Under the pieces are notes generated by a model, which had not been told where the DNA came from, searched no databases, and saw only the letters and a list, made by a program, of their open reading frames with translations. The translations under genes were made by a program, and so were the position numbers. DNA of 59,219 bases, taken from positions 1 to 59,219 of the IMG/VR virus record IMGVR_UViG_3300050011_000072; one strand, written 5' to 3'. Source of the stretch: a virus. Lineage: Duplodnaviria > Caudoviricetes. Position 1 is the stretch's first letter, and every line of letters begins with the position of its first letter. Of the stretch, positions 1 through 59,219 are shown one piece after another.

Positions 1-5
1 CACAC

Positions 6-34
6 ATGATGCGCCGTCATTTCCACCATGTCAA
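6..34 (-). promoter_or_regulatory. Putative sigma70 promoter pointing off the left end
   Basis: Minus strand TTGACA (34-29), 17-bp spacer, CATCAT (11-6). Confidence 0.4.
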
Positions 35-44
35 GCACTATTTT

Positions 45-266
45 TCATTCCTGCGCCTCCAGCCATTCGGCCCGTTTAGCAACAGTCGCCGCGTCGGCAG
101 CATCGAACCTCTCGCAAGATGGCCTGGACGCGCTCACGGATATGCAAAATTTAACCGTCACGTCGGGATGCTCTGATGCAGCTATCGGACAGTAGCCGAA
201 GCCAAATTTTGACATCGCTGGAATTTCGCGTAGGCTGAAGAATTTGCAGGATAGGCACTTATTCAT
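45..266 (-). CDS. Small Cys-rich hypothetical protein
   Basis: 73-aa ORF overlapping the dnaB stop; CxxC and further Cys. Confidence 0.65.
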   Translation of the reverse strand: MNKCLSCKFFSLREIPAMSKFGFGYCPIAASEHPDVTVKFCISVSASRPSCERFDAADAATVAKRAEWLEAQE

Positions 267-1620
267 CTCTCATCCCTCTACTGCGCGTCGGTGCCTGTTT
301 CGGTGGCGCCGGGTGCCATTCGTGCGCCAGGTCTTCAAACCGCGTCTGATTGCCGATATAGGACAGAGCAACGATTCCTGGCTCACCCTGACGCTGCTTG
401 GCGCAATTCACTTCGCACAATCCTTTTTCCTGCGTATTCGGATTGTAAATTTCATCCCTATACAGAAAAATCACATTACTGGCATCTTGCTCAATCGAAC
501 CCGACATCGCAAGGTCGGAAAGTTGCGGCCGCTTATTCGGCCTGCTTTCGCAATCGCGGTTCAACTGGCACATAAGCACTACTGCAACATCCATCTGTTT
601 CGCCACACCGATCAACCCGCGCGTGTATTCGCCGATCAACTCGTAAGTTTTTTTCTCTTTTGTGCCGCCGGTAATAAAACTCAATTGGTCGATAACGAGC
701 AAGTCAAGTCCATTTTTCCGCTTCACTTGCCGCGCCTTGTTGCGGATATCGAGCATGTTCAAACTGGTTTCGTCGTCGATATAAAAATTCAGTTCAGCGG
801 CTTTCTGATAGGCATAGGTCAATTGCGACCATTTTTGCTTATCGTCTTCCTTGCCATCCGTCGGCAACCGAAGCCATGACACAGGGAGTTTCCCGAGCGC
901 GGCGATGTTGCGGTCGTTAAGTTGGGCAATCGACATTTCCATCGAAAGCAAAAGCGATGAACCCCATGCCGCCACATTCCGACATAGCCCAAGACCTGCC
1001 GCCGTCTTGCCCATCGCCGGACGGCCGGCAATCACGGTCAACGTGCCACGCTCAAGGCCGCCATCAAGCCGCTTATCCAGATCCACAAATCCAGTCGGAA
1101 TCGGCTTGATCTTGCCTTGCATTCTGGCATCCAGCATGTCGGCGTAGGAGCCTAGAGACTCCGACATCCGCACCGGCGCGCTGCGCGTCTTTTTCTGCGC
1201 GATCGCGTCGATCTTCGTAGCGATAATATCGACCAGCGCGCCAGCCTCATCCGGCGATGTTGCGGCCAATTCTTGCGCTTCACTACCCAACGCGATCAAT
1301 GCGCGTTTCACCGATCTGTCTACGACGATATCGGCATACCGCCGGATATTCGCCGCGCTCGGAGTGCTCTGAACAATCGAGTTCAGGTATTGCAGGCAAT
1401 CAGTGATTTTTTCGGCAAGTGCAATGCCAACCGATATCACGTCGGCGGTCTTGCAGGCTAAAATCTGCTTTTCAATTTCCCCGTAAATCTCCCGATGATC
1501 AGCCCGGTAAAAATGCTCGGTTTGCAGATCGCCGATTCTGTCGATGGCATCATTCGACAGCAAGAGCGCGCCAATGACGGATTGCTCGGCTTCGATTGCG
1601 ATGGTGCGGTCTGGTTTCAT
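259..1620 (-). CDS. dnaB: Replicative DNA helicase, DnaB family
   Basis: N-terminal EAEQSVIGALL, Walker A GRPAMGKT, SMEMS, LLVIDQL, QLNR, RPQLSDLAMSGSIEQDA, KQRQG. Confidence 0.96.
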   Translation of the reverse strand: MKPDRTIAIEAEQSVIGALLLSNDAIDRIGDLQTEHFYRADHREIYGEIEKQILACKTADVISVGIALAEKITDCLQYLNSIVQSTPSAANIRRYADIVVDRSVKRALIALGSEAQELAATSPDEAGALVDIIATKIDAIAQKKTRSAPVRMSESLGSYADMLDARMQGKIKPIPTGFVDLDKRLDGGLERGTLTVIAGRPAMGKTAAGLGLCRNVAAWGSSLLLSMEMSIAQLNDRNIAALGKLPVSWLRLPTDGKEDDKQKWSQLTYAYQKAAELNFYIDDETSLNMLDIRNKARQVKRKNGLDLLVIDQLSFITGGTKEKKTYELIGEYTRGLIGVAKQMDVAVVLMCQLNRDCESRPNKRPQLSDLAMSGSIEQDASNVIFLYRDEIYNPNTQEKGLCEVNCAKQRQGEPGIVALSYIGNQTRFEDLAHEWHPAPPKQAPTRSRGMRDE

Positions 1621-2405
1621 GCAGCTTTATCTCCGTGTAATTTTTTCGCCTGTAATCCAGCGGTTGCCAAGACGTAATAATCATCCTTGACGTACCAAAG
1701 TTTGAACCAATTCCCGCGCACGGATTTCAAAAACACGATACGCCAATCCTTGTACCGCTTGGCATCCGGCAGCTTATAGCGGTCCAGGAATTCACGCCAT
1801 TGCAGCCAAAGAAAATCAGGCGGTATGCCGACGCTGTTGGCGTAGGTGATTGCCGCGCAGTCATCTGGTATTGGCATTTCGCCCTTGGTTTTGCATTCGT
1901 CCAAAAACGTCTTCAAGGCGACGGCTGATTTTTTACGGTCCGGTTTAGCCCCCTCTGGGGGTATGGGGGTTTGTATTATGGTATTGGTATTGGTATTGGT
2001 AATGGGAGCTTGTGACTTGGTTATTTCTGGGTTAGCTAAAATAACCGGCTGGGTTATTTCTGGGTTAGCCTTAGGTTTAAATTTTGCAGGTCTGCCGCCC
2101 TTCTTTCCATTCACGCGGGCGCGCTCTGCCGCTTCTGCCGCTTTGATAATTTCTAAATCACACCTTTTATGCGACCATCCAGCGCCAACTAAAATAAAAA
2201 ATTCATCGAGCACTACATCGACGGCTTTTCGCTCATCTTTCGATGTCGCTCGGACCAATCTGGCGACCTGCGCACGGTCCGCAGGTAGGTACTTTTCCCG
2301 CACATAATACAAATCCATTAGGCGGCGATAAGCAGCATCTTCAAGCCAAGAAAGGTGAGCTGTAGCCGTCATGTAGTCGCCGATGTGATGGGGGTAAAAG
2401 TTCAT
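1617..2405 (-). CDS. Phage replication initiator, YdaU/DUF1376 family
   Basis: MNFYPHHIGDY...HLSWLEDAAYRRLMDLYY, NGKKGGRP, TNTNTN linker; directly upstream of dnaB. Confidence 0.88.
   Translation of the reverse strand: MNFYPHHIGDYMTATAHLSWLEDAAYRRLMDLYYVREKYLPADRAQVARLVRATSKDERKAVDVVLDEFFILVGAGWSHKRCDLEIIKAAEAAERARVNGKKGGRPAKFKPKANPEITQPVILANPEITKSQAPITNTNTNTIIQTPIPPEGAKPDRKKSAVALKTFLDECKTKGEMPIPDDCAAITYANSVGIPPDFLWLQWREFLDRYKLPDAKRYKDWRIVFLKSVRGNWFKLWYVKDDYYVLATAGLQAKKLHGDKAA
2019..2078. repeat. Iteron-like repeats, probable replication origin inside the initiator gene
   Basis: GGTTATTTCTGGGTTAGC at 2019-2036 and 2052-2069; GGTT(A/T) cores at 2019, 2030, 2052, 2063, 2074 in 11-bp phase, with an inverted TAACC at 2042. 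Confidence 0.65.
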
Positions 2406-2899
2406 TCACAGCGGCCAAAAAGACGTACATTATTTTCCAGAATGTCTCTGGTCATCTGGTTATTACGGGTAGAAAATTCGCCTATTTTATAAAATTCATC
2501 CATATCACATTGGCTTAGGCTAATTGCAAATCCAGATGCAAAAGCAAATGGCGCAATACTCATTACTTCTTCAATTTTTTTAGCGGGTAATGATGTATAT
2601 CTCCCGAAAAATCCAGCTAATAACCCATACGCTTGATCTGCACTTACGTGAGTCAGTAATTCCTTAATTCCATTTAAAACATCATGCTCGGATTTATGGC
2701 AGTCCTCACAAAGACATGACAACTCATCATCCGAATATTCCCAAAGCATCCTCCCTTTGAAATACTGCTTATGGTGTACGTTCAGTGTTTTGTCTGCCGA
2801 ATTGCACTTTTCACATTCAAACCCGTTTGACTCCATAATCTCAAGTCTTCGCTTCTGCCATAAAGGGTGTTTGTACTGATCGCCGAATGCTATTTTCAT
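2402..2899 (-). CDS. HNH endonuclease-like protein
   Basis: WQKRRLEIM, CEKC, LNVHH, LCEDCHKSEH; AT-rich. Confidence 0.8.
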   Translation of the reverse strand: MKIAFGDQYKHPLWQKRRLEIMESNGFECEKCNSADKTLNVHHKQYFKGRMLWEYSDDELSCLCEDCHKSEHDVLNGIKELLTHVSADQAYGLLAGFFGRYTSLPAKKIEEVMSIAPFAFASGFAISLSQCDMDEFYKIGEFSTRNNQMTRDILENNVRLFGRCE

Positions 2900-3111
2900 T
2901 GGTTAGACCCCTTAAGCATTTCAACCAACGACCGACACAAGATATGGGCGTGGTATTGCTTCAGCACCTTGGCATGCACTTTACCTATCTGCGCGGCCAA
3001 AAGATTTTGGTGCCTATGTTGCCAAACGCACCGACCAGCGCCAGCATCCAGCGCACCATTGCTAGACTGAGCAGCCGTATTGCCGGTGGGAATTTTGGGT
3101 AAAATGGTCAT
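2896..3111 (-). CDS. Hypothetical protein
   Basis: ATGA overlaps with both neighbours. Confidence 0.5.
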   Translation of the reverse strand: MTILPKIPTGNTAAQSSNGALDAGAGRCVWQHRHQNLLAAQIGKVHAKVLKQYHAHILCRSLVEMLKGSNQ

Positions 3112-3446
3112 TTTTCGCGCCCATATTTAACTGTAAGATCGCTCCCCTCTTCGGCATAATTCCGGCCTCCAAGCCAAACAAGCTTTTTAACCGGCGGCGC
3201 AGTCCACATGCAAAAACCATCATCGTCGATTGCTTTTCCTTGCTCTAACCACCATTGATAGACGGTCCAGAACGACGCGCGCGTCCCAGGCTGCTTATCT
3301 TTTATGCTGCCGTCGGTATTCGTAATAAACGGTCCAAAACGCGGGTTATCCTCAAACGTGAACTGTGCGCCTGATTGATCGCGTATTTTTCGATCCGGTT
3401 CAAAATGTCCGCAGACAATGGCATTGCCGATGCGCTTGCAAGTCAA
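3108..3446 (-). CDS. Hypothetical protein
   Basis: 112-aa ORF coupled to neighbours. Confidence 0.65.
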   Translation of the reverse strand: MTCKRIGNAIVCGHFEPDRKIRDQSGAQFTFEDNPRFGPFITNTDGSIKDKQPGTRASFWTVYQWWLEQGKAIDDDGFCMWTAPPVKKLVWLGGRNYAEEGSDLTVKYGREK

Positions 3447-3676
3447 AACAAATCTCCTTCACTGCGGTCGGCAATCTGGTACTTACCCCATTCGCCGGCA
3501 ATCCAGTTCACGCCCTTGGCGTTTTTGAAGTCCACCGGCGGTGTACTTGCAATTACGCCAATATGCATGAGACGTTCGATTGAACGCTTTACGCTATCAT
3601 GCCGGGATTCGACCAAGTCCGCTATCTCGCGGCTGGTCATAGATTGTGTTGCGGATATTGTTGCGAGTTGGTTCAT
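3443..3676 (-). pseudogene. Internally deleted Rha/KilAC-type antirepressor
   Basis: Rha-like N-terminus MTSREIADLVESRHDSVKRSIERL joined almost directly to KGVNWIAGEW, which resembles the extreme C-terminus of KilAC/ANT domains; only 77 aa. Confidence 0.6.
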
Positions 3677-3897
3677 GCAAACCCTTTAGCCAACACCATG
3701 AACGCGGTGATAGCCACCCGAAGCAAGGGCGAGCAAAGCTGCCTTGAAAGGTGTCCAAACTTAATTGGCGCGAAAATGATGTTGGCTGAAAGATTCATGA
3801 TCCCTTGCTTCGTTATGGACTATCACATCCGATTTATATTACTTCCCTGACATTGTTCATCATTATCATATTTCCAGCAAGTATTTTTCAATACTTT

Positions 3898-4533
3898 TCA
3901 TACATTTTGGAGTTCCTTCAATTTTCGCTTGTATTCGGCCTTCAATCGCTTCAGGTCGTCGATTGTCCATTTTTGCACCATCTGGTCACGCTCCAGCGCT
4001 TCGAGAGCGGCAAGCCCTATCCTAGCCTCTACGCCAGCCCTGAATGCTTCCCGTGTCGCGCCGCCTGGTCGATTACAATTTTTACGCTGGGCGAATATAT
4101 TGCGATCAGCATCAAAGCGCAAATGTGGAGCACTGCCGCGTGAAAGGTAGTGACCAGCATCGATCGATCCACCTGGACGACTTGGTTCAAACGGCTTTCC
4201 GCAATCAATGCAACCATGACCTGCAGCAATGTCCCGTGCGCGTACATAGGCATTTACCGCTACCTGCACTTCGGCTATCCAGTCGGCACGGGTTTTCAGG
4301 GCTTCCTTGCGCTTCGCAGTATCGGCCCTGTCCAGTTTAGCGGCGGCGCGTTCCTTGCGCTCCCTGTCGCGTTTTGCTACCTCGGCAGCGCATTCTGGCT
4401 TGCAGGCTTTATGCGCCATGCTCCGCTTTTCAAATGGCTTACGGCATATTTTGCACTTCGATAATTTCGGCTTGCGCACCTTCGCCGTTAATGTGTCAGC
4501 GGTCTTCTTTGCGCGGAGAGGTGATCGGATCAC
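3898..4533 (-). CDS. ninG: NinG/Rap family recombination endonuclease
   Basis: KCKIC...CKPECA, NAYVRARD, CIDCG, DAGHYLSRGSAPHLRFD, CN, WTIDDLKRLKAEYKRK. Confidence 0.9.
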   Translation of the reverse strand: MIRSPLRAKKTADTLTAKVRKPKLSKCKICRKPFEKRSMAHKACKPECAAEVAKRDRERKERAAAKLDRADTAKRKEALKTRADWIAEVQVAVNAYVRARDIAAGHGCIDCGKPFEPSRPGGSIDAGHYLSRGSAPHLRFDADRNIFAQRKNCNRPGGATREAFRAGVEARIGLAALEALERDQMVQKWTIDDLKRLKAEYKRKLKELQNV

Positions 4534-5174
4534 TTGATGGCATCCTCAATCAATTGTATTCTTGATCCAATCCAGTGCATAACATCAGCGCAAAGAACAA
4601 CAAATTCAGCATCAGTCATATGGCGTTTTGCTATATTCGCATCTTCGCACACCCATTGCATATTTTCTATTCCATCTCCACCATTGCGTGCTTTTGGCAA
4701 CTTGTGATCCAATTGCGCACCCCTATCAAGACGCCTTCCAGTGATGGCGCACAACCCCCTTTGCTTTCTCCATAGCGAAGCAATTTGCTGCGTTGTGGCG
4801 CGATCATTTCCGCGTAATTTCATGGCCTTAGACCAAAAGAATCGGCGATATGCGTATTTACGCATTTTCGCCGTTTGCATTTCACGGTTATTTGAGTGAA
4901 ATTCATTACGTTTTCTTCTGGCCATTTCTGGATCACGATCACGTAAATTCTGCATCCCTTCGCGTTTTCTTTTTAATCTTTCGTCATCGCTCATTTTTTG
5001 AACTGTCGGTCTTTTTAATCCCAATAAACTGGCTTTTCCTTGTATCTGCCTACGATGGCGACCGACTAGTTTTACTAGCATTTCATCCCACGGCATTCCG
5101 GCAGGATAAATATGAGATAAAAGCAATTCTTCTTCTTCGCTCCAAAAAATATGCTTCGAAAATTTCCTTTTCAT
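4530..5174 (-). CDS. HNH homing endonuclease
   Basis: QRGLCAITG, LDHKLPKARNGG, NMQWVC, ANIAKR; N-terminal WSEEEE helical repeat; ATG at 5174 preceded by TATAAT. Confidence 0.8.
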   Translation of the reverse strand: MKRKFSKHIFWSEEEELLLSHIYPAGMPWDEMLVKLVGRHRRQIQGKASLLGLKRPTVQKMSDDERLKRKREGMQNLRDRDPEMARRKRNEFHSNNREMQTAKMRKYAYRRFFWSKAMKLRGNDRATTQQIASLWRKQRGLCAITGRRLDRGAQLDHKLPKARNGGDGIENMQWVCEDANIAKRHMTDAEFVVLCADVMHWIGSRIQLIEDAIK

Positions 5175-5203
5175 AGTTGCCTTATATTGTGTGGATATAA
5201 GTA

Positions 5204-7675
5204 TTATACGATATTTTCTACCATACTTTGTATTCTTTCTCCGATCCATCTAACCACCGGAACGGCGAAGCTATTGCCCATCGCCTTGTACATCGGGCAA
5301 TCAGCCGGCGGTTTGCCGCGATACAGGACGTGGCCTAGATACCCTCGCGGGAACCCCTGCAAAGATTCACATTCCGGCACGGTAAGCCTTCTCACTGCGT
5401 ATCGAGTCGCCACAATCGGCTGCCCCCGTCCAGTCCCATCCTCGCTGGCGTCGAAGCCATCTGCCTTGAGCGTGTGCGTGATGTCGCCGGTGATGCAGAC
5501 CGCCTGCGCCTGCGGACTACTCGATCCGAGCGCACCGAATACCTCAGTGCTGCTTACCGTATCCTGGCGGCTGTCGAAGGCTATCGGCGCAAACACATGC
5601 GCCTTGTCACCACCACCACCACTGGCGCGTAGGCAGGTCGCGACCTCATCGCCGAGTTCAGCGGTTGCGCCGCCTTCGCGGCCGCGTAGGGCGACGGATA
5701 GCGCCACGTTCTCATGGCTATCTTGCGATCGGCCGCGCAATGCGCCGATACCTTCTCGCCAATAGCCAGCGCCGCTTGTCGAGTATCCATCCTGAACAAG
5801 GAACGTTTCCGTCTCGAAGTCCATCCGACCGCTGGCGCTGGCGCAGGCGTTGCGTGCCGTGGCTACGTCGATGCTTCCTGATTGGTTATTGCCGCCGAAT
5901 GCAACGGGCTGGATTCCTCCCGCGCATTCAAAGTCGGTACCGAAGCCGCCGCCGCTTGAAGCGCGTGCTCCAAGAGTGCCGGTAATTTCTTGCCGCGATT
6001 CGCGGCGCGGCGCAATATCCCGGCGCACGCCGTCGAACTCAAAAAGTACCGCTGCGGGATCGAACCCGTCTCGAGCACTTGCGACAACGAACACACGGCG
6101 GCGTCGTTGGGCCACTCCGAAATATTGGGCATCAAGGGTTCGCCATGCAATATTCCGCTGCGGTCCATACACACAACCAGCGTTCGACCACCTTCCCCCT
6201 GGCGCGACGAGCGGGCTATCCTCGCCGGCAAGCGCTCCCAGAAAGCAGCCGAAGGCGTTATCTTTTGTACTGAGCACTCCGGGGACATTTTCCCAGACGA
6301 TGATGGATTCAGGTTCTCCGCGAACATGTCGAACTGCGTCGATTGCATTGGCTAAGTCCACAAATGAAAGAGTTAATTGACCACGGGCATCGTCCATAGA
6401 TGCACGCAGACCGGCAATGCTGAAGGCTTGACAGTTGTGGACGACGGCGCCGTTGAGGACATATGAATTATCGCCTTCGACTTCAATGTTGTAAACGGTA
6501 TCGATGCCGACGGGTGTATATGACTGAGCGCGCCGCAGCAAATAACCATGGCGCACGCGACTCTTGCGCGACACATCGGCGTGTACTGCCTTGACTGACC
6601 AGTAATCGCGCTGATTCACGGTTCGACCTTCAATGACACAGGTATCCTGCGTTTTCATGAACGTCAGACCCGCCGAATATCCATTGCAATTGGCGAGGTC
6701 AACAATGCCAAGTGCGAGAGCGTGGCTGACGGAATTGGCGACGAAGCCATTGGGCGTCATGCCGCCATCAGTGTCTAGGTATCCGCGCAGCAGTTCAGCG
6801 CCGAACTCAGACCCCGCCACCCATGCCGGAATGCGCTTGCAGTGGGACAGTTCGCCAAACTGATCCATCAGCCATTCGGCGAATGCGGTGTCGCAGACGA
6901 TGACCTTGATCGAGCCGCGGCTTTCTTTCGTGAATGCGCCAATGCCTGGCGCGGCAACTTTGAACTTTTCGACTTTTGATTTATTTAGACAGAACACGAC
7001 GGATTTCTTGTTTTTGCCGCCCCATTTGCGAATATAACCGTCGCCCAAATACATTCCAGCAAGGTACATTGCAGTTTCTGCATCGAACTTTGCCGATACA
7101 GGATCATGACCAGGAATCTCGTAATGCGTCAGTGCGCACCAATTCTTTCCTATCAGTTGTTGCGCCTCGACCCACTCCGGCGCGCCGCACTGTTCAATCT
7201 TGGCGTACGCCCCGTTGCGCTTTGTACTCTGCATACGGAAGTCAACGGAAAGGAACGGATGATCTGGCGTGGTGACGATGCCCGATGCCATTCCCACTCC
7301 GGTCAATTTTCCTACCTTGGCGAGCTTGCTGCCGACACGCAAAACACGCTGTAACCGCCCTATATGCGTCACAACCAGATCATCTACCACTACCGATTCG
7401 ATGGACTTGTATCCGGCTGAGCACAAAACCATGTGCCCAGCAGTAAAGCATGGTGTGCCGCCGACCAGAACATCGGGCGCAGCAACTATTCCAGCGCGCA
7501 CCATAGCCGCGATCTTGGTCATATCGCCAAGATTCGCCACTGCTGGATAATGATGCGCAAGCACCGAAGACGGAAATTTCTCTATTTCGGCAAACCATGC
7601 CGGCGACCACCCAATTGGATGCCATGCGACAGTGGCCGCTTCAATCCCACTGCACACGCTGCCATAGGTAGTCAC
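5204..7675 (-). CDS. C5 DNA cytosine methyltransferase (alpha chain) containing an intein
   Basis: Motif I variant SVCSGIEA, GGTP-[intein]-CQAFS, WENVPG, AQYFGVAQRRRRVF, RRLTVPECESLQGFP, YKAMGNS. Confidence 0.93.
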   Translation of the reverse strand: MTTYGSVCSGIEAATVAWHPIGWSPAWFAEIEKFPSSVLAHHYPAVANLGDMTKIAAMVRAGIVAAPDVLVGGTPCFTAGHMVLCSAGYKSIESVVVDDLVVTHIGRLQRVLRVGSKLAKVGKLTGVGMASGIVTTPDHPFLSVDFRMQSTKRNGAYAKIEQCGAPEWVEAQQLIGKNWCALTHYEIPGHDPVSAKFDAETAMYLAGMYLGDGYIRKWGGKNKKSVVFCLNKSKVEKFKVAAPGIGAFTKESRGSIKVIVCDTAFAEWLMDQFGELSHCKRIPAWVAGSEFGAELLRGYLDTDGGMTPNGFVANSVSHALALGIVDLANCNGYSAGLTFMKTQDTCVIEGRTVNQRDYWSVKAVHADVSRKSRVRHGYLLRRAQSYTPVGIDTVYNIEVEGDNSYVLNGAVVHNCQAFSIAGLRASMDDARGQLTLSFVDLANAIDAVRHVRGEPESIIVWENVPGVLSTKDNAFGCFLGALAGEDSPLVAPGGRWSNAGCVYGPQRNIAWRTLDAQYFGVAQRRRRVFVVASARDGFDPAAVLFEFDGVRRDIAPRRESRQEITGTLGARASSGGGFGTDFECAGGIQPVAFGGNNQSGSIDVATARNACASASGRMDFETETFLVQDGYSTSGAGYWREGIGALRGRSQDSHENVALSVALRGREGGATAELGDEVATCLRASGGGGDKAHVFAPIAFDSRQDTVSSTEVFGALGSSSPQAQAVCITGDITHTLKADGFDASEDGTGRGQPIVATRYAVRRLTVPECESLQGFPRGYLGHVLYRGKPPADCPMYKAMGNSFAVPVVRWIGERIQSMVENIV
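5863..6348 (-). CDS. Nested alternative-frame ORF, putative beta subunit of an EcoHK31I-like split C5 methyltransferase
   Basis: Same strand, different frame, ATG start; NISEWPNDAAVCSLSQVLET...RYFLSSTACAGILRRA resembles the M.EcoHK31I beta polypeptide as I recall it. Confidence 0.7.
   Translation of the reverse strand: MQSTQFDMFAENLNPSSSGKMSPECSVQKITPSAAFWERLPARIARSSRQGEGGRTLVVCMDRSGILHGEPLMPNISEWPNDAAVCSLSQVLETGSIPQRYFLSSTACAGILRRAANRGKKLPALLEHALQAAAASVPTLNAREESSPLHSAAITNQEAST
6434..7450 (-). mobile_element. Intein with LAGLIDADG homing endonuclease (339 aa)
   Basis: Starts CFTAGHMV; block B TTPDHPFL; LAGMYLGDG and LRGYLDTDG; ends VYNIEVEGDNSYVLNGAVVHN followed by +1 Cys. Confidence 0.95.
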
Positions 7676-7770
7676 GTCCGCACCCGCGCCGAATAAGCCG
7701 TAGCCCCAACCAGCGCAGCGCGTATCTGCTCATCGGTGAGCGAGCGCCGCCGACTATAGACGTGTTTCAT
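7672..7770 (-). pseudogene. 32-aa remnant of an HTH protein
   Basis: MKHVYSRRRSLTDEQIRAALVGATAYSARVRT matches both ends of the HTH ORF at 57216-57383 without its middle; coupled overlaps on both sides. Confidence 0.45.
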
Positions 7771-7955
7771 ATTTTCCTTGTAATCGTAAAAGCATCCGGG
7801 TCAATGCCGGCATCACGGCAAATCTTGACGGCGGTCGTATGCCCAACCGCGAACATCCATGTAGCCAAATACCAGTTTGGCGACTTATCGAATTCGCTTG
7901 AGCATATCGACCTGGCATTTAGCATGATCGTGAAGGGGGATAGTGTCGGCGTCAT
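7767..7955 (-). CDS. Hypothetical protein
   Basis: 62-aa coupled ORF. Confidence 0.6.
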   Translation of the reverse strand: MTPTLSPFTIMLNARSICSSEFDKSPNWYLATWMFAVGHTTAVKICRDAGIDPDAFTITRKI

Positions 7956-8143
7956 TTTGCCTCCCCCAACGCACGAATCGCATCAACGCAGTCATTCGCC
8001 GTCATCGGATTGTCGAAATTATTCACGCCTGCACAGATAGCCGCAGCATCCGCAAGGCCTGCTTTATACGCATAGTCGAATACCTCGCGCGTGCTAGTCC
8101 AGCCTATGTGACACAATTCAGCGTAATGTTCGTCAATTGTCAT
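7952..8143 (-). CDS. Hypothetical protein
   Basis: 63 aa, GGAGGG RBS, AAAIC...CVDAIRA phage-type motif. Confidence 0.65.
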   Translation of the reverse strand: MTIDEHYAELCHIGWTSTREVFDYAYKAGLADAAAICAGVNNFDNPMTANDCVDAIRALGEAK

Positions 8144-8171
8144 TTTCCCTCCGGTGGAAATTATTGAATTA

Positions 8172-8492
8172 TCATGGAAGTAAAACGGCCAATTTATCGC
8201 GGGATTTTTGCGCTTTTTTTAAAGCCATCGCAATCCGTTCTGGCGGTCGCCTTTTCCATATATCACATGCGAGTCTGATTGCTTCTTGTTTATTTTTTAT
8301 TCCTTTGTGCGGAAATATTCCGAATCCAAGTTCTTTATCTGATACCTGATACTCGCGTGGACCATGGCTAGTATATCCTGGCCTCCTCTCATGGACAACA
8401 AACTTTCTGCCATCAAAAGTGAATTCATCTCCCTCCGAAAGTAAGAGTCCATCGGGATATGCTGCGTAAAATTTTGTTGGTGTTAGTTTCAT
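8172..8492 (-). CDS. Hypothetical protein
   Basis: ATG at 8492 with GAGG RBS; AT-rich. Confidence 0.6.
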   Translation of the reverse strand: MKLTPTKFYAAYPDGLLLSEGDEFTFDGRKFVVHERRPGYTSHGPREYQVSDKELGFGIFPHKGIKNKQEAIRLACDIWKRRPPERIAMALKKAQKSRDKLAVLLP

Positions 8493-8544
8493 TAAAACCT
8501 CTCGTATTTTTTCGTAGATTCGGTCCAGCGCACAGGCTTCGGTT

Positions 8545-9042
8545 TCAACGTAGCCACTCTGGCGCCGTATCGCGGGGGTTCGCATGAAACATAACTCCCA
8601 TATTTGCGCCGTCGGCCTCGATCGCAGTCAGGTACAGCGCAAAGCCGTGAATCGTCAGTTCGGTCGTACTCCCGACCAGCACGCGCTCGCCGCCTGGCGT
8701 GATATCCCACTTTCTGTAGGACTCGGATTTGCACAATAAATCATCATACACTTCCGGCAGATATTGCCTTTTAAAATGTTCGTGCCATACCTCCGCACTG
8801 TAACTCCGACCGACGACGTATGCCTGCTCTGCAATATCCTTTAATGGCCCCCTCCACATAAGCGCATTTTGATCTGGCTTGCGTGCCTTGACCTGTTCCC
8901 TCACAATTAACTCAATCGGCTTGTCAGGGTCTATCGGAATCGAGTTGAGCATGGCTATTGCACGATCAACGATATCTCGTGTACGCAACGCAATTGTGCG
9001 CGTCGGATATTTTTCACGCTTGTAGATTATTTTTTCGCTCAT
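8545..9042 (-). CDS. ninB: NinB family recombination protein
   Basis: RKPDQNALMW, LKDIAEQ, SAEVWHEHFK, GSTTELT, FALYL. Confidence 0.85.
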   Translation of the reverse strand: MSEKIIYKREKYPTRTIALRTRDIVDRAIAMLNSIPIDPDKPIELIVREQVKARKPDQNALMWRGPLKDIAEQAYVVGRSYSAEVWHEHFKRQYLPEVYDDLLCKSESYRKWDITPGGERVLVGSTTELTIHGFALYLTAIEADGANMGVMFHANPRDTAPEWLR

Positions 9043-9884
9043 GTGGCCGCCAGCGATAGCAAGGATTGCTCATGCTTGTTTCTCGGAGCATTGCGGAACA
9101 TATCGCCCTGCATCAATTCGTTTTCGATTCGCGCACTCGCTAATTTGAAAAAGTCCTTTTTAATCTCGAATCCGTAGGCCGAACGTCCGGCGCGCATCGC
9201 TGCGATAATTGTGGACGCGCTGCCGGCGCATGGGTCTATTACCACTTCGCCGGGGTCGGTAAAAAGTGAAATTAACCGGCCTATCAGTTTGACCGGCTTT
9301 TCTGTCGGATGAATCTTTTCTGTTCTAGGGTTATCGTATTCCCACGGCATCGCGTTAAAAATCATCTTGCCGTGATTGTTGAATTTTGGGAGTTTATCGC
9401 GGTAGAGAATAAGTCCGTATTCGCAGTTGCCGACCACGCGCATATTCGCCTTCAGCACCTGGGCCGATGAATTTTTAACGAATACTAGATTTATGTAGCG
9501 ATTCAATCCGTGCTTTTTTGCCTCTTCGATCAATTGGAATTGCTGATCGAACGCGCAGAATACGATCATGCACGGCGCTTTGCCGGTTTCTTTCGGTTCT
9601 GGTATAAGCATCTTTGAGGCGAAGTGCAGGAATTCGGGAATACGAAAATCTTTGTCCGTGTCAAAAAATTCTGTGTTAGCTAATTTGCTTTCGCCGTTTT
9701 TATTGTCGCCTCCGAGATACCATTCCGGGGAGCTGGCGAAAGCATTGGTAGACAGATTATAGGGAATGTCGGCAACGATAATCTGGGCCTTTTGAATCGG
9801 GTAGCGCTTTGAATTTTGGTAGTGGTCATTGAATAATTCATGCTTCAGCGCCCGAACCTTTGGGATTCTTTCTACGTCACTCAT
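9039..9884 (-). CDS. N4-cytosine/N6-adenine DNA methyltransferase (beta class)
   Basis: Catalytic ADIPYN near the N-terminus, HPTEKPV, VVIDPCAGSAST, YGFEI. Confidence 0.9.
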   Translation of the reverse strand: MSDVERIPKVRALKHELFNDHYQNSKRYPIQKAQIIVADIPYNLSTNAFASSPEWYLGGDNKNGESKLANTEFFDTDKDFRIPEFLHFASKMLIPEPKETGKAPCMIVFCAFDQQFQLIEEAKKHGLNRYINLVFVKNSSAQVLKANMRVVGNCEYGLILYRDKLPKFNNHGKMIFNAMPWEYDNPRTEKIHPTEKPVKLIGRLISLFTDPGEVVIDPCAGSASTIIAAMRAGRSAYGFEIKKDFFKLASARIENELMQGDMFRNAPRNKHEQSLLSLAAT

Positions 9885-10867
9885 GCTTCCTCCGAAAATA
9901 GATCATTCTGCATCTTCACTTGCGGTATGCAATACGGACTAGCCCACACCGTTTCACTGGCCGAATTTGCGACCGCTTCATCGGTCAATGCATAGCCCTT
10001 GCGTGCCGCCCATTTATGCTCTGTCCAACCGAGTGATAGGAGCGCATCATGTTCGGCGGCATGACCGCACAAAACAATCCTCAAAAGCGGGTTATCGCCA
10101 TTCTCCGCGCACCACTCGCGCACTTTCGACGATATGCCAAGTCCCATGCCGCCTGCGCCGTAGTCCATCGCGCCTTTGTCATATGGAGGGTCAAGGAACA
10201 CGCCCGTAAGCCAGTGTCGCGTCGTTACCGAATCCTTGAGTACTCGCGTCCAGTCTCCGCAAGTTACGCGAACGTCGCGCATACGCTCATACAGGAGATT
10301 AAACCAATCGGCAATAAACTGCCCACGGTCGCCCTTGCCAGCATCGCCAAGGTGCGGGAGTTGGCGATTTATGCCCTGCCCGGCACTCAGGTGCGGGAGT
10401 TGGCGGCGGTTGACGATCTTTTCGCCATCATGTACCCACGGGCCTTTACCCAGACACCAGCCATGACCAATCCAGCAGCAGGCGCCATGACACCACCAGC
10501 CGGCTATTTTCACATCGTAGAATTCCGGGTTCGCGTCGAGCTTTTCGGTTAAATCCTTCGATTGCCGAACGAGCCATGAATGGCGCGAGAACAAATCTGT
10601 TTCGTTAACCGGCCAATCCGAATGAAACGCAACCGAATTCGGATCATGCGCGATAGCTCGCCAGAAATTCGCAACGAAGCCGTCAAAATCGTTGATTGTT
10701 TCTATGCCTGGTTCGTCTGTCCGACCGAGCAACATGGCCGCGCTTCCGCAAAATGGTTCTACATAATTCGCAGGATTTCCGAGTAGCGACCACACCAGCG
10801 AGCATGCGCCGCTCTTTCCTCCAAAGTAGGGCAGCGGAGCGGCAAGTGTACCTGCTGCTGTTTTCAT
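9881..10867 (-). CDS. Dam-like (D12 class) DNA adenine methyltransferase
   Basis: PYFGGKS, YVEPFCGS, ETIND, VFLDPPY; duplicated RQLPHL motif. Confidence 0.9.
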   Translation of the reverse strand: MKTAAGTLAAPLPYFGGKSGACSLVWSLLGNPANYVEPFCGSAAMLLGRTDEPGIETINDFDGFVANFWRAIAHDPNSVAFHSDWPVNETDLFSRHSWLVRQSKDLTEKLDANPEFYDVKIAGWWCHGACCWIGHGWCLGKGPWVHDGEKIVNRRQLPHLSAGQGINRQLPHLGDAGKGDRGQFIADWFNLLYERMRDVRVTCGDWTRVLKDSVTTRHWLTGVFLDPPYDKGAMDYGAGGMGLGISSKVREWCAENGDNPLLRIVLCGHAAEHDALLSLGWTEHKWAARKGYALTDEAVANSASETVWASPYCIPQVKMQNDLFSEEA

Positions 10868-11112
10868 ACTTCCCGCCCCTTCATAATTTCCCTGATTTTG
10901 TCGAAAGCCTCTGCGCGATAATTCCGGTCTTGCATCACGCAATCAGATGCGTCAATTGCTTTATCAGCCCAAGCAATCACCGCCATGATCTCGGCATCCT
11001 GCTGGCGGTGGATTGCGGCGCGAGCGTTCCATGCGCAAATCGTACTATTGGCTCGCCAGTTCGCCGCTTTTTCTTTCCACTCTCCATATGCAAGTTCTTC
11101 GCGTTCACTCAT
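10864..11112 (-). CDS. Hypothetical protein
   Basis: 82-aa coupled ORF with GGAGG RBS. Confidence 0.65.
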   Translation of the reverse strand: MSEREELAYGEWKEKAANWRANSTICAWNARAAIHRQQDAEIMAVIAWADKAIDASDCVMQDRNYRAEAFDKIREIMKGREV

Positions 11113-11309
11113 GGCCTCCCCTTCTTCGGCTTGTCAGCCTTCAGTGCATTATTTGAAATAGCCTGAATAGCCAATTGCGCAGGCCTCGGAATAGCGATTC
11201 CCTTTTTTGCGTTAGCACGCCATTTCGCTATACATGACGGAGATCGCTCAAGTGCGACGGCGATTTGCGCGTCATCCCCGTATTTAGCTTCCAACTGTTT
11301 GAATTTCAT
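11109..11309 (-). CDS. Cro-like HTH regulator
   Basis: 66 aa, AQIAVALERSPSCIAKW, IPRPAQLAIQ...LKAD; GGAGG RBS; first gene of the leftward arm. Confidence 0.75.
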   Translation of the reverse strand: MKFKQLEAKYGDDAQIAVALERSPSCIAKWRANAKKGIAIPRPAQLAIQAISNNALKADKPKKGRP

Positions 11310-11395
11310 TTTTACACCTCCAATTTCAAAAAATTTTATCAGCAAACAATAATTTATGCAAATTAAATTTATAGTAAAGTTTATAAAAATAATGC

Positions 11396-11425
11396 TTGAC
11401 ACGATAAAACTGAGTATGTTTTAAT
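11396..11425 (+). promoter_or_regulatory. Rightward early promoter in an AT-rich divergent control region
   Basis: TTGACA (11396-11401) and extended -10 TGtTTTAAT (11417-11425). Confidence 0.65.
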
Positions 11426-11455
11426 AGCTCACTGAATCGCAAACGGGAGCCGAAA

Positions 11456-11566
11456 ATGACTATAGACGATGTAATAGATGCAGCAATGCCGATGTTATTT
11501 TTATTTGGGCTTGCAGCATGCGTCGGCGGAACTATCGCAACAATTATTATTTTGATTGGACAATAA
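11456..11566 (+). CDS. 36-aa single-TM peptide (not in ORF track)
   Basis: MTIDDVIDAAMPMLFLFGLAACVGGTIATIIILIGQ; GGGAG RBS; stop 1 nt before the next ATG. Confidence 0.6.
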   Translation: MTIDDVIDAAMPMLFLFGLAACVGGTIATIIILIGQ

Positions 11567-11567
11567 A

Positions 11568-12704
11568 ATGACTGAAGAAACGAAGTCGGCGGCATGCGCA
11601 CAGATTGAATCTGCTCCTCTGATTGCTTACAAGGCGTTCGGTGCAGATATGAAATGCTGTGGATTCCAGTTTCAGGAAGGCGAAACATATACCCATGATG
11701 GCGATGTTAAATTGTGTGAATCAGGTTTCCATGCTTGCGAGGCTCCGATGGATGTGTGGGGCTATTACCCACTCGGATCGCCAGTGCATCAAGTCGAATT
11801 GCGCGGCGCAAGTGGCGAGAAAAAAGAAAACAGCAAACGTGTGGGAAAGTCGATCACAATTAGAGGTGCTTTAACTATTCCGATGATCGTATCGGCGCAA
11901 TTTGAATGGACGTGGAATAAAGCCCTGGAAGCAGATAAGGCGTCGGGCGATTCCAGCCGCGCCGCTTCGTCGGGCAATTACAGCAGCGCCGCCTCGTCGG
12001 GCAATTACAGCAGCGCCGCCTCGTCGGGCGATTCCAGCAGCGCCGCCTCGTCGGGCGATTCCAGCCGCGCCGCTTCGTCGGGCAATTGCAGCAGCGCCGC
12101 CTCGTCGGGCGATTCCAGCCGCGCCGCTTCGTCGGGCGATTCCAGCCGCGCCGCCTCGTCGGGCGATTCCAGCCGCGCCGCCTCGTCGGGCGATTACAGC
12201 AGCGCCGCCTCGTCGGGCGATTCCAGCAGCGCCGCCTCGTCGGGCTATTCCAGCCGCGCCGCTTCGTCGGGCGATTCCAGCCGCGCCGCTTCGTCGGGCA
12301 ATTGCAGCAGCGCCGCCTCGTCGGGCGATTCCAGCAGCGCCGCCTCGTCGGGCTATTCCAGCCGCGCCGCTTCGTCGGGCAATTGCAGCAGCGCCGCCTC
12401 GTCGGGCAATTACAGCCGCGCCGCCTCGTCGGGCGATTACAGCAGCGCCGCCTCGTCGGGCTATTCCAGCCGCGCCGCCTCGTCGGGCAATTACAGCAGC
12501 GCCGAGGCAAAGGGAGAAAAAACGGTTGCAATGATAGCCGGATTGAACGGTCGCGCTCGCACTGGAGAAAACGGCGCGTTTGCGCTCGCATGGCACGATA
12601 GATCAGCAGACAGAATGCGTATCGTGGTCGGGACTGTCGGCGAAAACGTCAAGGCAGATATTTGGTATAAAGTCGATGCAGCCGGAAATTTGATTGAAGA
12701 ATAG
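11568..12704 (+). CDS. DUF7666-type phage protein with 9-aa tandem repeats
   Basis: N-terminal AYKAF...GFQF.EGETY...CESGFHAC.P.DVWGYY; C-terminal VGENVKADIWYKV; central repeat. Confidence 0.8.
   Translation: MTEETKSAACAQIESAPLIAYKAFGADMKCCGFQFQEGETYTHDGDVKLCESGFHACEAPMDVWGYYPLGSPVHQVELRGASGEKKENSKRVGKSITIRGALTIPMIVSAQFEWTWNKALEADKASGDSSRAASSGNYSSAASSGNYSSAASSGDSSSAASSGDSSRAASSGNCSSAASSGDSSRAASSGDSSRAASSGDSSRAASSGDYSSAASSGDSSSAASSGYSSRAASSGDSSRAASSGNCSSAASSGDSSSAASSGYSSRAASSGNCSSAASSGNYSRAASSGDYSSAASSGYSSRAASSGNYSSAEAKGEKTVAMIAGLNGRARTGENGAFALAWHDRSADRMRIVVGTVGENVKADIWYKVDAAGNLIEE
11940..12503 (+). repeat. About 21 tandem 27-bp coding repeats
   Basis: Unit TCG TCG GGC [G/A/T]AT T[C/A/G]C AGC [C/A]GC GCC GC[C/T], encoding SSG[DNY][SYC]S[RS]AA. 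Confidence 0.95.
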
Positions 12705-12713
12705 GGGCTGAAA

Positions 12714-12854
12714 ATGACCATAGACCAAGCAGTACGCGTATGGCATGCAAACCGGTATTTGCGGCTCGTAATGCGGTTCGACGAGTTCATGGTGTGGCAG
12801 CATAGAATCTGCCGGCAAGAATTGCAGTATAGAAGAGCGGATCGGAAACGGTGA
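12714..12854 (+). CDS. 46-aa hypothetical protein (not in ORF track)
   Basis: MTIDQAVRVWHANRYLRLVMRFDEFMVWQHRICRQELQYRRADRKR; AGGGG RBS. Confidence 0.45.
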   Translation: MTIDQAVRVWHANRYLRLVMRFDEFMVWQHRICRQELQYRRADRKR

Positions 12855-12968
12855 TCCAGGAGCGCAGGAAGGCCAAGCCATCAAGCCGCGCGGCAAGCGA
12901 TGGGATATGCGTGTAGCAGCACCGTGACAAACCGGGAGAGTCCGGCACTGAATTTTATGGAGATATTC

Positions 12969-13148
12969 ATGATCTATGAATCTAGCGACGATCCGACAGA
13001 CTTCTACGATGAGCCACGCCCGCGCAAACGCTCTAGCCGCTGCCAGTGCGCTAGTGATGGCGAAATGGGTGGTGTATGCCCAGGGCCGGAAAATTGCAGC
13101 GGTCCAGGCGGATATTTGAATGATGACGAAGGGAGTGAAGAGCAATGA
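12969..13148 (+). CDS. Small acidic Cys-containing hypothetical protein
   Basis: GGAG RBS; CQC...CPGPENC. Confidence 0.55.
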   Translation: MIYESSDDPTDFYDEPRPRKRSSRCQCASDGEMGGVCPGPENCSGPGGYLNDDEGSEEQ

Positions 13149-13312
13149 AAACGCGCCGCACATTTGCAGAATTTTTATCCCATGAGCCAGCCACATTTGC
13201 AGAATTTTTATACCATGAGCCAGCCGTAGCAGCCGTGTTGCTGATACTGGTGATCGGCATACTCGGTGCGCTTGGCGAGGCGTTGGCGGCTTTGATGGGG
13301 GTGCCAGCATGA
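13145..13312 (+). CDS. 55-aa membrane peptide with internal 33-bp duplication (not in ORF track)
   Basis: MKTRRTFAEFLSHEPATFAEFLYHEPAVAAVLLILVIGILGALGEALAALMGVPA; ATGA overlaps both sides; duplication 13159-13224. Confidence 0.6.
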   Translation: MKTRRTFAEFLSHEPATFAEFLYHEPAVAAVLLILVIGILGALGEALAALMGVPA

Positions 13313-13551
13313 GCGATTTAAAAAATGGCGGCCATGCCTTCCCGACCGTGTATCAGCATAATGCGATGACAGAAGACGGCATGACAATGCGCAACTATCT
13401 GGCTGCGAAAGCAATGCAAAGCCTGATAGCAGTGTGCTTCGACCATCGCGCTTCTGTTGCGAGAACAGACGGCGGCGCGGTCACTGAAACTACTATCGCA
13501 TCGCAGGCGTACGCGTTTGCTGATGCTATGATCGAGGCCGGGAAATCATGA
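13309..13551 (+). CDS. Conserved small phage early protein
   Basis: GGHAFP...GMTMRNYLAAKAMQ...AYAFADAMI, a widespread phage family motif. Confidence 0.8.
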   Translation: MSDLKNGGHAFPTVYQHNAMTEDGMTMRNYLAAKAMQSLIAVCFDHRASVARTDGGAVTETTIASQAYAFADAMIEAGKS

Positions 13552-13757
13552 TCCGCACAATCCTATGGTCAATCATCGGCGCTCTAATTGTCTGCGCAAC
13601 CTACGCCATCGTGCAGACGCTTGACGATCAGCGCACGGATGATATGCAAGCGGCGAAGGCTTTGGCGCACCGCAAGGCGGTCAGGTTGCGTGAGGCTGGC
13701 CTTATCCATGACGCAAATCAAATGGTATGGCCTTGCTGCCAGATGGTGGAAAAATGA
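13548..13757 (+). CDS. Hypothetical protein with N-terminal TM helix
   Basis: Coupled ORF with hydrophobic N-terminus. Confidence 0.6.
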   Translation: MIRTILWSIIGALIVCATYAIVQTLDDQRTDDMQAAKALAHRKAVRLREAGLIHDANQMVWPCCQMVEK

Positions 13758-14011
13758 ACGACCTACGCGAAACGCTAGATCATATTTTGCGCATTTGTTT
13801 TGATTCACGCACATATACCAGGCGTACCCAGCAAATCCATGAGGTTGCGATGCAAGGTCTTGGTATGACAGCAAATCAGAGAAAAGATCGGCACTTGGAA
13901 ATCATGGGGCGAATCGGTGGCGATCCTGCCAAGCAGCGATATTTAGACCGAATTGCGAAACGCGAAGCGAAAGATAAAACGAGGTCAGAACTTACGGAAT
14001 CGTCATGCTGA
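13754..14011 (+). CDS. Hypothetical protein
   Basis: ATGA-coupled ORF. Confidence 0.6.
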   Translation: MNDLRETLDHILRICFDSRTYTRRTQQIHEVAMQGLGMTANQRKDRHLEIMGRIGGDPAKQRYLDRIAKREAKDKTRSELTESSC

Positions 14012-14190
14012 AGCTATCCGGAGAACTGTGCGAGATCGGCTATCTATCAGATGAGGATGGCGAAACAGGCATTGTCATTGAGCGGCCAGACAGCAGCTTC
14101 GTGACGATCAAGGGGCTGACCGACGACGAGGCGCGACAGCTTGTGCAATACCTGTGGAGCGGCATCGAGATTATTATTAAGGAGAAATAA
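14005..14190 (+). CDS. Hypothetical protein
   Basis: 61-aa ORF in operon. Confidence 0.6.
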   Translation: MLKLSGELCEIGYLSDEDGETGIVIERPDSSFVTIKGLTDDEARQLVQYLWSGIEIIIKEK

Positions 14191-14191
14191 C

Positions 14192-14413
14192 ATGCAATTT
14201 GCACTTATTACCAATACTGAAAACAGGCTGGTTCTCGTTGAAGAGCGGGGCGGTCAATACGTCTGAGATGATGAATTCGCAGTGCAGAATGGAGTAACTG
14301 TCCGCACTAAATCCGCATGGATGAATGCTCGCGAAAAGGTGAGCGAATCGAAGTTTATTCGCGTTGAAGGTCGCGGCTGGTTCGCTACTGCTGAAGATGC
14401 TTATCCATCGTGA
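14192..14413 (+). pseudogene. Small gene interrupted by an in-frame TGA
   Basis: AAGGAG RBS; MQFALITNTENRLVLVEERGGQYV*DDEFAVQ...EDAYPS; TGA at 14264-14266 followed by 48 open codons. Confidence 0.55.
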
Positions 14414-14523
14414 TCGAGCTATTCGTCAGAATGTACCGCCGCAAGCGCGCGTTGAAATTCGGCCGGGTCGCTTCGGTAGTGGTTGCGGTTCGATGGATGT
14501 TGAAATAATTTAAGGAGGTTGAA

Positions 14524-14730
14524 ATGAAAGTGACTTACGATCATCAAGACATTGAGGCGGTAATTCTTGCGCATGCCGCGCATATCGGGCTGAAGGTGAA
14601 TACATGCATTCTGGATGGAGGCTACGGCAGCGCTCATGCGGAGTTGACCTGGGAAGCATCGGAAGCCGAACCTACGCCGATTCAACCGCCGCCAGCAGTC
14701 AAGTATGATGATACTGATTTGCCGTTTTAA
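14524..14730 (+). CDS. Small protein ending in an SSB-like acidic tail (DDTDLPF)
   Basis: AAGGAGGT RBS; 68 aa. Confidence 0.7.
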   Translation: MKVTYDHQDIEAVILAHAAHIGLKVNTCILDGGYGSAHAELTWEASEAEPTPIQPPPAVKYDDTDLPF

Positions 14731-14778
14731 GCGAAATACCAGCACAGAGAAATAAATCTGTGCTATTATTAATTTGCA

Positions 14779-14893
14779 ATCCGGGAAGATTGACAAGCAG
14801 CCGATTTATTTAGTTTGCGTGTTCCAGACGACACTTCACAGTAGAGTCAATCTTCCCGGATGGAATGCGCAATCTAAATTGATCGGCTTTTTT
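14779..14893 (+). promoter_or_regulatory. Two interleaved long inverted repeats followed by a T-run upstream of bet
   Basis: 14779-14794 pairs perfectly with 14846-14861 (16 bp); 14799-14826 pairs with 14861-14888 (28 positions, 2 mismatches, 3 G-U). Confidence 0.7.
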
Positions 14894-14906
14894 ATTGGGG
14901 GATCAC

Positions 14907-15791
14907 ATGGCAAACGAAGTAGTGGCAATCAGTGGAAGTACATCGCTCACTGCGATGACAGAGAACGAATTGGTAGATGTTTTGCAGTCCAGCCTTTACC
15001 CTGGCGCGGCACTCAAGAGCATCAAGATGGTAATCGGGTATTGCAAGGCGGCGAATCTCGACCCGATGCAAAAACCGGTCCATATCGTCCCCATGTGGGA
15101 TAAAAATGCGAGGCAGATGCGCGATGTAATTATGCCTGGCGTCGGACTGTACCGCACACAGGCGGCGCGCAGCAATGCGCTTGCCGGAATCAGTGAACCA
15201 GAGTTCGGCCCTGTAGTTGAGTTTGAATTGGACGGTAAAAAATTCAAAGCCCCAGAATGGGCGCGTGTCGTGGTGGATCGGCTATTGCCAAACGGCGCGA
15301 TCGGCAAGTTTTCGGCTGTCGAATACTGGATCGAGAATTACGCGACCGCAGGGAAGGATAGCGAATCGCCTAATGCCATGTGGAAGAAACGTCCGCGCGG
15401 GCAGCTTGGCAAATGCGCCCAGGCACAAGCTCTGCGCACGGCTTTCCCGGAAATGACTGGAAGCGCACCGACTGCCGACGAAATGGAGGGCAAGACATAC
15501 GAAGCGGCAGAGGTCAATATCACGCCAAATCCGGAAGCAAGGCCGGAAATTCCAGAATGCACAGAAGACGCTTTTTCCGAGAATAAACTGAAATGGCGCA
15601 AGACCGTCGAAGACGGAAAGAAAACCGCTGAGTCGTTGCTGGCGATGCTTGGCACTCGCGCCACTTTCAGTGAATCGCAGCGCACGGAAATTCTTTCGTG
15701 GAAAAAAGTGATTGCGGAAGTCATGGAGCAGCCGAAGGAATCGACCGCGAATTTCGATGCCGGCCTTGACGGCGGTTACGTTCCAGAATAA
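14907..15791 (+). CDS. bet: Single-strand annealing recombinase, Red-beta (Bet) family
   Basis: SLYPGA, YCKAANLDPMQKPVHIVPMW, GVGLYRTQAARS, MWKKRPRGQLGKCAQAQALRTAFPE, TADEM. Confidence 0.92.
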   Translation: MANEVVAISGSTSLTAMTENELVDVLQSSLYPGAALKSIKMVIGYCKAANLDPMQKPVHIVPMWDKNARQMRDVIMPGVGLYRTQAARSNALAGISEPEFGPVVEFELDGKKFKAPEWARVVVDRLLPNGAIGKFSAVEYWIENYATAGKDSESPNAMWKKRPRGQLGKCAQAQALRTAFPEMTGSAPTADEMEGKTYEAAEVNITPNPEARPEIPECTEDAFSENKLKWRKTVEDGKKTAESLLAMLGTRATFSESQRTEILSWKKVIAEVMEQPKESTANFDAGLDGGYVPE

Positions 15792-15808
15792 CAAAAAGGG
15801 AAAATTCG

Positions 15809-18001
15809 ATGATTACGCACGAACTAATTCAGGGATCGCCGGAATGGCTGGCATACCGCGCAAACCATTTTAACGCTAGCGATGCGCCGGCCATGATGGG
15901 CGAGTCGATTTACAAGACGCGCACGCGGTTGATGCACGAAATGCATACCGGAATATCGGCTGAAATCGATGACGCAACACAATCTCTATTCAATGATGGG
16001 CACCGATTCGAGGCGTCTGCCCGCCCGCTTGCCGAAAAATTAATCGGCGACGACCTATACCCTGTTACCGGGTCGAACGGAAAGTTTTCGGCATCGTTCG
16101 ACGGCTTGACGATGGATGATTCGACGGCGTTTGAACACAAGAGCCTGAATGATGAACTGCACACTTTGATGGTAGATGGATTTGATGGAGCTGATCTTCC
16201 ACTCATGTATCGAATCCAGATGGAGCAGCAATGCCTTGTGTCGGGTGCTGATCGCGTCCTATTCATGGCGTCAAAATGGTCTGGCGATGAATTGGTTGAA
16301 GAGCGCCATTGTTGGTATAATTCAAACGGATTTTTGCGCGCCGAGATTATTGCCGGTTGGGAGCAATTTGAAAAAGACCTTGCCGAATATACCCCAGTCG
16401 AAGTTATCGCGCCCGTCGTCGCGACACCAACTAAAGACCTACCTGCGCTGTCGATTCAGGTCAACGGCTCAATCAGCCTAATTTCCAATCTTGACCGTTT
16501 CGGAGTCATGCTTAACGAGTTTATCAAAGGCATTAATCAGAAGCCAAACGATGATCAAGGCTTTGCCGATGCCGATGCAGCTTGCAAGACGTTGCAGAAG
16601 GCCCAGGACGCACTGGAAGCCGCTGAAGCCAATGCGCTGACCCAAACATCAAGCATTGACGATATGCGCCGCACGGTGAAGCTGTACACTGACACGGCCA
16701 GAGTAACACGGCTTGCCCTTGAAAAAGTCGTCAAGGCTCGTAAGGAATCAATTCGCGTCGAAATCGTCACCGAAGGGAAATTGAAGTTCGCCGACCATAT
16801 CGCGGCGCTGAATATGCGCCTCGGCAAGCCTTATATGCCGGTCGTAGCGGCTGACTTCGGCGGCGTCATCAAGAGCTTGCGGACGATCGCATCGGTTCGC
16901 AATGCCGTCGATACCGAGCTGGCCCGCGTCAAGATCGAATCGAATGCCATTGCCGACAAGATAGACATCAATCTCAAGTGCTTGCACGAACAAGTAAAAG
17001 ACCATGCTTTCCTGTTCGCCGATACCGGTGTCATTGTCATGAAAGAAAATGCCGACCTGATTTTATTAGTCAAGTCGCGCATTGATGATCACACTAAAGC
17101 GGAAGCAGAAAAAGCCGATGCATTGCGGGCGCAGACTCAAAAGGAAGAGGAAGTCAAGGCGACCGCCAAAGCAGCCAAAGCAGCCAAAGACGCGCAGGAT
17201 AAAGCAGATGAAGAGGCGCGCGTGAAGGCGCAGGCAGAGGAGATTGCATTTATGCGCAAGGAACTGGAAGCGCAGCGCATTGCCAACCAGATCGCCGCCA
17301 AGGAAGCGGCGGACAAAGCTGCTGCCGCATGGCAGGCAGAGCGAGTAGCGCAAGAGGCTGAACTTGCTGCCGAACGCGCTGAAGCGGCCAGGTTGCAGGC
17401 TATTGAGGATGAGCGACGGCGTATTAACGACCTTGACATTGAGCGCCAACAAGCGGCGGTCCGTGCGGAATATGCCGAAATTGAAAAGAAAATGGTGATT
17501 GAGCGCGCAGAGATTGCCGAAGCCCAGGCCCGTATCGACGCGCACAATGCGGCAGCGGCCAAAGTTGAAGAACATCGGCGCGCTGTAGCGGAACGTACAG
17601 CCGCACTACAACGCGAAGCCGATCATCCGTCTCAATATGAGACTTCGCTTATTCCTGATTCGCAGAAAGTCACCTGTGAATACTGCGATGGCACTGGCGA
17701 TGTACACGGTATTGATGGCGAATGGCGCGGCAGATGCTATGCATGCGATGCGCTCGCTAAACCTGTACGCCTGCGCAAACCGATGAAGCAAACCGATGAA
17801 GCGCCGCCCGTCTTAATCAACCTCGGGCGCATCAATGCCATCCTGAACGGACCGACAGTATCGTCGGAATTTCTTGCGGCAAAAGGGTTCATCGCGATCC
17901 AGCAAAAGAATGCTAAGATGTATCGCCAATCCGACGTCGGTGCAATTTGCGGCGCCATCGTATGGCACATTCAGGCTGTCATTTTGGAGAATAAATCATG
18001 A
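15809..18001 (+). CDS. YqaJ/lambda-Exo family exonuclease with long helical extension
   Basis: QGSPEWLAYR, ASDAPAMMG, GHRFE, ASFDG, FEHK, YRIQMEQQ; long E/A/K-rich coiled coil; CEYCDGTG...CYAC. Confidence 0.88.
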   Translation: MITHELIQGSPEWLAYRANHFNASDAPAMMGESIYKTRTRLMHEMHTGISAEIDDATQSLFNDGHRFEASARPLAEKLIGDDLYPVTGSNGKFSASFDGLTMDDSTAFEHKSLNDELHTLMVDGFDGADLPLMYRIQMEQQCLVSGADRVLFMASKWSGDELVEERHCWYNSNGFLRAEIIAGWEQFEKDLAEYTPVEVIAPVVATPTKDLPALSIQVNGSISLISNLDRFGVMLNEFIKGINQKPNDDQGFADADAACKTLQKAQDALEAAEANALTQTSSIDDMRRTVKLYTDTARVTRLALEKVVKARKESIRVEIVTEGKLKFADHIAALNMRLGKPYMPVVAADFGGVIKSLRTIASVRNAVDTELARVKIESNAIADKIDINLKCLHEQVKDHAFLFADTGVIVMKENADLILLVKSRIDDHTKAEAEKADALRAQTQKEEEVKATAKAAKAAKDAQDKADEEARVKAQAEEIAFMRKELEAQRIANQIAAKEAADKAAAAWQAERVAQEAELAAERAEAARLQAIEDERRRINDLDIERQQAAVRAEYAEIEKKMVIERAEIAEAQARIDAHNAAAAKVEEHRRAVAERTAALQREADHPSQYETSLIPDSQKVTCEYCDGTGDVHGIDGEWRGRCYACDALAKPVRLRKPMKQTDEAPPVLINLGRINAILNGPTVSSEFLAAKGFIAIQQKNAKMYRQSDVGAICGAIVWHIQAVILENKS

Positions 18002-18378
18002 GCTTTGACGAACAACCAGATGCACCATTGCACGGTGAATGTGAGGCTGAAATTCATCGACTCGAAGCGCAGGTAAAGATGCTGCGTGATTGCATCGCAT
18101 ACACCGAATCGGCGTACAGGCTGAATGTTGTAAAAGATGATGGCCCAAGTTCAACACTGGAAAACATGCAAAGAGCACTTGCCGCAACCGAGCCAGATAC
18201 CGAAAATGCCAAAGCCGATAGTGTTGTATTGGCTGGCAGCATTGAAACACGCGTGTTCACGAGCGGCGGCGGCGGTGCAGGTGCTACCGCATTGACCGGC
18301 GGCGCAGGATACGGCGGCGGCGGTTTCCCTTGGTCTGTAGGTGCCAGCGTTGGCGATGGCGGGAGGAATGGGAAATGA
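17998..18378 (+). CDS. Hypothetical protein with Gly-rich C-terminus
   Basis: Coupled ORF, GGAG RBS. Confidence 0.55.
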   Translation: MSFDEQPDAPLHGECEAEIHRLEAQVKMLRDCIAYTESAYRLNVVKDDGPSSTLENMQRALAATEPDTENAKADSVVLAGSIETRVFTSGGGGAGATALTGGAGYGGGGFPWSVGASVGDGGRNGK

Positions 18379-18923
18379 AAACTGAAGCTAAAATTATTCT
18401 TGAGACATCGCCTGATGCCGCAAGCATTAAGACGGTGACCGGGTGGGTGGCAAGCAATGGCCGATTCTGGGGCGATGATGAACGCATGGCACGATACGAT
18501 GGCAGCACGCATCGGACTTGCGAGTGCGGCGAGCTAGTTGAGCAACGCAGCTATTGCCATGCATGCCGCAGAGCGAAGGAGCTTGCCAAGTTCGCCGCCA
18601 TGGAGCGCAGGCCGTGGGATGGTGTGAGCATGATCTATTCCTACGCGCTAGATAGGTATTTTCGGGATACCAATGACGTGATTGATTTTTGCCATGATGA
18701 GGAAGTCACCCCGGCAGACTTGCGCTTGATTTTGTGCGAGCCGACGTTCGCACGGGAAATAGATGAAAGCGAACATTTTAGCGATGATCTACCGGAAGAT
18801 GGCGACGTTCCGGCCGATCTGGTCGATGCGTTTGAGGCGCTCAATAAAGTGATACGTGAGTGCAAAACGCCGTTATCATGGTTTCCCGGTAAATTCGCGC
18901 TTGATCTGGATGGCATTGAATAA
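18375..18923 (+). CDS. Conserved phage hypothetical protein with Zn-ribbon
   Basis: GWVASNGRFWGDDERMARYDGSTHRTCECG...CHAC. Confidence 0.75.
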   Translation: MKTEAKIILETSPDAASIKTVTGWVASNGRFWGDDERMARYDGSTHRTCECGELVEQRSYCHACRRAKELAKFAAMERRPWDGVSMIYSYALDRYFRDTNDVIDFCHDEEVTPADLRLILCEPTFAREIDESEHFSDDLPEDGDVPADLVDAFEALNKVIRECKTPLSWFPGKFALDLDGIE

Positions 18924-19007
18924 TCAATCCGGCGCATCTTTCCGTTTCTGCCGATAGTCTATCTTGCCGGTCCAGAACTGAATCCAGAAGTTGAGGAACA
19001 TCATCAT
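18924..19007 (-). CDS. 27-aa aromatic/cationic peptide, last gene of the lysis cassette (not in ORF track)
   Basis: MMMFLNFWIQFWTGKIDYRQKRKDAPD; ATG overlaps the lipase stop; its stop abuts the convergent gene's stop. Confidence 0.45.
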   Translation of the reverse strand: MMMFLNFWIQFWTGKIDYRQKRKDAPD

Positions 19008-19657
19008 ATTTTCCCCAATTGCGTATCGCGCCACTTCATCAATCCCGGCATGACCGCAGCAAGCATGTGGTCGTCGAACGGGTCAATCCCTGGCGCCTGA
19101 TTATTCAGTTCGATCATGGTTTCTCGAATGTGCCGCCAAAGCAGAATATGCAGCGGCACGTCGACCACAGGGTCGCGCGCGTTGCTGAAGCTGTAGATCG
19201 TTTTGATTATCGAATTGACCAGATCGGCGTAGCCTTGATATCCTGGACGGGGCGTTTCGAGCATCACAAGCATGTCCACCGGCAAGCCTGCTTTGGCCGC
19301 CATGACTGCCATCAATGATGCATGGGGAGATCCGAGCGAGTGGCCGACGAATGCCGCGCCTTGCGGTATTTTCGGCTTAAGCCATGCCCACGCATCCTGA
19401 TATCCTTCTGTAAAGCCGAAGTGCATCGTAACGCCTAGCTCAGGCATGTAGAATGGTATCGCCGTGACGTCGTCAATGAAATCCCGTGCGTCGTTACTGC
19501 CGGCACAAGCGACGATAGGACGGCCCCATTCAGTAATTCCAAGGCCGAGATTGAAGGTGTCGGACGAATAGTAATCGGTGAATGAAACCGATTTAGCGTC
19601 GTAGGCTTGGGTGGCGAATAGCCCAAGTTGCCATACTTTTTCGGCTTCAGGTATCAT
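19004..19657 (-). CDS. Class-3 lipase-like alpha/beta hydrolase
   Basis: VACAGS, HFGF, nucleophile elbow FVGHSLG, ETPRPG, NARDPVVDVP, WRH, DHM. Confidence 0.9.
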   Translation of the reverse strand: MIPEAEKVWQLGLFATQAYDAKSVSFTDYYSSDTFNLGLGITEWGRPIVACAGSNDARDFIDDVTAIPFYMPELGVTMHFGFTEGYQDAWAWLKPKIPQGAAFVGHSLGSPHASLMAVMAAKAGLPVDMLVMLETPRPGYQGYADLVNSIIKTIYSFSNARDPVVDVPLHILLWRHIRETMIELNNQAPGIDPFDDHMLAAVMPGLMKWRDTQLGKI

Positions 19658-20067
19658 TTTGCCGACGCAGGCAAGACGTTCGGAATAATGCTTGCTGCGG
19701 CGGCGCCGGAAATGGCTGGAATTGGCAAATTTACCGCTCCTACGCCCGTGGTGGTGGTCGGCGCCGAACCGCCCAAGTTCGGCGTCTTAATCTGCGCCCC
19801 CTGAATCATCGTCATGGCATTCGTTGTCGCGCTTGACTTGACACACATCTTTTCAATGCCCTGCTGATACTGGACCGGCGATTGTACGATGTCATACCAC
19901 GGTGTCATGCAGAGCGCGAAAACCTTGGCGTTCAGGACATTCTGACCGGCGGCAATCTGATTCGTTGCGATGTTTGACTCGTACCCGGCTATAGCAGTAT
20001 TGGCTACCGTACCGCAGCCGGTCAGCGCGGCGCAGGCCAATAGTACATAAATTAGTGTGCGTTTCAA
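19654..20067 (-). CDS. Lipoprotein
   Basis: MKRTLIYVLLACAALTGC lipobox; TTG start with AGGAG RBS; two further Cys. Confidence 0.8.
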   Translation of the reverse strand: MKRTLIYVLLACAALTGCGTVANTAIAGYESNIATNQIAAGQNVLNAKVFALCMTPWYDIVQSPVQYQQGIEKMCVKSSATTNAMTMIQGAQIKTPNLGGSAPTTTTGVGAVNLPIPAISGAAAASIIPNVLPASAK

Positions 20068-20076
20068 GTGTTGCTC

Positions 20077-20316
20077 CTATTTGTGATGTACTTCAAATTG
20101 ATCGCCGCAATGCTCGCGGTCCACATGCGATTCACACCAATTTCGGTGTTCATCGGTTCGCAATGGCGGTTCATCGGCATCCAGCACGATAGCCCCGACG
20201 ATTGCCGCGCCTTCAGCGATCGCGCCCAGGTCGTCAAGCGTAGCTTGTTCGCCAGGAGTCATGTTTGCGCAGCCGGTGAGCATCCATATTGCCGACGCCA
20301 GGAAAATGGTTTTCAC
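20077..20316 (-). CDS. Small lipoprotein
   Basis: GTG start with GGGAG RBS; MKTIFLASAIWMLTGC lipobox; two C-terminal Cys. Confidence 0.7.
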   Translation of the reverse strand: MKTIFLASAIWMLTGCANMTPGEQATLDDLGAIAEGAAIVGAIVLDADEPPLRTDEHRNWCESHVDREHCGDQFEVHHK

Positions 20317-20483
20317 TGTGGACTCCCTAACATATTGACAGACAGGCCGGTGAGGGCCATTTTGAGCAGCGTTTTGATCTCTGCGCCCCCGTCCGCTGCT
20401 TTTGGTGGGAAGTATTCGAGCAGCATCCATGCGACGAGCATGAGCAGCGCCGCGGCGAGTTTGGCAATGAGTATCGGATTCAT
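20313..20483 (-). CDS. 56-aa membrane protein, holin candidate (not in ORF track)
   Basis: MNPILIAKLAAALLMLVAWMLLEYFPPKAADGGAEIKTLLKMALTGLSVNMLGSPQ; ATGA and GTGA overlaps. Confidence 0.65.
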   Translation of the reverse strand: MNPILIAKLAAALLMLVAWMLLEYFPPKAADGGAEIKTLLKMALTGLSVNMLGSPQ

Positions 20484-21826
20484 GCCAATACCCCGACTGC
20501 GTGATCTTGCATATAGGCCAAATCCTTCGCGCCGGCGCCGGCCACAATCGACGTCTGTAGCCAGCTATTCATCCATGCGACGAAAATGGATAGACCAGGT
20601 GCCGCAGGGATGCGCCCGAAGTAGGTTTGAAACACCCAAGTCACTACCTGCGCGAGCGTTGATACTTCGGTCGGCGGCGTGTAGGCGGTTGATGGCGCCC
20701 ACCCCGGCGCGGCCATGAATGCCAAGTCGCCAGCGCCAGCACTCGATACGATTTGCGCTTTCACGGCGGCAATCACAGCGTTGGCGAAAAGTGTTTGACC
20801 GCCTGGATTCGGCATACGGCCGAAATTATCGACAAACACGTATTGCACGGCTTGGTCAACCGTGCTTGCGCTTGTCGGCGGCGATAGATGTGTGGTCAAG
20901 TCAGGGCCAAGTGGACCGTTGATCACTACGCCGTTGTTCGTTACTTGCGTGACGACAAATGCAGCCGTGCAATCGCTGATAATGGCAATTGAAGCCCAAA
21001 AGAACCCTTGCTCACCCCACGCGGCGCCCCATGAATTTTGAATCTTGAAGCAGGGCGTTGCGTTGCCAGTGATCGGGTCGGTGACAGTTTCGTATCCGAC
21101 GATTCGCACACTGTGGCCGCCGATCTGGCTACCTGGATTTTGCGAACTTCCCATCGGATAATAAATCTGGCCGGCCTTCATGGTTTCAATCTGTTCGCCG
21201 ACAAGGAAATCAGCGTTGACCGCATAACCTTTGGCGAGCGCGTACATCAACCAGAATTGTTGCACCTCGTAAGTTTGCCACGAGATGAACGTCATCGGAT
21301 ATTTGGCCGGCGGCACAGGATAGTAACAACTTGTCAAAATTTTCTCAAACCCGGTAATCGTGGTATTCAGCGCCGCCGTGTATGCGGCAGTAGGCGGCAC
21401 GGCTTCGGTCAGCGTTGCATCGGTGCTAGGCCATAGCGATTCAGGGCATGAGCCGAAATATCCGGCCGCCAGCAATGCCGCCTCGGTCGTGCTGCCGGTA
21501 TCTGTCGTTGGAGGCGCCCCAAACAGGATTGTGCGCGAATTGTAATAATTGAAAAATGCCGACTGTACAGAGAAGTCAGGGCCATCGGTGCCAGGCGTCG
21601 CTTGCGCTTCCATGCCGAGGTATGCTTCGATGTTCTCGGTCAGGTCTTCCGCTGTACACATTCCGACGGTAAATTGATTTGAGATCGGCACATAGTCCAA
21701 TGTGCTTAGATCGACCGATGCCGGCAACTGTGCCGTGTAGTCAATTTTGAATATCGGATAGGTGCCGCCGCATACCGGCAATGGTTGTGTCAGTTTCGGC
21801 GGATTGAGTGCTAGATTGAATTTCAT
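20480..21826 (-). CDS. Papain-like (peptidase C1) cysteine protease with two C-terminal DUF4214-like repeats
   Basis: LPASVDL, NQFTVGMC, GGHSVRIVGY, IQNSWGAAWGEQGF; repeats VFVDNFGRMPNPGG and VFQTYFGRIPAAPGL. Confidence 0.88.
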   Translation of the reverse strand: MKFNLALNPPKLTQPLPVCGGTYPIFKIDYTAQLPASVDLSTLDYVPISNQFTVGMCTAEDLTENIEAYLGMEAQATPGTDGPDFSVQSAFFNYYNSRTILFGAPPTTDTGSTTEAALLAAGYFGSCPESLWPSTDATLTEAVPPTAAYTAALNTTITGFEKILTSCYYPVPPAKYPMTFISWQTYEVQQFWLMYALAKGYAVNADFLVGEQIETMKAGQIYYPMGSSQNPGSQIGGHSVRIVGYETVTDPITGNATPCFKIQNSWGAAWGEQGFFWASIAIISDCTAAFVVTQVTNNGVVINGPLGPDLTTHLSPPTSASTVDQAVQYVFVDNFGRMPNPGGQTLFANAVIAAVKAQIVSSAGAGDLAFMAAPGWAPSTAYTPPTEVSTLAQVVTWVFQTYFGRIPAAPGLSIFVAWMNSWLQTSIVAGAGAKDLAYMQDHAVGVLA

Positions 21827-22308
21827 GCTAAAGAACCCCCTGCTGTTGTGTAAGCGGCCTGCAGCATCGCCAGCGTATTCTCATGCTGCTGGTAGTTGTT
21901 GCCAGGGAGCGATGCCCACCGACTGCTGCACTTTTGGATTGCCGATGCAAGATTGCCAGCGTTGATGTCAGTAATCGCGCCGCACTCATGGAGTAGCTGC
22001 ACGGCTATCCTATCCTGGCTTTCAGGGCCGAAGTCTGGAAGGTGCAAAACTTCGATGTAGGCGACGGCGTATTTATGGAGGATCTGATACCGGCCGGCCG
22101 CCGTACTGTTGCACTGCCGATTTAAGACGTTTGGCGGCACGGAATAATCAGTAAAAAGTATCGGATGCCCCGCAGTGCTTCCGACCAGCACGTTATAGCC
22201 ATCGTCGGATACGGCAAGCAGCGCCGCCCCAATTTCAGATACGGCGATCATATCGAGGAATGCCGCTATATTGGCGCTCCCGAGTTGCGCCGCTGTTGAT
22301 CGCGTCAT
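21823..22308 (-). CDS. Endolysin, lambda R-like transglycosylase
   Basis: AFLDMIAVSE, DDGYNVLVG, STAAGRYQIL, LPDFGPESQD, WASLPG. Confidence 0.93.
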   Translation of the reverse strand: MTRSTAAQLGSANIAAFLDMIAVSEIGAALLAVSDDGYNVLVGSTAGHPILFTDYSVPPNVLNRQCNSTAAGRYQILHKYAVAYIEVLHLPDFGPESQDRIAVQLLHECGAITDINAGNLASAIQKCSSRWASLPGNNYQQHENTLAMLQAAYTTAGGSLA

Positions 22309-22622
22309 AAATGCGCCCAATGTCCAGTAGTCCATCCAATGCCGAGCATGGCAAGCATCTTCAGCAATTCAAACAGGGTGCTGCCGATGAACCCGCTTTG
22401 TTGCGCGATGTGAGCATCGAACTTGGTCCACAACATTTCGAGGCTCTTTTTCTCCGTCATGGAGTCTTGCTCAAGCAGGGAAATGCGCTGATTGCTTTCG
22501 ACTAGCTTTTGATACGATAGCGTTAAACTTCTCTGATCGTCAACCATTTGACCGAACGCCTTTTCAAAAGACTGAAACCGCTCATCGAGCCGCGCAAATG
22601 CAATTTCTATTGGTTCTGGCAT
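22305..22622 (-). CDS. Holin/antiholin-like protein (coiled coil plus C-terminal TM)
   Basis: Immediately upstream of and overlapping the endolysin; hydrophobic C-terminus. Confidence 0.6.
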   Translation of the reverse strand: MPEPIEIAFARLDERFQSFEKAFGQMVDDQRSLTLSYQKLVESNQRISLLEQDSMTEKKSLEMLWTKFDAHIAQQSGFIGSTLFELLKMLAMLGIGWTTGHWAHL

Positions 22623-22760
22623 TTTCTATCCTGATTTTTGTGGATTATTTTTTGCTGATTATAGCGGCTATTTATGCGATTACTTCGGATTGCTGGTAGG
22701 TCTTGCGGCGGTCTTCTGCTGGCGTCATGTGGGAGTCTCGTTTGAATAGTCGCGGTATGC

Positions 22761-22785
22761 AATAAAAACCCGCCGTAGCGGGATG
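22761..22785 (-). terminator. Intrinsic terminator
   Basis: CCCGC-TACG-GCGGG followed by TTTTTATT on the minus strand. Confidence 0.7.
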
Positions 22786-22803
22786 ATTTGTGAATATTTT
22801 TAG

Positions 22804-23223
22804 TTACCGTTTAACTGGCGTAAGCACTCGATCTTCAGACCATCCGTTTTTTATTCGAGAATATAAAGTGTTGACTGCTATACCTGTTCGCGCAGCCCAT
22901 TGGCTGACAGTCATAATTTCGCCAAAAAACTCAAAAAAATGACTGCTTTGTTTATTATTTACCTGTTGATCATTGGCTGTGATGCCGCGATACTTTCCAT
23001 CTATAAGAGACTGAGCAATACTGCGTTTCCCAATATCCTTACGCCAACACCCGCACGATTTTATTTTTCCATCTCGCAAATCAGCACAATTGACTGTTTT
23101 CTCGGCGCCACACTCGCATCGACAATGCACCTGTGCAATACCGTATTTATTTTTAGTGGGTCCGCTGATAACGGATAATTTTTCAAAACGTGCGCCGATT
23201 GGCGTAGAATCACTGACAGCCAT
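22804..23223 (-). pseudogene. HNH homing-endonuclease derivative lacking the nuclease core
   Basis: CRCECG...L.DG.IKSCGC N-terminus and EIMTVSQWA...LYSRIKNGWS C-terminus present; central DRID/NCRW region absent. Confidence 0.6.
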
Positions 23224-23254
23224 TGTTTGCTCCTTGTAAGCGGATGGTGGTTAG

Positions 23255-23288
23255 AAAGCCGCTCGGTGTTTGCGCAACGAGCGGCTTT
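23255..23288. promoter_or_regulatory. Strong hairpin in the leader of the HNH-derived gene
   Basis: AAAGCCGCTCG...CGAGCGGCTTT, 11-bp inverted repeat. Confidence 0.6.
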
Positions 23289-23301
23289 TGTTATTTTACT
23301 C

Positions 23302-23769
23302 TCATGTCAGATGATGTTCAATCACTTCTGTTGGTGAAAATCTCACCCCATTTTTTAGGTAGCGCTGCATAACCCATAGGTTAAATGGCATCATGTGCGT
23401 ACCAGAATCGCGCTCTGTATGGTGGCGGCGACAAAGTACCACTCCATTGTAATGGCAATTATCAACGAATATATATGGATCAGAGCCATCGAATGAGTCC
23501 CATGGGAAATTTGGAACATCGGCTTTTACGGCATCCCAATCAATTTCTTCCTCTGCAAAACAACGCTCCAATACCCTGTGATGCAGTTGAAGCGGTTCGC
23601 CGGCCTCCTTTTCATCGGCTCCACATATCCAGCACCGATGACCCACCTTATCCATGTACTCTTTTCTCGTGCGCTCAAATAATGCCGTCGCCTTCCTTTT
23701 GGCGTGAGCGCCAATCTCAACATCAATCGACAATGTTTCCTTCTCTTCATGCGTGTCGGTAACTGACAT
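23302..23769 (-). CDS. HNH-like Cys/His-rich protein
   Basis: RCWICG, LQLHH, NGVVLCRRHH...GTH. Confidence 0.65.
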   Translation of the reverse strand: MSVTDTHEEKETLSIDVEIGAHAKRKATALFERTRKEYMDKVGHRCWICGADEKEAGEPLQLHHRVLERCFAEEEIDWDAVKADVPNFPWDSFDGSDPYIFVDNCHYNGVVLCRRHHTERDSGTHMMPFNLWVMQRYLKNGVRFSPTEVIEHHLT

Positions 23770-23822
23770 GTTCGCTTTCTTATCCGGTCAAACTTCCATT
23801 GTTGGCGCAGCGGTAAAGATCG

Positions 23823-24206
23823 CTAGTATGTTATTACTGCGGCAAGATTCGTCGCCGTCGTGGCGCTGGTTGCCGCGCCGCCGATAAACGAAATAACGCC
23901 TGACCCGTTGATCGAAATTGTAGTGCCGTCAACCTGGACAACGCCAAGCGCCGCGCTCGTTGCCTTGGGTACGGTGATCACGCCGGCCGTATCTGTAATG
24001 ACTGTGCCATCTGGCTTGACAAGCCCTAATGTTGACGTTGTTGCTGTCGGCGCACCACTAGAGAGATCGGAATATGCCGCCTGCCCAAATGTGCCAGAGC
24101 CATTACTTTTGATCGCCCCTGTTACTAGTGCTGGCCCGGTGATGCGGCTATCGTTACCCTGCGCTGCCGCACAAATAAACGCCAGTAAAATGCCTATCTT
24201 CCTCAT
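23823..24206 (-). CDS. Short tail-fibre-repeat protein, possibly a collapsed fibre gene
   Basis: AAQGNDSRITG, ATTSTLGLVKPDG, ATSAALGVVQVDGTTI fibre-type motifs; signal-like N-terminus. Confidence 0.55.
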   Translation of the reverse strand: MRKIGILLAFICAAAQGNDSRITGPALVTGAIKSNGSGTFGQAAYSDLSSGAPTATTSTLGLVKPDGTVITDTAGVITVPKATSAALGVVQVDGTTISINGSGVISFIGGAATSATTATNLAAVITY

Positions 24207-24661
24207 TGCGGAACCCCCTGCAATATCGCCGGTATCCGAGCAGGCAGAATGTACGTCGATGCCGGTGTAGTTGCGGGTTGCTGATTTGTTACCGAAAGGT
24301 ATGTCAAACCCTCTGACAGCATGCCTTGCTGCACCATCGTTCCGCTTGTAAATGCGCGCGCCAATCGCTTTGCAAAGACCATGACGATGGGATCGGTTGA
24401 TGCGTCGATTGCGACCTCTTCAACCACGGTGAACGCGTCATAGACCTGCATCGCCGTGAGGTCGGGCAATACGACTGGCGGCACAACCGGCACAACCGGA
24501 ACGGGATTTGTCCACACGCCATTTGCGAATGTTGCGCCGTTCTCTGTTCCATTCGGAACAACGATGAATTGTGCGGCTACATCGGCGTGAAAAATAGTCG
24601 TAGGGTCAACCGTGACCACATCGACGGCCTGATTATTTACATTACGTGCGTATGTTGTCAT
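24203..24661 (-). CDS. Tail-fibre assembly/chaperone-like protein
   Basis: Follows the Gly-rich fibre; VPNGT..GATF.NG.WT.P. Confidence 0.55.
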   Translation of the reverse strand: MTTYARNVNNQAVDVVTVDPTTIFHADVAAQFIVVPNGTENGATFANGVWTNPVPVVPVVPPVVLPDLTAMQVYDAFTVVEEVAIDASTDPIVMVFAKRLARAFTSGTMVQQGMLSEGLTYLSVTNQQPATTPASTYILPARIPAILQGVPQ

Positions 24662-25630
24662 TTAAAACTCCACAATTACGATACCTGGCCCACCATTGCC
24701 GCCGCCTGTAGTGCTACCCGTGATAGCCCCGCCGCCGCCGCCGCCGATACCTCCAGCTGCGGCAGCATACCCTGTTGCCCCGCTGCCGCCGCCGCCGCCG
24801 CCATTGCCTCCAGGCCCACTTCCAGCTGAACCAGCGCCGCCGCCGCCGCCATTGCCGCCTGCTTGTCCCACGCCGATGGAGGATATACCGCCGCCGCCGC
24901 CCGTGAAACTGTCAAAAGGGAATCGCAAGCTTGCGTTTATCGCATTGTCCGTGCCGCCGGTAGTGACGGCCTGTACTCCAGTTATGTCTGGGCCAGCCCC
25001 CGGCCAAGATAGACCGAATGCCGACCCGCCGCCGCTGCCGCCGGCACCACCGCCGACGCCGCCGCCGCCGCCATTGCCACTTACACTGCCAGTTCCATTG
25101 CCGCCATTACCTAGTTGCGAACCAGCGCCGCCGCCGCCGCCAAGTGCCCCACCTCCTCCGCCAGTGCCACCTGTTGCGTGGAAACTCCCGCCAGCACCAG
25201 CGCCCCCAGCGCCACCTGCGCTTGTCGTGCTAACTGAGCCGCCAGTCGCAGATAGATAACTCCCGAAAGACGCCGTACCACCGGACGCCCCACGTGCAGT
25301 TTGACCGGGAACCGTAACTGTGACAACGGTTCCTGCGCTCAAGGGGAAGACCCCTAACGCAAAGCCGCCGCCGCCGCCGCCGCCGCACGCTAATGCTGCA
25401 AGCCCCGAACCGCCCGCCCCGACCACGCGCACCCTTACTCCTGCCGCCGTAACCCACGCCGGTACAGTAAAGGTGCCGCTAGTTGCGAATACTTGGTATC
25501 GTCCTGACCCGAAAATACCTAAGAACCCCGCGCCGACTGTTTGCGACACCGTTATGCCGTTATTGAGCGTAGCTGCAACAAGTGTATTTGTCCCTGTAGG
25601 GTAGGGAAACCCGAATGTTCCGCGTTGCAT
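24662..25630 (-). CDS. Glycine-rich tail fibre protein
   Basis: FATSGTFTVP, VVGAGGSG, GGGGGG runs, ends GGPGIVIVEF. Confidence 0.8.
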   Translation of the reverse strand: MQRGTFGFPYPTGTNTLVAATLNNGITVSQTVGAGFLGIFGSGRYQVFATSGTFTVPAWVTAAGVRVRVVGAGGSGLAALACGGGGGGGFALGVFPLSAGTVVTVTVPGQTARGASGGTASFGSYLSATGGSVSTTSAGGAGGAGAGGSFHATGGTGGGGGALGGGGGAGSQLGNGGNGTGSVSGNGGGGGVGGGAGGSGGGSAFGLSWPGAGPDITGVQAVTTGGTDNAINASLRFPFDSFTGGGGGISSIGVGQAGGNGGGGGAGSAGSGPGGNGGGGGGSGATGYAAAAGGIGGGGGGAITGSTTGGGNGGPGIVIVEF

Positions 25631-26034
25631 TAGTAGCTCCCGCCTTCAACTTGAACGACCACACCCGTTTGCGCAACGCTTAGCACCCCGTAGAGCGTTG
25701 ACCCTGTTGGCATGGCGATAGGAAACAGGTTCGGATTATCGACGGCCTCAAGCGTCTGAATTGTCGAAGCGGTGCCGGCAGCAACCGTCTGCACGGCCAA
25801 CTGAATCTCGGCATACAGGTAATAGACTGCCGATATGACCCGATAGATCAAGAGCGTTCCGGCTATCGTTGTCGCGTTGGGAGCAATCACGATGCGCTCG
25901 ATTTCACCGCCACTTGCGCCGGGGGTAAAGATCGTTGCGCCCGCTGTAGGCGCCGCACGTGTGCCGCCGTTGATCGACGTCAATACCGCTGCGCCTACGG
26001 TCGGTGTACTTGCATAATTTGGTGCGGTTGCCAT
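25630..26034 (-). CDS. Virion structural protein (fibre-associated)
   Basis: Beta-rich, T/A/G-rich, between fibre genes. Confidence 0.6.
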   Translation of the reverse strand: MATAPNYASTPTVGAAVLTSINGGTRAAPTAGATIFTPGASGGEIERIVIAPNATTIAGTLLIYRVISAVYYLYAEIQLAVQTVAAGTASTIQTLEAVDNPNLFPIAMPTGSTLYGVLSVAQTGVVVQVEGGSY

Positions 26035-26043
26035 CGCAATTCC

Positions 26044-27585
26044 TTAGAGTAAATATCCGAGTTGATAAAGTGCTGAATTGAAATTCGCAGTAGCGGCGTT
26101 GACGCCGCTATCGACTAGCGTTCCGGTTATATCGTTGAATGAAGCAAAATTGCTTACTGTGATTGAGCCAGAACCACTAACAGCGGCGACAACACCGGAT
26201 GCCGACGACACTGCCGGGCCTTCTTTGATCGTGCCTGCCGTGTCCGAAAATTCAGCAAGATTATTGGCTACAGTCGCCCCGCTGACAGCCGCCACGGTAC
26301 CGGTATTCGATGATGCATTGGCTAGGGATGCAGTGCCTAACTCGGTGGCCGTGAGTTGAAATTGTGTGCCGTCATAGCGAATCGTGAGAATGTTCCCCGC
26401 GATAATTTCGCCGCCGGTCAATGCGATAGGTCCAGTCGGCCCATCCTTGAAAATGTTCTTTGCGCCAAGTCCGCTAATGGCAATCGTCGTTGCGCCGGTA
26501 TTCGTGTATCCGGCGACGAATGAATAAGCTAACCCTGTCGAATACGCCGCAATTACAGGAACAGGCGTTAACACTTGCGCATTGGCGCTGCCTGTTGATG
26601 TTCCGCACCATACAATTCCGTTGGGCTGATAGACCGCCGACCATACCGCGCCCGCCGCATTGCCGGTCGTAATGCATACCCATATGATTTTTTCGGTTGA
26701 ATCGAAAACCATTGACGGGCTCGCCCCGCCTGATGCCCCTTGATTGCCCGCGACATACCCGTTCGGGTTCCCTGCGTAGACCTGCATCAACGAATTGCGC
26801 GCCCAGACCGCCGCCGCCGCATTGCCGGTCGATGTGCAAAACCACAATGTGCTTTCGGTGGTATCCCAGACCATTGAAGCCATCACCGAACCTGCCGCGC
26901 CCGCAGTTCCTGCGACATTCCCGTTCGGATTGCCCGCATAAACAGAGAACAATCCGCCGAGTTTCGCTTGAATAAACGGCGCACCAGACGCGAGCGTGAT
27001 ATTCCCGCTAACGATGACAGTTTGCCCATAAGCGATAGCCACAACCCATAGCGGAATCCATCCAGAATCTACGGTAGGCGGCGTTTGCGTGCCGGTCGTT
27101 GCCGCTGCACCAGCCTTGATTTGCAAGGCCACCACGCCGCCGCGATTCGTGTTTGTTGCGATGCCGGGCAATGGCATTGTCGGGTTTGCTGCGTTGTAAT
27201 AATTCAGTGCTTGCGGATTGCTGTCCACTTGCTGGAATTGCGCCTCGATTAGAAAGTCTTGCGAATATCCGACCGTGCCGGGCGCCGTGAAAGTAAGCGG
27301 AGTCTCACCGAACAAGATACCCTGCTGCACAATCTGACTGGAATCGGGAGGCAATACGCCGTATGCCGTGCTATCGACTGCGGCAAGTTGGTACAGCGAA
27401 CCCGCGCCGATTTGCGCCTGCATATTGCCGCCAACCGGTGTACAAGCAAGGCCATCCGCATATGTGCCACTACCAAGCAAGGCAAGCAGCGCCATGCCGA
27501 GGCCGACTGTTGCATCTTTGTTGGTGTACAGCAGGTCTTGACTGCGGACTACTGCCCCAACCTGGGTAATTACGCGGTCGCTCAT
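26044..27585 (-). CDS. Tail fibre protein with baseplate-attachment N-terminus
   Basis: YYNAANP, GTQTPP.VDSGW.PLWVV; two YAGNPNG.VAG repeats; NTGATTI...GLGAK.I...YDGTQFQL. Confidence 0.8.
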   Translation of the reverse strand: MSDRVITQVGAVVRSQDLLYTNKDATVGLGMALLALLGSGTYADGLACTPVGGNMQAQIGAGSLYQLAAVDSTAYGVLPPDSSQIVQQGILFGETPLTFTAPGTVGYSQDFLIEAQFQQVDSNPQALNYYNAANPTMPLPGIATNTNRGGVVALQIKAGAAATTGTQTPPTVDSGWIPLWVVAIAYGQTVIVSGNITLASGAPFIQAKLGGLFSVYAGNPNGNVAGTAGAAGSVMASMVWDTTESTLWFCTSTGNAAAAVWARNSLMQVYAGNPNGYVAGNQGASGGASPSMVFDSTEKIIWVCITTGNAAGAVWSAVYQPNGIVWCGTSTGSANAQVLTPVPVIAAYSTGLAYSFVAGYTNTGATTIAISGLGAKNIFKDGPTGPIALTGGEIIAGNILTIRYDGTQFQLTATELGTASLANASSNTGTVAAVSGATVANNLAEFSDTAGTIKEGPAVSSASGVVAAVSGSGSITVSNFASFNDITGTLVDSGVNAATANFNSALYQLGYLL

Positions 27586-27939
27586 CTACCAACTCCGGCA
27601 AGAAAATGGATGCGCCGAACTTGCCGCGTAAATCCAGATTGCCGCAACCGATACCCCGCTTGCCTGTATCGCATTCGGATATGTCGCGCCAGGCGCTACC
27701 GATACCGCCCCGCTACCAAGCGCCCAACTTGCAGGCACGCCAAGGTCATAGACGAGGAGTGCCTCGGTCGCGTGCTGATTCTGGATGAACCAGCCTGAGC
27801 GATTCATGCTCGCCGGTAGAAGTTGTTGCGCCGTGCCGCCCGTCGTGATCGTGCCGGAATAATCGGTAAACAGCCCTGCTTGCGCGTTCGGGATGATTAC
27901 TTGTGGATTCCCATTTCCATCTTGCACCGTCAAAAGCAT
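27586..27939 (-). CDS. Small beta-rich virion protein
   Basis: DYSGTITTGGTAQQLLPA...RSGWFIQN. Confidence 0.65.
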   Translation of the reverse strand: MLLTVQDGNGNPQVIIPNAQAGLFTDYSGTITTGGTAQQLLPASMNRSGWFIQNQHATEALLVYDLGVPASWALGSGAVSVAPGATYPNAIQASGVSVAAIWIYAASSAHPFSCRSW

Positions 27940-28562
27940 GAGATAGCCCCTATAAATTGTGAATTAAGCGGCGAACTGAACGCCACGCTGTTGTTAAGGA
28001 TATCGAGCCACATGACGGTTGCCGCAGGCTTCGCCATATTCGTCCAATTCTGAATATCCGCATCACTCATGCCATTGCCGCGATACGCCACAATCAACGC
28101 CTGATATGGGGAATATCCTGATAATTCTGTATAGGCGCCGGCGACGTCGTAACATGCATATCCAGTGTCATACGCCCCGCTATCGGCCACGCGAAGCGGC
28201 TCAAATATCTTAGGCTTACGCCCCGTCAATTTGAATAGTGTCGAGCATAACCCGCCGCGCGTCGTCCGTTGCGCGAGCAATAAAGCAAGAATCCGCTTTC
28301 TGAAATTTTCGTCAGGCTCCCCGGCATGCCTCTGCAAATTCGCGCCAAAATAATCCTGCGATGCAAGGTCAAGGAAATAATCGGTTGCAGTCCTTATTCG
28401 CGTCTGGATATAGGTGTAAGAGATCAAGCTATACCCGAACGATAGCGCCCATGCTGCGCCATTCAATACCGCGTCAAGTATTGGCGTCGGTTCTTGAAAC
28501 CATCCGTTCGGAATCAACCGTTTCAGACGGTTGACCATGTCCGACTGGTCGCCGGTACTCAT
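27930..28562 (-). CDS. Baseplate wedge protein (P2 gpI-like)
   Basis: QTRIRTATDYFLDL..QDYFG..L.R..GE.D..FR.RI; follows baseplate J. Confidence 0.75.
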   Translation of the reverse strand: MSTGDQSDMVNRLKRLIPNGWFQEPTPILDAVLNGAAWALSFGYSLISYTYIQTRIRTATDYFLDLASQDYFGANLQRHAGEPDENFRKRILALLLAQRTTRGGLCSTLFKLTGRKPKIFEPLRVADSGAYDTGYACYDVAGAYTELSGYSPYQALIVAYRGNGMSDADIQNWTNMAKPAATVMWLDILNNSVAFSSPLNSQFIGAISCF

Positions 28563-29689
28563 GATATTGTCGGAATCCCATTGCATTTAATCACGTTGTA
28601 CGTTGCTGGAACAATATCGACGTTACTGCCATTGAGCGTGAATGCAGACAATGAGACATTTGCTACGCCTGGGACCGCGTACATGATCGGGAAGCATGCT
28701 GTATATTCCAGCGTTGCGCCATTCGGCAAAGTGTTGATGAATTGCTCCAGCGCCGCAGCGACGGCGGCAGTGACGGTAGAATGCACATAGCCGGTCGCAC
28801 TGGTGATTGTGCCGACCACTGTTACATCAAGGATGGTTGGGGATTGCACACTGAAGATACTGCACGTTGGCCTGGCCGCGCTGATTGCCGCCGCTGCCGC
28901 GGTGAGCAACGAAGCGGATGGGGCACCGGAACCATCGTCGACCACCACAAAGAAAGCGCCCAACGTCGGCGTACTTGGATAGACCATGTTTTCGACTAGC
29001 ACCACGTAAAGCCCGGTTTGAATCGCCTTGACTGCCGCAACGATCGCGCCATCGGTGCCGCCTGATAAATTCGTGATGTAAAGCTGAAACCGCGCATCGT
29101 AGGCCGCGTCTGATTCGGCATTTTGCCCATTCGTAAATTCAGAGCCATTCGTCACGGTATCGACACCCGGTATCGGCGTGGTGATAACCGTGATGCTCCC
29201 GGCCAGGACATTCCCGCTTGCACCCGCAACTACCGCCGCAACTGGTAGCGTGGCAGTCGCCGTGCCGCCGGGAATCACATAGCCGGTGTACGATGGACTC
29301 CAAAGCGCATTGGCGGTATTGATGGCAACGGTAAAACTCGTTCCGGCGCCGGTTGAAACCGAAGCCCCCGCATAAATCACACGTTGCGCGGTATAGGTGA
29401 TGCTCGTAAATGTCACGCTCCCGGTCGCAATCACAGCGCCAAGACGCTGGAAATCGAAGTCAGCCATCCAACTATCAAGATCAGGCCCGACGCTCGTAGC
29501 CGCCCGCGTAAGCCCTTGCACTTGCAAGATCATGCCTTGAAGCCAAAGCATCATAAACGAGATTGCCTGCGCGATGGCAAGCAGCACGGACCCGACACCG
29601 AACGTCAGCGGTTGCGTTGAATTGGCTTGGATCGCCGTGACGACATTCGTTTCAACCGTATTAAAATCTTGCGTTTGCAATACTGTCAT
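28559..29689 (-). CDS. Baseplate J/gp47 family protein
   Basis: GSVLLAI, LDSWMADF...R, ATGSVTF, AGASGNV, G.NAESDA.Y..RF, VVVDDGSG. Confidence 0.9.
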   Translation of the reverse strand: MTVLQTQDFNTVETNVVTAIQANSTQPLTFGVGSVLLAIAQAISFMMLWLQGMILQVQGLTRAATSVGPDLDSWMADFDFQRLGAVIATGSVTFTSITYTAQRVIYAGASVSTGAGTSFTVAINTANALWSPSYTGYVIPGGTATATLPVAAVVAGASGNVLAGSITVITTPIPGVDTVTNGSEFTNGQNAESDAAYDARFQLYITNLSGGTDGAIVAAVKAIQTGLYVVLVENMVYPSTPTLGAFFVVVDDGSGAPSASLLTAAAAAISAARPTCSIFSVQSPTILDVTVVGTITSATGYVHSTVTAAVAAALEQFINTLPNGATLEYTACFPIMYAVPGVANVSLSAFTLNGSNVDIVPATYNVIKCNGIPTIS

Positions 29690-30048
29690 GGGGCGACCGT
29701 GAAATTGAGAATTACAGGTTGATTTTGCGTCGCGTACTGTGCCGAAACGTACATGGCTTGGCCGGGTAACTGCGTGACTTGCACTTGCGGAACAGGACTT
29801 GCTGCAACCGATGGCTCAAGCCGCATTTGCGATACCACTTTACGGGATACTGCCGTGGCGCTTGTTGTGCTGCCGATATCTCCCGGCAAACCGCCGCCAT
29901 ATGTCGGCTCTGCAAGATAATCGTTCGTATTCGTCATGAGTCGGCGCAATACTCTTTGTTCGCTCTCGACAATCCCTGTGACGACAAGCAGATCGCCGGT
30001 TGCGGATAGCTGAAGATCGCTGCCGAAGTATTGGCCTACATCGCTCAT
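29686..30048 (-). CDS. Baseplate wedge/sheath initiator (gpW/gp25-like)
   Basis: DLQLSATGDL, QRVLRRLMTN, PTYGGGL. Confidence 0.75.
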   Translation of the reverse strand: MSDVGQYFGSDLQLSATGDLLVVTGIVESEQRVLRRLMTNTNDYLAEPTYGGGLPGDIGSTTSATAVSRKVVSQMRLEPSVAASPVPQVQVTQLPGQAMYVSAQYATQNQPVILNFTVAP

Positions 30049-30596
30049 AGCGAACACCTTGGGAATCTATGTGATGCCGTTGTTATAGTTGCTTCCAGTG
30101 AAGCTAACGCAGCAGGCAAAGCGGCTAATTGCGCTTCAAGCGTGCTGATTTTTTTGACCAATAAATTATAGTCATATTCTGTTTTTATTAGCGCCGTCGC
30201 AAGCTGTAATGCCTGCTGCACAAATGTTGCCGCATTGGTTGACCCAAGCGATACCATTGCCAGCCCCTGTGCTTTTATATATGCAATGGCGCTACCTAAA
30301 TCAGATACCGCCGAAGCCGTCGCACCGACAGTTCCAATTGCCGTCATTGATGCTTGCGATGCCGACATCGTGGCATATAAACCAGTAAGATTTGCAATGT
30401 CATTATAAAGGTTTGTCGCCTGCTGCTGGACTTGCGATAATTCACTTGTTATTGCTGAAATAGTGCCATTCACGGAGCTGACAGCCTGCGTTTTAATTTG
30501 CGTCAGAGATGCGCACGATCCGGCGGCATTTACTCGCTTAGTAAGCGATGTGAAATACTGTAAATTTGCGCTTTCTGAACCTTGTGCAATCGACAT
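30045..30596 (-). CDS. Helical hypothetical protein inserted in the baseplate module
   Basis: 183 aa, A/S/T/Q-rich heptad character. Confidence 0.6.
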   Translation of the reverse strand: MSIAQGSESANLQYFTSLTKRVNAAGSCASLTQIKTQAVSSVNGTISAITSELSQVQQQATNLYNDIANLTGLYATMSASQASMTAIGTVGATASAVSDLGSAIAYIKAQGLAMVSLGSTNAATFVQQALQLATALIKTEYDYNLLVKKISTLEAQLAALPAALASLEATITTASHRFPRCSL

Positions 30597-30604
30597 TATT
30601 GGCC

Positions 30605-31210
30605 TTAATAAATATTAGTTGTAATACCGTCCTGCACTGTGATGGTAAATCCATCAAGCGATGTAAATGTGCCGCTTGCACCGTTATTCACGGTCACATT
30701 ATCGGAAACGTCCAGACTGCCATTTAATGTCGTTTCGGCATTCACAGTTAGCCCATTTACAAAGCTGATTGTCCCTGTGCCATCGCCATTCATAATGATG
30801 GTAGATCCTGCTGCATCATTAAGAGATAACTTCCCGTCATTCGTCAATTTAAAATATGCACCTGATTCATGTACGCACCAGAACTCCCCGGACGGAACCG
30901 GTATGCCTTGCGCATTCACATTCCAAAATCGCCCGACAACGAACCCGCCGCCAGCGCCATCCTCTTGGAATTGCACTTCGCAGCAATCGCCGATATTCGG
31001 AGCACCAAACATGCCCCATCCATTGCCGACCCATTGCGCGGTGATCGGGAGATATCCGGTTAATGTGTTGTCCGGCTGCAGCGCAACCTTGACGGTAGGA
31101 TATGGCGGCCCTGGATTGTAATTTTTCACAATCCCGACGCGACATGCTGCGCGCCCGACATTCGCCATTGCCGCATGCTTGCGTATCATATTGGAAAATG
31201 CGTCCATCAT
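30605..31210 (-). CDS. Baseplate central spike (gpV-like)
   Basis: VKVALQP...TGYLPI..WVGNGWGM..AP.IGD; HESGAYFKLTNDG; beta-helix-like C-terminus. Confidence 0.85.
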   Translation of the reverse strand: MMDAFSNMIRKHAAMANVGRAACRVGIVKNYNPGPPYPTVKVALQPDNTLTGYLPITAQWVGNGWGMFGAPNIGDCCEVQFQEDGAGGGFVVGRFWNVNAQGIPVPSGEFWCVHESGAYFKLTNDGKLSLNDAAGSTIIMNGDGTGTISFVNGLTVNAETTLNGSLDVSDNVTVNNGASGTFTSLDGFTITVQDGITTNIY

Positions 31211-32319
31211 GATATTGTCACCGTCTGCGGTGTTCCAACTTTTGCGCACACATTCATTCTGAACCCATCCTCTAAATTCATGGTGCGCGTGATTGAATCA
31301 ATCGGGTAACTCGTGTCGTATGCCGTGCCGGTTCCGGTTAATTGAATCGGCTGCAAGATGGTCAATGTCTCATCGCCCGGGCATTCAATCTCAATCGGCC
31401 GCTCGTGCGAAACGAACTGCGCAAGCCGCTTATTCACTTCGGATAGCACCATCGCCGGGGTTCCGTTCGGCACGCTCAAAACGAATTGCGCCGGATTACC
31501 GGAAATTTTCATTCCTTTTGGCGTACCCGTTGCCGAACTCGAATGCGTCACCCCGTCGTTTTGCGAGAACGTCTGCACCGTAACTTCAACCCCGCGCGCG
31601 AGCGTGAGATTGTGCCGAGTCTTCAGCGTTACGACGTTTGCGCTTGATATGCTTGTCGCTGTTTCATCGGTAAATTTAACCGGCCATGCCGCGCCGCTGG
31701 CCGCCGGCCCGAAGTAAATACCGTTGCCGATCATGGCGACGATAAAGCCCTCTTGTTGGGCTAGAAACGTCATCACATCCCACTCGGTGCGGTCCTGCAT
31801 CATCATGGCATTGCTGCTGCCGAAATACGTCCCGGCGAGCGTTGACGTACTGGTTATCTGATTCACCGTGAACCCGCGCCCTACCGCCAATTGCGCAATA
31901 ATTTGCGATGATGTTAAATTCGTGAATGCGCCTGAATCAACCTCAACTTTATGGTCGATGAATGCGCTTGTGCCATCCCGCCCGGTGATCGTGATCGTCT
32001 TTTTGCGCCAATCGAAATCGACCAGATCGACAGCACCAGCCAATAGCTGCGTCGGAAAGATTGCCCACGCCTGTTCAACGCCGTCATTCACATAGCCGAC
32101 CCCGATGCTGATCGGGATATTCGTGACGGTTGACCACCAGTTTTTATCGAACTGCGGTGCCTTGCTCAATACCGCGAAATAGGACAACTCGACCGAGAAC
32201 GTGTCAGACGACATGTGCGCGGTGTTCGTCACGGACAATTCCATGCACGGAACCGTCACGCCGTTCAATACCACCGATGGACGCGGGAGCCGCGCTTGCG
32301 GTGCGTTAAGGAGCGACAA
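31207..32319 (-). CDS. Baseplate hub (gpD/late control D-like)
   Basis: DTFSVEL, ITITGRD, TEWD.MTFLAQQEGF, Y.IDSITR. Confidence 0.8.
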   Translation of the reverse strand: MSLLNAPQARLPRPSVVLNGVTVPCMELSVTNTAHMSSDTFSVELSYFAVLSKAPQFDKNWWSTVTNIPISIGVGYVNDGVEQAWAIFPTQLLAGAVDLVDFDWRKKTITITGRDGTSAFIDHKVEVDSGAFTNLTSSQIIAQLAVGRGFTVNQITSTSTLAGTYFGSSNAMMMQDRTEWDVMTFLAQQEGFIVAMIGNGIYFGPAASGAAWPVKFTDETATSISSANVVTLKTRHNLTLARGVEVTVQTFSQNDGVTHSSSATGTPKGMKISGNPAQFVLSVPNGTPAMVLSEVNKRLAQFVSHERPIEIECPGDETLTILQPIQLTGTGTAYDTSYPIDSITRTMNLEDGFRMNVCAKVGTPQTVTIS

Positions 32320-32533
32320 CCACGCCCCCTGATATCGAGTTTGCCGGTAACGACGGAACCGTCAACACCCCTGCGCCTGACTGCAATTGATAGTCGATCA
32401 AGCCATTCGGCCCGCGCACTTGCTGCCAATTCGCCTGCGCAAGTTGATTCCATTGTGTCGCATCGCCGTATTGCGCGAGAGCGATCGCAAACAGATTGCC
32501 GCCATTTACCTGGATTGTGATCGGTGCGGCCAC
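32306..32533 (-). CDS. Tail protein X/LysM-like
   Basis: GNLFAIALAQYGDATQWNQLAQAN. Confidence 0.75.
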   Translation of the reverse strand: MAAPITIQVNGGNLFAIALAQYGDATQWNQLAQANWQQVRGPNGLIDYQLQSGAGVLTVPSLPANSISGGVVVAP

Positions 32534-32534
32534 G

Positions 32535-33305
32535 TCAATCTCCGTTGATGTTGGTTTGCAGATTCGTCAGCGTATTTTGCAATCGCATCGCTGAAAATGC
32601 CGTCGAATAATTCGGTGCGGTCCCGATGTTTCCAATGGCGACATGGACCGGCAATCCGGTTGTCGCTAAGCCTACATCAATGGCGGAGATTGCCCCGGCG
32701 AAAACCGATCCAGATGCCGAATAGGCTGCGCTGATCGCCGATGTAGCGGTATTCGTCAGCACGTTCGCCAACCCGCCAGCATTCAATGCCAGCGATGAAA
32801 TAGGCGACATTGCAGCGGTGATGCTTGGCACATTAAGAGCGGTCGTCTGATCTTGCGCGTCTGCAACTTGCCCATTTATCGCATCGCTTGCGGTATTAGG
32901 CGATGCCGGTGCGCTCACATCGTTATTGCTCAAAATTTCAACGGTGATCGTGTACGGCACTTCGTAGAACTGCATGAACTTCATATCGAACGATTTGACC
33001 AGCACCGTGCGACTATACGAATACCACGTCAGTTCAACCGGCAACCCTTGCTGTACCATTTGATCTAGCAGATTCGCCCGAGTCGTCGCGTCAGCACCAC
33101 GGAACCGCCCCGACCATGTGATCGGACGCGGATCAACGCCCATAGCATCAATGAACCGCTGCCCGCCGATTTGCTTATGAATCGCAAGCAATTGATCGGT
33201 GCCGGAATTTATCTCTTGCGGTATCTCGAAATCAGCAAACGTGACGTCGCCTATCGTCAGGAATACGTCTTGTCCACTTGGATTGCTAACCGTTGATGTA
33301 GACAT
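32535..33305 (-). CDS. Tail tube initiator-like protein
   Basis: FEIP..I, HKQIGG.R.IDAMG, ITWSGRF; directly after the tape measure gene. Confidence 0.7.
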   Translation of the reverse strand: MSTSTVSNPSGQDVFLTIGDVTFADFEIPQEINSGTDQLLAIHKQIGGQRFIDAMGVDPRPITWSGRFRGADATTRANLLDQMVQQGLPVELTWYSYSRTVLVKSFDMKFMQFYEVPYTITVEILSNNDVSAPASPNTASDAINGQVADAQDQTTALNVPSITAAMSPISSLALNAGGLANVLTNTATSAISAAYSASGSVFAGAISAIDVGLATTGLPVHVAIGNIGTAPNYSTAFSAMRLQNTLTNLQTNINGD

Positions 33306-33307
33306 AA

Positions 33308-35482
33308 TCAGTACAGCGAAGCGCCAGGCATGGCAGGGCTAAAGAAGCTCTGATTTGCATCGAATGCACCCAATGTCGAAGTCGGCCCGTTCATGCCATC
33401 GGCTGCGTGCTTGAACATGATCGAGGTCATTTTCTTGCCGTCTACGTTCAGGTTTGCGGTTATGTTTATGTCCTTTTTCGGCGGTGCGGAGAATGTTTGA
33501 CTGCCAGGTGCGGGTGTCGATATCGGCGCTTTTGGAATGGCTAATTGCGGAAAATCAGGCGTCCATTTACCAGTTGACCCACGCCCAACAAAATGCTGTC
33601 CAGCGTGTGGATTGGTTCCGGTAGGATTGGGCGCAGTAGGTGATTTCGCCATATCAGGCATCCAGCTACCACCGCGCCCATACCGCTGAAAATGCATTCC
33701 AGCATGTTCTTGCGACAGCGATTCGTCTTTTTCCCATGAATCGGGTTGCCCATGACGACGAACGCGATGCATGCCAGGGTGATTTAACGGATCGGTATCT
33801 TTATCAAGCGCGCCTATTGCCCACGCCAGCGCCGTAGTGACGCCAGTTAAAATACCGAACCCTGCAGCTATAGTTCCGAGTGTTGCCCCAAGTGCGCCAA
33901 TGCCTGCAACGCCGGTTATCGCGCCAAGTCCGCCGCCTATACCAGTCAATCCTGCTGCAATCGGCGCCATAATGGATATGGCTGGTGCAAATAGCATAAA
34001 TGCCGCCCTGAGAAGCAATAGCGGCCCCGCAACAAGCGCAAGCGCAGTCAATGCGCCCACTGCGGCCATGATTCCCTTAACAGTTTCGGGATTCCCTATA
34101 GCCCACTTTGCGAATGAGTTTAACGCATCGGTCAAACCGGAAATAGCCGGGATAATGATCGGGATAACCGCGATACCAAATGCGGTTTTAAGATTTTCCC
34201 ATTGTTTCCCGAGAGCCATGTATGCGAATTTTGGATCATTCTGCATCGCCCTCGTATAAGCCTCTTGGCTACCCATTGTGTCTTGATGGATAATTTTTTG
34301 TAGGCGGTAAAAATTCTGCGCCTTTAGCGCAAATTCAAGCAAATCTTGTGCGGCCATTTGATTGCCACGGCCAATAGATTGAATTATTTTTGTGATTTGT
34401 TCGTCGTTCGCAACTCCGCCATATAGCTTATTGATTGCCGGCAATAATGAGTCTTGAACTGATCTAAATGGATTTTTACCGTCAAATCCTTTCCATGCAG
34501 GAACCATCGTCGATGTTGTTGTTGTTGCCAATGGCTTTGAATGGATGGTTATTTTACCTCCTACATTTGTTTCATAAAGTTCAGTATCCCTTTCTTTTTT
34601 TGTTTTATGCGCCATGCCAGATGGTATCAAGCCTAATTTTTCTAAGTCAGGAATAGCCAACTTATTTGTATATCCTTGAACGGTAAGTCTATTTAGAGCT
34701 GCCAGGCCAGGACCAACGCCGCGTGATCCACCGCCAGCACCGCCTGTTCCTTGTGCGTATTCAAGCCCGAGCGTCGGTAAAATCTCATATTTGAATTCAT
34801 CGTCCATTGAAAACTTCGCCTGCCGCGCATAAGCAAATATAGATTGATACATAGCAGGAGTCATGCGTCCTTGCGTTGCCGTTATTGCTCGCGACATCTT
34901 TTCTGCCTGCCGTTCAAAATCAGCGCCAGTCGGATCTTTTGCAGCGCCAACGATATCCAATGCCTTCGACATGGTAAATGCGAAATTGTCAGACGCAACT
35001 TTATTAACGCCAGATTCAGACGATGATTGCATGACAGCCTGGATACGACTTATCATCGGCAATTCCTTGATCGCCAACTTCGTATCGCCCAGAACGCTAT
35101 TCATGTCCAGTAGCGTTTTAAGATTACCAGTTGCCGATGTGGTAATCACGTCGCCGGTATTTTTCCATGCCGCCGCAACCATCGCCGCAACGTCGGCCTG
35201 TCGCTCGCCGTGCGAATTGATCGCCATGTTGACGATGTTCAATTGATGCGCGTATTCACCGCCTGCGTGCGCAAGGCTTTTGAACATATCGAGTCCGATA
35301 ACCCCGCCCGCAGTGATCGCACCAGCAAAGCCGATTAACTTCACATTGCGCAATGTCTCTTGCAATGCCTTGGCTTCAACATTCGCTTTGGCAAAATCGC
35401 GGCTTATCAGCCCGAGTGCGGACGATATCTCCGCAGTCCCGGACAATGCGATTGATACGCCAATTCTGTATGCGTCAGCCAC
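33308..35482 (-). CDS. Tape measure protein
   Basis: AYRIGVSIAL start, long helical protein with hydrophobic segments; position after the chaperones. Confidence 0.85.
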   Translation of the reverse strand: MADAYRIGVSIALSGTAEISSALGLISRDFAKANVEAKALQETLRNVKLIGFAGAITAGGVIGLDMFKSLAHAGGEYAHQLNIVNMAINSHGERQADVAAMVAAAWKNTGDVITTSATGNLKTLLDMNSVLGDTKLAIKELPMISRIQAVMQSSSESGVNKVASDNFAFTMSKALDIVGAAKDPTGADFERQAEKMSRAITATQGRMTPAMYQSIFAYARQAKFSMDDEFKYEILPTLGLEYAQGTGGAGGGSRGVGPGLAALNRLTVQGYTNKLAIPDLEKLGLIPSGMAHKTKKERDTELYETNVGGKITIHSKPLATTTTSTMVPAWKGFDGKNPFRSVQDSLLPAINKLYGGVANDEQITKIIQSIGRGNQMAAQDLLEFALKAQNFYRLQKIIHQDTMGSQEAYTRAMQNDPKFAYMALGKQWENLKTAFGIAVIPIIIPAISGLTDALNSFAKWAIGNPETVKGIMAAVGALTALALVAGPLLLLRAAFMLFAPAISIMAPIAAGLTGIGGGLGAITGVAGIGALGATLGTIAAGFGILTGVTTALAWAIGALDKDTDPLNHPGMHRVRRHGQPDSWEKDESLSQEHAGMHFQRYGRGGSWMPDMAKSPTAPNPTGTNPHAGQHFVGRGSTGKWTPDFPQLAIPKAPISTPAPGSQTFSAPPKKDINITANLNVDGKKMTSIMFKHAADGMNGPTSTLGAFDANQSFFSPAMPGASLY

Positions 35483-35491
35483 TATTTCATC

Positions 35492-35953
35492 CTATAAAAT
35501 GTTGATGCCGTCTTTAGTTCCGGCCAGCGCAATAGCAATATCTTCTCCGATTATTTTTACCACTTCGTCAACGCTCTCGAATGCAGCACCGCCAAGGAAC
35601 GAACGAGGCGGGATATTCTTTGTGCCAAGCTCCTGGTATTCGGCAATCGGATTGTCGGACCCGATATGCGCCGTCATGCCATCTACTTTGCGCTCGATGC
35701 TGGCATACAGTTCGCCGGTGACAAGCAATGGCGATTCGCCAACGCCTAGCCGGTTATGCTGTGCTATGGTCGCAGGCTCCAGTTCATTCCACTCCCAGAA
35801 CGGCCCTGCCGCTTCCTGATACTCGCCGAGCTTGTCCTTTGCGGCATCCTGCACCACCTTTGCGGCTTTATCCAAAGCGTGATGGACGGCTAAGTTTTCG
35901 GCAATCTGCAATGCATGCTCTGCGAATGCGCCTAAATCGCCAAAATCAATCAT
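35492..35953 (-). CDS. Virion morphogenesis/HK97 gp10-like neck protein
   Basis: PLLVTGELYASI, IGSD...A.YQELGT..IPPRSFLG. Confidence 0.8.
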   Translation of the reverse strand: MIDFGDLGAFAEHALQIAENLAVHHALDKAAKVVQDAAKDKLGEYQEAAGPFWEWNELEPATIAQHNRLGVGESPLLVTGELYASIERKVDGMTAHIGSDNPIAEYQELGTKNIPPRSFLGGAAFESVDEVVKIIGEDIAIALAGTKDGINIL

Positions 35954-36129
35954 GACGGAGATTCCCAATTCATATTCGACCACGACCATTTTCCGCCATC
36001 GTGTCGGCCGAAAATAATCCCCCACGCCATAACCTTATAATCCTCTAGGCACATGGCAACATCGAACGGAACGCCGTTTTTCACCAGCCATAACCGCTGA
36101 CTTAAATCGGCGTCCTCGACTATTTTTTT
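35950..36129 (-). CDS. -1 frameshift extension of the tail assembly chaperone (G-T type)
   Basis: Slippery A AAA AAA (36129-36123) just before TAG; the -1 frame reads IVEDADLSQRLWLVKNGVPFDVAM...NWESPS and stops at the next ATG. Confidence 0.8.
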   Translation of the reverse strand, partial: KKIVEDADLSQRLWLVKNGVPFDVAMCLEDYKVMAWGIIFGRHDGGKWSWSNMNWESPS

Positions 36130-36488
36130 ATGTCGTCAGTTCCTATGACTTTGTTCGGATTGAAATGCTCGTTAATTCCGACTGCAACCGCATTCATGCC
36201 TTCGTCGCCGAGCCGCTGAATCGCCGCCTTGAGCTGAATGCGATTCGTCGGCTTTTGCACAGGCTCGCCAGCAACGGAAACGACATGAAAAGCAAGTGCG
36301 CCGTATCCCATGGCATGCTCATTGCCGCCACCGATCAATTCCAGCATCTCGAACCGTTCGACAGCGCCAAGACGCTTGATACCGATCTCACGCCCATTTT
36401 CGTCGGTGATGATAACGACCTCGTTTGCCGCCTTAATGATTGCTTGCGAAGCCGTAGGCGCTTCGGTATGTACCTGTACCTTCGCCAT
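36120..36488 (-). CDS. Tail assembly chaperone
   Basis: ITDENGREIGIKRL, AIQRLGDEGM; follows the tube gene. Confidence 0.8.
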   Translation of the reverse strand: MAKVQVHTEAPTASQAIIKAANEVVIITDENGREIGIKRLGAVERFEMLELIGGGNEHAMGYGALAFHVVSVAGEPVQKPTNRIQLKAAIQRLGDEGMNAVAVGINEHFNPNKVIGTDDIKK

Positions 36489-36919
36489 TATTGCACCTTC
36501 AGCCGTTTATTGGCCTTGAGTGAGAATGTCTGTTCGACCTTCTTGTCGCCCGCCCATTCGCCGGCATTGTCGAATTTAAACGCGCCGTCGATTAGCGTGT
36601 ATTCCGACACTGAGCCGTCTGGGTTATTGGTCAATTGGCTGACCGTCGCGCCGGTGATATTGCCGCCGTTGTAATAGTCGGATTCAATCGCCGCAAAGAA
36701 TGCATCAACCGAATCACTCGCTTTGTCGAGTTTGAAATTGGCTTCCCATCCCATCGGAATCTCGGCAAAATAGTTATTGCCGTTCAACCCCTTCGACCGC
36801 AAGCTCGTTACCATTTGCTTGCAGTCGAACGATGTTTGAATGGAAATCGACAGAGGTCCATTCTGCGTGATGATGGTGAGCGTCGTATCGATGCCCGTAT
36901 TGAACTGAAAGACGCTCAT
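36488..36919 (-). CDS. Tail tube protein
   Basis: 143 aa directly after the sheath; beta-rich. Confidence 0.8.
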   Translation of the reverse strand: MSVFQFNTGIDTTLTIITQNGPLSISIQTSFDCKQMVTSLRSKGLNGNNYFAEIPMGWEANFKLDKASDSVDAFFAAIESDYYNGGNITGATVSQLTNNPDGSVSEYTLIDGAFKFDNAGEWAGDKKVEQTFSLKANKRLKVQ

Positions 36920-36930
36920 GATTTATTTCC

Positions 36931-39213
36931 TTATGCTGGGATAGGAGTTGAAGTGATGGACGCAATGCTGACCGTTTGACCGCCTTCGATGTTCGCGACG
37001 ATGTTGGTAACGACGGCCAGGTATTGGAATTGCATGCTGACCGTTTCAACGCCAGGCGCGGTAAGCGTCGGCATTTGCACGGCGAAGGCAGCGATCATGC
37101 CGTCTTGATTCGGCGCCGGAGGGGTAAGCAGCGTTTGCGCAAAATTTGTGCAAGATGCTTTCAACGCCTTGGCCTGCGTTGGCGAGAACAATGTGCCGAC
37201 CCATTTACCCAGCGCCGCATTGAATGTCAATGCCAGAAAATTCGTCATGCGCGTGTAGTTGTCGCCATTCAGTGTTGGATCGGTTGCGCTGTTGCGCCCG
37301 AATTGCGCGCCAAAATACGCGCCGCCTGGGCATGGGTTTGCGATCACGTCAATGCCGACAGAGCCGAGTTGTGCAAGCTGCGCCGGAGAATATGTCTGAT
37401 TCGATGCCGATGTTTGCGTTGCAACAATCCCGGCCATCGGCTTATTCAGTGTCGAATTTTGTGGGCTGAGATTACCTAGCAGTCCGGCAAAAAACGCCTG
37501 TGGGCTGACAAGGCGCTGAATATTGTTGGTAGTGTCAAACCAGTAAATCCAATCGCCGTGACAGACTTTCGCGTCGTAATTGTAAATTCCGGCCGCCTGT
37601 TTCAGTGCAACCGATGCGGCAATGGATGTGCCTGAAGGCTCTACCAGCATCATGTAGCTGCCTTCAGACTGCCCATAGGCAAGTTGCGTAGCCCACTTGG
37701 CCGAATCGTCGGCATCGGCCAGCATGACAACGCTGCACCCTGAATTGCGCAGCGCATACATGCCAGTGCGACTTGTGCCATCAACCCCCAACTCGGTAGC
37801 CGACGTCACGTTCGATGCGCCATCGGTGCCGCCTGAAAGCGAGAATGTCCCGGCCGTCGGCGTAGTTGCCGCGCTGCCTGCACTTGCCACCAGCAAGATC
37901 GACGGCCCGCGAATGCCAGATTGCCCGTTGTTGATCGCATTGGCAATGTTCGTCCATACCGCCGCGCCGGTGCCGCCGATGTTGTCGAATATCTCCGGCG
38001 AATATCCCGGCATTGACGAAATTGCGCGCCACGTTGGAGCCGCAGGCGTTGAATTGCTGCCCGCGGCGATGGTAAGGGTTTGATTGTTGCCGCCGCTGCC
38101 GGTATAGATCGAGGTGCCGGTCAAGCACGTTGAACTAAGCGTCAGGTTGAATGTCGCGCCGATACCCGAGCCGGAAGTGGTCAATTGCGGAACCGCTGCC
38201 GCGCTACCGGATAGGCCTGCCGCGGTAAGCGTTACGCCCAGAATGCCGTAATTCGCATTGGTCGCAGTGAACGATGCGCCCACACCAGTCGCAGATGTTG
38301 TGCTGCCCTGCGTCATGGCGGTGCCGTTGACGGTATAGGAGCCTGCGGTCGTTACCGTAGTGCTGCCGACACCCATTTGAAGCGCAAGCGTCGGAGAGCC
38401 GGATAATCCAGCACCCGTAACCGGCGCCGCAGTCACCAGTGGATTGACCGTGTAACTGCCAGCGAAACTGATATATTGGACGGCGGTCATGATGCCGCCC
38501 GAGATTGTCACAACCGCAGTGAATTTTGCTCCGGTGCCGGTTGTGCCGGTTACGGTTTGCGTGCCATTCGTGCCGCCCGAACCAGCGCCATTCACGGTTG
38601 CCGCCACAACCTGCGTGGTCGCCACGGTCAATACCGCGTTAGTGGATTCCGTGCCGCCCGCCAGCGTGATCGTATCGCCAGGGACATATTCGCCGCCTGT
38701 GCCAGGTGAATTGACTGTCGGCGCCGACACCATTTTGGTAGTCGCTACAGTAATCGCAGTGCCCGAGGTCAAATTGACCGTATCCGCACCGTTGTAGCCC
38801 GTACCCGGCGCCGCGTCTGAAGCCCCCGTTACGGTCGCCAGCACGGTATTTGCTGCAGTGTCAGTACCATCCGTCACGCGCACTGCATCGAACGCCTGCG
38901 CGCCTTGCTGCGTCATGATCTGGATTGCGGTGCCAAGGTCATACTTGCGCGCCATGACCGGCCCGAACATTTGCGAGAATTGACTGCCGCCAAGCGTAAC
39001 CGGCGCATTGACCGGCCCGAACATTTGCGAGAATTGACTGCCGCCAAGCGTAGCCGGCGCATTGACCGGCCCCCACGATGCGGAGCCAACGCATCCGACC
39101 AGATTTGTCGGAACGCCGGCAATGACCGGAATAGACGGGGGAACGATTTGGACCAGCACGCCAGGCACATTCAATGCCGCCGTGTTTGTTGCACCATATT
39201 GAGCGATCGTCAT
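36931..39213 (-). CDS. Tail sheath protein with large T/G/A-rich insertion
   Basis: VPGVLVQIVPP, VGSASWGPVN, VRVTDGTD, LSGGTDG, RTGMYALR, NYTRMTNFL. Confidence 0.9.
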   Translation of the reverse strand: MTIAQYGATNTAALNVPGVLVQIVPPSIPVIAGVPTNLVGCVGSASWGPVNAPATLGGSQFSQMFGPVNAPVTLGGSQFSQMFGPVMARKYDLGTAIQIMTQQGAQAFDAVRVTDGTDTAANTVLATVTGASDAAPGTGYNGADTVNLTSGTAITVATTKMVSAPTVNSPGTGGEYVPGDTITLAGGTESTNAVLTVATTQVVAATVNGAGSGGTNGTQTVTGTTGTGAKFTAVVTISGGIMTAVQYISFAGSYTVNPLVTAAPVTGAGLSGSPTLALQMGVGSTTVTTAGSYTVNGTAMTQGSTTSATGVGASFTATNANYGILGVTLTAAGLSGSAAAVPQLTTSGSGIGATFNLTLSSTCLTGTSIYTGSGGNNQTLTIAAGSNSTPAAPTWRAISSMPGYSPEIFDNIGGTGAAVWTNIANAINNGQSGIRGPSILLVASAGSAATTPTAGTFSLSGGTDGASNVTSATELGVDGTSRTGMYALRNSGCSVVMLADADDSAKWATQLAYGQSEGSYMMLVEPSGTSIAASVALKQAAGIYNYDAKVCHGDWIYWFDTTNNIQRLVSPQAFFAGLLGNLSPQNSTLNKPMAGIVATQTSASNQTYSPAQLAQLGSVGIDVIANPCPGGAYFGAQFGRNSATDPTLNGDNYTRMTNFLALTFNAALGKWVGTLFSPTQAKALKASCTNFAQTLLTPPAPNQDGMIAAFAVQMPTLTAPGVETVSMQFQYLAVVTNIVANIEGGQTVSIASITSTPIPA
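38955..39072. repeat. 54-bp in-frame tandem duplication in the sheath gene
   Basis: PVNAP[A/V]TLGGSQFSQMFG twice, 1 nt difference. Confidence 0.9.
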
Positions 39214-39216
39214 GGC

Positions 39217-39468
39217 TTACTTTCCTTTTTTGAAGTCAGATGCCACGACTGCGGCCTCTATGGGTTGAATTCCCTGCGGCTGTTCGACCGGCTTTATTCC
39301 CTGCGCGATTGGCGCGATCACTTGCACTGCCGGCGCATCCGGCGCGGTGAATTTCACGACGTCGCGCTGATTGTGGCCAGCGAGAATGTCGGCCACTGTT
39401 TTCGGATCGGTGATGGTGGACCCCTTCGGATAATTCCCGAATTCGCGTACTACGGTGAGAGCGATCAT
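39217..39468 (-). CDS. Small pre-sheath virion protein
   Basis: LTVVREFGNYPKGSTITDP. Confidence 0.65.
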   Translation of the reverse strand: MIALTVVREFGNYPKGSTITDPKTVADILAGHNQRDVVKFTAPDAPAVQVIAPIAQGIKPVEQPQGIQPIEAAVVASDFKKGK

Positions 39469-39477
39469 GCTTTTTCC

Positions 39478-40344
39478 TTAAACGGCAATTGTTGCGATAG
39501 TCGTATTCGATGTTGTTTCGGTGAGAACTGCGGTAATGGCGGTAATTTGTTCGGCTGCCTGCGTTTGGCTCGTTGAATACTCGACCGTATAAACGAGGTC
39601 GCGACGGTAAAGTAATTCTGTTTGCGGATTATCCTGCGGCGCCGGGGCTTGTTCGGCCCTTACCCGCGCGCGGGTTCCATCGGGCATCGTGAGCCATATA
39701 TTTGCGGCGATTGCAGGATCAAGTAAAATTCCGAGCGCATCACGCATAGCAGGTATTGAACACCACAAAATGACGCGCAAATAACGGATTTGCCGTTTGA
39801 CCTCGCGCAGCACGCCAGCCACAACCCCGACCGCCGCCGTCAATGACAATGCGCCGACTACGGTAATGACCTGCCCACTGCTCGTTGTGCCTGGGAAACT
39901 CACGGCAATCAATCCGGCCAGTGCCGTTGCAACCGTTGTCAACGTGTCAGCCGATTGCAACGTGTAAGGGAATACCTGATTGCCTGCAACTACCGCGAAA
40001 TTCTGCACGGCATACGGGTTCGGCAATGTGCCGCCCAATGTCACGGTTCCGGCTGTTGCGTCAACCGTCAACGTCACTGCCGAATCGCTATATGGAAGCA
40101 CGTACCACTCGCGATTAAACCGCGTGACGTTGCGCTCCATGTTCATCGGGAAAATCGTCACGTTTGCGATATTCGCCCGCATATCCGAATCAAGCGCCGC
40201 ACGGTTCGGCCAGCCTCGACTTACTCTGCATGCAATGTGAATGCCGCCGACAATCAACGCTGATGGATTGCCGGTGCCGGATGGGTATAGGACTTGCGAT
40301 ACTTCATTGACGATGCTTTGCTCTACGTCGCTCAGATCGGCCAT
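39478..40344 (-). CDS. Tail completion/terminator-like protein
   Basis: MADLSDVE, LYPSGT, RGWP...LDSD, LYRRDL.Y.VEY. Confidence 0.7.
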   Translation of the reverse strand: MADLSDVEQSIVNEVSQVLYPSGTGNPSALIVGGIHIACRVSRGWPNRAALDSDMRANIANVTIFPMNMERNVTRFNREWYVLPYSDSAVTLTVDATAGTVTLGGTLPNPYAVQNFAVVAGNQVFPYTLQSADTLTTVATALAGLIAVSFPGTTSSGQVITVVGALSLTAAVGVVAGVLREVKRQIRYLRVILWCSIPAMRDALGILLDPAIAANIWLTMPDGTRARVRAEQAPAPQDNPQTELLYRRDLVYTVEYSTSQTQAAEQITAITAVLTETTSNTTIATIAV

Positions 40345-40353
40345 CTTAAATCC

Positions 40354-41001
40354 CTACGTGAGCATTTGTTGAGCAACAATTCGCCATCCAAGCGGCGATA
40401 ATTCAGCACTCGAAATCACGAATCTGCGCCCTTGATCGTCGGTGATGATATACGCCGTTTCAATTTCAATCCCCCCGAATGACGGCATGAGAATTTGCCA
40501 CCACGGATTAGGCACATCGCCCGGTAAATTTACGTCGCCAATGCTGCGCTTGCTATGCGAGAGAACCGATGCAGGCCAGCCAGTCATCAATGGCGTGGTA
40601 TTCGTCTGTGTTGTTCCTTGATACGGTTGCGCGCCTACACCAGCCGGTGCGGTCGCCATCGCAATGTTGACCGTCGCGTTGCACCATACCGCCATAATCG
40701 GCAATAGCGCCTGTTGCGCGCCAATGAAAAATGTGCCTTCAGGACCGACCAGATAATCGAATACCTGCGTTACCCGGCCATCGAACCATCCGCGCCATAA
40801 TGGCTTGCCATGCGCTTGAAATTTCGTAACCTTGTCGTCAACCCGAAAGTGCGCGTCAATCGTCGCAATCTTGTTCGATGGGTCAAGCGGTATCGGCGTG
40901 ATCGCGGCTGTTGGCCTATATTGATCGTATGGCAGGCCGATTTTTGACGCAGCAATGCCGAACCCACGATAAATGAGTTCTTGCGCGCGCTCACCGTTCA
41001 T
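40354..41001 (-). CDS. Head closure/neck protein
   Basis: G...AA.KIG.PY.QYRP, QQALLPI.AV.CN, GWPASVL, ISSAELS.LGWR. Confidence 0.7.
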   Translation of the reverse strand: MNGERAQELIYRGFGIAASKIGLPYDQYRPTAAITPIPLDPSNKIATIDAHFRVDDKVTKFQAHGKPLWRGWFDGRVTQVFDYLVGPEGTFFIGAQQALLPIMAVWCNATVNIAMATAPAGVGAQPYQGTTQTNTTPLMTGWPASVLSHSKRSIGDVNLPGDVPNPWWQILMPSFGGIEIETAYIITDDQGRRFVISSAELSPLGWRIVAQQMLT

Positions 41002-41208
41002 TTAAATCTTTGGCATCTTTGCCGTAAAAACTTCGGTGCTCACGTACTTCGCCTTCGGACCGGCTCCGGTCATGCCGGATTTTGTCACGACGAATCCGTT
41101 CTCGATTTGACGAATGCGGATATCCATATCTTTCGATGGCATCGGTAGTTTTGGCGTCGCTTTTGGCGCAGGCTTAGATGCTGCTCTCACTGGTGCTTTA
41201 GTTGCCAT
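41002..41208 (-). CDS. Small basic protein
   Basis: K/P/A-rich N-terminus, IRIRQIENGFVV; AGGAG RBS. Confidence 0.65.
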   Translation of the reverse strand: MATKAPVRAASKPAPKATPKLPMPSKDMDIRIRQIENGFVVTKSGMTGAGPKAKYVSTEVFTAKMPKI

Positions 41209-41216
41209 TTCAACTC

Positions 41217-42044
41217 CTACAAAAATTGCATTGCGCCGCTGCGTTTCGGATTCGCCTTGCGGTCAGGATTGATCATCGTTCCGAGAAAATCGGCCATTTG
41301 CGCCCGGTACGTCTGGTACAACGACATACGTTGCGCCTGTTCGTTCATGCGCGCCTTCCACGGCCCTGCTTCCTTGGTATCCATGTTTTGAGCGGAACCT
41401 AAATACCCACCTTCAAGCGCGTCAAGCAAGGGCAGGTATCCATAAACCGGCGTAGCGCCGATGGCGTCCGATACCGTCGCGAATGGCGGCAATAAAATAC
41501 CGTTGGCCGTGATTTGCGGATAGGTCGCGCCAGATCCGGTTGCCGTCAGCGTAAATGCCTTCGGGCCAGAAAACGATATTTCAGGGAATGGCACGCTGTT
41601 CTGTGAATACGCACCAGTGCCATACGGTGACAAGCAAACAATCTGCGCCGTCTGCAATGCCGGATTACTGCCGCCCGCTGCCGCCAGCAGATTGACAACG
41701 GTTATCCGCCCATCTTGCCCTGGCACTTGCGGGCCAGCGGTGATAGATAGCGTTTGTGGCGACAATAACCCGCCACCGCTGATAACCACCTCCACCGTAT
41801 CAGCCGGGGTCGGCTGCGGCCCGCTGAATGCGATTGCGCCGTATGCATTGCCGGTCAATCGCGCCTCTTCGTCTGGATTCAGATTGTTCATCTTGTATTC
41901 CAGAAAACCGTAGGCTTGTAGCCAACGATAGCCGATTGAACCGGATGCCAACGTCCCGCCCGCCTGCCCGGTGCGCGCTAGTCCGGCGACGGGGTAACCC
42001 AGATGGCGCCGGATTGACGATTTTTGCGCTATCGTAATTGCCAT
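41217..42044 (-). CDS. Head-tail adaptor with inserted beta domain
   Basis: QKSSIRRHLGYP, YGFLEYKMNNL..DEE; C-terminal NMDT.EAG.W...ADFLG; central insertion. Confidence 0.7.
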   Translation of the reverse strand: MAITIAQKSSIRRHLGYPVAGLARTGQAGGTLASGSIGYRWLQAYGFLEYKMNNLNPDEEARLTGNAYGAIAFSGPQPTPADTVEVVISGGGLLSPQTLSITAGPQVPGQDGRITVVNLLAAAGGSNPALQTAQIVCLSPYGTGAYSQNSVPFPEISFSGPKAFTLTATGSGATYPQITANGILLPPFATVSDAIGATPVYGYLPLLDALEGGYLGSAQNMDTKEAGPWKARMNEQAQRMSLYQTYRAQMADFLGTMINPDRKANPKRSGAMQFL

Positions 42045-42047
42045 GAT

Positions 42048-42326
42048 TTAGACCGTAAAAACGTGCTTGCAATCAGGGCAGGTAATCAGCGCCGCCATAT
42101 CCTCGACTTCAACGATAGGCGCGCGGCCATCGAGCAATCGTTGAATGACGGTTTTGTCGATGATGATCTTGCCCTGCTTGAATGTCATCGTGATCGGCGA
42201 TGAAACAGTAAATGCCTTCGTCACCATGTAGGCGCGTTCGACCCCCACCGCTTCGACTTCAGCCGCTTTCGGCAAATGCATCACGGGCGGTCGGCCAGGC
42301 CCGCGCTTCTCTTGATGATTGCTCAT
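42048..42326 (-). CDS. Hypothetical protein with AT-hook-like motif
   Basis: KRGPGRPP; C-terminal CPDC. Confidence 0.6.
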   Translation of the reverse strand: MSNHQEKRGPGRPPVMHLPKAAEVEAVGVERAYMVTKAFTVSSPITMTFKQGKIIIDKTVIQRLLDGRAPIVEVEDMAALITCPDCKHVFTV

Positions 42327-43558
42327 ACGACGTTGATCCCTTGCGCCACCAGCGCACTCAATAGCGTGTAATCCAGAATGCGCGGGCGTCCATACCAGAG
42401 TTGAATGATCGAGCCGCCGAAGGTCAATTCCGCATTTGCGCCAGGGATAACCGGGCCTGTGCCGCCGGCAAATTTGCCGCTGTTGCCGAGCGTGACAGTT
42501 TCACTTGCCGCCGTGCTCAACGTCATGACTTCGGTCGCTGCAGTCGATAGCGTGATCGTTTCATTGCCGGTGCCGGTAACTGCTTCGCTGAACGTGATCG
42601 AGCCGATAGCTGCCGGCCATGCGATGGAAACAACGTCAGGCGTGCCATTCGTTGCCGATATCCCGGCATTGACCAGCAATTCGTCGGCATTGATCAGATT
42701 GAACAACCCGGTTGCGATTGTTGCCGCTGTATCGAGTGCGCCAGCCGTGTATGTGACAGTTTGCGCGCCACCTGCGATGTTGGCATTGGTGATCGTAATC
42801 GCCGCTGTATCGCCTGCGATCACTGACGATGCCGCCACGGTTGCCAATGTCGGATTGACGATGTTCGGGAATACGCTCAATACAATTGGCTCTTCAGCCG
42901 CGGGGATCGCCACAACAACGGTAGAGGTGCCAGTCGCCGTGATGCTTGCCGCTGCCAACACGGTATTCGCATTGATCGCGTTTTTCAACGATGTTGCTTG
43001 CTGCGTTGCGGTATTGCCAGCAGTCGATGCCGCCGATACCAAAATCGGAGTAACGAACGTGCCGCCAGTGAATAGAACATTGAGCGTATCGCCCGTTACC
43101 GGAGTTCCCGACATGGTAATGACGGCCGAGCTTTCGGTCGGTGTAGTCAATACGGCCAGATTGCCAACAGGACCAGGCCAATTGAACGTGACCACGTTCG
43201 ACGTCGCAGGCGTGGTGCCGGTGGTCGCATACAAGCCGACCGCTTGCGCTTCAGCGTTACCATTGACCAGCGATGCGAATTCCTCCGCAACGGTTGCCGT
43301 AGTGTCAGACGTTTGGACGATATAAACCAAGTCCAGCACGCCATTCGGCAATATGCCGCACGAAATGACCATCGGGATAATATCGCCGTTGGTGATGGTG
43401 CCACCGATAGTTGCGGTGACGGTCGCCACGGCGCGCGGATTAGCTGAAATGAACTGCGCCGCCGTCAGCAGAGTGGTGATCCCAGGCGCTACCTGTGACG
43501 GCGTATCGAAGTTCGGTAGTAGTGTGGGCGAGCCACTTTGCAATGGTACGGAGGGCAT
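42323..43558 (-). CDS. Virion decoration protein with three repeated beta modules
   Basis: Three GD...T-A-T-(V/Q/I)-A...(V/I)N modules; T/A/G-rich. Confidence 0.65.
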   Translation of the reverse strand: MPSVPLQSGSPTLLPNFDTPSQVAPGITTLLTAAQFISANPRAVATVTATIGGTITNGDIIPMVISCGILPNGVLDLVYIVQTSDTTATVAEEFASLVNGNAEAQAVGLYATTGTTPATSNVVTFNWPGPVGNLAVLTTPTESSAVITMSGTPVTGDTLNVLFTGGTFVTPILVSAASTAGNTATQQATSLKNAINANTVLAAASITATGTSTVVVAIPAAEEPIVLSVFPNIVNPTLATVAASSVIAGDTAAITITNANIAGGAQTVTYTAGALDTAATIATGLFNLINADELLVNAGISATNGTPDVVSIAWPAAIGSITFSEAVTGTGNETITLSTAATEVMTLSTAASETVTLGNSGKFAGGTGPVIPGANAELTFGGSIIQLWYGRPRILDYTLLSALVAQGINVV

Positions 43559-43568
43559 GTTCTATCCT

Positions 43569-43757
43569 TTACTTTTGTTTGATTGCAACGCCGCGCCCGA
43601 TAGGCACTTTTCGCTGTCCATCGGCGGCGCGTTCGTCAACACGGCGCGAAGCCTGCGCCGATCCTGAATTTTTATCCCACCCCGGCACATGCATCTCGCC
43701 GGCGGTGGAATAGCGCACCTTCGTTGTGTTGGTGCGCTGGCCGATTACCTTGACCAT
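43569..43757 (-). CDS. Small basic protein
   Basis: 62 aa, R/K-rich, coupled. Confidence 0.6.
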   Translation of the reverse strand: MVKVIGQRTNTTKVRYSTAGEMHVPGWDKNSGSAQASRRVDERAADGQRKVPIGRGVAIKQK

Positions 43758-43758
43758 G

Positions 43759-43968
43759 TTATCGGCCGGTTTGCTTGCTCATTGCATCGGCGTAATGCAC
43801 GGCGCTGCGCTCATTCACAGGACCAGGTGCCGCTTCAATGCCACCTTCACCGGGAACGGTCATCGACAATTTGCCACCGGGCTTGCCGGTTTTGATTGCC
43901 GGTGCAGCACGGCCGCCAGACGATTGACCGCGCAACGATGCACTGATATTTTTCGAGACTGCTTTCAT
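43759..43968 (-). CDS. Small basic, likely disordered protein
   Basis: 69 aa, AAAGG RBS. Confidence 0.6.
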   Translation of the reverse strand: MKAVSKNISASLRGQSSGGRAAPAIKTGKPGGKLSMTVPGEGGIEAAPGPVNERSAVHYADAMSKQTGR

Positions 43969-43990
43969 GATTTACCTTTCGAGTGGATTC

Positions 43991-44017
43991 AAAAAAGACC
44001 GCATTGAAGCGGCCTTT
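43991..44017 (-). terminator. Intrinsic terminator after the major capsid gene
   Basis: AGGCCGC-TTCAAT-GCGGTCT followed by TTTTT. Confidence 0.8.
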
Positions 44018-44033
44018 GCCAAACAATTACCGA

Positions 44034-45431
44034 TTAGCCGGCATGAGCAACCACGCAAGCGCGCTTCCATGCTGCAGACGACGCAGTAGGGATAATCGAG
44101 GGAGTGGCCGTGAGGTCGGTCGGAACTGCGTAATCGCCGATCCAGGTCCACGATAGCGATGCGAACCGATTCAGTCGGTCGATAGGTGGGCGAATGATTT
44201 GCAGCACGTTATCAACCATCATCGTGTTGGCAATCGGGGTGACGCCTTCGCGGGAGAGGTATGTTTCCATGCCCTCGAAATTGCCCTCGATCAGGCATTC
44301 AGCCCCCAGAACGATCGGACGACGCACGGTAACGCCGACTTGCGATGCGCCGGTAGAGCCGTTTGCATTGGCGCTGCCACCCAATTGAACGTAGGCGTTG
44401 GTGGTCGGAATAAACGTCATGCCGAGCATCACGTACACGTCCGACCGCTTGATCACCTCGCTGTCTTGACGGCTGGCAAAATAGACCTTGAAATCCTGAT
44501 CAGCCATCAATTGGCGATGGGATACATCGTCGAGAATGACGTGATAGGTGCCATCGGACATAACCGGCACACCGTTCGAGCGCAGGCCGGCGACCGCATC
44601 CTGCAGCAATCCGAGCGTGAGAGTATCCTGCATCGACAATTGCGCGTCGGACACATGCCCGGAAGGGCGCTTGATTGCCGGAGCGTAGGACGCGATCAGC
44701 GCATCGCCATTTGCCGGGGTATTGGCGGCGGCGGGATAGATCGTCAAATAGCCGGAAACGCCGTCAGGGGTTGTCGAATAATTCGTTGCGGTCGGCGCAA
44801 CTGCGGTGATCGTCAGCGATTGTGTGTAGCCGGCACTCGATACGGCATATTCCTGCACCGTGATCGGATTGGTGCCGCTTACACCGATTGGCGTTCCGTT
44901 GACCCATGTATTTTGAAATCCACGGATATCGTCAACGTAGACCAGCGTAGTGCTGTCGCTACCGAGATCGGACCGCACGCGGGTATTTGCCCCGACGTAG
45001 GCCGAAAACAGTTTGAACCGGCTGATCAGTTCGCGGGATTGCGATGCCTGCACGCCATTGTTGCGGCTGTTGGCAATGAAATCATCGGCGATTGTTGCCT
45101 CGGTACCGAGGATATCGACGTCCACGGTGTCGGCATACGGCTGCAGCGTGAAACTGTATTGCTCAATCGAATAACTCGATGGCGTCATGCCGTTATCCAA
45201 TGCGTTGAGCGTGGAAACGGGCAATGGGGTACGTGTCGGTGCCTTGCGGCCCTTGCGAGTGCGCGTCAGTGTTTCGCCAATGCGGCCGGGGATGGTTTCC
45301 TGCACGGCGCACGAACGATAAGCAAGAACGGAATCAAGCCCTTCTTCCAATTCGCGTTCCAGAAAACCTTGTTGCAATTCGTTTGCGAGTGCCGAAGGCA
45401 GCCACGCAAAGTCAGTCGTTGCGATAGTCAT
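44034..45431 (-). CDS. Major capsid protein
   Basis: QQGFLERE.EEGL.S.LAYR, IGETLTRTR.G, LRSNGVP, RPPIDRL...SW.WIG...PTD; after scaffold, before terminator. Confidence 0.85.
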   Translation of the reverse strand: MTIATTDFAWLPSALANELQQGFLERELEEGLDSVLAYRSCAVQETIPGRIGETLTRTRKGRKAPTRTPLPVSTLNALDNGMTPSSYSIEQYSFTLQPYADTVDVDILGTEATIADDFIANSRNNGVQASQSRELISRFKLFSAYVGANTRVRSDLGSDSTTLVYVDDIRGFQNTWVNGTPIGVSGTNPITVQEYAVSSAGYTQSLTITAVAPTATNYSTTPDGVSGYLTIYPAAANTPANGDALIASYAPAIKRPSGHVSDAQLSMQDTLTLGLLQDAVAGLRSNGVPVMSDGTYHVILDDVSHRQLMADQDFKVYFASRQDSEVIKRSDVYVMLGMTFIPTTNAYVQLGGSANANGSTGASQVGVTVRRPIVLGAECLIEGNFEGMETYLSREGVTPIANTMMVDNVLQIIRPPIDRLNRFASLSWTWIGDYAVPTDLTATPSIIPTASSAAWKRACVVAHAG

Positions 45432-45444
45432 GTAAAGCTCCAAT

Positions 45445-45660
45445 TTTTAGGGAAAGTTGACCCGGAGATGTGAGAAGTCACACCGGGATTCCGGGCGCCT
45501 GGCCCGCTTGATACGCGATTCGCCGAAATTGGCGATCAAGCTCGTCCGCTCGATTGCGGCATGCCCAGACATTTTACTGGTGCGGGGAACCTGTCCCAAC
45601 TCTCACGCAATTCCTATTTCTAGGGAGAGTTTCGGCCTGTTGTCCACAGACTGGATTTTG
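45445..45660 (-). other. Structured intergenic leader of the major capsid gene
   Basis: Series of hairpins: CCTA-GAAA-TAGG, CTTGAT...ATCAAG enclosing CGCC/GGCG, CGGG...CCCG, CCGG-TGTGA...TCACA-CCGG. Confidence 0.5.
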
Positions 45661-45665
45661 AAACT

Positions 45666-46286
45666 TTAACGCTTTGCCAATTTCAGCATCGACGCTTTTT
45701 TGCGCGCTTCATATTCCGCTTTTGGCAGTTCGCGCAAATTGGTTCCCGGAGGATTGACAACCGGCGCCGGTTTGCCGGGAGCGCCGGATGCAGTAGGTGG
45801 GACGACAACGGCGGCAGCGCCAAAATACGATGGCTTGCTTTCCTTGAATGCGGCAATGGCTTCGGCAACGCCGGTCACTGTTCCGTCTTCACCCAACTTC
45901 ACGCCGTCGCGCTTCACCAGCGCCAGCAGGTCGAGGTCGTTCAATCCAGCCTGCATTGCGGCAATCTTCAATTCCGATTCGATGATGCGCGGCTCGTACG
46001 TTTTCACGCGAGTGTTTGCGGTTTCCGTCGCTGTGGCGATTTTTGCCGCGGCCTCATCCTGCGCGGTCTTCGCGGCAGCAAGTGCGGCATCGGATTGCGC
46101 TTTCGCCTCTTTTGCCGTCAATCGAGCGGCGGCGGCATCGGCGCGCGCATCGCCTAAATCACGCTTAGTGCGGTCGTATTGATCTTGAGATACGGTTTTG
46201 GCGGCGGCGCGTTGTGCTGCAGCAGCGGCATCGGCATTTGCGGAGGCTGTTGCTGCGTCGGCAGCGGCTTGTTCTTCAGGTGTCAT
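45666..46286 (-). CDS. Capsid scaffolding protein
   Basis: Ala-rich coiled coil, ELKIAAMQAGL.DLD.L, FKESKPSYFG, C-terminal EYEARKK. Confidence 0.85.
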   Translation of the reverse strand: MTPEEQAAADAATASANADAAAAAQRAAAKTVSQDQYDRTKRDLGDARADAAAARLTAKEAKAQSDAALAAAKTAQDEAAAKIATATETANTRVKTYEPRIIESELKIAAMQAGLNDLDLLALVKRDGVKLGEDGTVTGVAEAIAAFKESKPSYFGAAAVVVPPTASGAPGKPAPVVNPPGTNLRELPKAEYEARKKASMLKLAKR

Positions 46287-46310
46287 TGTCCATTTTCCTT
46301 TTGATTAAAA

Positions 46311-46661
46311 TTACATCCCGCCGATGCCAATACCCCAATTTGAGGTAACAGCCGTTACGGCCGTAGCATTGGCAACTGTCACCACGAAATAAAATGCAGG
46401 GCATGCGTCGGATAGCACGCAATTCCCGGCCACGTTGGCCGTTGTCGCAGCCGAATTTGATGTCAGCGGAACCGCGCTATTGGCGTCCATGTAGCGTTGA
46501 ATCTTGATTGTCACAATCTGCGTCGCGAGCAATGCCGCCACAATCGCGCCGTAGCCATCATTTGCAATCGGGCCTGAACTCCATGTTTCGCCGGCCACGA
46601 TAAATGACGGGAATCCTGCCGCCGGAACAACGCCGATTGCCGGGTTATTGTAGATAGCCAT
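46311..46661 (-). CDS. Small beta-rich protein, probably virion-associated
   Basis: Low charge, A/T/V-rich. Confidence 0.6.
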   Translation of the reverse strand: MAIYNNPAIGVVPAAGFPSFIVAGETWSSGPIANDGYGAIVAALLATQIVTIKIQRYMDANSAVPLTSNSAATTANVAGNCVLSDACPAFYFVVTVANATAVTAVTSNWGIGIGGM

Positions 46662-47152
46662 TAGTACAGCCCTCCAGGCGCGTAGTGCGGTTGAACCGTT
46701 GGGATCGCCGATAGCTGCGATGCGGTGAGCGCCGCCGCTTGCGCGGTAGTCAATGCGTATGCCTGCGCGGTAGTCGCAGAGCCGAAACTGGCCGGTTGCA
46801 ATGCTGCGATCTGTGTAGTCGTAAGCGCCACCACCTGCGCGGTCGATAAACCATGACTCACCTGTGCCGCCGTTAATGCGGCAACCTGCGCGGTTGTCAG
46901 TGCGGCGACTTGCGCGGTGGTCAATCCCAGGTTAATTTGTGATGTGGTCAGCGCCCCTACGTCAGCCGTCGGCATTGCCGCAATCGTCGCTGTCACGAAT
47001 GCCGGTATCTGCGCGGTGGTCAATGCGATCAATTGACCGGTCGCAAGCCCTGCAATATCGGCAGTCGTCGCGGCGGCGATCTGCGCCGTGGTGAGCGCGA
47101 CGACTTGCGCAGTCGTTAAAATCGGCGGCCCGTTGAATAAACCCATTGTCAT
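46661..47152 (-). CDS. LTTAQ(I/V)AA 8-aa repeat protein
   Basis: More than a dozen imperfect LTTAQxAA units. Confidence 0.75.
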   Translation of the reverse strand: MTMGLFNGPPILTTAQVVALTTAQIAAATTADIAGLATGQLIALTTAQIPAFVTATIAAMPTADVGALTTSQINLGLTTAQVAALTTAQVAALTAAQVSHGLSTAQVVALTTTQIAALQPASFGSATTAQAYALTTAQAAALTASQLSAIPTVQPHYAPGGLY

Positions 47153-47156
47153 GTCC

Positions 47157-47372
47157 TTAACTTTTGATTATTGCTAATAGCTGATCTTGCGCGATCTGTT
47201 GACCGAGCGCCACAAATACGGATACCGTGCCAGCGCATGATGCGCGAATGTCATAGAGCATTTTCATGCACTCAATCTGCATGATCAATTCGTCGTCGGC
47301 CACTACCACACCAGATTCGACAAAAAATTGCGCCACCATGCCCATGATCGGCGACGTGATATTTATTTTCAA
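47157..47372 (-). CDS. Stand-alone biotinyl/lipoyl-carrier domain protein
   Basis: ITSPIMGMV...VESG..V...QIECMKM.YDIRA..AGTV...G.QI...QLL; MKM biotinylation motif; GAGGG RBS. Confidence 0.88.
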   Translation of the reverse strand: MKINITSPIMGMVAQFFVESGVVVADDELIMQIECMKMLYDIRASCAGTVSVFVALGQQIAQDQLLAIIKS

Positions 47373-47707
47373 ATTTCCCTCGCATCCGGTTCGCGCCAGT
47401 TAATCGTTACCTGCGGCGCAAACGTGTCACGCGAAAACAACCGCAAAATCAGCCCATCCTCTGCAAATGCATTTAGGACAAATGAGCCGGTAAATGCAGA
47501 CGGCATGAAAAACAGGTCATTGCCGGTTGCGTCAGTCAATAGGATATTTCCCCATGCGCCCTGTGAGCAAATCATCACGCTATACAATTCTGCACTGCGT
47601 CTCGATAGCCGATGCAAACCCGGCAATCCTATGCTCGCCGACCGCATGAGGCTGCCAGGGCATGGTCGCCCGATGACCTCGTTTATTTGCGCTTGAACGG
47701 GAGCCAT
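47369..47707 (-). CDS. Hypothetical protein, paralogue of 47683-48048
   Basis: GSFVLNA...DGL...AP.VTINW. Confidence 0.65.
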   Translation of the reverse strand: MAPVQAQINEVIGRPCPGSLMRSASIGLPGLHRLSRRSAELYSVMICSQGAWGNILLTDATGNDLFFMPSAFTGSFVLNAFAEDGLILRLFSRDTFAPQVTINWREPDAREI

Positions 47708-48048
47708 ACAATCGACGCCACAGGGGCGACTTCAGCGGTTCCGCCCACACTGCGGATTGTCAGCCCGTGTTTAAACCCCGCATTGAGCATCCAGGTTCCC
47801 ATGCAGCATGGTGATGCACGATAAAATTCATATCCGACCGTCGGATCTTCGGTGGCGTCGAAAAACCCATTTTCGTCGGGCACGCCATCAATAAAATGTA
47901 GGCTCCCACTGCCCGCATGAGTGACGGCGGCGACGATCAACGTGCCTTCGCCGCGCTCCAGGCAATAGATGCCTTTCTCGCGCAGCAGGAAACATTTCCC
48001 CCCCATCGGCGGCATTGGCCGCTCCATAAACTGCACTCTATTTTGCAT
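47683..48048 (-). CDS. Hypothetical protein, paralogue of 47369-47707
   Basis: GTWMLNA...HGL...AP.ASIVW. Confidence 0.65.
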   Translation of the reverse strand: MQNRVQFMERPMPPMGGKCFLLREKGIYCLERGEGTLIVAAVTHAGSGSLHFIDGVPDENGFFDATEDPTVGYEFYRASPCCMGTWMLNAGFKHGLTIRSVGGTAEVAPVASIVWLPFKRK

Positions 48049-48253
48049 TGAGTTGCGTTTCGCAGTCGGACGTAAATTGTTTCAGCATCGCGATCATGTT
48101 GGTCAATTCCACATTCGATAAATAATGGATTCGACCGTCGCGCGCGCCCATGTCTGTGGCGATAACGCAGAATCCGTAGCCGTCCAGCGTTGAACCGAGT
48201 GCCTTGCCGGCCTCCGTCATGCGCCATCGATGTTGGATGTCTACCGCTCTCAT
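48038..48253 (-). CDS. Hypothetical protein
   Basis: GFCVI...IHYLSN; coupled. Confidence 0.6.
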   Translation of the reverse strand: MRAVDIQHRWRMTEAGKALGSTLDGYGFCVIATDMGARDGRIHYLSNVELTNMIAMLKQFTSDCETQLNAK

Positions 48254-48639
48254 TTTTTATTGGCTTTCTTGCATGTCTGTTCGCGAAACGAGAACATCAG
48301 TTCTTGCGCAATCCATTGAATTGCATACGCCTCTATTTCATCGCCGGGCGATTGTTCGCCGATATATTTGCAATACGACTGCCAAATATGGACGGCCTCA
48401 TGCATCAATAGTGCGGCAATATAAATAGGGTCTTTGCCCGTGAAATCTTTTACGCATACTAGCGCAATTTCCTGATCTGTCTGCGATTTGAAAAAATGCG
48501 TTGTCGCACCAGTTAGACTAAATGCCGGGAGATTTTCAAACCCAAATTTGCGCAACTCTGAGTGGAAATCAGCTACCGTTAGGCACAGTGCATATGGCTG
48601 GCAAAATCCTATGCCTCGATCCAGCCATTTGACCGTCAT
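48250..48639 (-). CDS. HEXXH zincin-like small protein
   Basis: LLMHEAVHIWQ...EIEAY. Confidence 0.7.
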   Translation of the reverse strand: MTVKWLDRGIGFCQPYALCLTVADFHSELRKFGFENLPAFSLTGATTHFFKSQTDQEIALVCVKDFTGKDPIYIAALLMHEAVHIWQSYCKYIGEQSPGDEIEAYAIQWIAQELMFSFREQTCKKANKK

Positions 48640-50201
48640 TCCGTAGCCTCAATCGGCAATGGCAGCGGTTCAACCCCGGTAGCCAAGGTATTATTGACGA
48701 CGACGGTTAAATCGGCGTCTGGCACCGCATCCTCGCCATCTATATCCATCAATCCGAGATCGAGATTACTCACCAAAATCGCGCGCGCCTCTTGATGCGT
48801 GAGCAACGGCGGCACTTGCGGTAATGGTTTCGGTGCGACTTCACCGGGATTCGTCGGTTTCGCTTGAGCCTGTTGATCGCCCCCGATTGCAGCAATCAGC
48901 GCCGGGATTAGCAATGCTATATCCTGCACGGTCGGCGCGTATAATCGCGGCCATTGCGATACCAGCCCGCCGGCCAGATCATCCATGCCCAGCGCCATCG
49001 CCACTTTTCCGACTAGCTCAATCGGGTCATACGCTGTGCGCAATTCCATGACCAAATCGTTGAAATCCTCGTCAAGATATTCCATTGCCCGACCGGATAG
49101 CACGCCCTTAATTTGCTCTGGATTTTTGCGGCTTGCGCAAATCTGTTCGAGCGCCAATGCGCGCAGCCGCTCAGTCAGGTCCAGCGCCGCTTTCGTGCCG
49201 GCGCCGTCCATCTCTAGCAATTTCGCATCTCCACCGCCGATAGTCTCGCCATCCTCTGTTTTGTGCGCTGCGTTGAATTGCAGGTAATCGGCAGGCCCAC
49301 GGTGCAGCACGCCATCATCATCTGTCGTGTCGCCCGCCAATTGCCCGATCACGACCAATTGCGGCGCGCAGTTGTAGCGTACACCGCGCCCGGATTGCGA
49401 TAGATCGTAATCCAGTTCGATGCTATTTTCCAGCGCAGGCCGCCATGTGCAGAGGCCATCGGGAGTTTCGCCGCCGGCCAGATTGCGGAACCACACACCA
49501 GGAACGAATCCAAAATTGTGTGTTATTTCCTCGCGGGGCGTCAGCGCGATTCCCTCGGCGATATTGACGCCTACTGGATTCCATTGATCGTGCTCCAGCG
49601 GCACGTAATTTATTTCCGACGTCGGCAAATAATCGCGCACAAACCAATACATGCGCGTCGGATTCAATCCCTCGGCGCCGGCGGCCTCCAATTGCGCGGC
49701 AGTCGTCACGTATGCTACCCGTAGCGCCGCGAGTTGGCCCATATCGTCAAATGTCGGCGTGCAGTATTTCGACGGCCACACGGAAAATGATATGCGTTGA
49801 TCTTCGCTCACCCGGAATGTTACAGCGACCGATCCGACCGAGCCGCGTGATGCAGCCTCGATTAGCACCTCCCACAATTTCCAGTTCGTGAGATTTTTCT
49901 CGAATTCCAGCGCCAGTTTTGGGTTGTCGGCGTTGCGGATTCGCGGGATGTGCCGACCGCTGAATAATTTCCGCGCGCAGGACCGAGCGACTAATTGCGG
50001 CAAATGAAACTGCGCGGCTGGCCGGCGATCTTTCATCGGCACCGGATCGCCGTTTGTTTTCCGCTCATCGTAATAGCTGTAGGGCAGCACATCGTACAGT
50101 GTGCCGTCCAGGCATCTATCGAGCAAATCCAACCGGGAATAGCGCGCGCAATATCTCACCCATTCGGGGTATTTAATGCGGGCAGCGATCTGATTTAGCA
50201 A
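48636..50201 (-). CDS. Portal protein
   Basis: After TerL; LDGTLYD.L.Y, HNFGFVPGVWFRNL, Y.LSQ.GRGVRY...PQL, GDAKLLE, SGRAME. Confidence 0.88.
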   Translation of the reverse strand: MLNQIAARIKYPEWVRYCARYSRLDLLDRCLDGTLYDVLPYSYYDERKTNGDPVPMKDRRPAAQFHLPQLVARSCARKLFSGRHIPRIRNADNPKLALEFEKNLTNWKLWEVLIEAASRGSVGSVAVTFRVSEDQRISFSVWPSKYCTPTFDDMGQLAALRVAYVTTAAQLEAAGAEGLNPTRMYWFVRDYLPTSEINYVPLEHDQWNPVGVNIAEGIALTPREEITHNFGFVPGVWFRNLAGGETPDGLCTWRPALENSIELDYDLSQSGRGVRYNCAPQLVVIGQLAGDTTDDDGVLHRGPADYLQFNAAHKTEDGETIGGGDAKLLEMDGAGTKAALDLTERLRALALEQICASRKNPEQIKGVLSGRAMEYLDEDFNDLVMELRTAYDPIELVGKVAMALGMDDLAGGLVSQWPRLYAPTVQDIALLIPALIAAIGGDQQAQAKPTNPGEVAPKPLPQVPPLLTHQEARAILVSNLDLGLMDIDGEDAVPDADLTVVVNNTLATGVEPLPLPIEATE

Positions 50202-50301
50202 TTTTTTATCCTGTTATTGCAGTGCGTCAAAATTGATTGTTTCCGTGCGGTATAAACCCGCAAATTCTGACACTTGTCATAGTACGTGTTGCGATGCACA
50301 A

Positions 50302-51636
50302 TTATCGTGCGAATATCGGTAAAGTGCGCGGGCCTTGCGGCGGCTTGCTGTACATCGGTTCGCGTTTTACCATCAACTCGGAAAACGCCCATACCAGCGC
50401 ATCAACGCGATCAGGTGAACCGTATGCATCGCGGTCTAGATCAGTCGTAAATGCGCACATTTGATCCTCTAGCGTCGGAAAACTCCCGACGTGCGATACC
50501 CGCCCTTGCTCATACAGCGCACTAATCGGCTCTGCGCGCACCACTTTTCCGCGACTCGCGTGGACGCCGCGATATGCCACATTTTTATCCACCACGCGCA
50601 ATGTATGCTCCACCATTTCGCCGCCGTTATTGATCTCAGCAATCACGCGATCGGCGTGGTAATGATGGTATAGCTCAACCACTTTTTTAGCCCACACGTC
50701 GGGTTTATAGCGCCCGGAGTGATCTGCTAATACATGCCCATGCCCATCGCGATCAATGCCAGCGACAATTATCCCTGTCTCATCCGCATCCTCGCCGCTG
50801 GTAGCAGCCGGGTCAATCGCTACGACTACCCTCGCCATCGTCGGCGCATCGCCACGTATTCGGTGCGCGTCAATCTCTGCGCGCTCCCACAATGCGCCTG
50901 GCACATCCTCTAAAATCTCTGCGTACAGCTCCTGGCGCCCCAATCGCGTGCCGTCGTATTTGCGCAATATCTGGCTGATAAATTGCGGCGCCAGATTCTG
51001 CGCATTGTCCATCGTCGCGCCGCGTGTGACGGTGCAGCGTGGGTCCTGCATCATCTCGCGAATGATTTTAATCGGCCTCGGCGTCGTCGTGATGATCGCC
51101 AGCGGGCGACTACCGAGTCGCAGGCCCATCATCAGCATGTCGTATGTCTCTGGATACTGCCATGCAGCGATCTCGTCGAGCAATGCCGCGTCATGCTGAG
51201 GCCCGCGCAGGCGATCTGGCTCATCGGCACTATAGGTAGTAGCCAGTGCGCCGTTCGGCCACGTTATACGCCGTTTTGATGGCTCGTACAGCGGTCTATC
51301 GCCCTCCGGGTGTACTGCTAATATTCCTGATTCGCCCTCGACTAGCACGTCACGCGCATCAGCTGCTGTGGCACCGACAATCGCAATCCGCTTGTATCCG
51401 CGCTGCACCAGCGTCCGCACCGCTTCTGCCCCGGATCGCGTTTTTCCCCAACCTCGGCCGGCCAAAATCAGCCATTTATCCCAATCCGTGCCGACCGGCA
51501 TTTGCTGCTCAGGGCGCCCCCAAAATGCCCAATCATGCTCAATATGACGCAGTTCAGCGAGCGTCAGCGATTGCCAAAATGTGGCCTGATCACCCGGCGG
51601 GAGCGAGGCGAGCCAGCTTGCTTGCGATCCGCTCAT
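50302..51636 (-). CDS. terL: Terminase large subunit
   Basis: Walker A GRGWGKT, LRGPQ, Walker B LLDE, TTTP, RLGRQEL, IDPA, DETGI, PDRVDA. Confidence 0.96.
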   Translation of the reverse strand: MSGSQASWLASLPPGDQATFWQSLTLAELRHIEHDWAFWGRPEQQMPVGTDWDKWLILAGRGWGKTRSGAEAVRTLVQRGYKRIAIVGATAADARDVLVEGESGILAVHPEGDRPLYEPSKRRITWPNGALATTYSADEPDRLRGPQHDAALLDEIAAWQYPETYDMLMMGLRLGSRPLAIITTTPRPIKIIREMMQDPRCTVTRGATMDNAQNLAPQFISQILRKYDGTRLGRQELYAEILEDVPGALWERAEIDAHRIRGDAPTMARVVVAIDPAATSGEDADETGIIVAGIDRDGHGHVLADHSGRYKPDVWAKKVVELYHHYHADRVIAEINNGGEMVEHTLRVVDKNVAYRGVHASRGKVVRAEPISALYEQGRVSHVGSFPTLEDQMCAFTTDLDRDAYGSPDRVDALVWAFSELMVKREPMYSKPPQGPRTLPIFAR

Positions 51637-52159
51637 GTATCAATGTCGATTCGTCGTCAGGATTTATTATTTTTTCCGAGTTAATATCGGCGACCAGGAC
51701 CTTGTTCGCGGCGATGAGATTCAGCGCCCCTGCCGCCGATTCGTTCGCAACCCGCGTCAGTGACATAATGTCCTTCAGCGTCTCGCGGCTCTCATCGTCC
51801 ATGGGTCTAGCGTCGTCAATCTCCGCGCTTTTCGCATTTGCGATCACTTGCAGCCGGTGATACGTCGCCGCGCCATACCGCGAGCCGCTTGCAAGATGCC
51901 CGCTTATCGCTAGTAGATGATCCGCCAAATTGATCGTTTCTATTTTCGTTTTAATCGGTAAAACCGAAAAAGCCTGCTCTGCCGCAACTATTTGATTCGC
52001 AACGGTTTTAATCGTTTTGTGCTCGTTTTTAAACTTCGCTCTTATAGGGCCTTCCGTGATTCCGAATTCGCGCGCCAACGCCGATGCTGACTCACCGTCA
52101 AAATATCGTTTGCCGACGATCTCCCATTGCGCTGCGGTCAATGCTGATTTGCGGCCCAT
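51590..52159 (-). CDS. terS: Terminase small subunit
   Basis: N-terminal HTH MGRKSALT...SALAREFGITE; overlaps the terL start. Confidence 0.8.
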   Translation of the reverse strand: MGRKSALTAAQWEIVGKRYFDGESASALAREFGITEGPIRAKFKNEHKTIKTVANQIVAAEQAFSVLPIKTKIETINLADHLLAISGHLASGSRYGAATYHRLQVIANAKSAEIDDARPMDDESRETLKDIMSLTRVANESAAGALNLIAANKVLVADINSEKIINPDDESTLIHERIASKLARLAPAG

Positions 52160-52281
52160 CAGCGGATCCTGTTAGAAAAAAGCCGGGACGTTTCCATCGA
52201 CCGGCAAGCTCGCGCCTTGTGGGTCGCGAGAAGGGAGATTCTGTCCGGCATGGGTGGATATGCGCCATCCCGGCGCCGTAG

Positions 52282-52437
52282 TTAAATCTTGCGCTGCTTG
52301 TTGCGGGCACTCTCAATCAAATCCATGCCTAGCTGGCGCCGCAATTCGGATTGTGTGGGCAGCGGCTTATGCTCCTTGGCTCTCGTCGCCATCCAATCGC
52401 GTACCTGTTTTTTGGTCGGCTGATGGATATCGGTCAT
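52282..52437 (-). CDS. Small hypothetical protein
   Basis: PTKKQVRDWM...LP...ELRRQLG; GGAG RBS. Confidence 0.6.
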   Translation of the reverse strand: MTDIHQPTKKQVRDWMATRAKEHKPLPTQSELRRQLGMDLIESARNKQRKI

Positions 52438-52466
52438 GACGCGCTCCTGGAGTTGCGCTGCAATGA

Positions 52467-53039
52467 TCAATGTTGCGTGGTGCTATCCAGCGGCAACGCG
52501 CCCTGGATCTTCGTTTCAATCTGGATCCGCTCGCTTTCAAGCAGCGGAATTTCCGTCTGCCGTGCTTTCAGGCCTTTGCCGTGGGATGAACCGAGATCGA
52601 CTGATTTCCGATTTTTGATATCGAACGAATCCATTAACCGCTGATTTTCGTTGCGCTCACGGACCTGATCAACCAGCCAATTGAATGCGGCAATAAAGTT
52701 CAGTTGCCACTCGAATGCCTCTGCACCATCGAATCGCATGGCCAGAAGGGCGAACCCGTCTTTATTCACAAGAAACCCGCGCCGAAGCTTTCCACGCGCA
52801 TCAATATAGCTGTGATCCTTGAACATCTCACCCATAACTTGGATTTTCTGAGATTTAATCAGCCCATTGATGCGGTCGATTGACTTCAAGACGCTATAGT
52901 GCGGGCGATTGAAACGAGCCGCAATCTTGCTCGATGTCGTGTACCCGGCGTCACCATCCAACATGACCAGTTCGCGGTACAGTGCAATCGCACCCTCTTG
53001 GTTAAAAGTCCCGTTTGCGCTACTATTCGTTCTATTCAT
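52467..53039 (-). CDS. Rha family regulatory protein
   Basis: TTSSKIAARFNRPHYSVLKSI, Y.DARG, KDGFALLAMRFDG..A.EW..FI.AFN. Confidence 0.88.
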   Translation of the reverse strand: MNRTNSSANGTFNQEGAIALYRELVMLDGDAGYTTSSKIAARFNRPHYSVLKSIDRINGLIKSQKIQVMGEMFKDHSYIDARGKLRRGFLVNKDGFALLAMRFDGAEAFEWQLNFIAAFNWLVDQVRERNENQRLMDSFDIKNRKSVDLGSSHGKGLKARQTEIPLLESERIQIETKIQGALPLDSTTQH

Positions 53040-53194
53040 TTTCGTATCCCTGTTGCGTTAATGAAAGAAGCCCGGAACAGATTCGCGTCTGTCTGGGCTT
53101 CGTCTTTTGTGCTGCGAAATTCGTCTTAGCCGCATACCGTGCGGCATCCCATCTCAACTATTTGCCCATAGTGGGCGCTCGGGGGTATAAATTC

Positions 53195-53351
53195 GAGAGC
53201 TAATCCGCTACCGGGCACCCTCAGACGGGCGTATTGCCTGGGCAATATCTCCGGGACGGTGCGGCGGCGATCAGGCATTGCCATCATTGCCGTGGACTGC
53301 CACGACCCGTATTTACCGGATATGGTTGCGGAGATCGGCTTTCCGGCTCTC
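53195..53351 (-). ncRNA. Candidate 157-nt structured RNA in the late leader
   Basis: Nested pairings GAGAGC/GCTCTC, TCCGC/GCGGA, ACC/GGT, TCCGG/CCGGA; hairpins CGG-AAAG-CCG, CGTGG-CAGT-CCACG, TATTGCC/GGCAATA. Confidence 0.55.
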
Positions 53352-53357
53352 AAAACT

Positions 53358-53388
53358 GGTGCGCCGAGATGGAATCGAACCACCGACG
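53358..53388 (-). other. tRNA 3'-half-like element (T-arm, acceptor strand, CCA)
   Basis: GTC-GGTGG-TTCGATT-CCATC-TCGGCGC-A-CCA; no recognisable D or anticodon arm upstream. Confidence 0.6.
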
Positions 53389-53465
53389 GAATTTATTCGC
53401 TACTCTGTATCATTGTCGGCTACGGTCCGGTCGCTCCTACGCCAATTTTCCGGGACTACCTACGT

Positions 53466-53491
53466 ACAAAAAGCCGCGCTTAGGCGACTTT
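53466..53491 (-). terminator. Terminator downstream of the putative late promoter (tR'-like)
   Basis: AGTCGC-CTAAGC-GCGGCT followed by TTTT on the minus strand. Confidence 0.55.
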
Positions 53492-53619
53492 AGGGAACTC
53501 CAAATCTATCTGACAAGTGAATTCATGAAATTCTAGAGGCGCGTGTGCGATCACTTGATTTCCGGCGCCGGTCCACCGTCAGGGCCGATCTCTCGGGGCT
53601 ACGGGGAGAATTTTTCAAT

Positions 53620-53648
53620 ATTCTGCGCTGAATGTTTTTATTTGTCAA
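53620..53648 (-). promoter_or_regulatory. Putative late promoter (pR'-like)
   Basis: TTGACA, 17 bp, CAGAAT; heads the whole late operon. Confidence 0.65.
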
Positions 53649-53728
53649 GTTTATTTTTAATGACAGTCTCCCCAAATACAGATGCAATCCAAACAACATG
53701 AAATTTATGCAAATAGCTCAAATAGTTC

Positions 53729-53757
53729 TTGACTCTGTGTACGGTATTGACTATACT
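53729..53757 (+). promoter_or_regulatory. Strong sigma70 promoter of the inverted cassette
   Basis: TTGACT, 17 bp, TATACT. Confidence 0.8.
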
Positions 53758-53794
53758 CTAGTCATACCGAATCACAAACCCAACGGAGAAAATC

Positions 53795-53992
53795 ATGACT
53801 ACTACTCAAACCGCAGTCGACGCATATATCACCAAAATTGGCGCAATCACTGCCAAGCTGGCCGCGCTCACCATGGCCGCAGAATCCCATTTTGATGAAT
53901 CACCCGATGCTATCAATTGGGGCCACGTCGGCACCGTCACGGAAATTGACAACATGCTCGCCGATGTTATGCAATTCGCCGGGGTGCAATAA
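53795..53992 (+). CDS. Small conserved hypothetical protein
   Basis: HF...PDAINWGHVG; GGAG RBS. Confidence 0.75.
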   Translation: MTTTQTAVDAYITKIGAITAKLAALTMAAESHFDESPDAINWGHVGTVTEIDNMLADVMQFAGVQ

Positions 53993-54210
53993 TGGCCGCT
54001 CGCAAACTCCCTAGCAAGCGCACACTGGCAGTTGGCCTGATCCGCGCCGGCATGACGGTCAACGATGCCGCCGCCAGGCTTGGCATCACGCCGAATAATA
54101 TTTACCGCTGCCCGGCGTACAAAGTGCTGCTCGCCGAGCGGCAAAAAATAATCGTTGATTATTTACGCTTGGCTGGCAAGCAGCCCGCGCATGGAGGAAG
54201 TCATGACTGA
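53992..54210 (+). CDS. Small HTH protein
   Basis: GMTVNDAAARLGITPNNIYR. Confidence 0.75.
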   Translation: MAARKLPSKRTLAVGLIRAGMTVNDAAARLGITPNNIYRCPAYKVLLAERQKIIVDYLRLAGKQPAHGGSHD

Positions 54211-54430
54211 GAATCAATTACGCGCAGCACTGAAATACGCATTTCAGCTAGGCCAAACATACTGGCAGCAAGCTGACAGCGAGTCGTACAGTGAAAATAA
54301 AAAGTCGGATAAAACGGCTGAACTGTTTAGACTGTTCGTGGATGACACCGTGGACAATGACTTGAAAACCAGCAAAGCATACGATGCTAAATACTACTAT
54401 GTAAATCGACTATCGGAGCGAGAAGAATGA
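54203..54430 (+). CDS. Hypothetical protein
   Basis: AF.LGQTYWQQADSES; GGAGG RBS. Confidence 0.65.
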   Translation: MTENQLRAALKYAFQLGQTYWQQADSESYSENKKSDKTAELFRLFVDDTVDNDLKTSKAYDAKYYYVNRLSEREE

Positions 54431-54939
54431 AACTACCGCCAGTACCGAATGAATGTGATCGCTCGCCGCAAGCTGGGCCAGCGTATTTTGACTACTCGGA
54501 TATGGATGCCTATGGTCTGCTATGTTACAACGCAGCTATAGCGGAACCATGCCCGTATTGCTTTGCGAATGACAATAAGGTATTTGAGTTGCGCAAGGCG
54601 TTCGAGGCTCTGCGCGACTTGCTGCTTGAGGCTGAATCAGCCGACACAGAAAACGACCAACGGGCGCAACAAGCAGAGGACAAGACAACGATGCTGGCGG
54701 ACAGGGTTGAGTGCCTGCTTAAACAAACCTCACTCGATAGCCACAGAATCGCGGCATGGAAAGAGTGCGCAGAACATCAATACGGCCTGCTTCGCCTTCA
54801 GCGTGGTTTCGACGATTCCGACTACCCGATTGAAGGCGCATTGGATTTATGGGCAGAGGGCAGGCACCCATGCTTAAAACAGCCAGACGATACCGATTAC
54901 ACCCCGAACGATAACTCAACATGGGCACCACGATCATGA
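54427..54939 (+). CDS. Hypothetical protein
   Basis: 170 aa, coupled. Confidence 0.6.
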   Translation: MKLPPVPNECDRSPQAGPAYFDYSDMDAYGLLCYNAAIAEPCPYCFANDNKVFELRKAFEALRDLLLEAESADTENDQRAQQAEDKTTMLADRVECLLKQTSLDSHRIAAWKECAEHQYGLLRLQRGFDDSDYPIEGALDLWAEGRHPCLKQPDDTDYTPNDNSTWAPRS

Positions 54940-55178
54940 AGAAAATATTTACGCAAATTATTAGAGGGTGCGGCGACCTACCTTATGTAGGCGAGCACCC
55001 CGGCACCCCGGTCATGATCCTGGTGATACTTGCCGGAGGTGGCGCAGGAATCAAAGGAGGTATGTCTGGGTTCTTGGCAGGCATAGCCTTTATAACCGTT
55101 TTCATTTTGCCGATTTATCTATACGGCGCATGGGATAGGGCTGAATTGTCTGATGCGCTTACCAAGGAAAACAAATGA
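54936..55178 (+). CDS. Two-TM membrane protein
   Basis: Hydrophobic segments VMILVILAGG and FLAGIAFITVFILPIYLYG. Confidence 0.65.
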   Translation: MKKIFTQIIRGCGDLPYVGEHPGTPVMILVILAGGGAGIKGGMSGFLAGIAFITVFILPIYLYGAWDRAELSDALTKENK

Positions 55179-55570
55179 TTGATGATTCAGACAAATTGAA
55201 GCCATGCCCATCCTGCGGCGGTGATTGTGGCCGCACCAATCTGACGGGCTGCCAATACCAAGGGCGTGCACGTAACATTCTTGCGACTGGCGAAATGGAA
55301 GATATCCGCGCCATTCTAAAAAAATGGGGATATAACACGGTAGAGGCGTGCATCGAATCGTATCTGCTTGGCATCAATCGGAGGCGCAAGGCTAATTTTG
55401 ATTTATCCGACGAATCCATCTCTTTGGCCGTTGGCCTGATCCGCGCCGGCATGACGGTCAATGATGCCGCTGCCCGGCTTGGCATCACTCCCAACAATAT
55501 TTACCGATGCCCGGAGTACAAATTGCTGCTGGCCGAACGGCAACAAATTTTGCTGGAAACGCTGAAATAG
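55175..55570 (+). CDS. Zn-ribbon plus HTH protein
   Basis: LKPCPSCGG; C-terminal copy of the HTH. Confidence 0.65.
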   Translation: MIDDSDKLKPCPSCGGDCGRTNLTGCQYQGRARNILATGEMEDIRAILKKWGYNTVEACIESYLLGINRRRKANFDLSDESISLAVGLIRAGMTVNDAAARLGITPNNIYRCPEYKLLLAERQQILLETLK

Positions 55571-55580
55571 CGGCTATTGC

Positions 55581-56129
55581 TCAAACCACCTCCAGGTCCA
55601 GATGCGCCTCTTTTGCCCGGAAAACGTGACTCGATACCAGCTCCTGCAGGTCAGAAACAAGATCAAGCGTAATCCCGCGCTCATTCGCGGCCATGAGCAA
55701 GTCGGCTATTCCTGTACCTTTGCAGTGATGACAAATGCAGCGGTCAATGTCAACGCCGCGCCCTTCGCATGGGGAGCACCGCTGGTCGAGGAAATACGCA
55801 AGAGACGATTCCCCTACGCGGACATAAAGCGCTTCAGCCCTGACCTGCCCCCGATCATCATGTTCAGCACACCACTTGCGCGCGCGACCTTTCGCCCTAA
55901 CCAATGGGATCCAGAGATGCAGCGCCGCCGGGAAATTCCGGGCGCCGGACTCGAATGCATCGCCTGGCATGCCGTCAGCCGTGGTCATTCTCAATAACAG
56001 CATCCCAAGCGCCGATGTATCCTTGCTCGCCCACCCCGACGCGCCCAGCGGCATGCAGTTTGAATGGAACGCATCGTCGGTCAGGCTAGACGAATTGACC
56101 GACCTCGCGTATGTCTCTGCAAAGCTCAT
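55581..56129 (-). CDS. Antitermination protein Q-like
   Basis: FAETYARSV.SS.L; CSPCEGRG...CHHCKGTG; last gene of the leftward early arm, upstream of the late promoter. Confidence 0.65.
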   Translation of the reverse strand: MSFAETYARSVNSSSLTDDAFHSNCMPLGASGWASKDTSALGMLLLRMTTADGMPGDAFESGARNFPAALHLWIPLVRAKGRARKWCAEHDDRGQVRAEALYVRVGESSLAYFLDQRCSPCEGRGVDIDRCICHHCKGTGIADLLMAANERGITLDLVSDLQELVSSHVFRAKEAHLDLEVV

Positions 56130-56187
56130 TATGCCTCCCTCGGCGATATGACCGTGGCAGCATAGCACACGTTGTCAAGTGCAGCAA

Positions 56188-56496
56188 CTATTCGTTAATC
56201 TCGATCCGCGTCCAGTCTGCGCGCTGAATGACCGTGATTCCAGGTCCCGTATTTTTCCGCATATCGGCTTCAGACGCAAAAAAATTGCCCATCATGATAG
56301 CGCCGCTGGACAATTTAATGACCCATTGCCAAAGCACTTTTGGCGTTTTCTTGGCTCGGTATTCCGACAAGTCAAATTTCCAGTTTGGATGTGAAATTTC
56401 CTTCCATATAGCGCTACTGCCGATTGTCCGCTCTTCAATCGTAGCGCCAGATTCATGCGCCTGCACAACCTCGATAATTTCCTGATTTGTCATCAT
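56188..56496 (-). CDS. Hypothetical protein
   Basis: IEVVQAH..G..IE...P.W.F...EYR.K; GGAG RBS. Confidence 0.7.
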   Translation of the reverse strand: MMTNQEIIEVVQAHESGATIEERTIGSSAIWKEISHPNWKFDLSEYRAKKTPKVLWQWVIKLSSGAIMMGNFFASEADMRKNTGPGITVIQRADWTRIEINE

Positions 56497-56588
56497 TTTT
56501 CTCTCCTTTTGGTTATTCCGGCCGCGCTGGTGCGGCGGCGAGCATTGCCCGATATGCTGATGCATCGCATGCTACCGCATGCTTGCCG

Positions 56589-56849
56589 TCATACTTTTTT
56601 GCGCTGCGCTGCTCTCTGTACCATGTCGCCAGATATTTCAGTTGGCACAAGTTTCCACCCGGCCGGAACCGGCGCACTCTCCGCGCGCTTCAGCCGGTCG
56701 ATGAGTTCGAGGATGGCTTGCGGATTCGCTACGTGTTCAAAAGCACTTCGCGCTATCGAAAACGGAATGTAATTGCTGCCGATCGCCACATTCACATCAA
56801 GCCGGAGATATTCGGCGGCCAGCCGCTCAAGTACTGCTATGTCGATCAT
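56589..56849 (-). CDS. Hypothetical protein (Ead/Ea22-like motifs)
   Basis: ANPQAILELIDRL, VPAGWKLVP.E. Confidence 0.6.
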   Translation of the reverse strand: MIDIAVLERLAAEYLRLDVNVAIGSNYIPFSIARSAFEHVANPQAILELIDRLKRAESAPVPAGWKLVPTEISGDMVQRAAQRKKV

Positions 56850-56982
56850 TTTCCACTCCGTTGATCAAAATCCCAATTTAAAAACGCTATCGCCGCGACA
56901 AGCCACGGGATCGCGGTATGCGGTTCATTTATCATCGTCCATGCGTTGACCAGGCAAACGCAGAATGCTACACGGTAGAATG

Positions 56983-57219
56983 TCATCGTTTCTCCATTCT
57001 GAACAGGTCACATTTACCGCCAAACTGCCGCCCCTTGCCGCAATCATCGACTTTCCCGCGCCGCCGATAATTGCATTCCATGCAGCGCGATTCACTCGCA
57101 AGCCGCGCGCCATCCGCAGGGTCGTGATATGCGGGCGACGGGCAGGCGTGCGATTTTTCCTTGCCGATTCGCGCTAGACGTAGCTGCAGCATCTCTGCGC
57201 GGCTAATATCGTCTGTCAT
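56983..57219 (-). CDS. Small Cys-rich hypothetical protein
   Basis: DPA...CMEC...C...C. Confidence 0.5.
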   Translation of the reverse strand: MTDDISRAEMLQLRLARIGKEKSHACPSPAYHDPADGARLASESRCMECNYRRRGKVDDCGKGRQFGGKCDLFRMEKR

Positions 57220-57383
57220 CTCACCCTCGCAGCGTACTGGGTGACGCAATTCAGCGCATCGCGCACAGTTGACGGCTTCGATCCGATAGCCTTAGCAATC
57301 GTCGTGTAGCCTACCCGGCCAGCGATGTACATCGCCCTGGCGCGCTTTATCTGATCTACGCTCAATGCGCGGCGCCGTGTCAT
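57216..57383 (-). CDS. 55-aa HTH protein (not in ORF track)
   Basis: MTRRRALSVDQIKRARAMYIAGRVGYTTIAKAIGSKPSTVRDALNCVTQYAARVR; ATGA overlaps. Confidence 0.65.
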   Translation of the reverse strand: MTRRRALSVDQIKRARAMYIAGRVGYTTIAKAIGSKPSTVRDALNCVTQYAARVR

Positions 57384-57589
57384 GCCACCCTCCGTCGCTT
57401 CTGTAAATCTGCCCGCACCAATGCGCCAATGCGCCGCAGCTCAGTTCTGTCGACCGCGCGCTGGGAAACCCTCTCTTTCGCGTATTCAGCCGCCCACCAT
57501 TTTGTTTTCGCGCAATCAAATTGCAGGAAATTTGCGAATGCGCGGGATGGCCCCCATGCAGTGCCGACCGGTGCGGTAGAGAATTTCAT
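57380..57589 (-). CDS. Hypothetical protein
   Basis: GGAGG RBS, coupled. Confidence 0.5.
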   Translation of the reverse strand: MKFSTAPVGTAWGPSRAFANFLQFDCAKTKWWAAEYAKERVSQRAVDRTELRRIGALVRADLQKRRRVA

Positions 57590-57792
57590 TTCAATGCCTC
57601 CCCCGCTTTGATTGCCCGCCAGGCATCGGCCCATGCCCACGATTCGCGCATAGCGCAACCAATCCATTTTCGCGAACCGTCGTATATTCGTATTTCATAG
57701 CGCGTTTTGCCTCCGACATATTGGCCTGGCACGGGGACTGCAACGGCAACGGCAGACGGAAAACGCAATTTCACTTTTTCAGAGGATTTCAT
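57586..57792 (-). CDS. Hypothetical protein
   Basis: ESWAWADAW; coupled. Confidence 0.6.
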   Translation of the reverse strand: MKSSEKVKLRFPSAVAVAVPVPGQYVGGKTRYEIRIYDGSRKWIGCAMRESWAWADAWRAIKAGEALK

Positions 57793-58235
57793 GCCGCAAC
57801 CCCTAAAAATTCAGAAATTTCCACGCATGCCCGCGCATAGCATGACGCCGGGATCTTGCCCAAAACCTCATCCAACCGGCTCACAGCGCCCTCCAGCGCC
57901 ATCTGCTCGTATCGGTCAACCGCTACCACGCCTGTACGGTCATGCCGCGTCACAATCGCTTCCACAGCCAAAATTGCCGACTTGATCGAGATCGCGGCCG
58001 GATCGGTTGCGCCGATGATTGCCTCCCCGCCGCGCATGAGCGACATCCCGCCGACGATGCGGGTTAGCTGCAGTGAGAGAAAATTGCAGGCCGGCACCGA
58101 AGGAGATGTGATCAGACCGATTACGCCCATGCGCAGCTTCAGGGCTAATTCGGGATGCGCTTGGCGCGCGGAATGCATATCGACTATCGCCGGTATGCGC
58201 TTGGCGCGCGAGCGGTAGGCTTTTCGCTTGCTCAT
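57789..58235 (-). CDS. Hypothetical protein
   Basis: MSKRKAYR...RHDRTG; coupled. Confidence 0.6.
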   Translation of the reverse strand: MSKRKAYRSRAKRIPAIVDMHSARQAHPELALKLRMGVIGLITSPSVPACNFLSLQLTRIVGGMSLMRGGEAIIGATDPAAISIKSAILAVEAIVTRHDRTGVVAVDRYEQMALEGAVSRLDEVLGKIPASCYARACVEISEFLGVAA

Positions 58236-58441
58236 TTTTTGCTCTGCGCAATGGCGGCGGCACATAGAGGCTGCAAACGCTCTGCCGCGCAGAAGTCGCA
58301 AGGCTCCGCGCGCTGGAGCTTCAGGTCGGCCTCGCACTCTGCGATTGCCGCGCCAAGCGACACCCAAAGATCAGTATCGTGCAACACATGATTCCTGGCA
58401 TTTTTCGCATTCGCAATCAGGACTTTCCAGCAGTTATTCAT
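58232..58441 (-). CDS. Hypothetical protein
   Basis: Coupled ORF. Confidence 0.5.
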   Translation of the reverse strand: MNNCWKVLIANAKNARNHVLHDTDLWVSLGAAIAECEADLKLQRAEPCDFCAAERLQPLCAAAIAQSKK

Positions 58442-58695
58442 TATTTTTCCTCAATGGTAGTTACTGGCCATGCGCCGCGTGAATGCGGTTTTGCCAGACA
58501 GATCATCATCCCTTCATCGCCATCAGGCACCGCTCTCCACCATTGATGCGCCGGCTCTGTAAATTCGATATGCGGATAATCCGCCATGTATGTTTTTGCT
58601 AATTTATTGAAAAGAGCAAGATCATGATGGCCTTTTGAAAATATGGAAACTTGATCGTAATTTACGCAATCAATATCCAATGGATAGATTTTCAT
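58441..58695 (-). CDS. Conserved phage hypothetical protein
   Basis: SKGHHD...P.HQWWRAVP...RGAWPVT. Confidence 0.7.
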   Translation of the reverse strand: MKIYPLDIDCVNYDQVSIFSKGHHDLALFNKLAKTYMADYPHIEFTEPAHQWWRAVPDGDEGMMICLAKPHSRGAWPVTTIEEK

Positions 58696-58858
58696 GGCTT
58701 CCCGCTCTGCGCGATTGCTGCTTTTTCGTCAAGTTGCTCTCGGATAGACGCGCCGCATCAATCTGCATCTCGAAATCAACTTTTAACTCGTTGATGCGCT
58801 GGATGTATTGCGCATGGGTTAATTCGTAAGGTGCCAATTTTGCGTGTTCATTTACCAA
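58670..58858 (-). CDS. Hypothetical protein
   Basis: 62-aa ORF in operon. Confidence 0.5.
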   Translation of the reverse strand: MVNEHAKLAPYELTHAQYIQRINELKVDFEMQIDAARLSESNLTKKQQSRRAGSHENLSIGY

Positions 58859-59058
58859 TTTAATCCCCTATTCGGTTTAACATACGCACCGCGCCCGATA
58901 CACACCGCTGCTACCCGCTTCAAACTTCTCGTAATCATCGCGGTCGCAAAATAGCAATACGGCTCCGGCAGTTGTTTTGCAATCGCAGCCTGACCGAGCG
59001 GTTTATCAGCAGCGTTCAAAACCGCCAGAACTTTTTCGTCTAATTCGCGTTGGCTCAT
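58852..59058 (-). CDS. Small winged-HTH-like protein
   Basis: MSQRELDEKVLAVL...PLGQAAIAKQL; ATG at 59058 preferred over the TTG in the track. Confidence 0.55.
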   Translation of the reverse strand: MSQRELDEKVLAVLNAADKPLGQAAIAKQLPEPYCYFATAMITRSLKRVAAVCIGRGAYVKPNRGLNW

Positions 59059-59201
59059 TTTTCCACCCTCGGCAAATCGTTGAAGTAGCCCCATGGCCTG
59101 GCGGCGAACGTCTGCCGGGATGCGATGCCAATCAACACGCCGCATTGCCACGACTCGCGCTGCATGCTCTGCGTATTGTCGAAAATTCCATGCGGAGTCA
59201 T
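59055..59201 (-). CDS. 48-aa hypothetical protein (not in ORF track)
   Basis: MTPHGIFDNTQSMQRESWQCG...RVEK; stop overlaps the next ATG. Confidence 0.5.
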   Translation of the reverse strand: MTPHGIFDNTQSMQRESWQCGVLIGIASRQTFAARPWGYFNDLPRVEK

Positions 59202-59219
59202 TTTTATTTCTCAATCAAA

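Follow-up and report, generated by a model that had tools for sequence, protein, structure and literature searches.

Introduction

LysB of mycobacteriophages is thought to attack the outer lipid layer following the action of holin and endolysin. Phages in which no spanin can be recognised are an acknowledged open problem, amounting to 91 of 677 genomes, 31 with an orphan lipoprotein gene, in a survey whose criteria (Kongari) left non-standard topologies uncovered, by its own statement (PMC6139136). Routes other than spanins have been put forward, for example the disruptin of the spanin-less phage phiKT (gp28, a cationic peptide; 10.1101/515445) and a lipolytic module hypothesised for the putative lytic cassette of phage WO, which has a diderm host and carries a phospholipase gene beside that of a small holin-like protein (PMC9203015). 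Here we describe the lysis cassette of a complete 59-kb myovirus, in which a lipoprotein gene is directly followed by that of a small lipase. A full-text literature search found no description of a lipoprotein-plus-lipase module, and the recurrence of this pair hints at an undescribed way through the outer membrane.

Layout and genomic setting of the cassette

The window, which is the whole stretch of DNA analysed (59,219 nucleotides), carries the cassette on its minus strand (bases 22622-18924). A sequence-only reading had claimed eight coupled genes here, and the eight ORFs (g1 to g8), their coordinates and their overlaps were all verified. Genes g1 and g2 overlap by 31 nt, the g2/g3, g3/g4, g6/g7 and g7/g8 junctions are ATGA overlaps, and g4/g5 is a GTGA overlap; a gap of 9 nt, preceded by AGGAG, lies between g5 and g6. 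The calls of g4, g5 and g8 as genes are based on ORF structure and ribosome-binding-like sequences only. The cassette is placed after tail-fibre genes and two HNH genes and converges on RecE-like early genes, and it is a real lysis cassette closing the late operon of a myovirus that most probably infects a Gram-negative bacterium of the Burkholderiales. A terminator-like GC hairpin with a T-run (22769..22782, minus strand) lies between an HNH gene and g1 and may mark the cassette as a separate transcription unit; the consensus scan that located it found five such sites against 6.5 expected from shuffles, so that this hairpin alone is not significant.

Holin candidate and enzymes

The first gene, g1 (22305..22622, 105 aa), encodes a protein with a coiled-coil-like N-terminus and a C-terminal hydrophobic anchor, the latter a moderately hydrophobic segment with a 19-residue Kyte-Doolittle maximum of 1.53 at residues 77-95. 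No Pfam or PHROG family matched it at E <= 0.01. Its three homologues (56-67% identity, one of them from a Burkholderiaceae MAG) share the N-terminal domain and are more hydrophobic in the tail, and a similar architecture was seen by eye just 5' of the endolysins in five other loci (L037, L026, L020, L066 and L003). Searches of a protein atlas, which we treat as leads only, returned viral look-alikes at 0.93 and XhlA and DUF7365 clusters at 0.91-0.92; the XhlA lead has a cosine of 0.91, with the family present on 22% of cluster members. We regard g1 as a probable holin or holin-associated lysis protein of XhlA-like architecture.

The three enzymes proposed by the sequence-only reading, a lambda-R endolysin, a papain-like protease and a class-3 lipase, were borne out by PDB and PHROG matches and by Pfam scores above the cut-offs. 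The product of g2 (21823..22335, 170 aa) matches lambda lysozyme (PDB 1am7/3d3d) at E about 1.5e-26 over residues 24-169, with its ...SE... motif aligned with that of lambda lysozyme, and phrog_90 endolysin at E = 2.3e-45. It had tblastn matches in 633 phage records, the top one in Burkholderia phage BcepC6B (55.8%), and neither a signal nor a SAR domain is evident in its sequence. These similarities identify g2 as a soluble lambda R-type endolysin (a lytic transglycosylase).

Downstream, the 448-aa product of g3 (20480..21826) is a cysteine peptidase of the papain family (C1), extended a little at its N-terminus and carrying two C-terminal repeats of ~50 residues each. It matches Pfam PF00112 Peptidase_C1 (6.4e-9, 36.6 bits, cut-off 20.7) and, in a profile search, PDB 3ois 'Cysteine protease' (2.4e-24). 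Residues Q51, C57, H238, N264 and W266 are invariant in a three-sequence alignment (A4), from which the peptidase is predicted to be catalytically intact. Relatives are few: among 5.8 billion clustered proteins there were two homologues, only one of them close (P0002, 53% identity), and a metagenome scan gave only relatives at 25-31% identity.

The lipase gene g7 (19004..19657, 217 aa) has a wider distribution, with 543 cluster representatives at E <= 1e-3. Its product matches Pfam Lipase_3 (1.8e-9, 38.1 bits, cut-off 22) and the esterase/lipase family phrog_21992 (9.5e-16), has no signal peptide, and gave an AlphaFold model with a pLDDT of 94.6. Residues G105-H-S107-L-G109, D162 and H197 are invariant across 32 sequences, and g7 is thus predicted to be a minimal, catalytically intact class-3 lipase/esterase with a Ser-Asp-His triad. 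The nearest folds to the model are fungal class-3 lipases, feruloyl esterase A and plant PLA1 (TM 0.6-0.73); since the top match is a feruloyl esterase, membrane lipids are not necessarily the substrate.

Small membrane protein, lipoproteins and terminal ORF

The 56-aa membrane protein and the two lipobox lipoproteins of the earlier reading were also recovered. The 56-aa product of g4 (20313..20483) is a small protein of the inner membrane, with a strong membrane segment at the N-terminus (Kyte-Doolittle 2.52, residues 4-22), an amphipathic second stretch, ~30 residues past the membrane segment, no predicted coiled coil and no Cys. Counterparts by position, each with an N-terminal membrane segment, occur in the cultured Ralstonia phage Raharianne (gp56) and in L011, L020, L056, L003 and L033. 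The likeness is one of architecture only, as g4 had no BLASTP match to the small membrane protein of L020.

Both lipoproteins have an LTGC lipobox after a hydrophobic signal, and neither has Asp at +2. In lpp1 (g5, 20077..20316, 79 aa, GTG start preceded by AGGGAG) the residue at +2 is Ala, and the protein has a short hydrophobic stretch in its middle and an acidic His/Cys-rich tail. It matches Pfam LPAM_1 at E = 0.045, below the family cut-off, and has no relatives by tblastn of the fetched loci or in NCBIfam or PHROG families. In lpp2 (g6, 19654..20067, 137 aa, TTG start preceded by AGGAG) the residue at +2 is Gly; the protein has two additional Cys and a variable Pro/Ala-rich tail with a terminal Lys, and its stop overlaps the start of the lipase gene. 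The core is kept in homologues P0160 (88%) and P0161 (87%) and the hydrophobic tail is not. Weaker relatives lie immediately 5' of the lipase in L148 (pairwise E = 2e-5), L013, L037 and L021 (alignment A6), and BLASTP found no similarity between lpp2 and Raharianne gp57.

The last ORF, g8 (18924..19007, 27 aa), is a putative gene with GGGGA upstream of its start; its product is hydrophobic/aromatic in the N-terminal half and basic in the C-terminal half. The peptide had been listed as part of the cassette; its ORF and ATGA overlap are confirmed and a supported homologue is lacking, with a best PHROG E of 0.004 among the weak matches of a 36-aa GTG-started version, no NCBIfam match, no relatives by tblastn of the fetched loci and no counterpart 3' of the lipase in L003 or L148.

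Search for spanins

The sequence-only reading saw no Rz/Rz1-like pair, and six-frame lipobox, membrane-topology and family searches were likewise all negative. In six frames of the 59-kb genome there were no plausible lipobox ORFs other than g5 and g6, no ORF had both a membrane segment at the N-terminus and a long, helical periplasmic domain, and the cassette proteins matched no spanin family in PHROGs or NCBIfam. No canonical spanin was therefore found by these searches in the cassette or in the whole genome, and neither lipoprotein resembles an ordinary spanin, with no spanin family match and no Rz-like partner. Raharianne is similar: its 75 annotated features include no spanin, and gp57 is the only lipobox ORF in all frames of the genome. 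Across loci, the PHROG tally of cassette neighbours showed no spanin among the best 25 of 60 families, a scope in which a lone spanin match could be hidden. Membrane proteins with helical tails lie near the lipase in L061 and L048 and could be i-spanin-like, and another lipobox ORF is present elsewhere in three of four extra near-complete genomes (G002-G004), all four having been picked for a lipoprotein already adjoining the lipase.

Lipase neighbourhoods in other phages

We collected 64 viral lipase loci with one peptide pattern that spans the active-site serine, which makes the sample biased. A peptidoglycan hydrolase is present in 40 of them, in 38 cases on the strand of the lipase and no more than 2.5 kb away (37 of 60 after collapsing four apparent duplicate pairs); none was found within this distance in the other 26. 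The hydrolase gene precedes the lipase gene in 33 of these 38 loci, and the eight families represented are Phage_lysozyme (10), GH19 (8), Glucosaminidase (5), lambda-R type (4), GH108 (3), Amidase_2 (3), Hydrolase_2 (3) and M15_4 (2), the non-lambda hydrolase seeds having been checked against Pfam. In 20 of the 64 loci the end of a lipobox ORF falls between -260 and +60 nt relative to the start of the lipase gene; the other 44 have no lipobox ORF abutting it, and many loci have an Ala-rich non-lipoprotein gene, or none, at that position. By sequence, the lipoproteins 5' of the lipase could not be shown to form a single family. In 24 of 61 loci the 1.3 kb 5' of the lipase encodes a small protein with a membrane segment at its N-terminus, compared with 7 of 56 for a control interval 3.0-4.3 kb upstream, an enrichment that may simply reflect holins. 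As judged from sequence, this comparison shows the small lipase to be a recurrent lysis-cassette gene, usually 3' of the endolysin, often immediately preceded by a lipoprotein gene and often with a small membrane protein encoded nearby.

In Raharianne, gp53 (multi-TM) and the gp54 endolysin are followed by an HNH gene (gp55) and then by gp56 (63 aa, a single membrane segment at the N-terminus), the lipobox lipoprotein gp57 and the esterase/lipase gp58; beyond gp58 lie convergent RecE-like genes. A minimal form, on a Burkholderiaceae MAG contig (L148), consists of genes for a small membrane protein, a glucosaminidase, a lipoprotein of 91 aa and a lipase at 58% identity. Lipase relatives were present on 12 genome contigs, from Burkholderiaceae, Oxalobacteraceae, other Pseudomonadota, Opitutia, Bacteroidota, Nitrospiraceae and Myxococcales, and the named phages with one infect Ralstonia, Prochlorococcus and Cylindrospermopsis; these hosts are all diderm.

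The peptidase is missing from all 64 lipase-bearing viral loci and from L148-L152 by tblastn, and g3 is best read as a rare cassette add-on. The proposal of one co-conserved eight-gene system acting layer by layer thus did not hold: the lipase lies beside a hydrolase in 38 of the loci above and next to the end of a lipobox ORF in 20, and no fetched locus pairs it with the peptidase, lpp1 or g8 by tblastn. Of the suggested pairing of C1 peptidase and Lipase_3 beside endolysins, only the lipase half was recovered, and a protein coat as the target of the peptidase was not supported.

Proposed mechanism and alternatives

We give about an even chance to the reading that the lipoprotein and lipase, often with a small membrane protein, form a module that performs or assists outer-membrane disruption. 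The tail-anchored g1 would act as holin or holin partner and permeabilise the inner membrane, and endolysin, lipase and peptidase, which have no signal peptides, would enter the periplasm through the holin lesions. The endolysin would then cut the peptidoglycan, and the lipase would hydrolyse the ester bonds of acyl chains on the outer membrane's inner face, possibly positioned by outer-membrane lpp2, the product of the translationally coupled gene. Candidate targets are phospholipids, lipoprotein anchors and lipid A. The outer membrane would be destabilised as a result, replacing or joining a spanin-like function of g4 and a lipoprotein. The C1 peptidase, lpp1 and the 27-aa ORF would be lineage-specific extras, and the peptidase may cleave envelope proteins that tether or stabilise the outer membrane.

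The main rival, which we consider unlikely, is an atypical two-component spanin with accessory enzymes, in which g4 and lpp1 or lpp2 would span the periplasm and fuse or disrupt the membranes like Rz/Rz1, with the size relation inverted (a tiny inner-membrane subunit and a large lipoprotein) and with lipase and peptidase only assisting, e.g., in clearing debris. Endolysin, small type-II-like membrane protein and lipoprotein correspond to the 'separated' spanin layout, non-standard topologies fall outside the Kongari criteria, and both lipoproteins carry periplasmic Cys, like most two-component spanins in that survey's account (PMC6139136). The lpp1 start also overlaps the g4 stop, the same gene order recurs in Raharianne gp56/gp57, L011 and L056, and in L007, L009 and L017 one open frame holds both membrane protein and lipoprotein. 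However, g4 extends a mere ~30 residues past its membrane segment and lacks a predicted coiled coil and Cys, spanin families gave no match, and L148 has lipoprotein and lipase with no small protein between endolysin and lipoprotein. This rival also leaves the attachment of a lipase in so many lineages unexplained.

Quite unlikely, in our view, is that peptidase, lipoproteins and lipase are non-lysis cargo merely accreted beside the endolysin at the end of the late operon, with roles such as superinfection exclusion by the lipoproteins, modification of the host envelope, or destruction of receptors on debris, sparing progeny. Phage lipoproteins with exclusion roles are known, the mobile HNH genes indicate that the region tolerates insertions, the lipase fold family includes non-lipid esterases, and peptidase (with its one close homologue), lpp1 and g8 adjoin no other lipase gene in the fetched loci. 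Yet start/stop overlaps join every neighbouring pair of genes from g2 to g5 and from g6 to g8, neither the window nor Raharianne shows another visible outer-membrane disruptor, and the lipase has endolysins from eight unrelated families as neighbours, mostly in the same order, for which chance accretion is hard to invoke. Tli proteins are immunity partners of type VI lipase effectors, and the upstream lipoprotein might similarly be a periplasmic inhibitor that restrains the lipase until lysis, or protects neighbouring lysogens, rather than recruiting it. The ATGA coupling of the two genes, their pairing in 20 of 64 loci and a quickly varying lipoprotein beside a conserved lipase, as in effector-immunity pairs, would suit such a role. 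We nonetheless hold it to be very unlikely, as a lipase lacking a signal peptide would meet the periplasmic lipoprotein only after holin action, when inhibition has little use, and as many loci have no lipoprotein gene at that position.

Comparison with known systems

LysB belongs to another alpha/beta-hydrolase family (cutinase-like), unlike the class-3 lipase g7. Its substrate is the mycolyl-arabinogalactan ester of mycobacteria, whereas the hosts here are ordinary diderm Proteobacteria, and LysB is not known to have a partner lipoprotein. The two systems are alike in that a serine esterase lacking a signal peptide is encoded in the lysis cassette beside a peptidoglycan hydrolase (for LysB see also PMC6116114). 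The phage WO enzyme is a patatin-like phospholipase A2 rather than a class-3 lipase and, as that cassette is presented, has neither an endolysin partner nor a lipoprotein, Wolbachia being reported there to be without detectable peptidoglycan (PMC9203015). The disruptin gp28 is a peptide acting without an enzyme, unlike the module here; the likeness lies in the putative g8, which has a hydrophobic and a basic half, and the absence of a g8 counterpart in L003 and L148 sets the module further apart.

On the inner-membrane side, g1 resembles XhlA of Bacillus PBSX-type prophages in having an N-terminal helical domain and a C-terminal anchor and in being encoded just 5' of the lysis enzymes, although there is no HMM-level PF10779 match at E <= 0.1 and the host type differs. 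Unlike u-spanins, lpp2 has no conserved C-terminal membrane segment and has periplasmic Cys, a feature of none of the 58 known u-spanins tallied in the spanin survey (PMC6139136). The module occupies the same slot, 3' of the endolysin, as the lambda Rz/Rz1 and T1 gp11 spanins, and is spanin-like in that an outer-membrane lipoprotein with periplasmic Cys follows a small inner-membrane protein; it differs from two-component spanins in having no coiled-coil i-spanin and in having an enzyme attached to the pair.

Genome setting and organization of the cassette

The record is rated 100% complete at 59,219 bases (IMG/VR). PHROG matches on its minus strand identify the large terminase, major head protein, tail sheath, tape measure, and baseplate wedge, and a DnaB-like helicase and a methyltransferase/primase were also matched in the window. 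The virus is therefore a myovirus. No tRNA genes were found in the window. The cassette (22622–18924, minus strand) forms the 3′ end of the structural block, after tail-fibre-related genes and two HNH endonuclease genes, one at 23769–23302 (−), between the tail-fibre-related genes and the cassette, and one at 23223–22804 (−), just ahead of the cassette. A plus-strand block that includes a RecE-like exonuclease stops at 18923, head-on to it.

All eight open reading frames (ORFs) described in the sequence-only reading are present: a putative holin (g1), an endolysin (g2), a C1 peptidase (g3), a 56-aa membrane protein (g4), two lipobox lipoproteins (g5, lpp1; g6, lpp2), a 217-aa class-3 lipase (g7), and a 27-aa ORF (g8). 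They are translationally coupled, with a 31-nt overlap at g1/g2, ATGA overlaps at g2/g3, g3/g4, g6/g7, and g7/g8, and a GTGA overlap at g4/g5; a 9-nt spacer with AGGAG precedes g6. The last ORF, g8, is predicted only, with a plausible ribosome-binding sequence. A nucleotide search of the cassette DNA against 50,697 phage records gave no match.

HNH genes are found within or next to the lysis cassette of several phages: in the window, which has two, in Ralstonia phage Raharianne (L067:3641–4210, between the endolysin gene and gp56), and at another lipase locus (L003:4012–4761). Relatives of the second window HNH gene occur 1–2.5 kb upstream of the lipase in 8 of the 64 viral lipase loci, and also at two further loci (L149 and L151). 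Adjoining the tail-fibre genes is a 322-aa glycine-rich protein (24662–25630, −) that matches phrog_863, a family of tail fibre assembly proteins; the frame antisense to its gene has an extreme proline content, which accounts for false lipobox matches in our genome scan.

The class-3 lipase and its association with endolysins

The g7 product scores 38.1 bits against Lipase_3 (PF01764; cut-off 22), and its family profile matches fungal class-3 lipases in the PDB (E = 2e-25). Across 32 sequences the nucleophile elbow G105-H-S107-L-G109 does not vary, nor do D162 and H197. S107, D162, and H197 presumably form the catalytic triad, as the equivalent residues do in known class-3 lipases. The structural model (pLDDT 94.6) has an alpha/beta-hydrolase fold of fungal-lipase type, which Foldseek matched to fungal lipases, feruloyl esterase A, and PLA1 with a probability of 1.00 and TM of 0.6–0.73. 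Profile match, nucleophile elbow, and modelled fold agree in placing g7 among the class-3 lipases. The substrate is not readable from the fold, because the fold family includes feruloyl esterase, the nearest solved fold.

The lipase family comprises 543 cluster representatives at E ≤ 1e-3, mostly about 200–220 residues long. A tblastn search with the window lipase found no match among 50,697 phage records, and a more central family member (L007) was needed as query to reach Ralstonia phages. The 64 viral loci with lipase relatives come from a pattern scan of IMG/VR, and peptidoglycan hydrolases were sought there in all frames by jackhmmer from nine seeds, namely the window endolysin and eight Pfam-confirmed neighbours of lipase genes. 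A hydrolase was present at 40 of the 64 loci. It lay within 2.5 kb of the lipase on the same strand at 38 of 64 (37 of 60 after collapsing four apparent duplicate pairs), and in 33 of those 38 it was upstream. Eight hydrolase families are involved: Phage_lysozyme (10), GH19 (8), Glucosaminidase (5), lambda-R type (4), GH108 (3), Amidase_2 (3), Hydrolase_2 (3), and M15_4 (2). Independent Pfam and PHROG tallies of 120 upstream neighbours agree with this association. Since the lipase adjoins endolysins of eight unrelated families, it is a lysis-cassette gene by association. The sequence-only reading was right that the lipase matters.

At several loci (L036, L008, L047, L058, and L059) a GH19-type hydrolase ends about 130–490 nt from the lipase match, and at L036:5967–7376 the ORF that holds the lipase is 469 aa long. 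Endolysin–lipase fusions, or very tight pairs, may exist.

The endolysin and the putative holin

Essentially the full length of g2 is homologous to lambda lysozyme, with residues 24–169 aligned to residues 9–153 (PDB 1am7/3d3d; E about 1.5e-26), including the ...SE... motif with the catalytic glutamate, which identifies g2 as a lambda R-type endolysin; it also matches phrog_90. We rejected a SAR-endolysin reading based on the hydrophobic stretch at residues 22–42: this stretch includes charged residues as well as the catalytic ...SE... motif, and in the alignment it corresponds to core sequence of lambda lysozyme. The phage with the nearest endolysin, Burkholderia phage BcepC6B (55.8% identity to g2), has an ordinary cassette of two holins, endolysin, and Rz/Rz1.

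The g1 product has one weak C-terminal membrane segment, lacks a charged tail, and found no family match in Pfam or PHROG searches. Similar tail-anchored proteins lie upstream of endolysins at five lipase loci (L037, L026, L020, L066, and L003), and a protein atlas gives an XhlA-like lead. From these similarities, and from its position and overlap with the endolysin gene, g1 is predicted to be a holin or holin partner. As an i-spanin it was set aside, since its helical domain comes with a C-terminal anchor and without a signal. An inverted (N-out) i-spanin is also unlikely under the positive-inside rule, given that the N-terminal domain has nine Lys/Arg and no signal; non-standard spanin topology is remarked on in a 2018 spanin survey (PMC6139136). 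One g1 homologue comes from a Burkholderiaceae MAG, and no close relatives were found in viral contigs by single-sequence or profile search.

Two other ORFs in the window have related architectures. An 85-aa ORF at 54921–55178 (+), 32 kb from the cassette, has two hydrophobic segments and a charged C-terminus, as holins do, and a 69-aa ORF at 13548–13757 (+), in the early gene block, combines an N-terminal membrane segment with a tail that is helical and charged. Neither matched PHROG, and the latter is too short and too distant to be an i-spanin by usual criteria.

Absence of a canonical spanin

In a six-frame scan of the genome for lipoprotein signals, g5 and g6 were the only credible genes, both with textbook signals ending in LTGC. 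Nor did a membrane-protein scan of the genome reveal any protein in which a long periplasmic domain follows an N-terminal anchor, and g1, g4, g5, and g6 gave no PHROG spanin match at E ≤ 0.1 and no NCBIfam match. Within the cassette, g4 alone has an N-terminal membrane segment (a strong one), and this 56-aa protein continues for about 30 residues beyond it; no cassette protein combines such a segment with the long coiled-coil periplasmic domain of an i-spanin. The lpp1 gene starts on the g4 stop codon, lpp2 is next, and both lipoboxes are without Asp at +2. Because a valid i-spanin is lacking, we do not count g4 and a lipoprotein as a two-component spanin.

We also considered a u-spanin of the T1 gp11 type. 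The C-terminal stretch of lpp2 reaches a Kyte–Doolittle value of only 1.5, includes four prolines, and is missing from two homologues of 87–88% identity (P0160 and P0161), so that a hydrophobic tail is not conserved. The hydrophobic stretch of lpp1, about 13 residues past the lipidated Cys, would be too near to span the periplasm. In addition, lpp1 and lpp2 each carry two cysteines besides the lipidated one, and in the spanin survey a periplasmic cysteine occurs in 0 of 58 known u-spanins (PMC6139136). The genome scans, both family libraries, and the rejected u-spanin reading therefore uphold the earlier statement that no canonical spanin is visible. The reading of a spanin-less, enzyme-rich lysis cassette is right.

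In the same survey, 91 of 677 genomes are spanin-less, 31 of them with a lipoprotein gene and no i-spanin, and those named include P-SSM2 and Thalassomonas phage BA3; its section on spanin-less phages makes no mention of lipases (PMC6139136, section 15). Our tblastn search with the L007 family member found a lipase relative in P-SSM2.

Lipoproteins and small membrane proteins beside the lipase

At 20 of the 64 loci, the end of a lipobox ORF falls between −260 and +60 nt relative to the estimated lipase start, a count in which a few may be spurious and from which the pattern missed that of L011. Anywhere from −2.5 to +1.5 kb of the lipase, the number is 24 of 64. Elsewhere, the lipoprotein position is taken by an Ala-rich gene product of about 100 residues that has no signal. 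The upstream lipoproteins form at least two groups. One contains lpp2, P0160, P0161, and the lipoproteins of L148, L013, L021, and L056, with E = 2e-5 between lpp2 and that of L148. The other contains Raharianne gp57 and the lipoproteins of L003, L011, L015, and L055, and has no BLASTP similarity to lpp2, leaving homology of lpp2 and gp57 unsupported. What the lipoproteins share is thus position and type, as common descent is not demonstrated across groups. No close lpp2 relatives were found in viral contigs.

Small proteins with an N-terminal membrane segment lie just upstream of the lipase at 24 of 61 loci, versus 7 of 56 in a control stretch, and part of this excess must be holins. BLASTP did not support homology between g4 and the other small membrane proteins. 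A PHROG scan of 84 cassette neighbours showed no spanin family among the top 25 of 60 families.

The lipoproteins encoded just ahead of the lipase often have a C-terminal Lys, as do lpp2 (19654–20067, −), P0160, P0161, L148:4711–4986, L011:4070–4489, L003:5465–5986, and Raharianne gp57 (L067:4444–4899). The ending is frequently Pro/Ala-x-Ala-Lys, and some of these sequences are related. Among the 20 lipobox ORFs adjoining the lipase, 9 have a C-terminal Lys. At three loci (L007:4908–5528, L009:5366–5959, and L017:5339–5983) one reading frame spans the small membrane protein and the lipoprotein, either as a fusion or with an internal start; if fused, this argues that the two act together.

A cultured example and probable hosts

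With the L007 family member as query, the lipase was located in Raharianne, Albius, and Hyacinthe, all phages of Ralstonia, and also in cyanophages. Raharianne is laid out like the window, with a multi-pass membrane protein (gp53), an endolysin (gp54), an HNH gene (gp55), a 63-aa protein with one N-terminal membrane segment (gp56), a lipobox lipoprotein ending in Lys (gp57), and an esterase/lipase (gp58), after which come convergent genes including a RecE-like exonuclease 43% identical to that of the window. There is no spanin among its 75 annotated genes, and gp57 is its only lipobox ORF in any frame. A term search of the Raharianne genome paper (PMC7940629) gave 0 occurrences of lipase, esterase, spanin, and endolysin. 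Besides the class-3 lipase, Raharianne has a GDSL-type esterase/lipase (gp51, L067:1613–2419) on the opposite strand, adjoining tail genes.

In species-representative genomes, the nearest lipase relatives are on contigs of Burkholderiaceae and Oxalobacteraceae MAGs. One relative (L148, 58% identity) shows a minimal form, in which a small membrane protein and a glucosaminidase are joined by a lipoprotein of 91 aa and the lipase. From the origin of these lipases and of the g1 homologue, the host of the window phage probably belongs to the Burkholderiales. Every host seen for the lipase family is diderm. Four further near-complete viral genomes, chosen because they already have the lipoprotein–lipase pair, were also scanned. 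In one (G005) the pair supplies the sole credible lipobox ORF, and the other three each have one more elsewhere, away from the lysis genes.

The C1 peptidase as a local addition

The g3 product scores 36.6 bits against Peptidase_C1 in Pfam (cut-off 20.7), and its profile matches a bacterial cysteine protease (PDB 3ois; E = 2.4e-24). Q51, C57, H238, N264, and W266 are invariant with two homologues, and we take Q51, C57, H238, and N264 to correspond to the papain catalytic residues. Among 5.8 billion clustered proteins, g3 found only one homologue of 53% identity on a 3.5-kb contig (P0002), together with a distant enzyme from bacteria. A match of 26% identity came from one record of an uncultured jumbo phage. 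No close relatives were found in viral contigs, and a metagenome scan with the g3 profile returned generic C1 peptidases only, at 25–31% identity. The model from a three-row alignment was unusable (mean pLDDT 37.9).

Toward its C-terminus, at about residues 330–448 (20480–20830, −), g3 has two repeats of about 50 residues with an aromatic-x-x-F-G-R-x-P motif. P0002 conserves them, and in the model they are helical (pLDDT 55–77). The motif resembles DUF4214, but Pfam gave no DUF4214 match to g3 at E ≤ 0.1.

Of the two proteins in the neighbourhood check proposed earlier, a C1 peptidase and a Lipase_3 protein together beside endolysins, the lipase recurs and the peptidase does not. Treating the eight genes as one conserved system was wrong: the peptidase, lpp1, and g8 are local additions, and the conserved unit is the lipase with its upstream (lipo)protein. 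A papain-family peptidase in a lysis cassette is a separate rarity.

Proposed mechanism and alternatives

The endolysin, peptidase, and lipase have no signal peptides. The membrane lesions of the lambda S holin pass large proteins non-specifically, and in our proposed sequence g1, as holin or holin partner, would make a lesion through which all three enzymes could enter the periplasm. The endolysin would then remove the wall, and the lipase, perhaps placed by lpp2, would attack acyl chains in ester linkage on the inner side of the outer membrane. In addition, g4 and the lipoproteins may supply a spanin-like bridge. The peptidase may cleave envelope proteins.

We put about even chances on the lipoprotein–lipase module performing, or materially assisting, outer-membrane disruption. 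The main competitor is an atypical, size-inverted spanin formed by g4 and a lipoprotein, with the enzymes as helpers; the order of g4 and the two lipoproteins suits it, and the roughly 30 residues of g4 beyond its membrane segment weigh against it; we consider it unlikely. That the genes are cargo with no role in lysis would fit the local additions around the peptidase, and fits poorly with a lipase found beside so many kinds of endolysin; we think this quite improbable. Least probable of all is a lipoprotein that acts as an inhibitor of the lipase, a role with which its place next to the lipase gene would also be compatible. A complex prediction for the lipase and mature lpp2 (score 0.00, with the partner fold uncertain) gave no answer and counts neither way.

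Beyond this cassette, we more tentatively suggest, as a minority expectation, that a lipase and the lipoprotein just upstream, often with a small inner-membrane protein, constitute a third, enzymatic class of outer-membrane disruptor beside spanins and disruptin. It would be widespread in uncultured phages, would occur in cultured Ralstonia phages, and would explain some of the phages that lack spanins. Braun's lipoprotein (Lpp) of E. coli is joined to peptidoglycan via its C-terminal Lys, and the C-terminal Lys of the phage lipoproteins could fix them in the same manner until the endolysin acts; release only at that point, if it occurs, would time the lipase attack. The route by which spanin-less phages breach the outer membrane is acknowledged to be an open problem (PMC6139136). 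This cassette and its relatives offer a concrete candidate, in which a lipoprotein and the minimal lipase coupled to it occupy the place of spanins, and make the question directly testable. If true, this would mean a new class of lysis proteins, better annotation of many "hypothetical" genes in lysis cassettes, and small outer-membrane-active enzymes to combine with endolysins against Gram-negative bacteria.

Comparison with known lysis systems

Functionally closest is LysB of mycobacteriophages, a lysis-cassette esterase whose target is the outer lipid layer. LysB belongs to another hydrolase family (cutinase-like), has another substrate, and has no lipoprotein partner. Relevant here from a viral fold search with g7 are only two Arthrobacter phage "Esterase" entries (E about 0.008–0.045, TM below 0.31). 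We file g7 as possibly working like LysB and not as a member of that family, its assignment being to Lipase_3. Searches of open full texts turned up no report of a lysis cassette with a class-3 lipase in any phage that infects Gram-negative hosts, and the "lipase" passages of PMC5411513, PMC7504290, and PMC8951688 are irrelevant to one. Disruptin is a peptide and not an enzyme (preprint 10.1101/515445), and the patatin-type phospholipase cassette proposed for phage WO of Wolbachia is without endolysin or lipoprotein (PMC9203015). This system and spanins have the cassette position and a lipoprotein in common; what defines a spanin, the i-spanin or the C-terminal anchor, it lacks. What we would rate as new, by comparison with these systems, is a lipolytic third lysis step in ordinary diderm hosts, coupled to a lipoprotein.

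Follow-up and report, generated by a model that had tools for sequence, protein, structure and literature searches.

What a phage would gain from a small biotin-acceptor domain encoded among the genes for its head, with no enzyme to go with it, is the question raised by BIO, a gene for a stand-alone biotinyl domain of 71 amino acids at positions 47157..47372 on the minus strand of the 59-kb window (the whole stretch of DNA analysed here, 59,219 nucleotides). The window is an entire IMG/VR virus record, rated 100% complete by CheckV, and the assignment of BIO is based on its match to PF00364, an AF2 model, fold matches and conservation within a clade of related phages.

An earlier note on this DNA had described a complete biotinyl-type domain with EC-M-K-M, and profile, model and fold comparisons all agreed with that description. 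The ECMKM motif occupies residues 34-38 of BIO and includes E34 and the putative target lysine K37. In the Pfam Biotin_lipoyl search that the earlier note had proposed, BIO matched PF00364 with E 4e-10 and 39.8 bits, above the cut-off of 22.1, and as residues 5-69 align on profile positions 3-73 of 73 the domain is complete; a six-frame search of the phage record gave 37.8 bits for the same family at BIO. Against the PDB, phmmer found 16 distinct sequences at E<=0.01, every one with a biotinyl domain, and the best of them, the alpha subunit of 3-methylcrotonyl-CoA carboxylase (MCC; 1.2e-5), aligned end-to-end with the MKM lysines in register. The AF2 model, built with 40 sequences, has six strands and a pLDDT of 98.2. 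Foldseek matched this model in the PDB to carboxylase biotinyl domains at TMq 0.86-0.95 and rmsd 0.8-1.7 A, T. brucei MCC being the best (TMq 0.95, rmsd 0.8 A). By VIA the model reached Z 13.6 to the BCCP (biotin carboxyl carrier protein) of P. horikoshii and Z 12-13.6 to carboxylase biotinyl domains in general, against Z 7-10.7 to lipoyl domains, and the sole phage entry among the 50 best matches listed was a baseplate protein at Z 6.3.

E-x-M-K-M type motifs are biotin-accepting, and the D-K-A motif is that of lipoyl domains. With its profile match and its modelled barrel-sandwich hybrid fold, in which the lysine sits at the hairpin tip, BIO is a member of the biotinyl/lipoyl superfamily, and as judged from its motif and its best sequence and fold matches it is of the biotin-accepting and not of the lipoyl subtype. 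As an AccB/BCCP-type carrier it does not qualify on sequence: all 19 NCBIfam matches fell under their curated cut-offs, the carrier equivalogs TIGR00531 and NF005117 giving 26 bits against 115.2 and 37.4 against 159, and BIO consists of the domain only, without N-terminal segment or linker. PHROGs and PADLOC hold no family for BIO, nor for its neighbours g112 and g121. In BFVD, BIO matched two giant-virus lipoyl proteins only and no phage protein at E<=1e-3, and a word-indexed protein search returned only its own record. The protein atlas placed BIO in ordinary biotinyl clusters only and g112 with small beta-sandwich proteins without a family. A disulfide between C35 and C46 was considered and rejected by reasoning, since the strand that follows the hairpin has one of the two cysteines at either end.

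The gene is read from a TTG start (47372-47370), 4 nt downstream of a GAGGG ribosome-binding site (47377..47381, minus strand; read from the sequence). This start overlaps the TGA stop of g112 (47371-47369) as TTGA, and the ATG of the gene 3' of BIO follows 4 nt past the BIO stop, in accordance with the own ribosome-binding site and tight coupling reported for it before. The public gene call for BIO is 62 aa long and runs from M10, by which the first strand is lost; the TTG start adds the strand that the M10 call cuts off and so restores the full domain. The public call for g112 starts at an internal M45, and conservation in relatives supports the longer forms of both genes as the probable ones. 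Promoter-like and terminator-like sites between 43500 and 52500 were not more frequent than in shuffled sequence, and BIO has no private promoter or terminator there. TTG or GTG starts were found in 4 of the 11 clade copies of BIO, which would fit a low-copy product. The G+C content is 45.8% in BIO and 44.6% in the 129-aa gene after the portal gene (48250-48639), against 52-61% in the surrounding head genes.

The genes on the minus strand follow one another as TerL, portal, the 129-aa gene, a 71-aa gene, g121, g112, BIO, the ALTTAQ-repeat protein, g116, scaffold, major capsid protein (MCP), g62 and g411, and with TerL, portal, scaffold and MCP as its flanks BIO does lie among late genes, as the earlier note had it. 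The portal protein (48636..50201; phrog_64 and phrog_145) is 43-46% identical to its relatives, the MCP (44034..45443; phrog_1357, E 9.3e-20) is 55-60% identical to clade relatives, and the head scaffolding protein (45666..46286) matches Pfam Phage_scaffold (E 5.6e-16) and phrog_194; all of these, and the genes described below, are on the minus strand.

Translationally coupled to BIO is g112 (47369..47707), which encodes an all-beta, jelly-roll-like protein of 112 aa with 44-50% identity to 9 relatives, and before it stands g121 (47683..48048), encoding 121 aa with 43-55% identity to 9 relatives. The two are probable paralogues, as suggested by hhalign (probability 55.7%, E 1.2e-4, 37 columns) and by the common motif (M/T)GS(W/F)(M/W)L.AG...GL (window 47369-48048). 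Neither belongs to a family in Pfam, PHROGs, NCBIfam or PADLOC, and profile searches of both against the PDB were empty. The AF2 model of g112 (pLDDT 90.7) is a beta sandwich, for which the best VIA matches were weak, at Z 7.5-7.0, and comprised CUB domains, appendages of the Ena type from spores and, at Z 7.0, the phage KHP40 cement protein. Avidin and streptavidin had no entry among the 50 best g112 matches listed, which leaves the idea of an avidin-like binder without support. Complex prediction for g121, g112 and BIO with alignments scored 0.00, which is no answer and counts neither for nor against binding.

On the other side of BIO lie the ALTTAQ-repeat protein (46661..47152; 163 aa, Pfam PF20080 at E 4.6e-25 in 5 stretches) and, between it and the scaffold gene, the unannotated g116 (46311..46661; 116 aa), which has no match in Pfam, PHROGs or NCBIfam. 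Neither gave a tblastn match in related loci, and in this phage only they seem to replace a gene for a repeat protein of ~235 aa. Downstream of the MCP gene, g411 (42323..43558) has about three copies of a ~100-aa repeat with the consensus ...GD..T.IAAALAA.IN...L...G..AT...ITI.FPS, which it has in common with the ~235-aa post-BIO protein of relatives, where the repeat occurs once (L003 6242-6943); by tblastn it was found inside the post-BIO gene of L011-L014, L017, L022, L040, L078 and L079. One copy in g411 gave a sub-threshold LysM match (E 0.003), and the repeats of g411 and the post-BIO proteins may be glycan-binding head decorations.

That the genome encodes no carboxylase or ligase, as claimed before, was confirmed for the whole record, which at E<=1 contained no match to PF03099 (biotin/lipoate ligase), PF02786 (biotin carboxylase ATP-grasp) or PF01039 (carboxyltransferase), and exactly one match to PF00364. 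In the whole records of five relatives (CheckV 100, 88, 82, 49 and 29%) PF00364 likewise matched once each, and neither a ligase nor a biotin carboxylase was found. Other genes of the phage are a contractile-tail-type baseplate gene (Baseplate_J) and the lambdoid replication and nin genes DnaB, RecT, NinB, NinG and Rha. The possibility that BIO is a lysogenic moron was rejected, as no integrase was found among the 71 ORFs scanned with Pfam and the gene has no promoter or terminator of its own.

Three further features of the genome were recorded. An 823-aa C-5 cytosine DNA methylase (window 5204-7675, minus strand) has two PF00145 stretches and, towards the N-terminus, matches Hint_2 and LAGLIDADG_3 weakly, and from this arrangement it may be an intein-interrupted methyltransferase. 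A 730-aa protein beside RecT (window 15809-18001, plus strand) matches Pfam only within its first ~150 residues, to a YqaJ exonuclease domain, and its other ~580 residues are unassigned. Close to each other downstream of the tail genes (window 19004-21826, minus strand) are two genes, one for a 217-aa protein with a class-3 lipase domain and one for a 448-aa protein with a papain-family peptidase domain.

Relatives of BIO were sought by HMMER over 1.84 billion representative proteins, which gave 246 matches at E<=1e-3. The top scorers were multi-domain decarboxylase and carboxylase carriers, whose high scores are due to two or three biotinyl domains in each, and beneath them were stand-alone proteins of 64-78 aa, 27-48% identical to BIO. 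An alignment of BIO with 39 of the 62 stored matches of <=115 aa, in which E34, K37 and G48 are invariant, is a biased set since the sequences were picked by eye as short and with a non-canonical motif. A scan of viral contigs with the BIO sub-alignment, which used the ECMK pattern, yielded 8 loci, and a scan with a narrower alignment (A5) yielded 4; single BIO or MCP sequences gave no loci in the viral contigs, where alignments did. Because the first scan had used the ECMK pattern, the survey was redone with loci chosen by MCP similarity only (alignment A3), and 30 viral loci were obtained, 13 with an MCP 55-60% identical and 17 with one at 40-42%.

A BIO domain was present in 10 of the 13 loci with the more similar MCP, 1.7-3.8 kb upstream of the MCP gene, and all 10 copies carry E-[CSA]-M-K-[MTSV]. 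As for the other three loci, the DNA upstream of MCP in L015 and L019 is shorter than 3 kb, and L020 lies on a contig that has BIO further upstream, where it is the copy of L009. Several loci represent identical or near-identical phages (L012/L013/L014/L078/L079, L022/L040, L006/L010, L007/L016 and L008/L011), so that about 11 distinct BIO copies are counted. These are 68-82 aa long, with nothing beyond the domain.

In a FastTree phylogeny of 238 domain segments, of which 208 came from the stored matches, 19 from Acetobacteraceae genomes and the remaining 11 were the phage copies, the phage copies and 43 stand-alone metagenome proteins of <=85 aa formed one clade with an SH-like support of 0.92 and no multidomain or cellular sequence inside; with only about 70 alignment columns this tree is a guide and not a proof. 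K37 is conserved in 100% of both the 54 clade members and the 184 other domains, E34 in 100% and 99%, and M36 in 96% and 88%, respectively. Around these residues the two groups differ: position K-2 is Cys in 54% of the clade and Ala in 59% of the other domains, K+1 is Thr (41%) or Met (33%) against Met in 85%, K+2 is Phe, Leu or Met in 87% against Glu in 74%, and K+3 is aromatic in 74% against Asn, His or Thr. The E-x-M-K hairpin is thus fixed while the rest of BIO drifts to 25-51% identity, a pattern expected from selection for recognition by a biotin ligase. The counterpart of E34 in E. coli BCCP, E119, is a determinant of BirA recognition, and biotinylation of the transcarboxylase 1.3S subunit does not depend on its flanking methionines. 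Loss of the lysine in phage homologues, named in the earlier note as an outcome that would contradict it, was not seen in any of the 54 clade members or of the 10 copies found independently of the motif. The invariance of K37 suggests that these phages use the biotin-tagging enzyme of the host for a purpose not yet described.

The neighbourhood survey proposed in the earlier note showed the same head-gene order around BIO in relatives with enough DNA. PHROG annotation of the neighbours in 8 loci gave portal, small genes, BIO, a gene for ~235 aa, scaffold (phrog_194) and MCP (phrog_1357), and tblastn with the head proteins found g121, g112 and BIO together in every clade locus reaching far enough upstream. 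The ~235-aa protein follows BIO in most clade loci, in the order portal, g121, g112, BIO, ~235-aa protein, scaffold and MCP. Identity across the clade was 25-51% for BIO, 30-45% for the scaffold, 43-55% for g121, 42-50% for g112 and 43-46% for the portal protein, and a divergence comparable to that of its neighbours indicates that BIO has been in the module for long and was not acquired recently.

Outside this clade the cassette was not encountered. In the sister group, with an MCP ~41% identical, BIO was present in none of 17 viral loci and none of 12 loci from GTDB genomes (MCP 40-41% identical in the latter), and tblastn found no g121, g112 or g411 in sister-group loci. Several of the 12 GTDB loci without BIO are prophages in Acetobacteraceae or Rhodospirillales chromosomes, and the single GTDB locus with an MCP 55% identical, on a contig of an Acetobacteraceae metagenome-assembled genome (MAG), carries BIO. 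Ralstonia phage Raharianne and Komagataeibacter phage phiKX1 have no cassette either, and lead from the portal gene through one scaffold-type gene to the MCP gene. The absence from the sister group and from both cultured relatives examined marks the cassette as a clade-specific insertion between portal and scaffold, and the wider lineage assembles its heads without it. The same gap carries HNH/Lar-like genes, a methyltransferase and an HslV-type peptidase in relatives; it is an insertion hot spot, and position alone is therefore no proof of a structural role. No cultured carrier was found, as tblastn of two BIO family members and g112 against 50,697 phage records gave no match, nor did megablast of the head region against cultured phages.

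Genomes of Acetobacteraceae and Rhodospirillales, as well as phages of Komagataeibacter and Ralstonia, contain related head modules, and from these relatives the hosts are likely Acetobacteraceae; the G+C content is 53% in the window and 62-73% in those loci. An overproduced biotinyl domain reportedly derepresses the bio operon of E. coli (Cronan, 1988), and the earlier note gave it as known that in E. coli excess apo-acceptor derepresses biotin synthesis and competes with acetyl-CoA carboxylase. The ligase ORF of the BIO-bearing MAG (244 aa) has BPL_LplA_LipB and BPL_C domains and no HTH, and the ligase of a second Acetobacteraceae genome has the same domains, also without HTH. According to passages of PMC5640590, alpha-proteobacteria have class I ligases and biotin genes under BioR, and in organisms with class II ligases an excess of apo-acceptor perturbs biotin regulation. 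The E. coli logic of BirA and the bio operon cannot be assumed for likely hosts with a class I ligase that lacks the repressor domain, and the mechanism proposed earlier transfers to them only poorly.

Cellular counterparts were examined in a family-profile search of 301 Acetobacteraceae genomes, of which the best 20 loci were inspected, a further 709 matches lying outside those listed. These 20 were 1 phage contig, 7 cellular stand-alone proteins, all with the canonical LESMKMEIP and no head genes nearby, and 12 C-termini of long ORFs. In 4 of the 12 (L064, L065, L067 and L071, carboxylase alpha-subunit ORFs) the sequence is EAMKTVFRLTAP, with MKT for the usual MKM, and since Thr at K+1 is found in real carboxylases it is alone no sign of lost carrier function. 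Two stand-alone biotinyl ORFs were observed ~14 kb apart in one Acetobacteraceae genome (G139:C2:684597-684812 and 698282-698497), the former (L075) with the canonical LESMKMEIP motif.

Our working interpretation, advanced tentatively, is that BIO is a host-biotinylated, low-copy accessory protein associated with the head. It would be made late, from the head-gene operon, as a true biotin acceptor; the biotin protein ligase of the host would attach biotin to K37; and holo-BIO would then act as a low-copy accessory of head morphogenesis or of the virion, together with its cassette partners, which are the two jelly-roll paralogues (g121 and g112), joined in most relatives by a repeat protein of decoration-like character. 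Biotinylation in vivo is rather probable from the conserved motif, and association with the head is conceivable and proposed with reserve. The latter is argued for by co-inheritance with three genes of the head operon, coupling to g112, a divergence like that of its neighbours and weak starts in 4 of the 11 copies. Against it count the bare domain of 68-82 aa, which leaves no extra segment for anchoring to a capsid, the cassette-less heads of the wider lineage and the low G+C content of BIO (45.8%) relative to its neighbours (53-61%). By our estimate the biotin supply of the cell is too small to tag a high-copy decoration protein. The earlier note had offered two roles, a late biotin sink and a biotinylated virion component; the head-cassette context fits the second better, and the E. 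coli-based mechanism offered with the first transfers poorly to the likely hosts.

BIO might instead be a soluble decoy acceptor outside the virion, which soaks up biotinyl-AMP and keeps the ligase of the host busy, or contends with host BCCP for biotin carboxylase or carboxyltransferase, and carboxylase activity and fatty-acid synthesis would then be lowered late in infection. A bare minimal domain on whose surface nothing but the ligase-recognition hairpin E-x-M-K is strictly conserved would suit this purpose, as would the dispensability of the cassette for head assembly in the sister group. There is also a parallel in plant BADC, BCCP-like proteins that regulate ACCase negatively, and passages of PMC5640590 describe how excess apo-acceptor disturbs biotin regulation under a class II ligase. 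In the likely hosts, however, the ligases are of class I and have no repressor domain, which leaves no BirA switch, and a sink made late would presumably leave carboxylases already loaded with biotin untouched. Nor does the use of TTG or GTG as start codon by 4 of the 11 copies suggest the high expression that a sink needs, and strict co-inheritance with three head-module genes is unexpected for a metabolic add-on. Docking into a carboxylase active site is opposed by the residues after the lysine, K+2 being Phe, Leu or Met in 87% where carriers have Glu in 74%, and K+3 aromatic in 74%. We consider such a decoy, and equally its effect on fatty-acid synthesis, unlikely.

It is less likely again that BIO stays unmodified and that its fold serves as a small head adaptor or assembly chaperone, with the lysine kept for partner contact or other chemistry. 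The same fold does occur as a non-cofactor module in adaptors of the HlyD, AcrA and MexA type, which reached Z 10-12 to the BIO model, the strand after the lysine is hydrophobic and clade-specific, and the gene stands in a head operon. But E34 (100%), M36 (96%) and K37 (100%) are kept despite identities of 25-51%, as is typical of biotin-accepting domains, such domains and not adaptors make up all of the closest matches in sequence and fold, and cofactor-free domains of the biotinyl fold usually lose the lysine. A working carboxyl carrier that feeds the biotin carboxylase or carboxyltransferase of the host, and sustains or redirects malonyl-CoA production or another carboxylation, seems very improbable to us. 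The domain is complete and MKT, the commonest clade variant, is also found in the four Acetobacteraceae carboxylase alpha subunits mentioned above; yet the AccB-type N-terminal segment and linker are lacking, TIGR00531 scores 26 bits against 115.2 and 19 of 19 NCBIfam matches are sub-cut-off, the Glu at K+2 of 74% of the other domains is replaced, and location and co-inheritance are with head genes and not with metabolic ones. No partner carboxylase or carboxyltransferase occurs in the record and no PF02786 in the five relatives, although a host enzyme could serve.

If the head-associated reading of BIO is taken one step further, particles would carry covalent, host-added biotin as a functional tag, either as bait for surface proteins that bind or take up biotin, or as a tight non-covalent lock within the cassette that stabilises the head; this extension is a doubtful one. 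Protein biotinylation is among the most specific of modifications, and to our knowledge bacteria use it only for carboxyl transfer and, via BirA, for regulation. An enzyme-less acceptor with an invariant lysine points either to a structural role of biotin that would be new or to a novel interference with host biotin metabolism. Should the particles be biotin-tagged, they would be the first virions tagged with a cofactor and the first case in which natural protein biotinylation serves neither carboxyl transfer nor BirA regulation, and naturally biotinylated virions would offer a ready handle to capture uncultured phages together with their hosts. The domain itself is classical, and what is new is that a phage head operon contains a conserved copy of it without an enzyme. 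The earlier note knew of no described example, and the titles and abstract starts of the full-text literature likewise gave no description of a phage-encoded stand-alone biotinyl protein, while supplementary tables of viromics studies could list it as 'BCCP'.

Among known systems, phage cement and decoration proteins, such as that of KHP40, are small and encoded in the head module, and the jelly-roll of g112 matches the KHP40 cement protein weakly (Z 7.0); we know of no decoration protein with a biotinyl fold. Plant BADC, which is related to BCCP but works by competing and does not serve as a carrier, is a precedent for a decoy, but it lacks a biotin-accepting site within a full BCCP architecture, whereas BIO keeps the lysine in a bare domain. 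The stand-alone proteins of Acetobacteraceae (7 of the best 20 loci) differ from BIO in their canonical LESMKMEIP and in having no head-gene neighbours. NF004547, 'biotin/lipoyl-binding carrier protein', aligns with BIO end to end (1-70 on 1-71), but at 28.2 bits against a cut-off of 75 BIO is no member and forms a separate clade in the tree; this family is of the type of TB7.3, a mycobacterial protein of 71 aa. B. subtilis BLAP (PDB 1z6h) resembles BIO in consisting of the acceptor domain only, of ~70 aa, and superimposes with Z 11.1 and rmsd 1.4 A over 68 of 72 residues; it can be both biotinylated and lipoylated. With the biotinyl domains of carboxylases (MCC, PCC and PC, and the BCCPs of P. 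horikoshii and E. coli) BIO has in common the Pfam family, the fold, the E-x-M-K hairpin and the placement of this hairpin ~35 residues before the C-terminus. It differs from them in being without carboxylase, linker or N-terminal segment, in its phage head operon, in forming its own clade, and in the strand after the lysine, which is hydrophobic or aromatic in BIO and Glu-Asn/His in the carboxylases.
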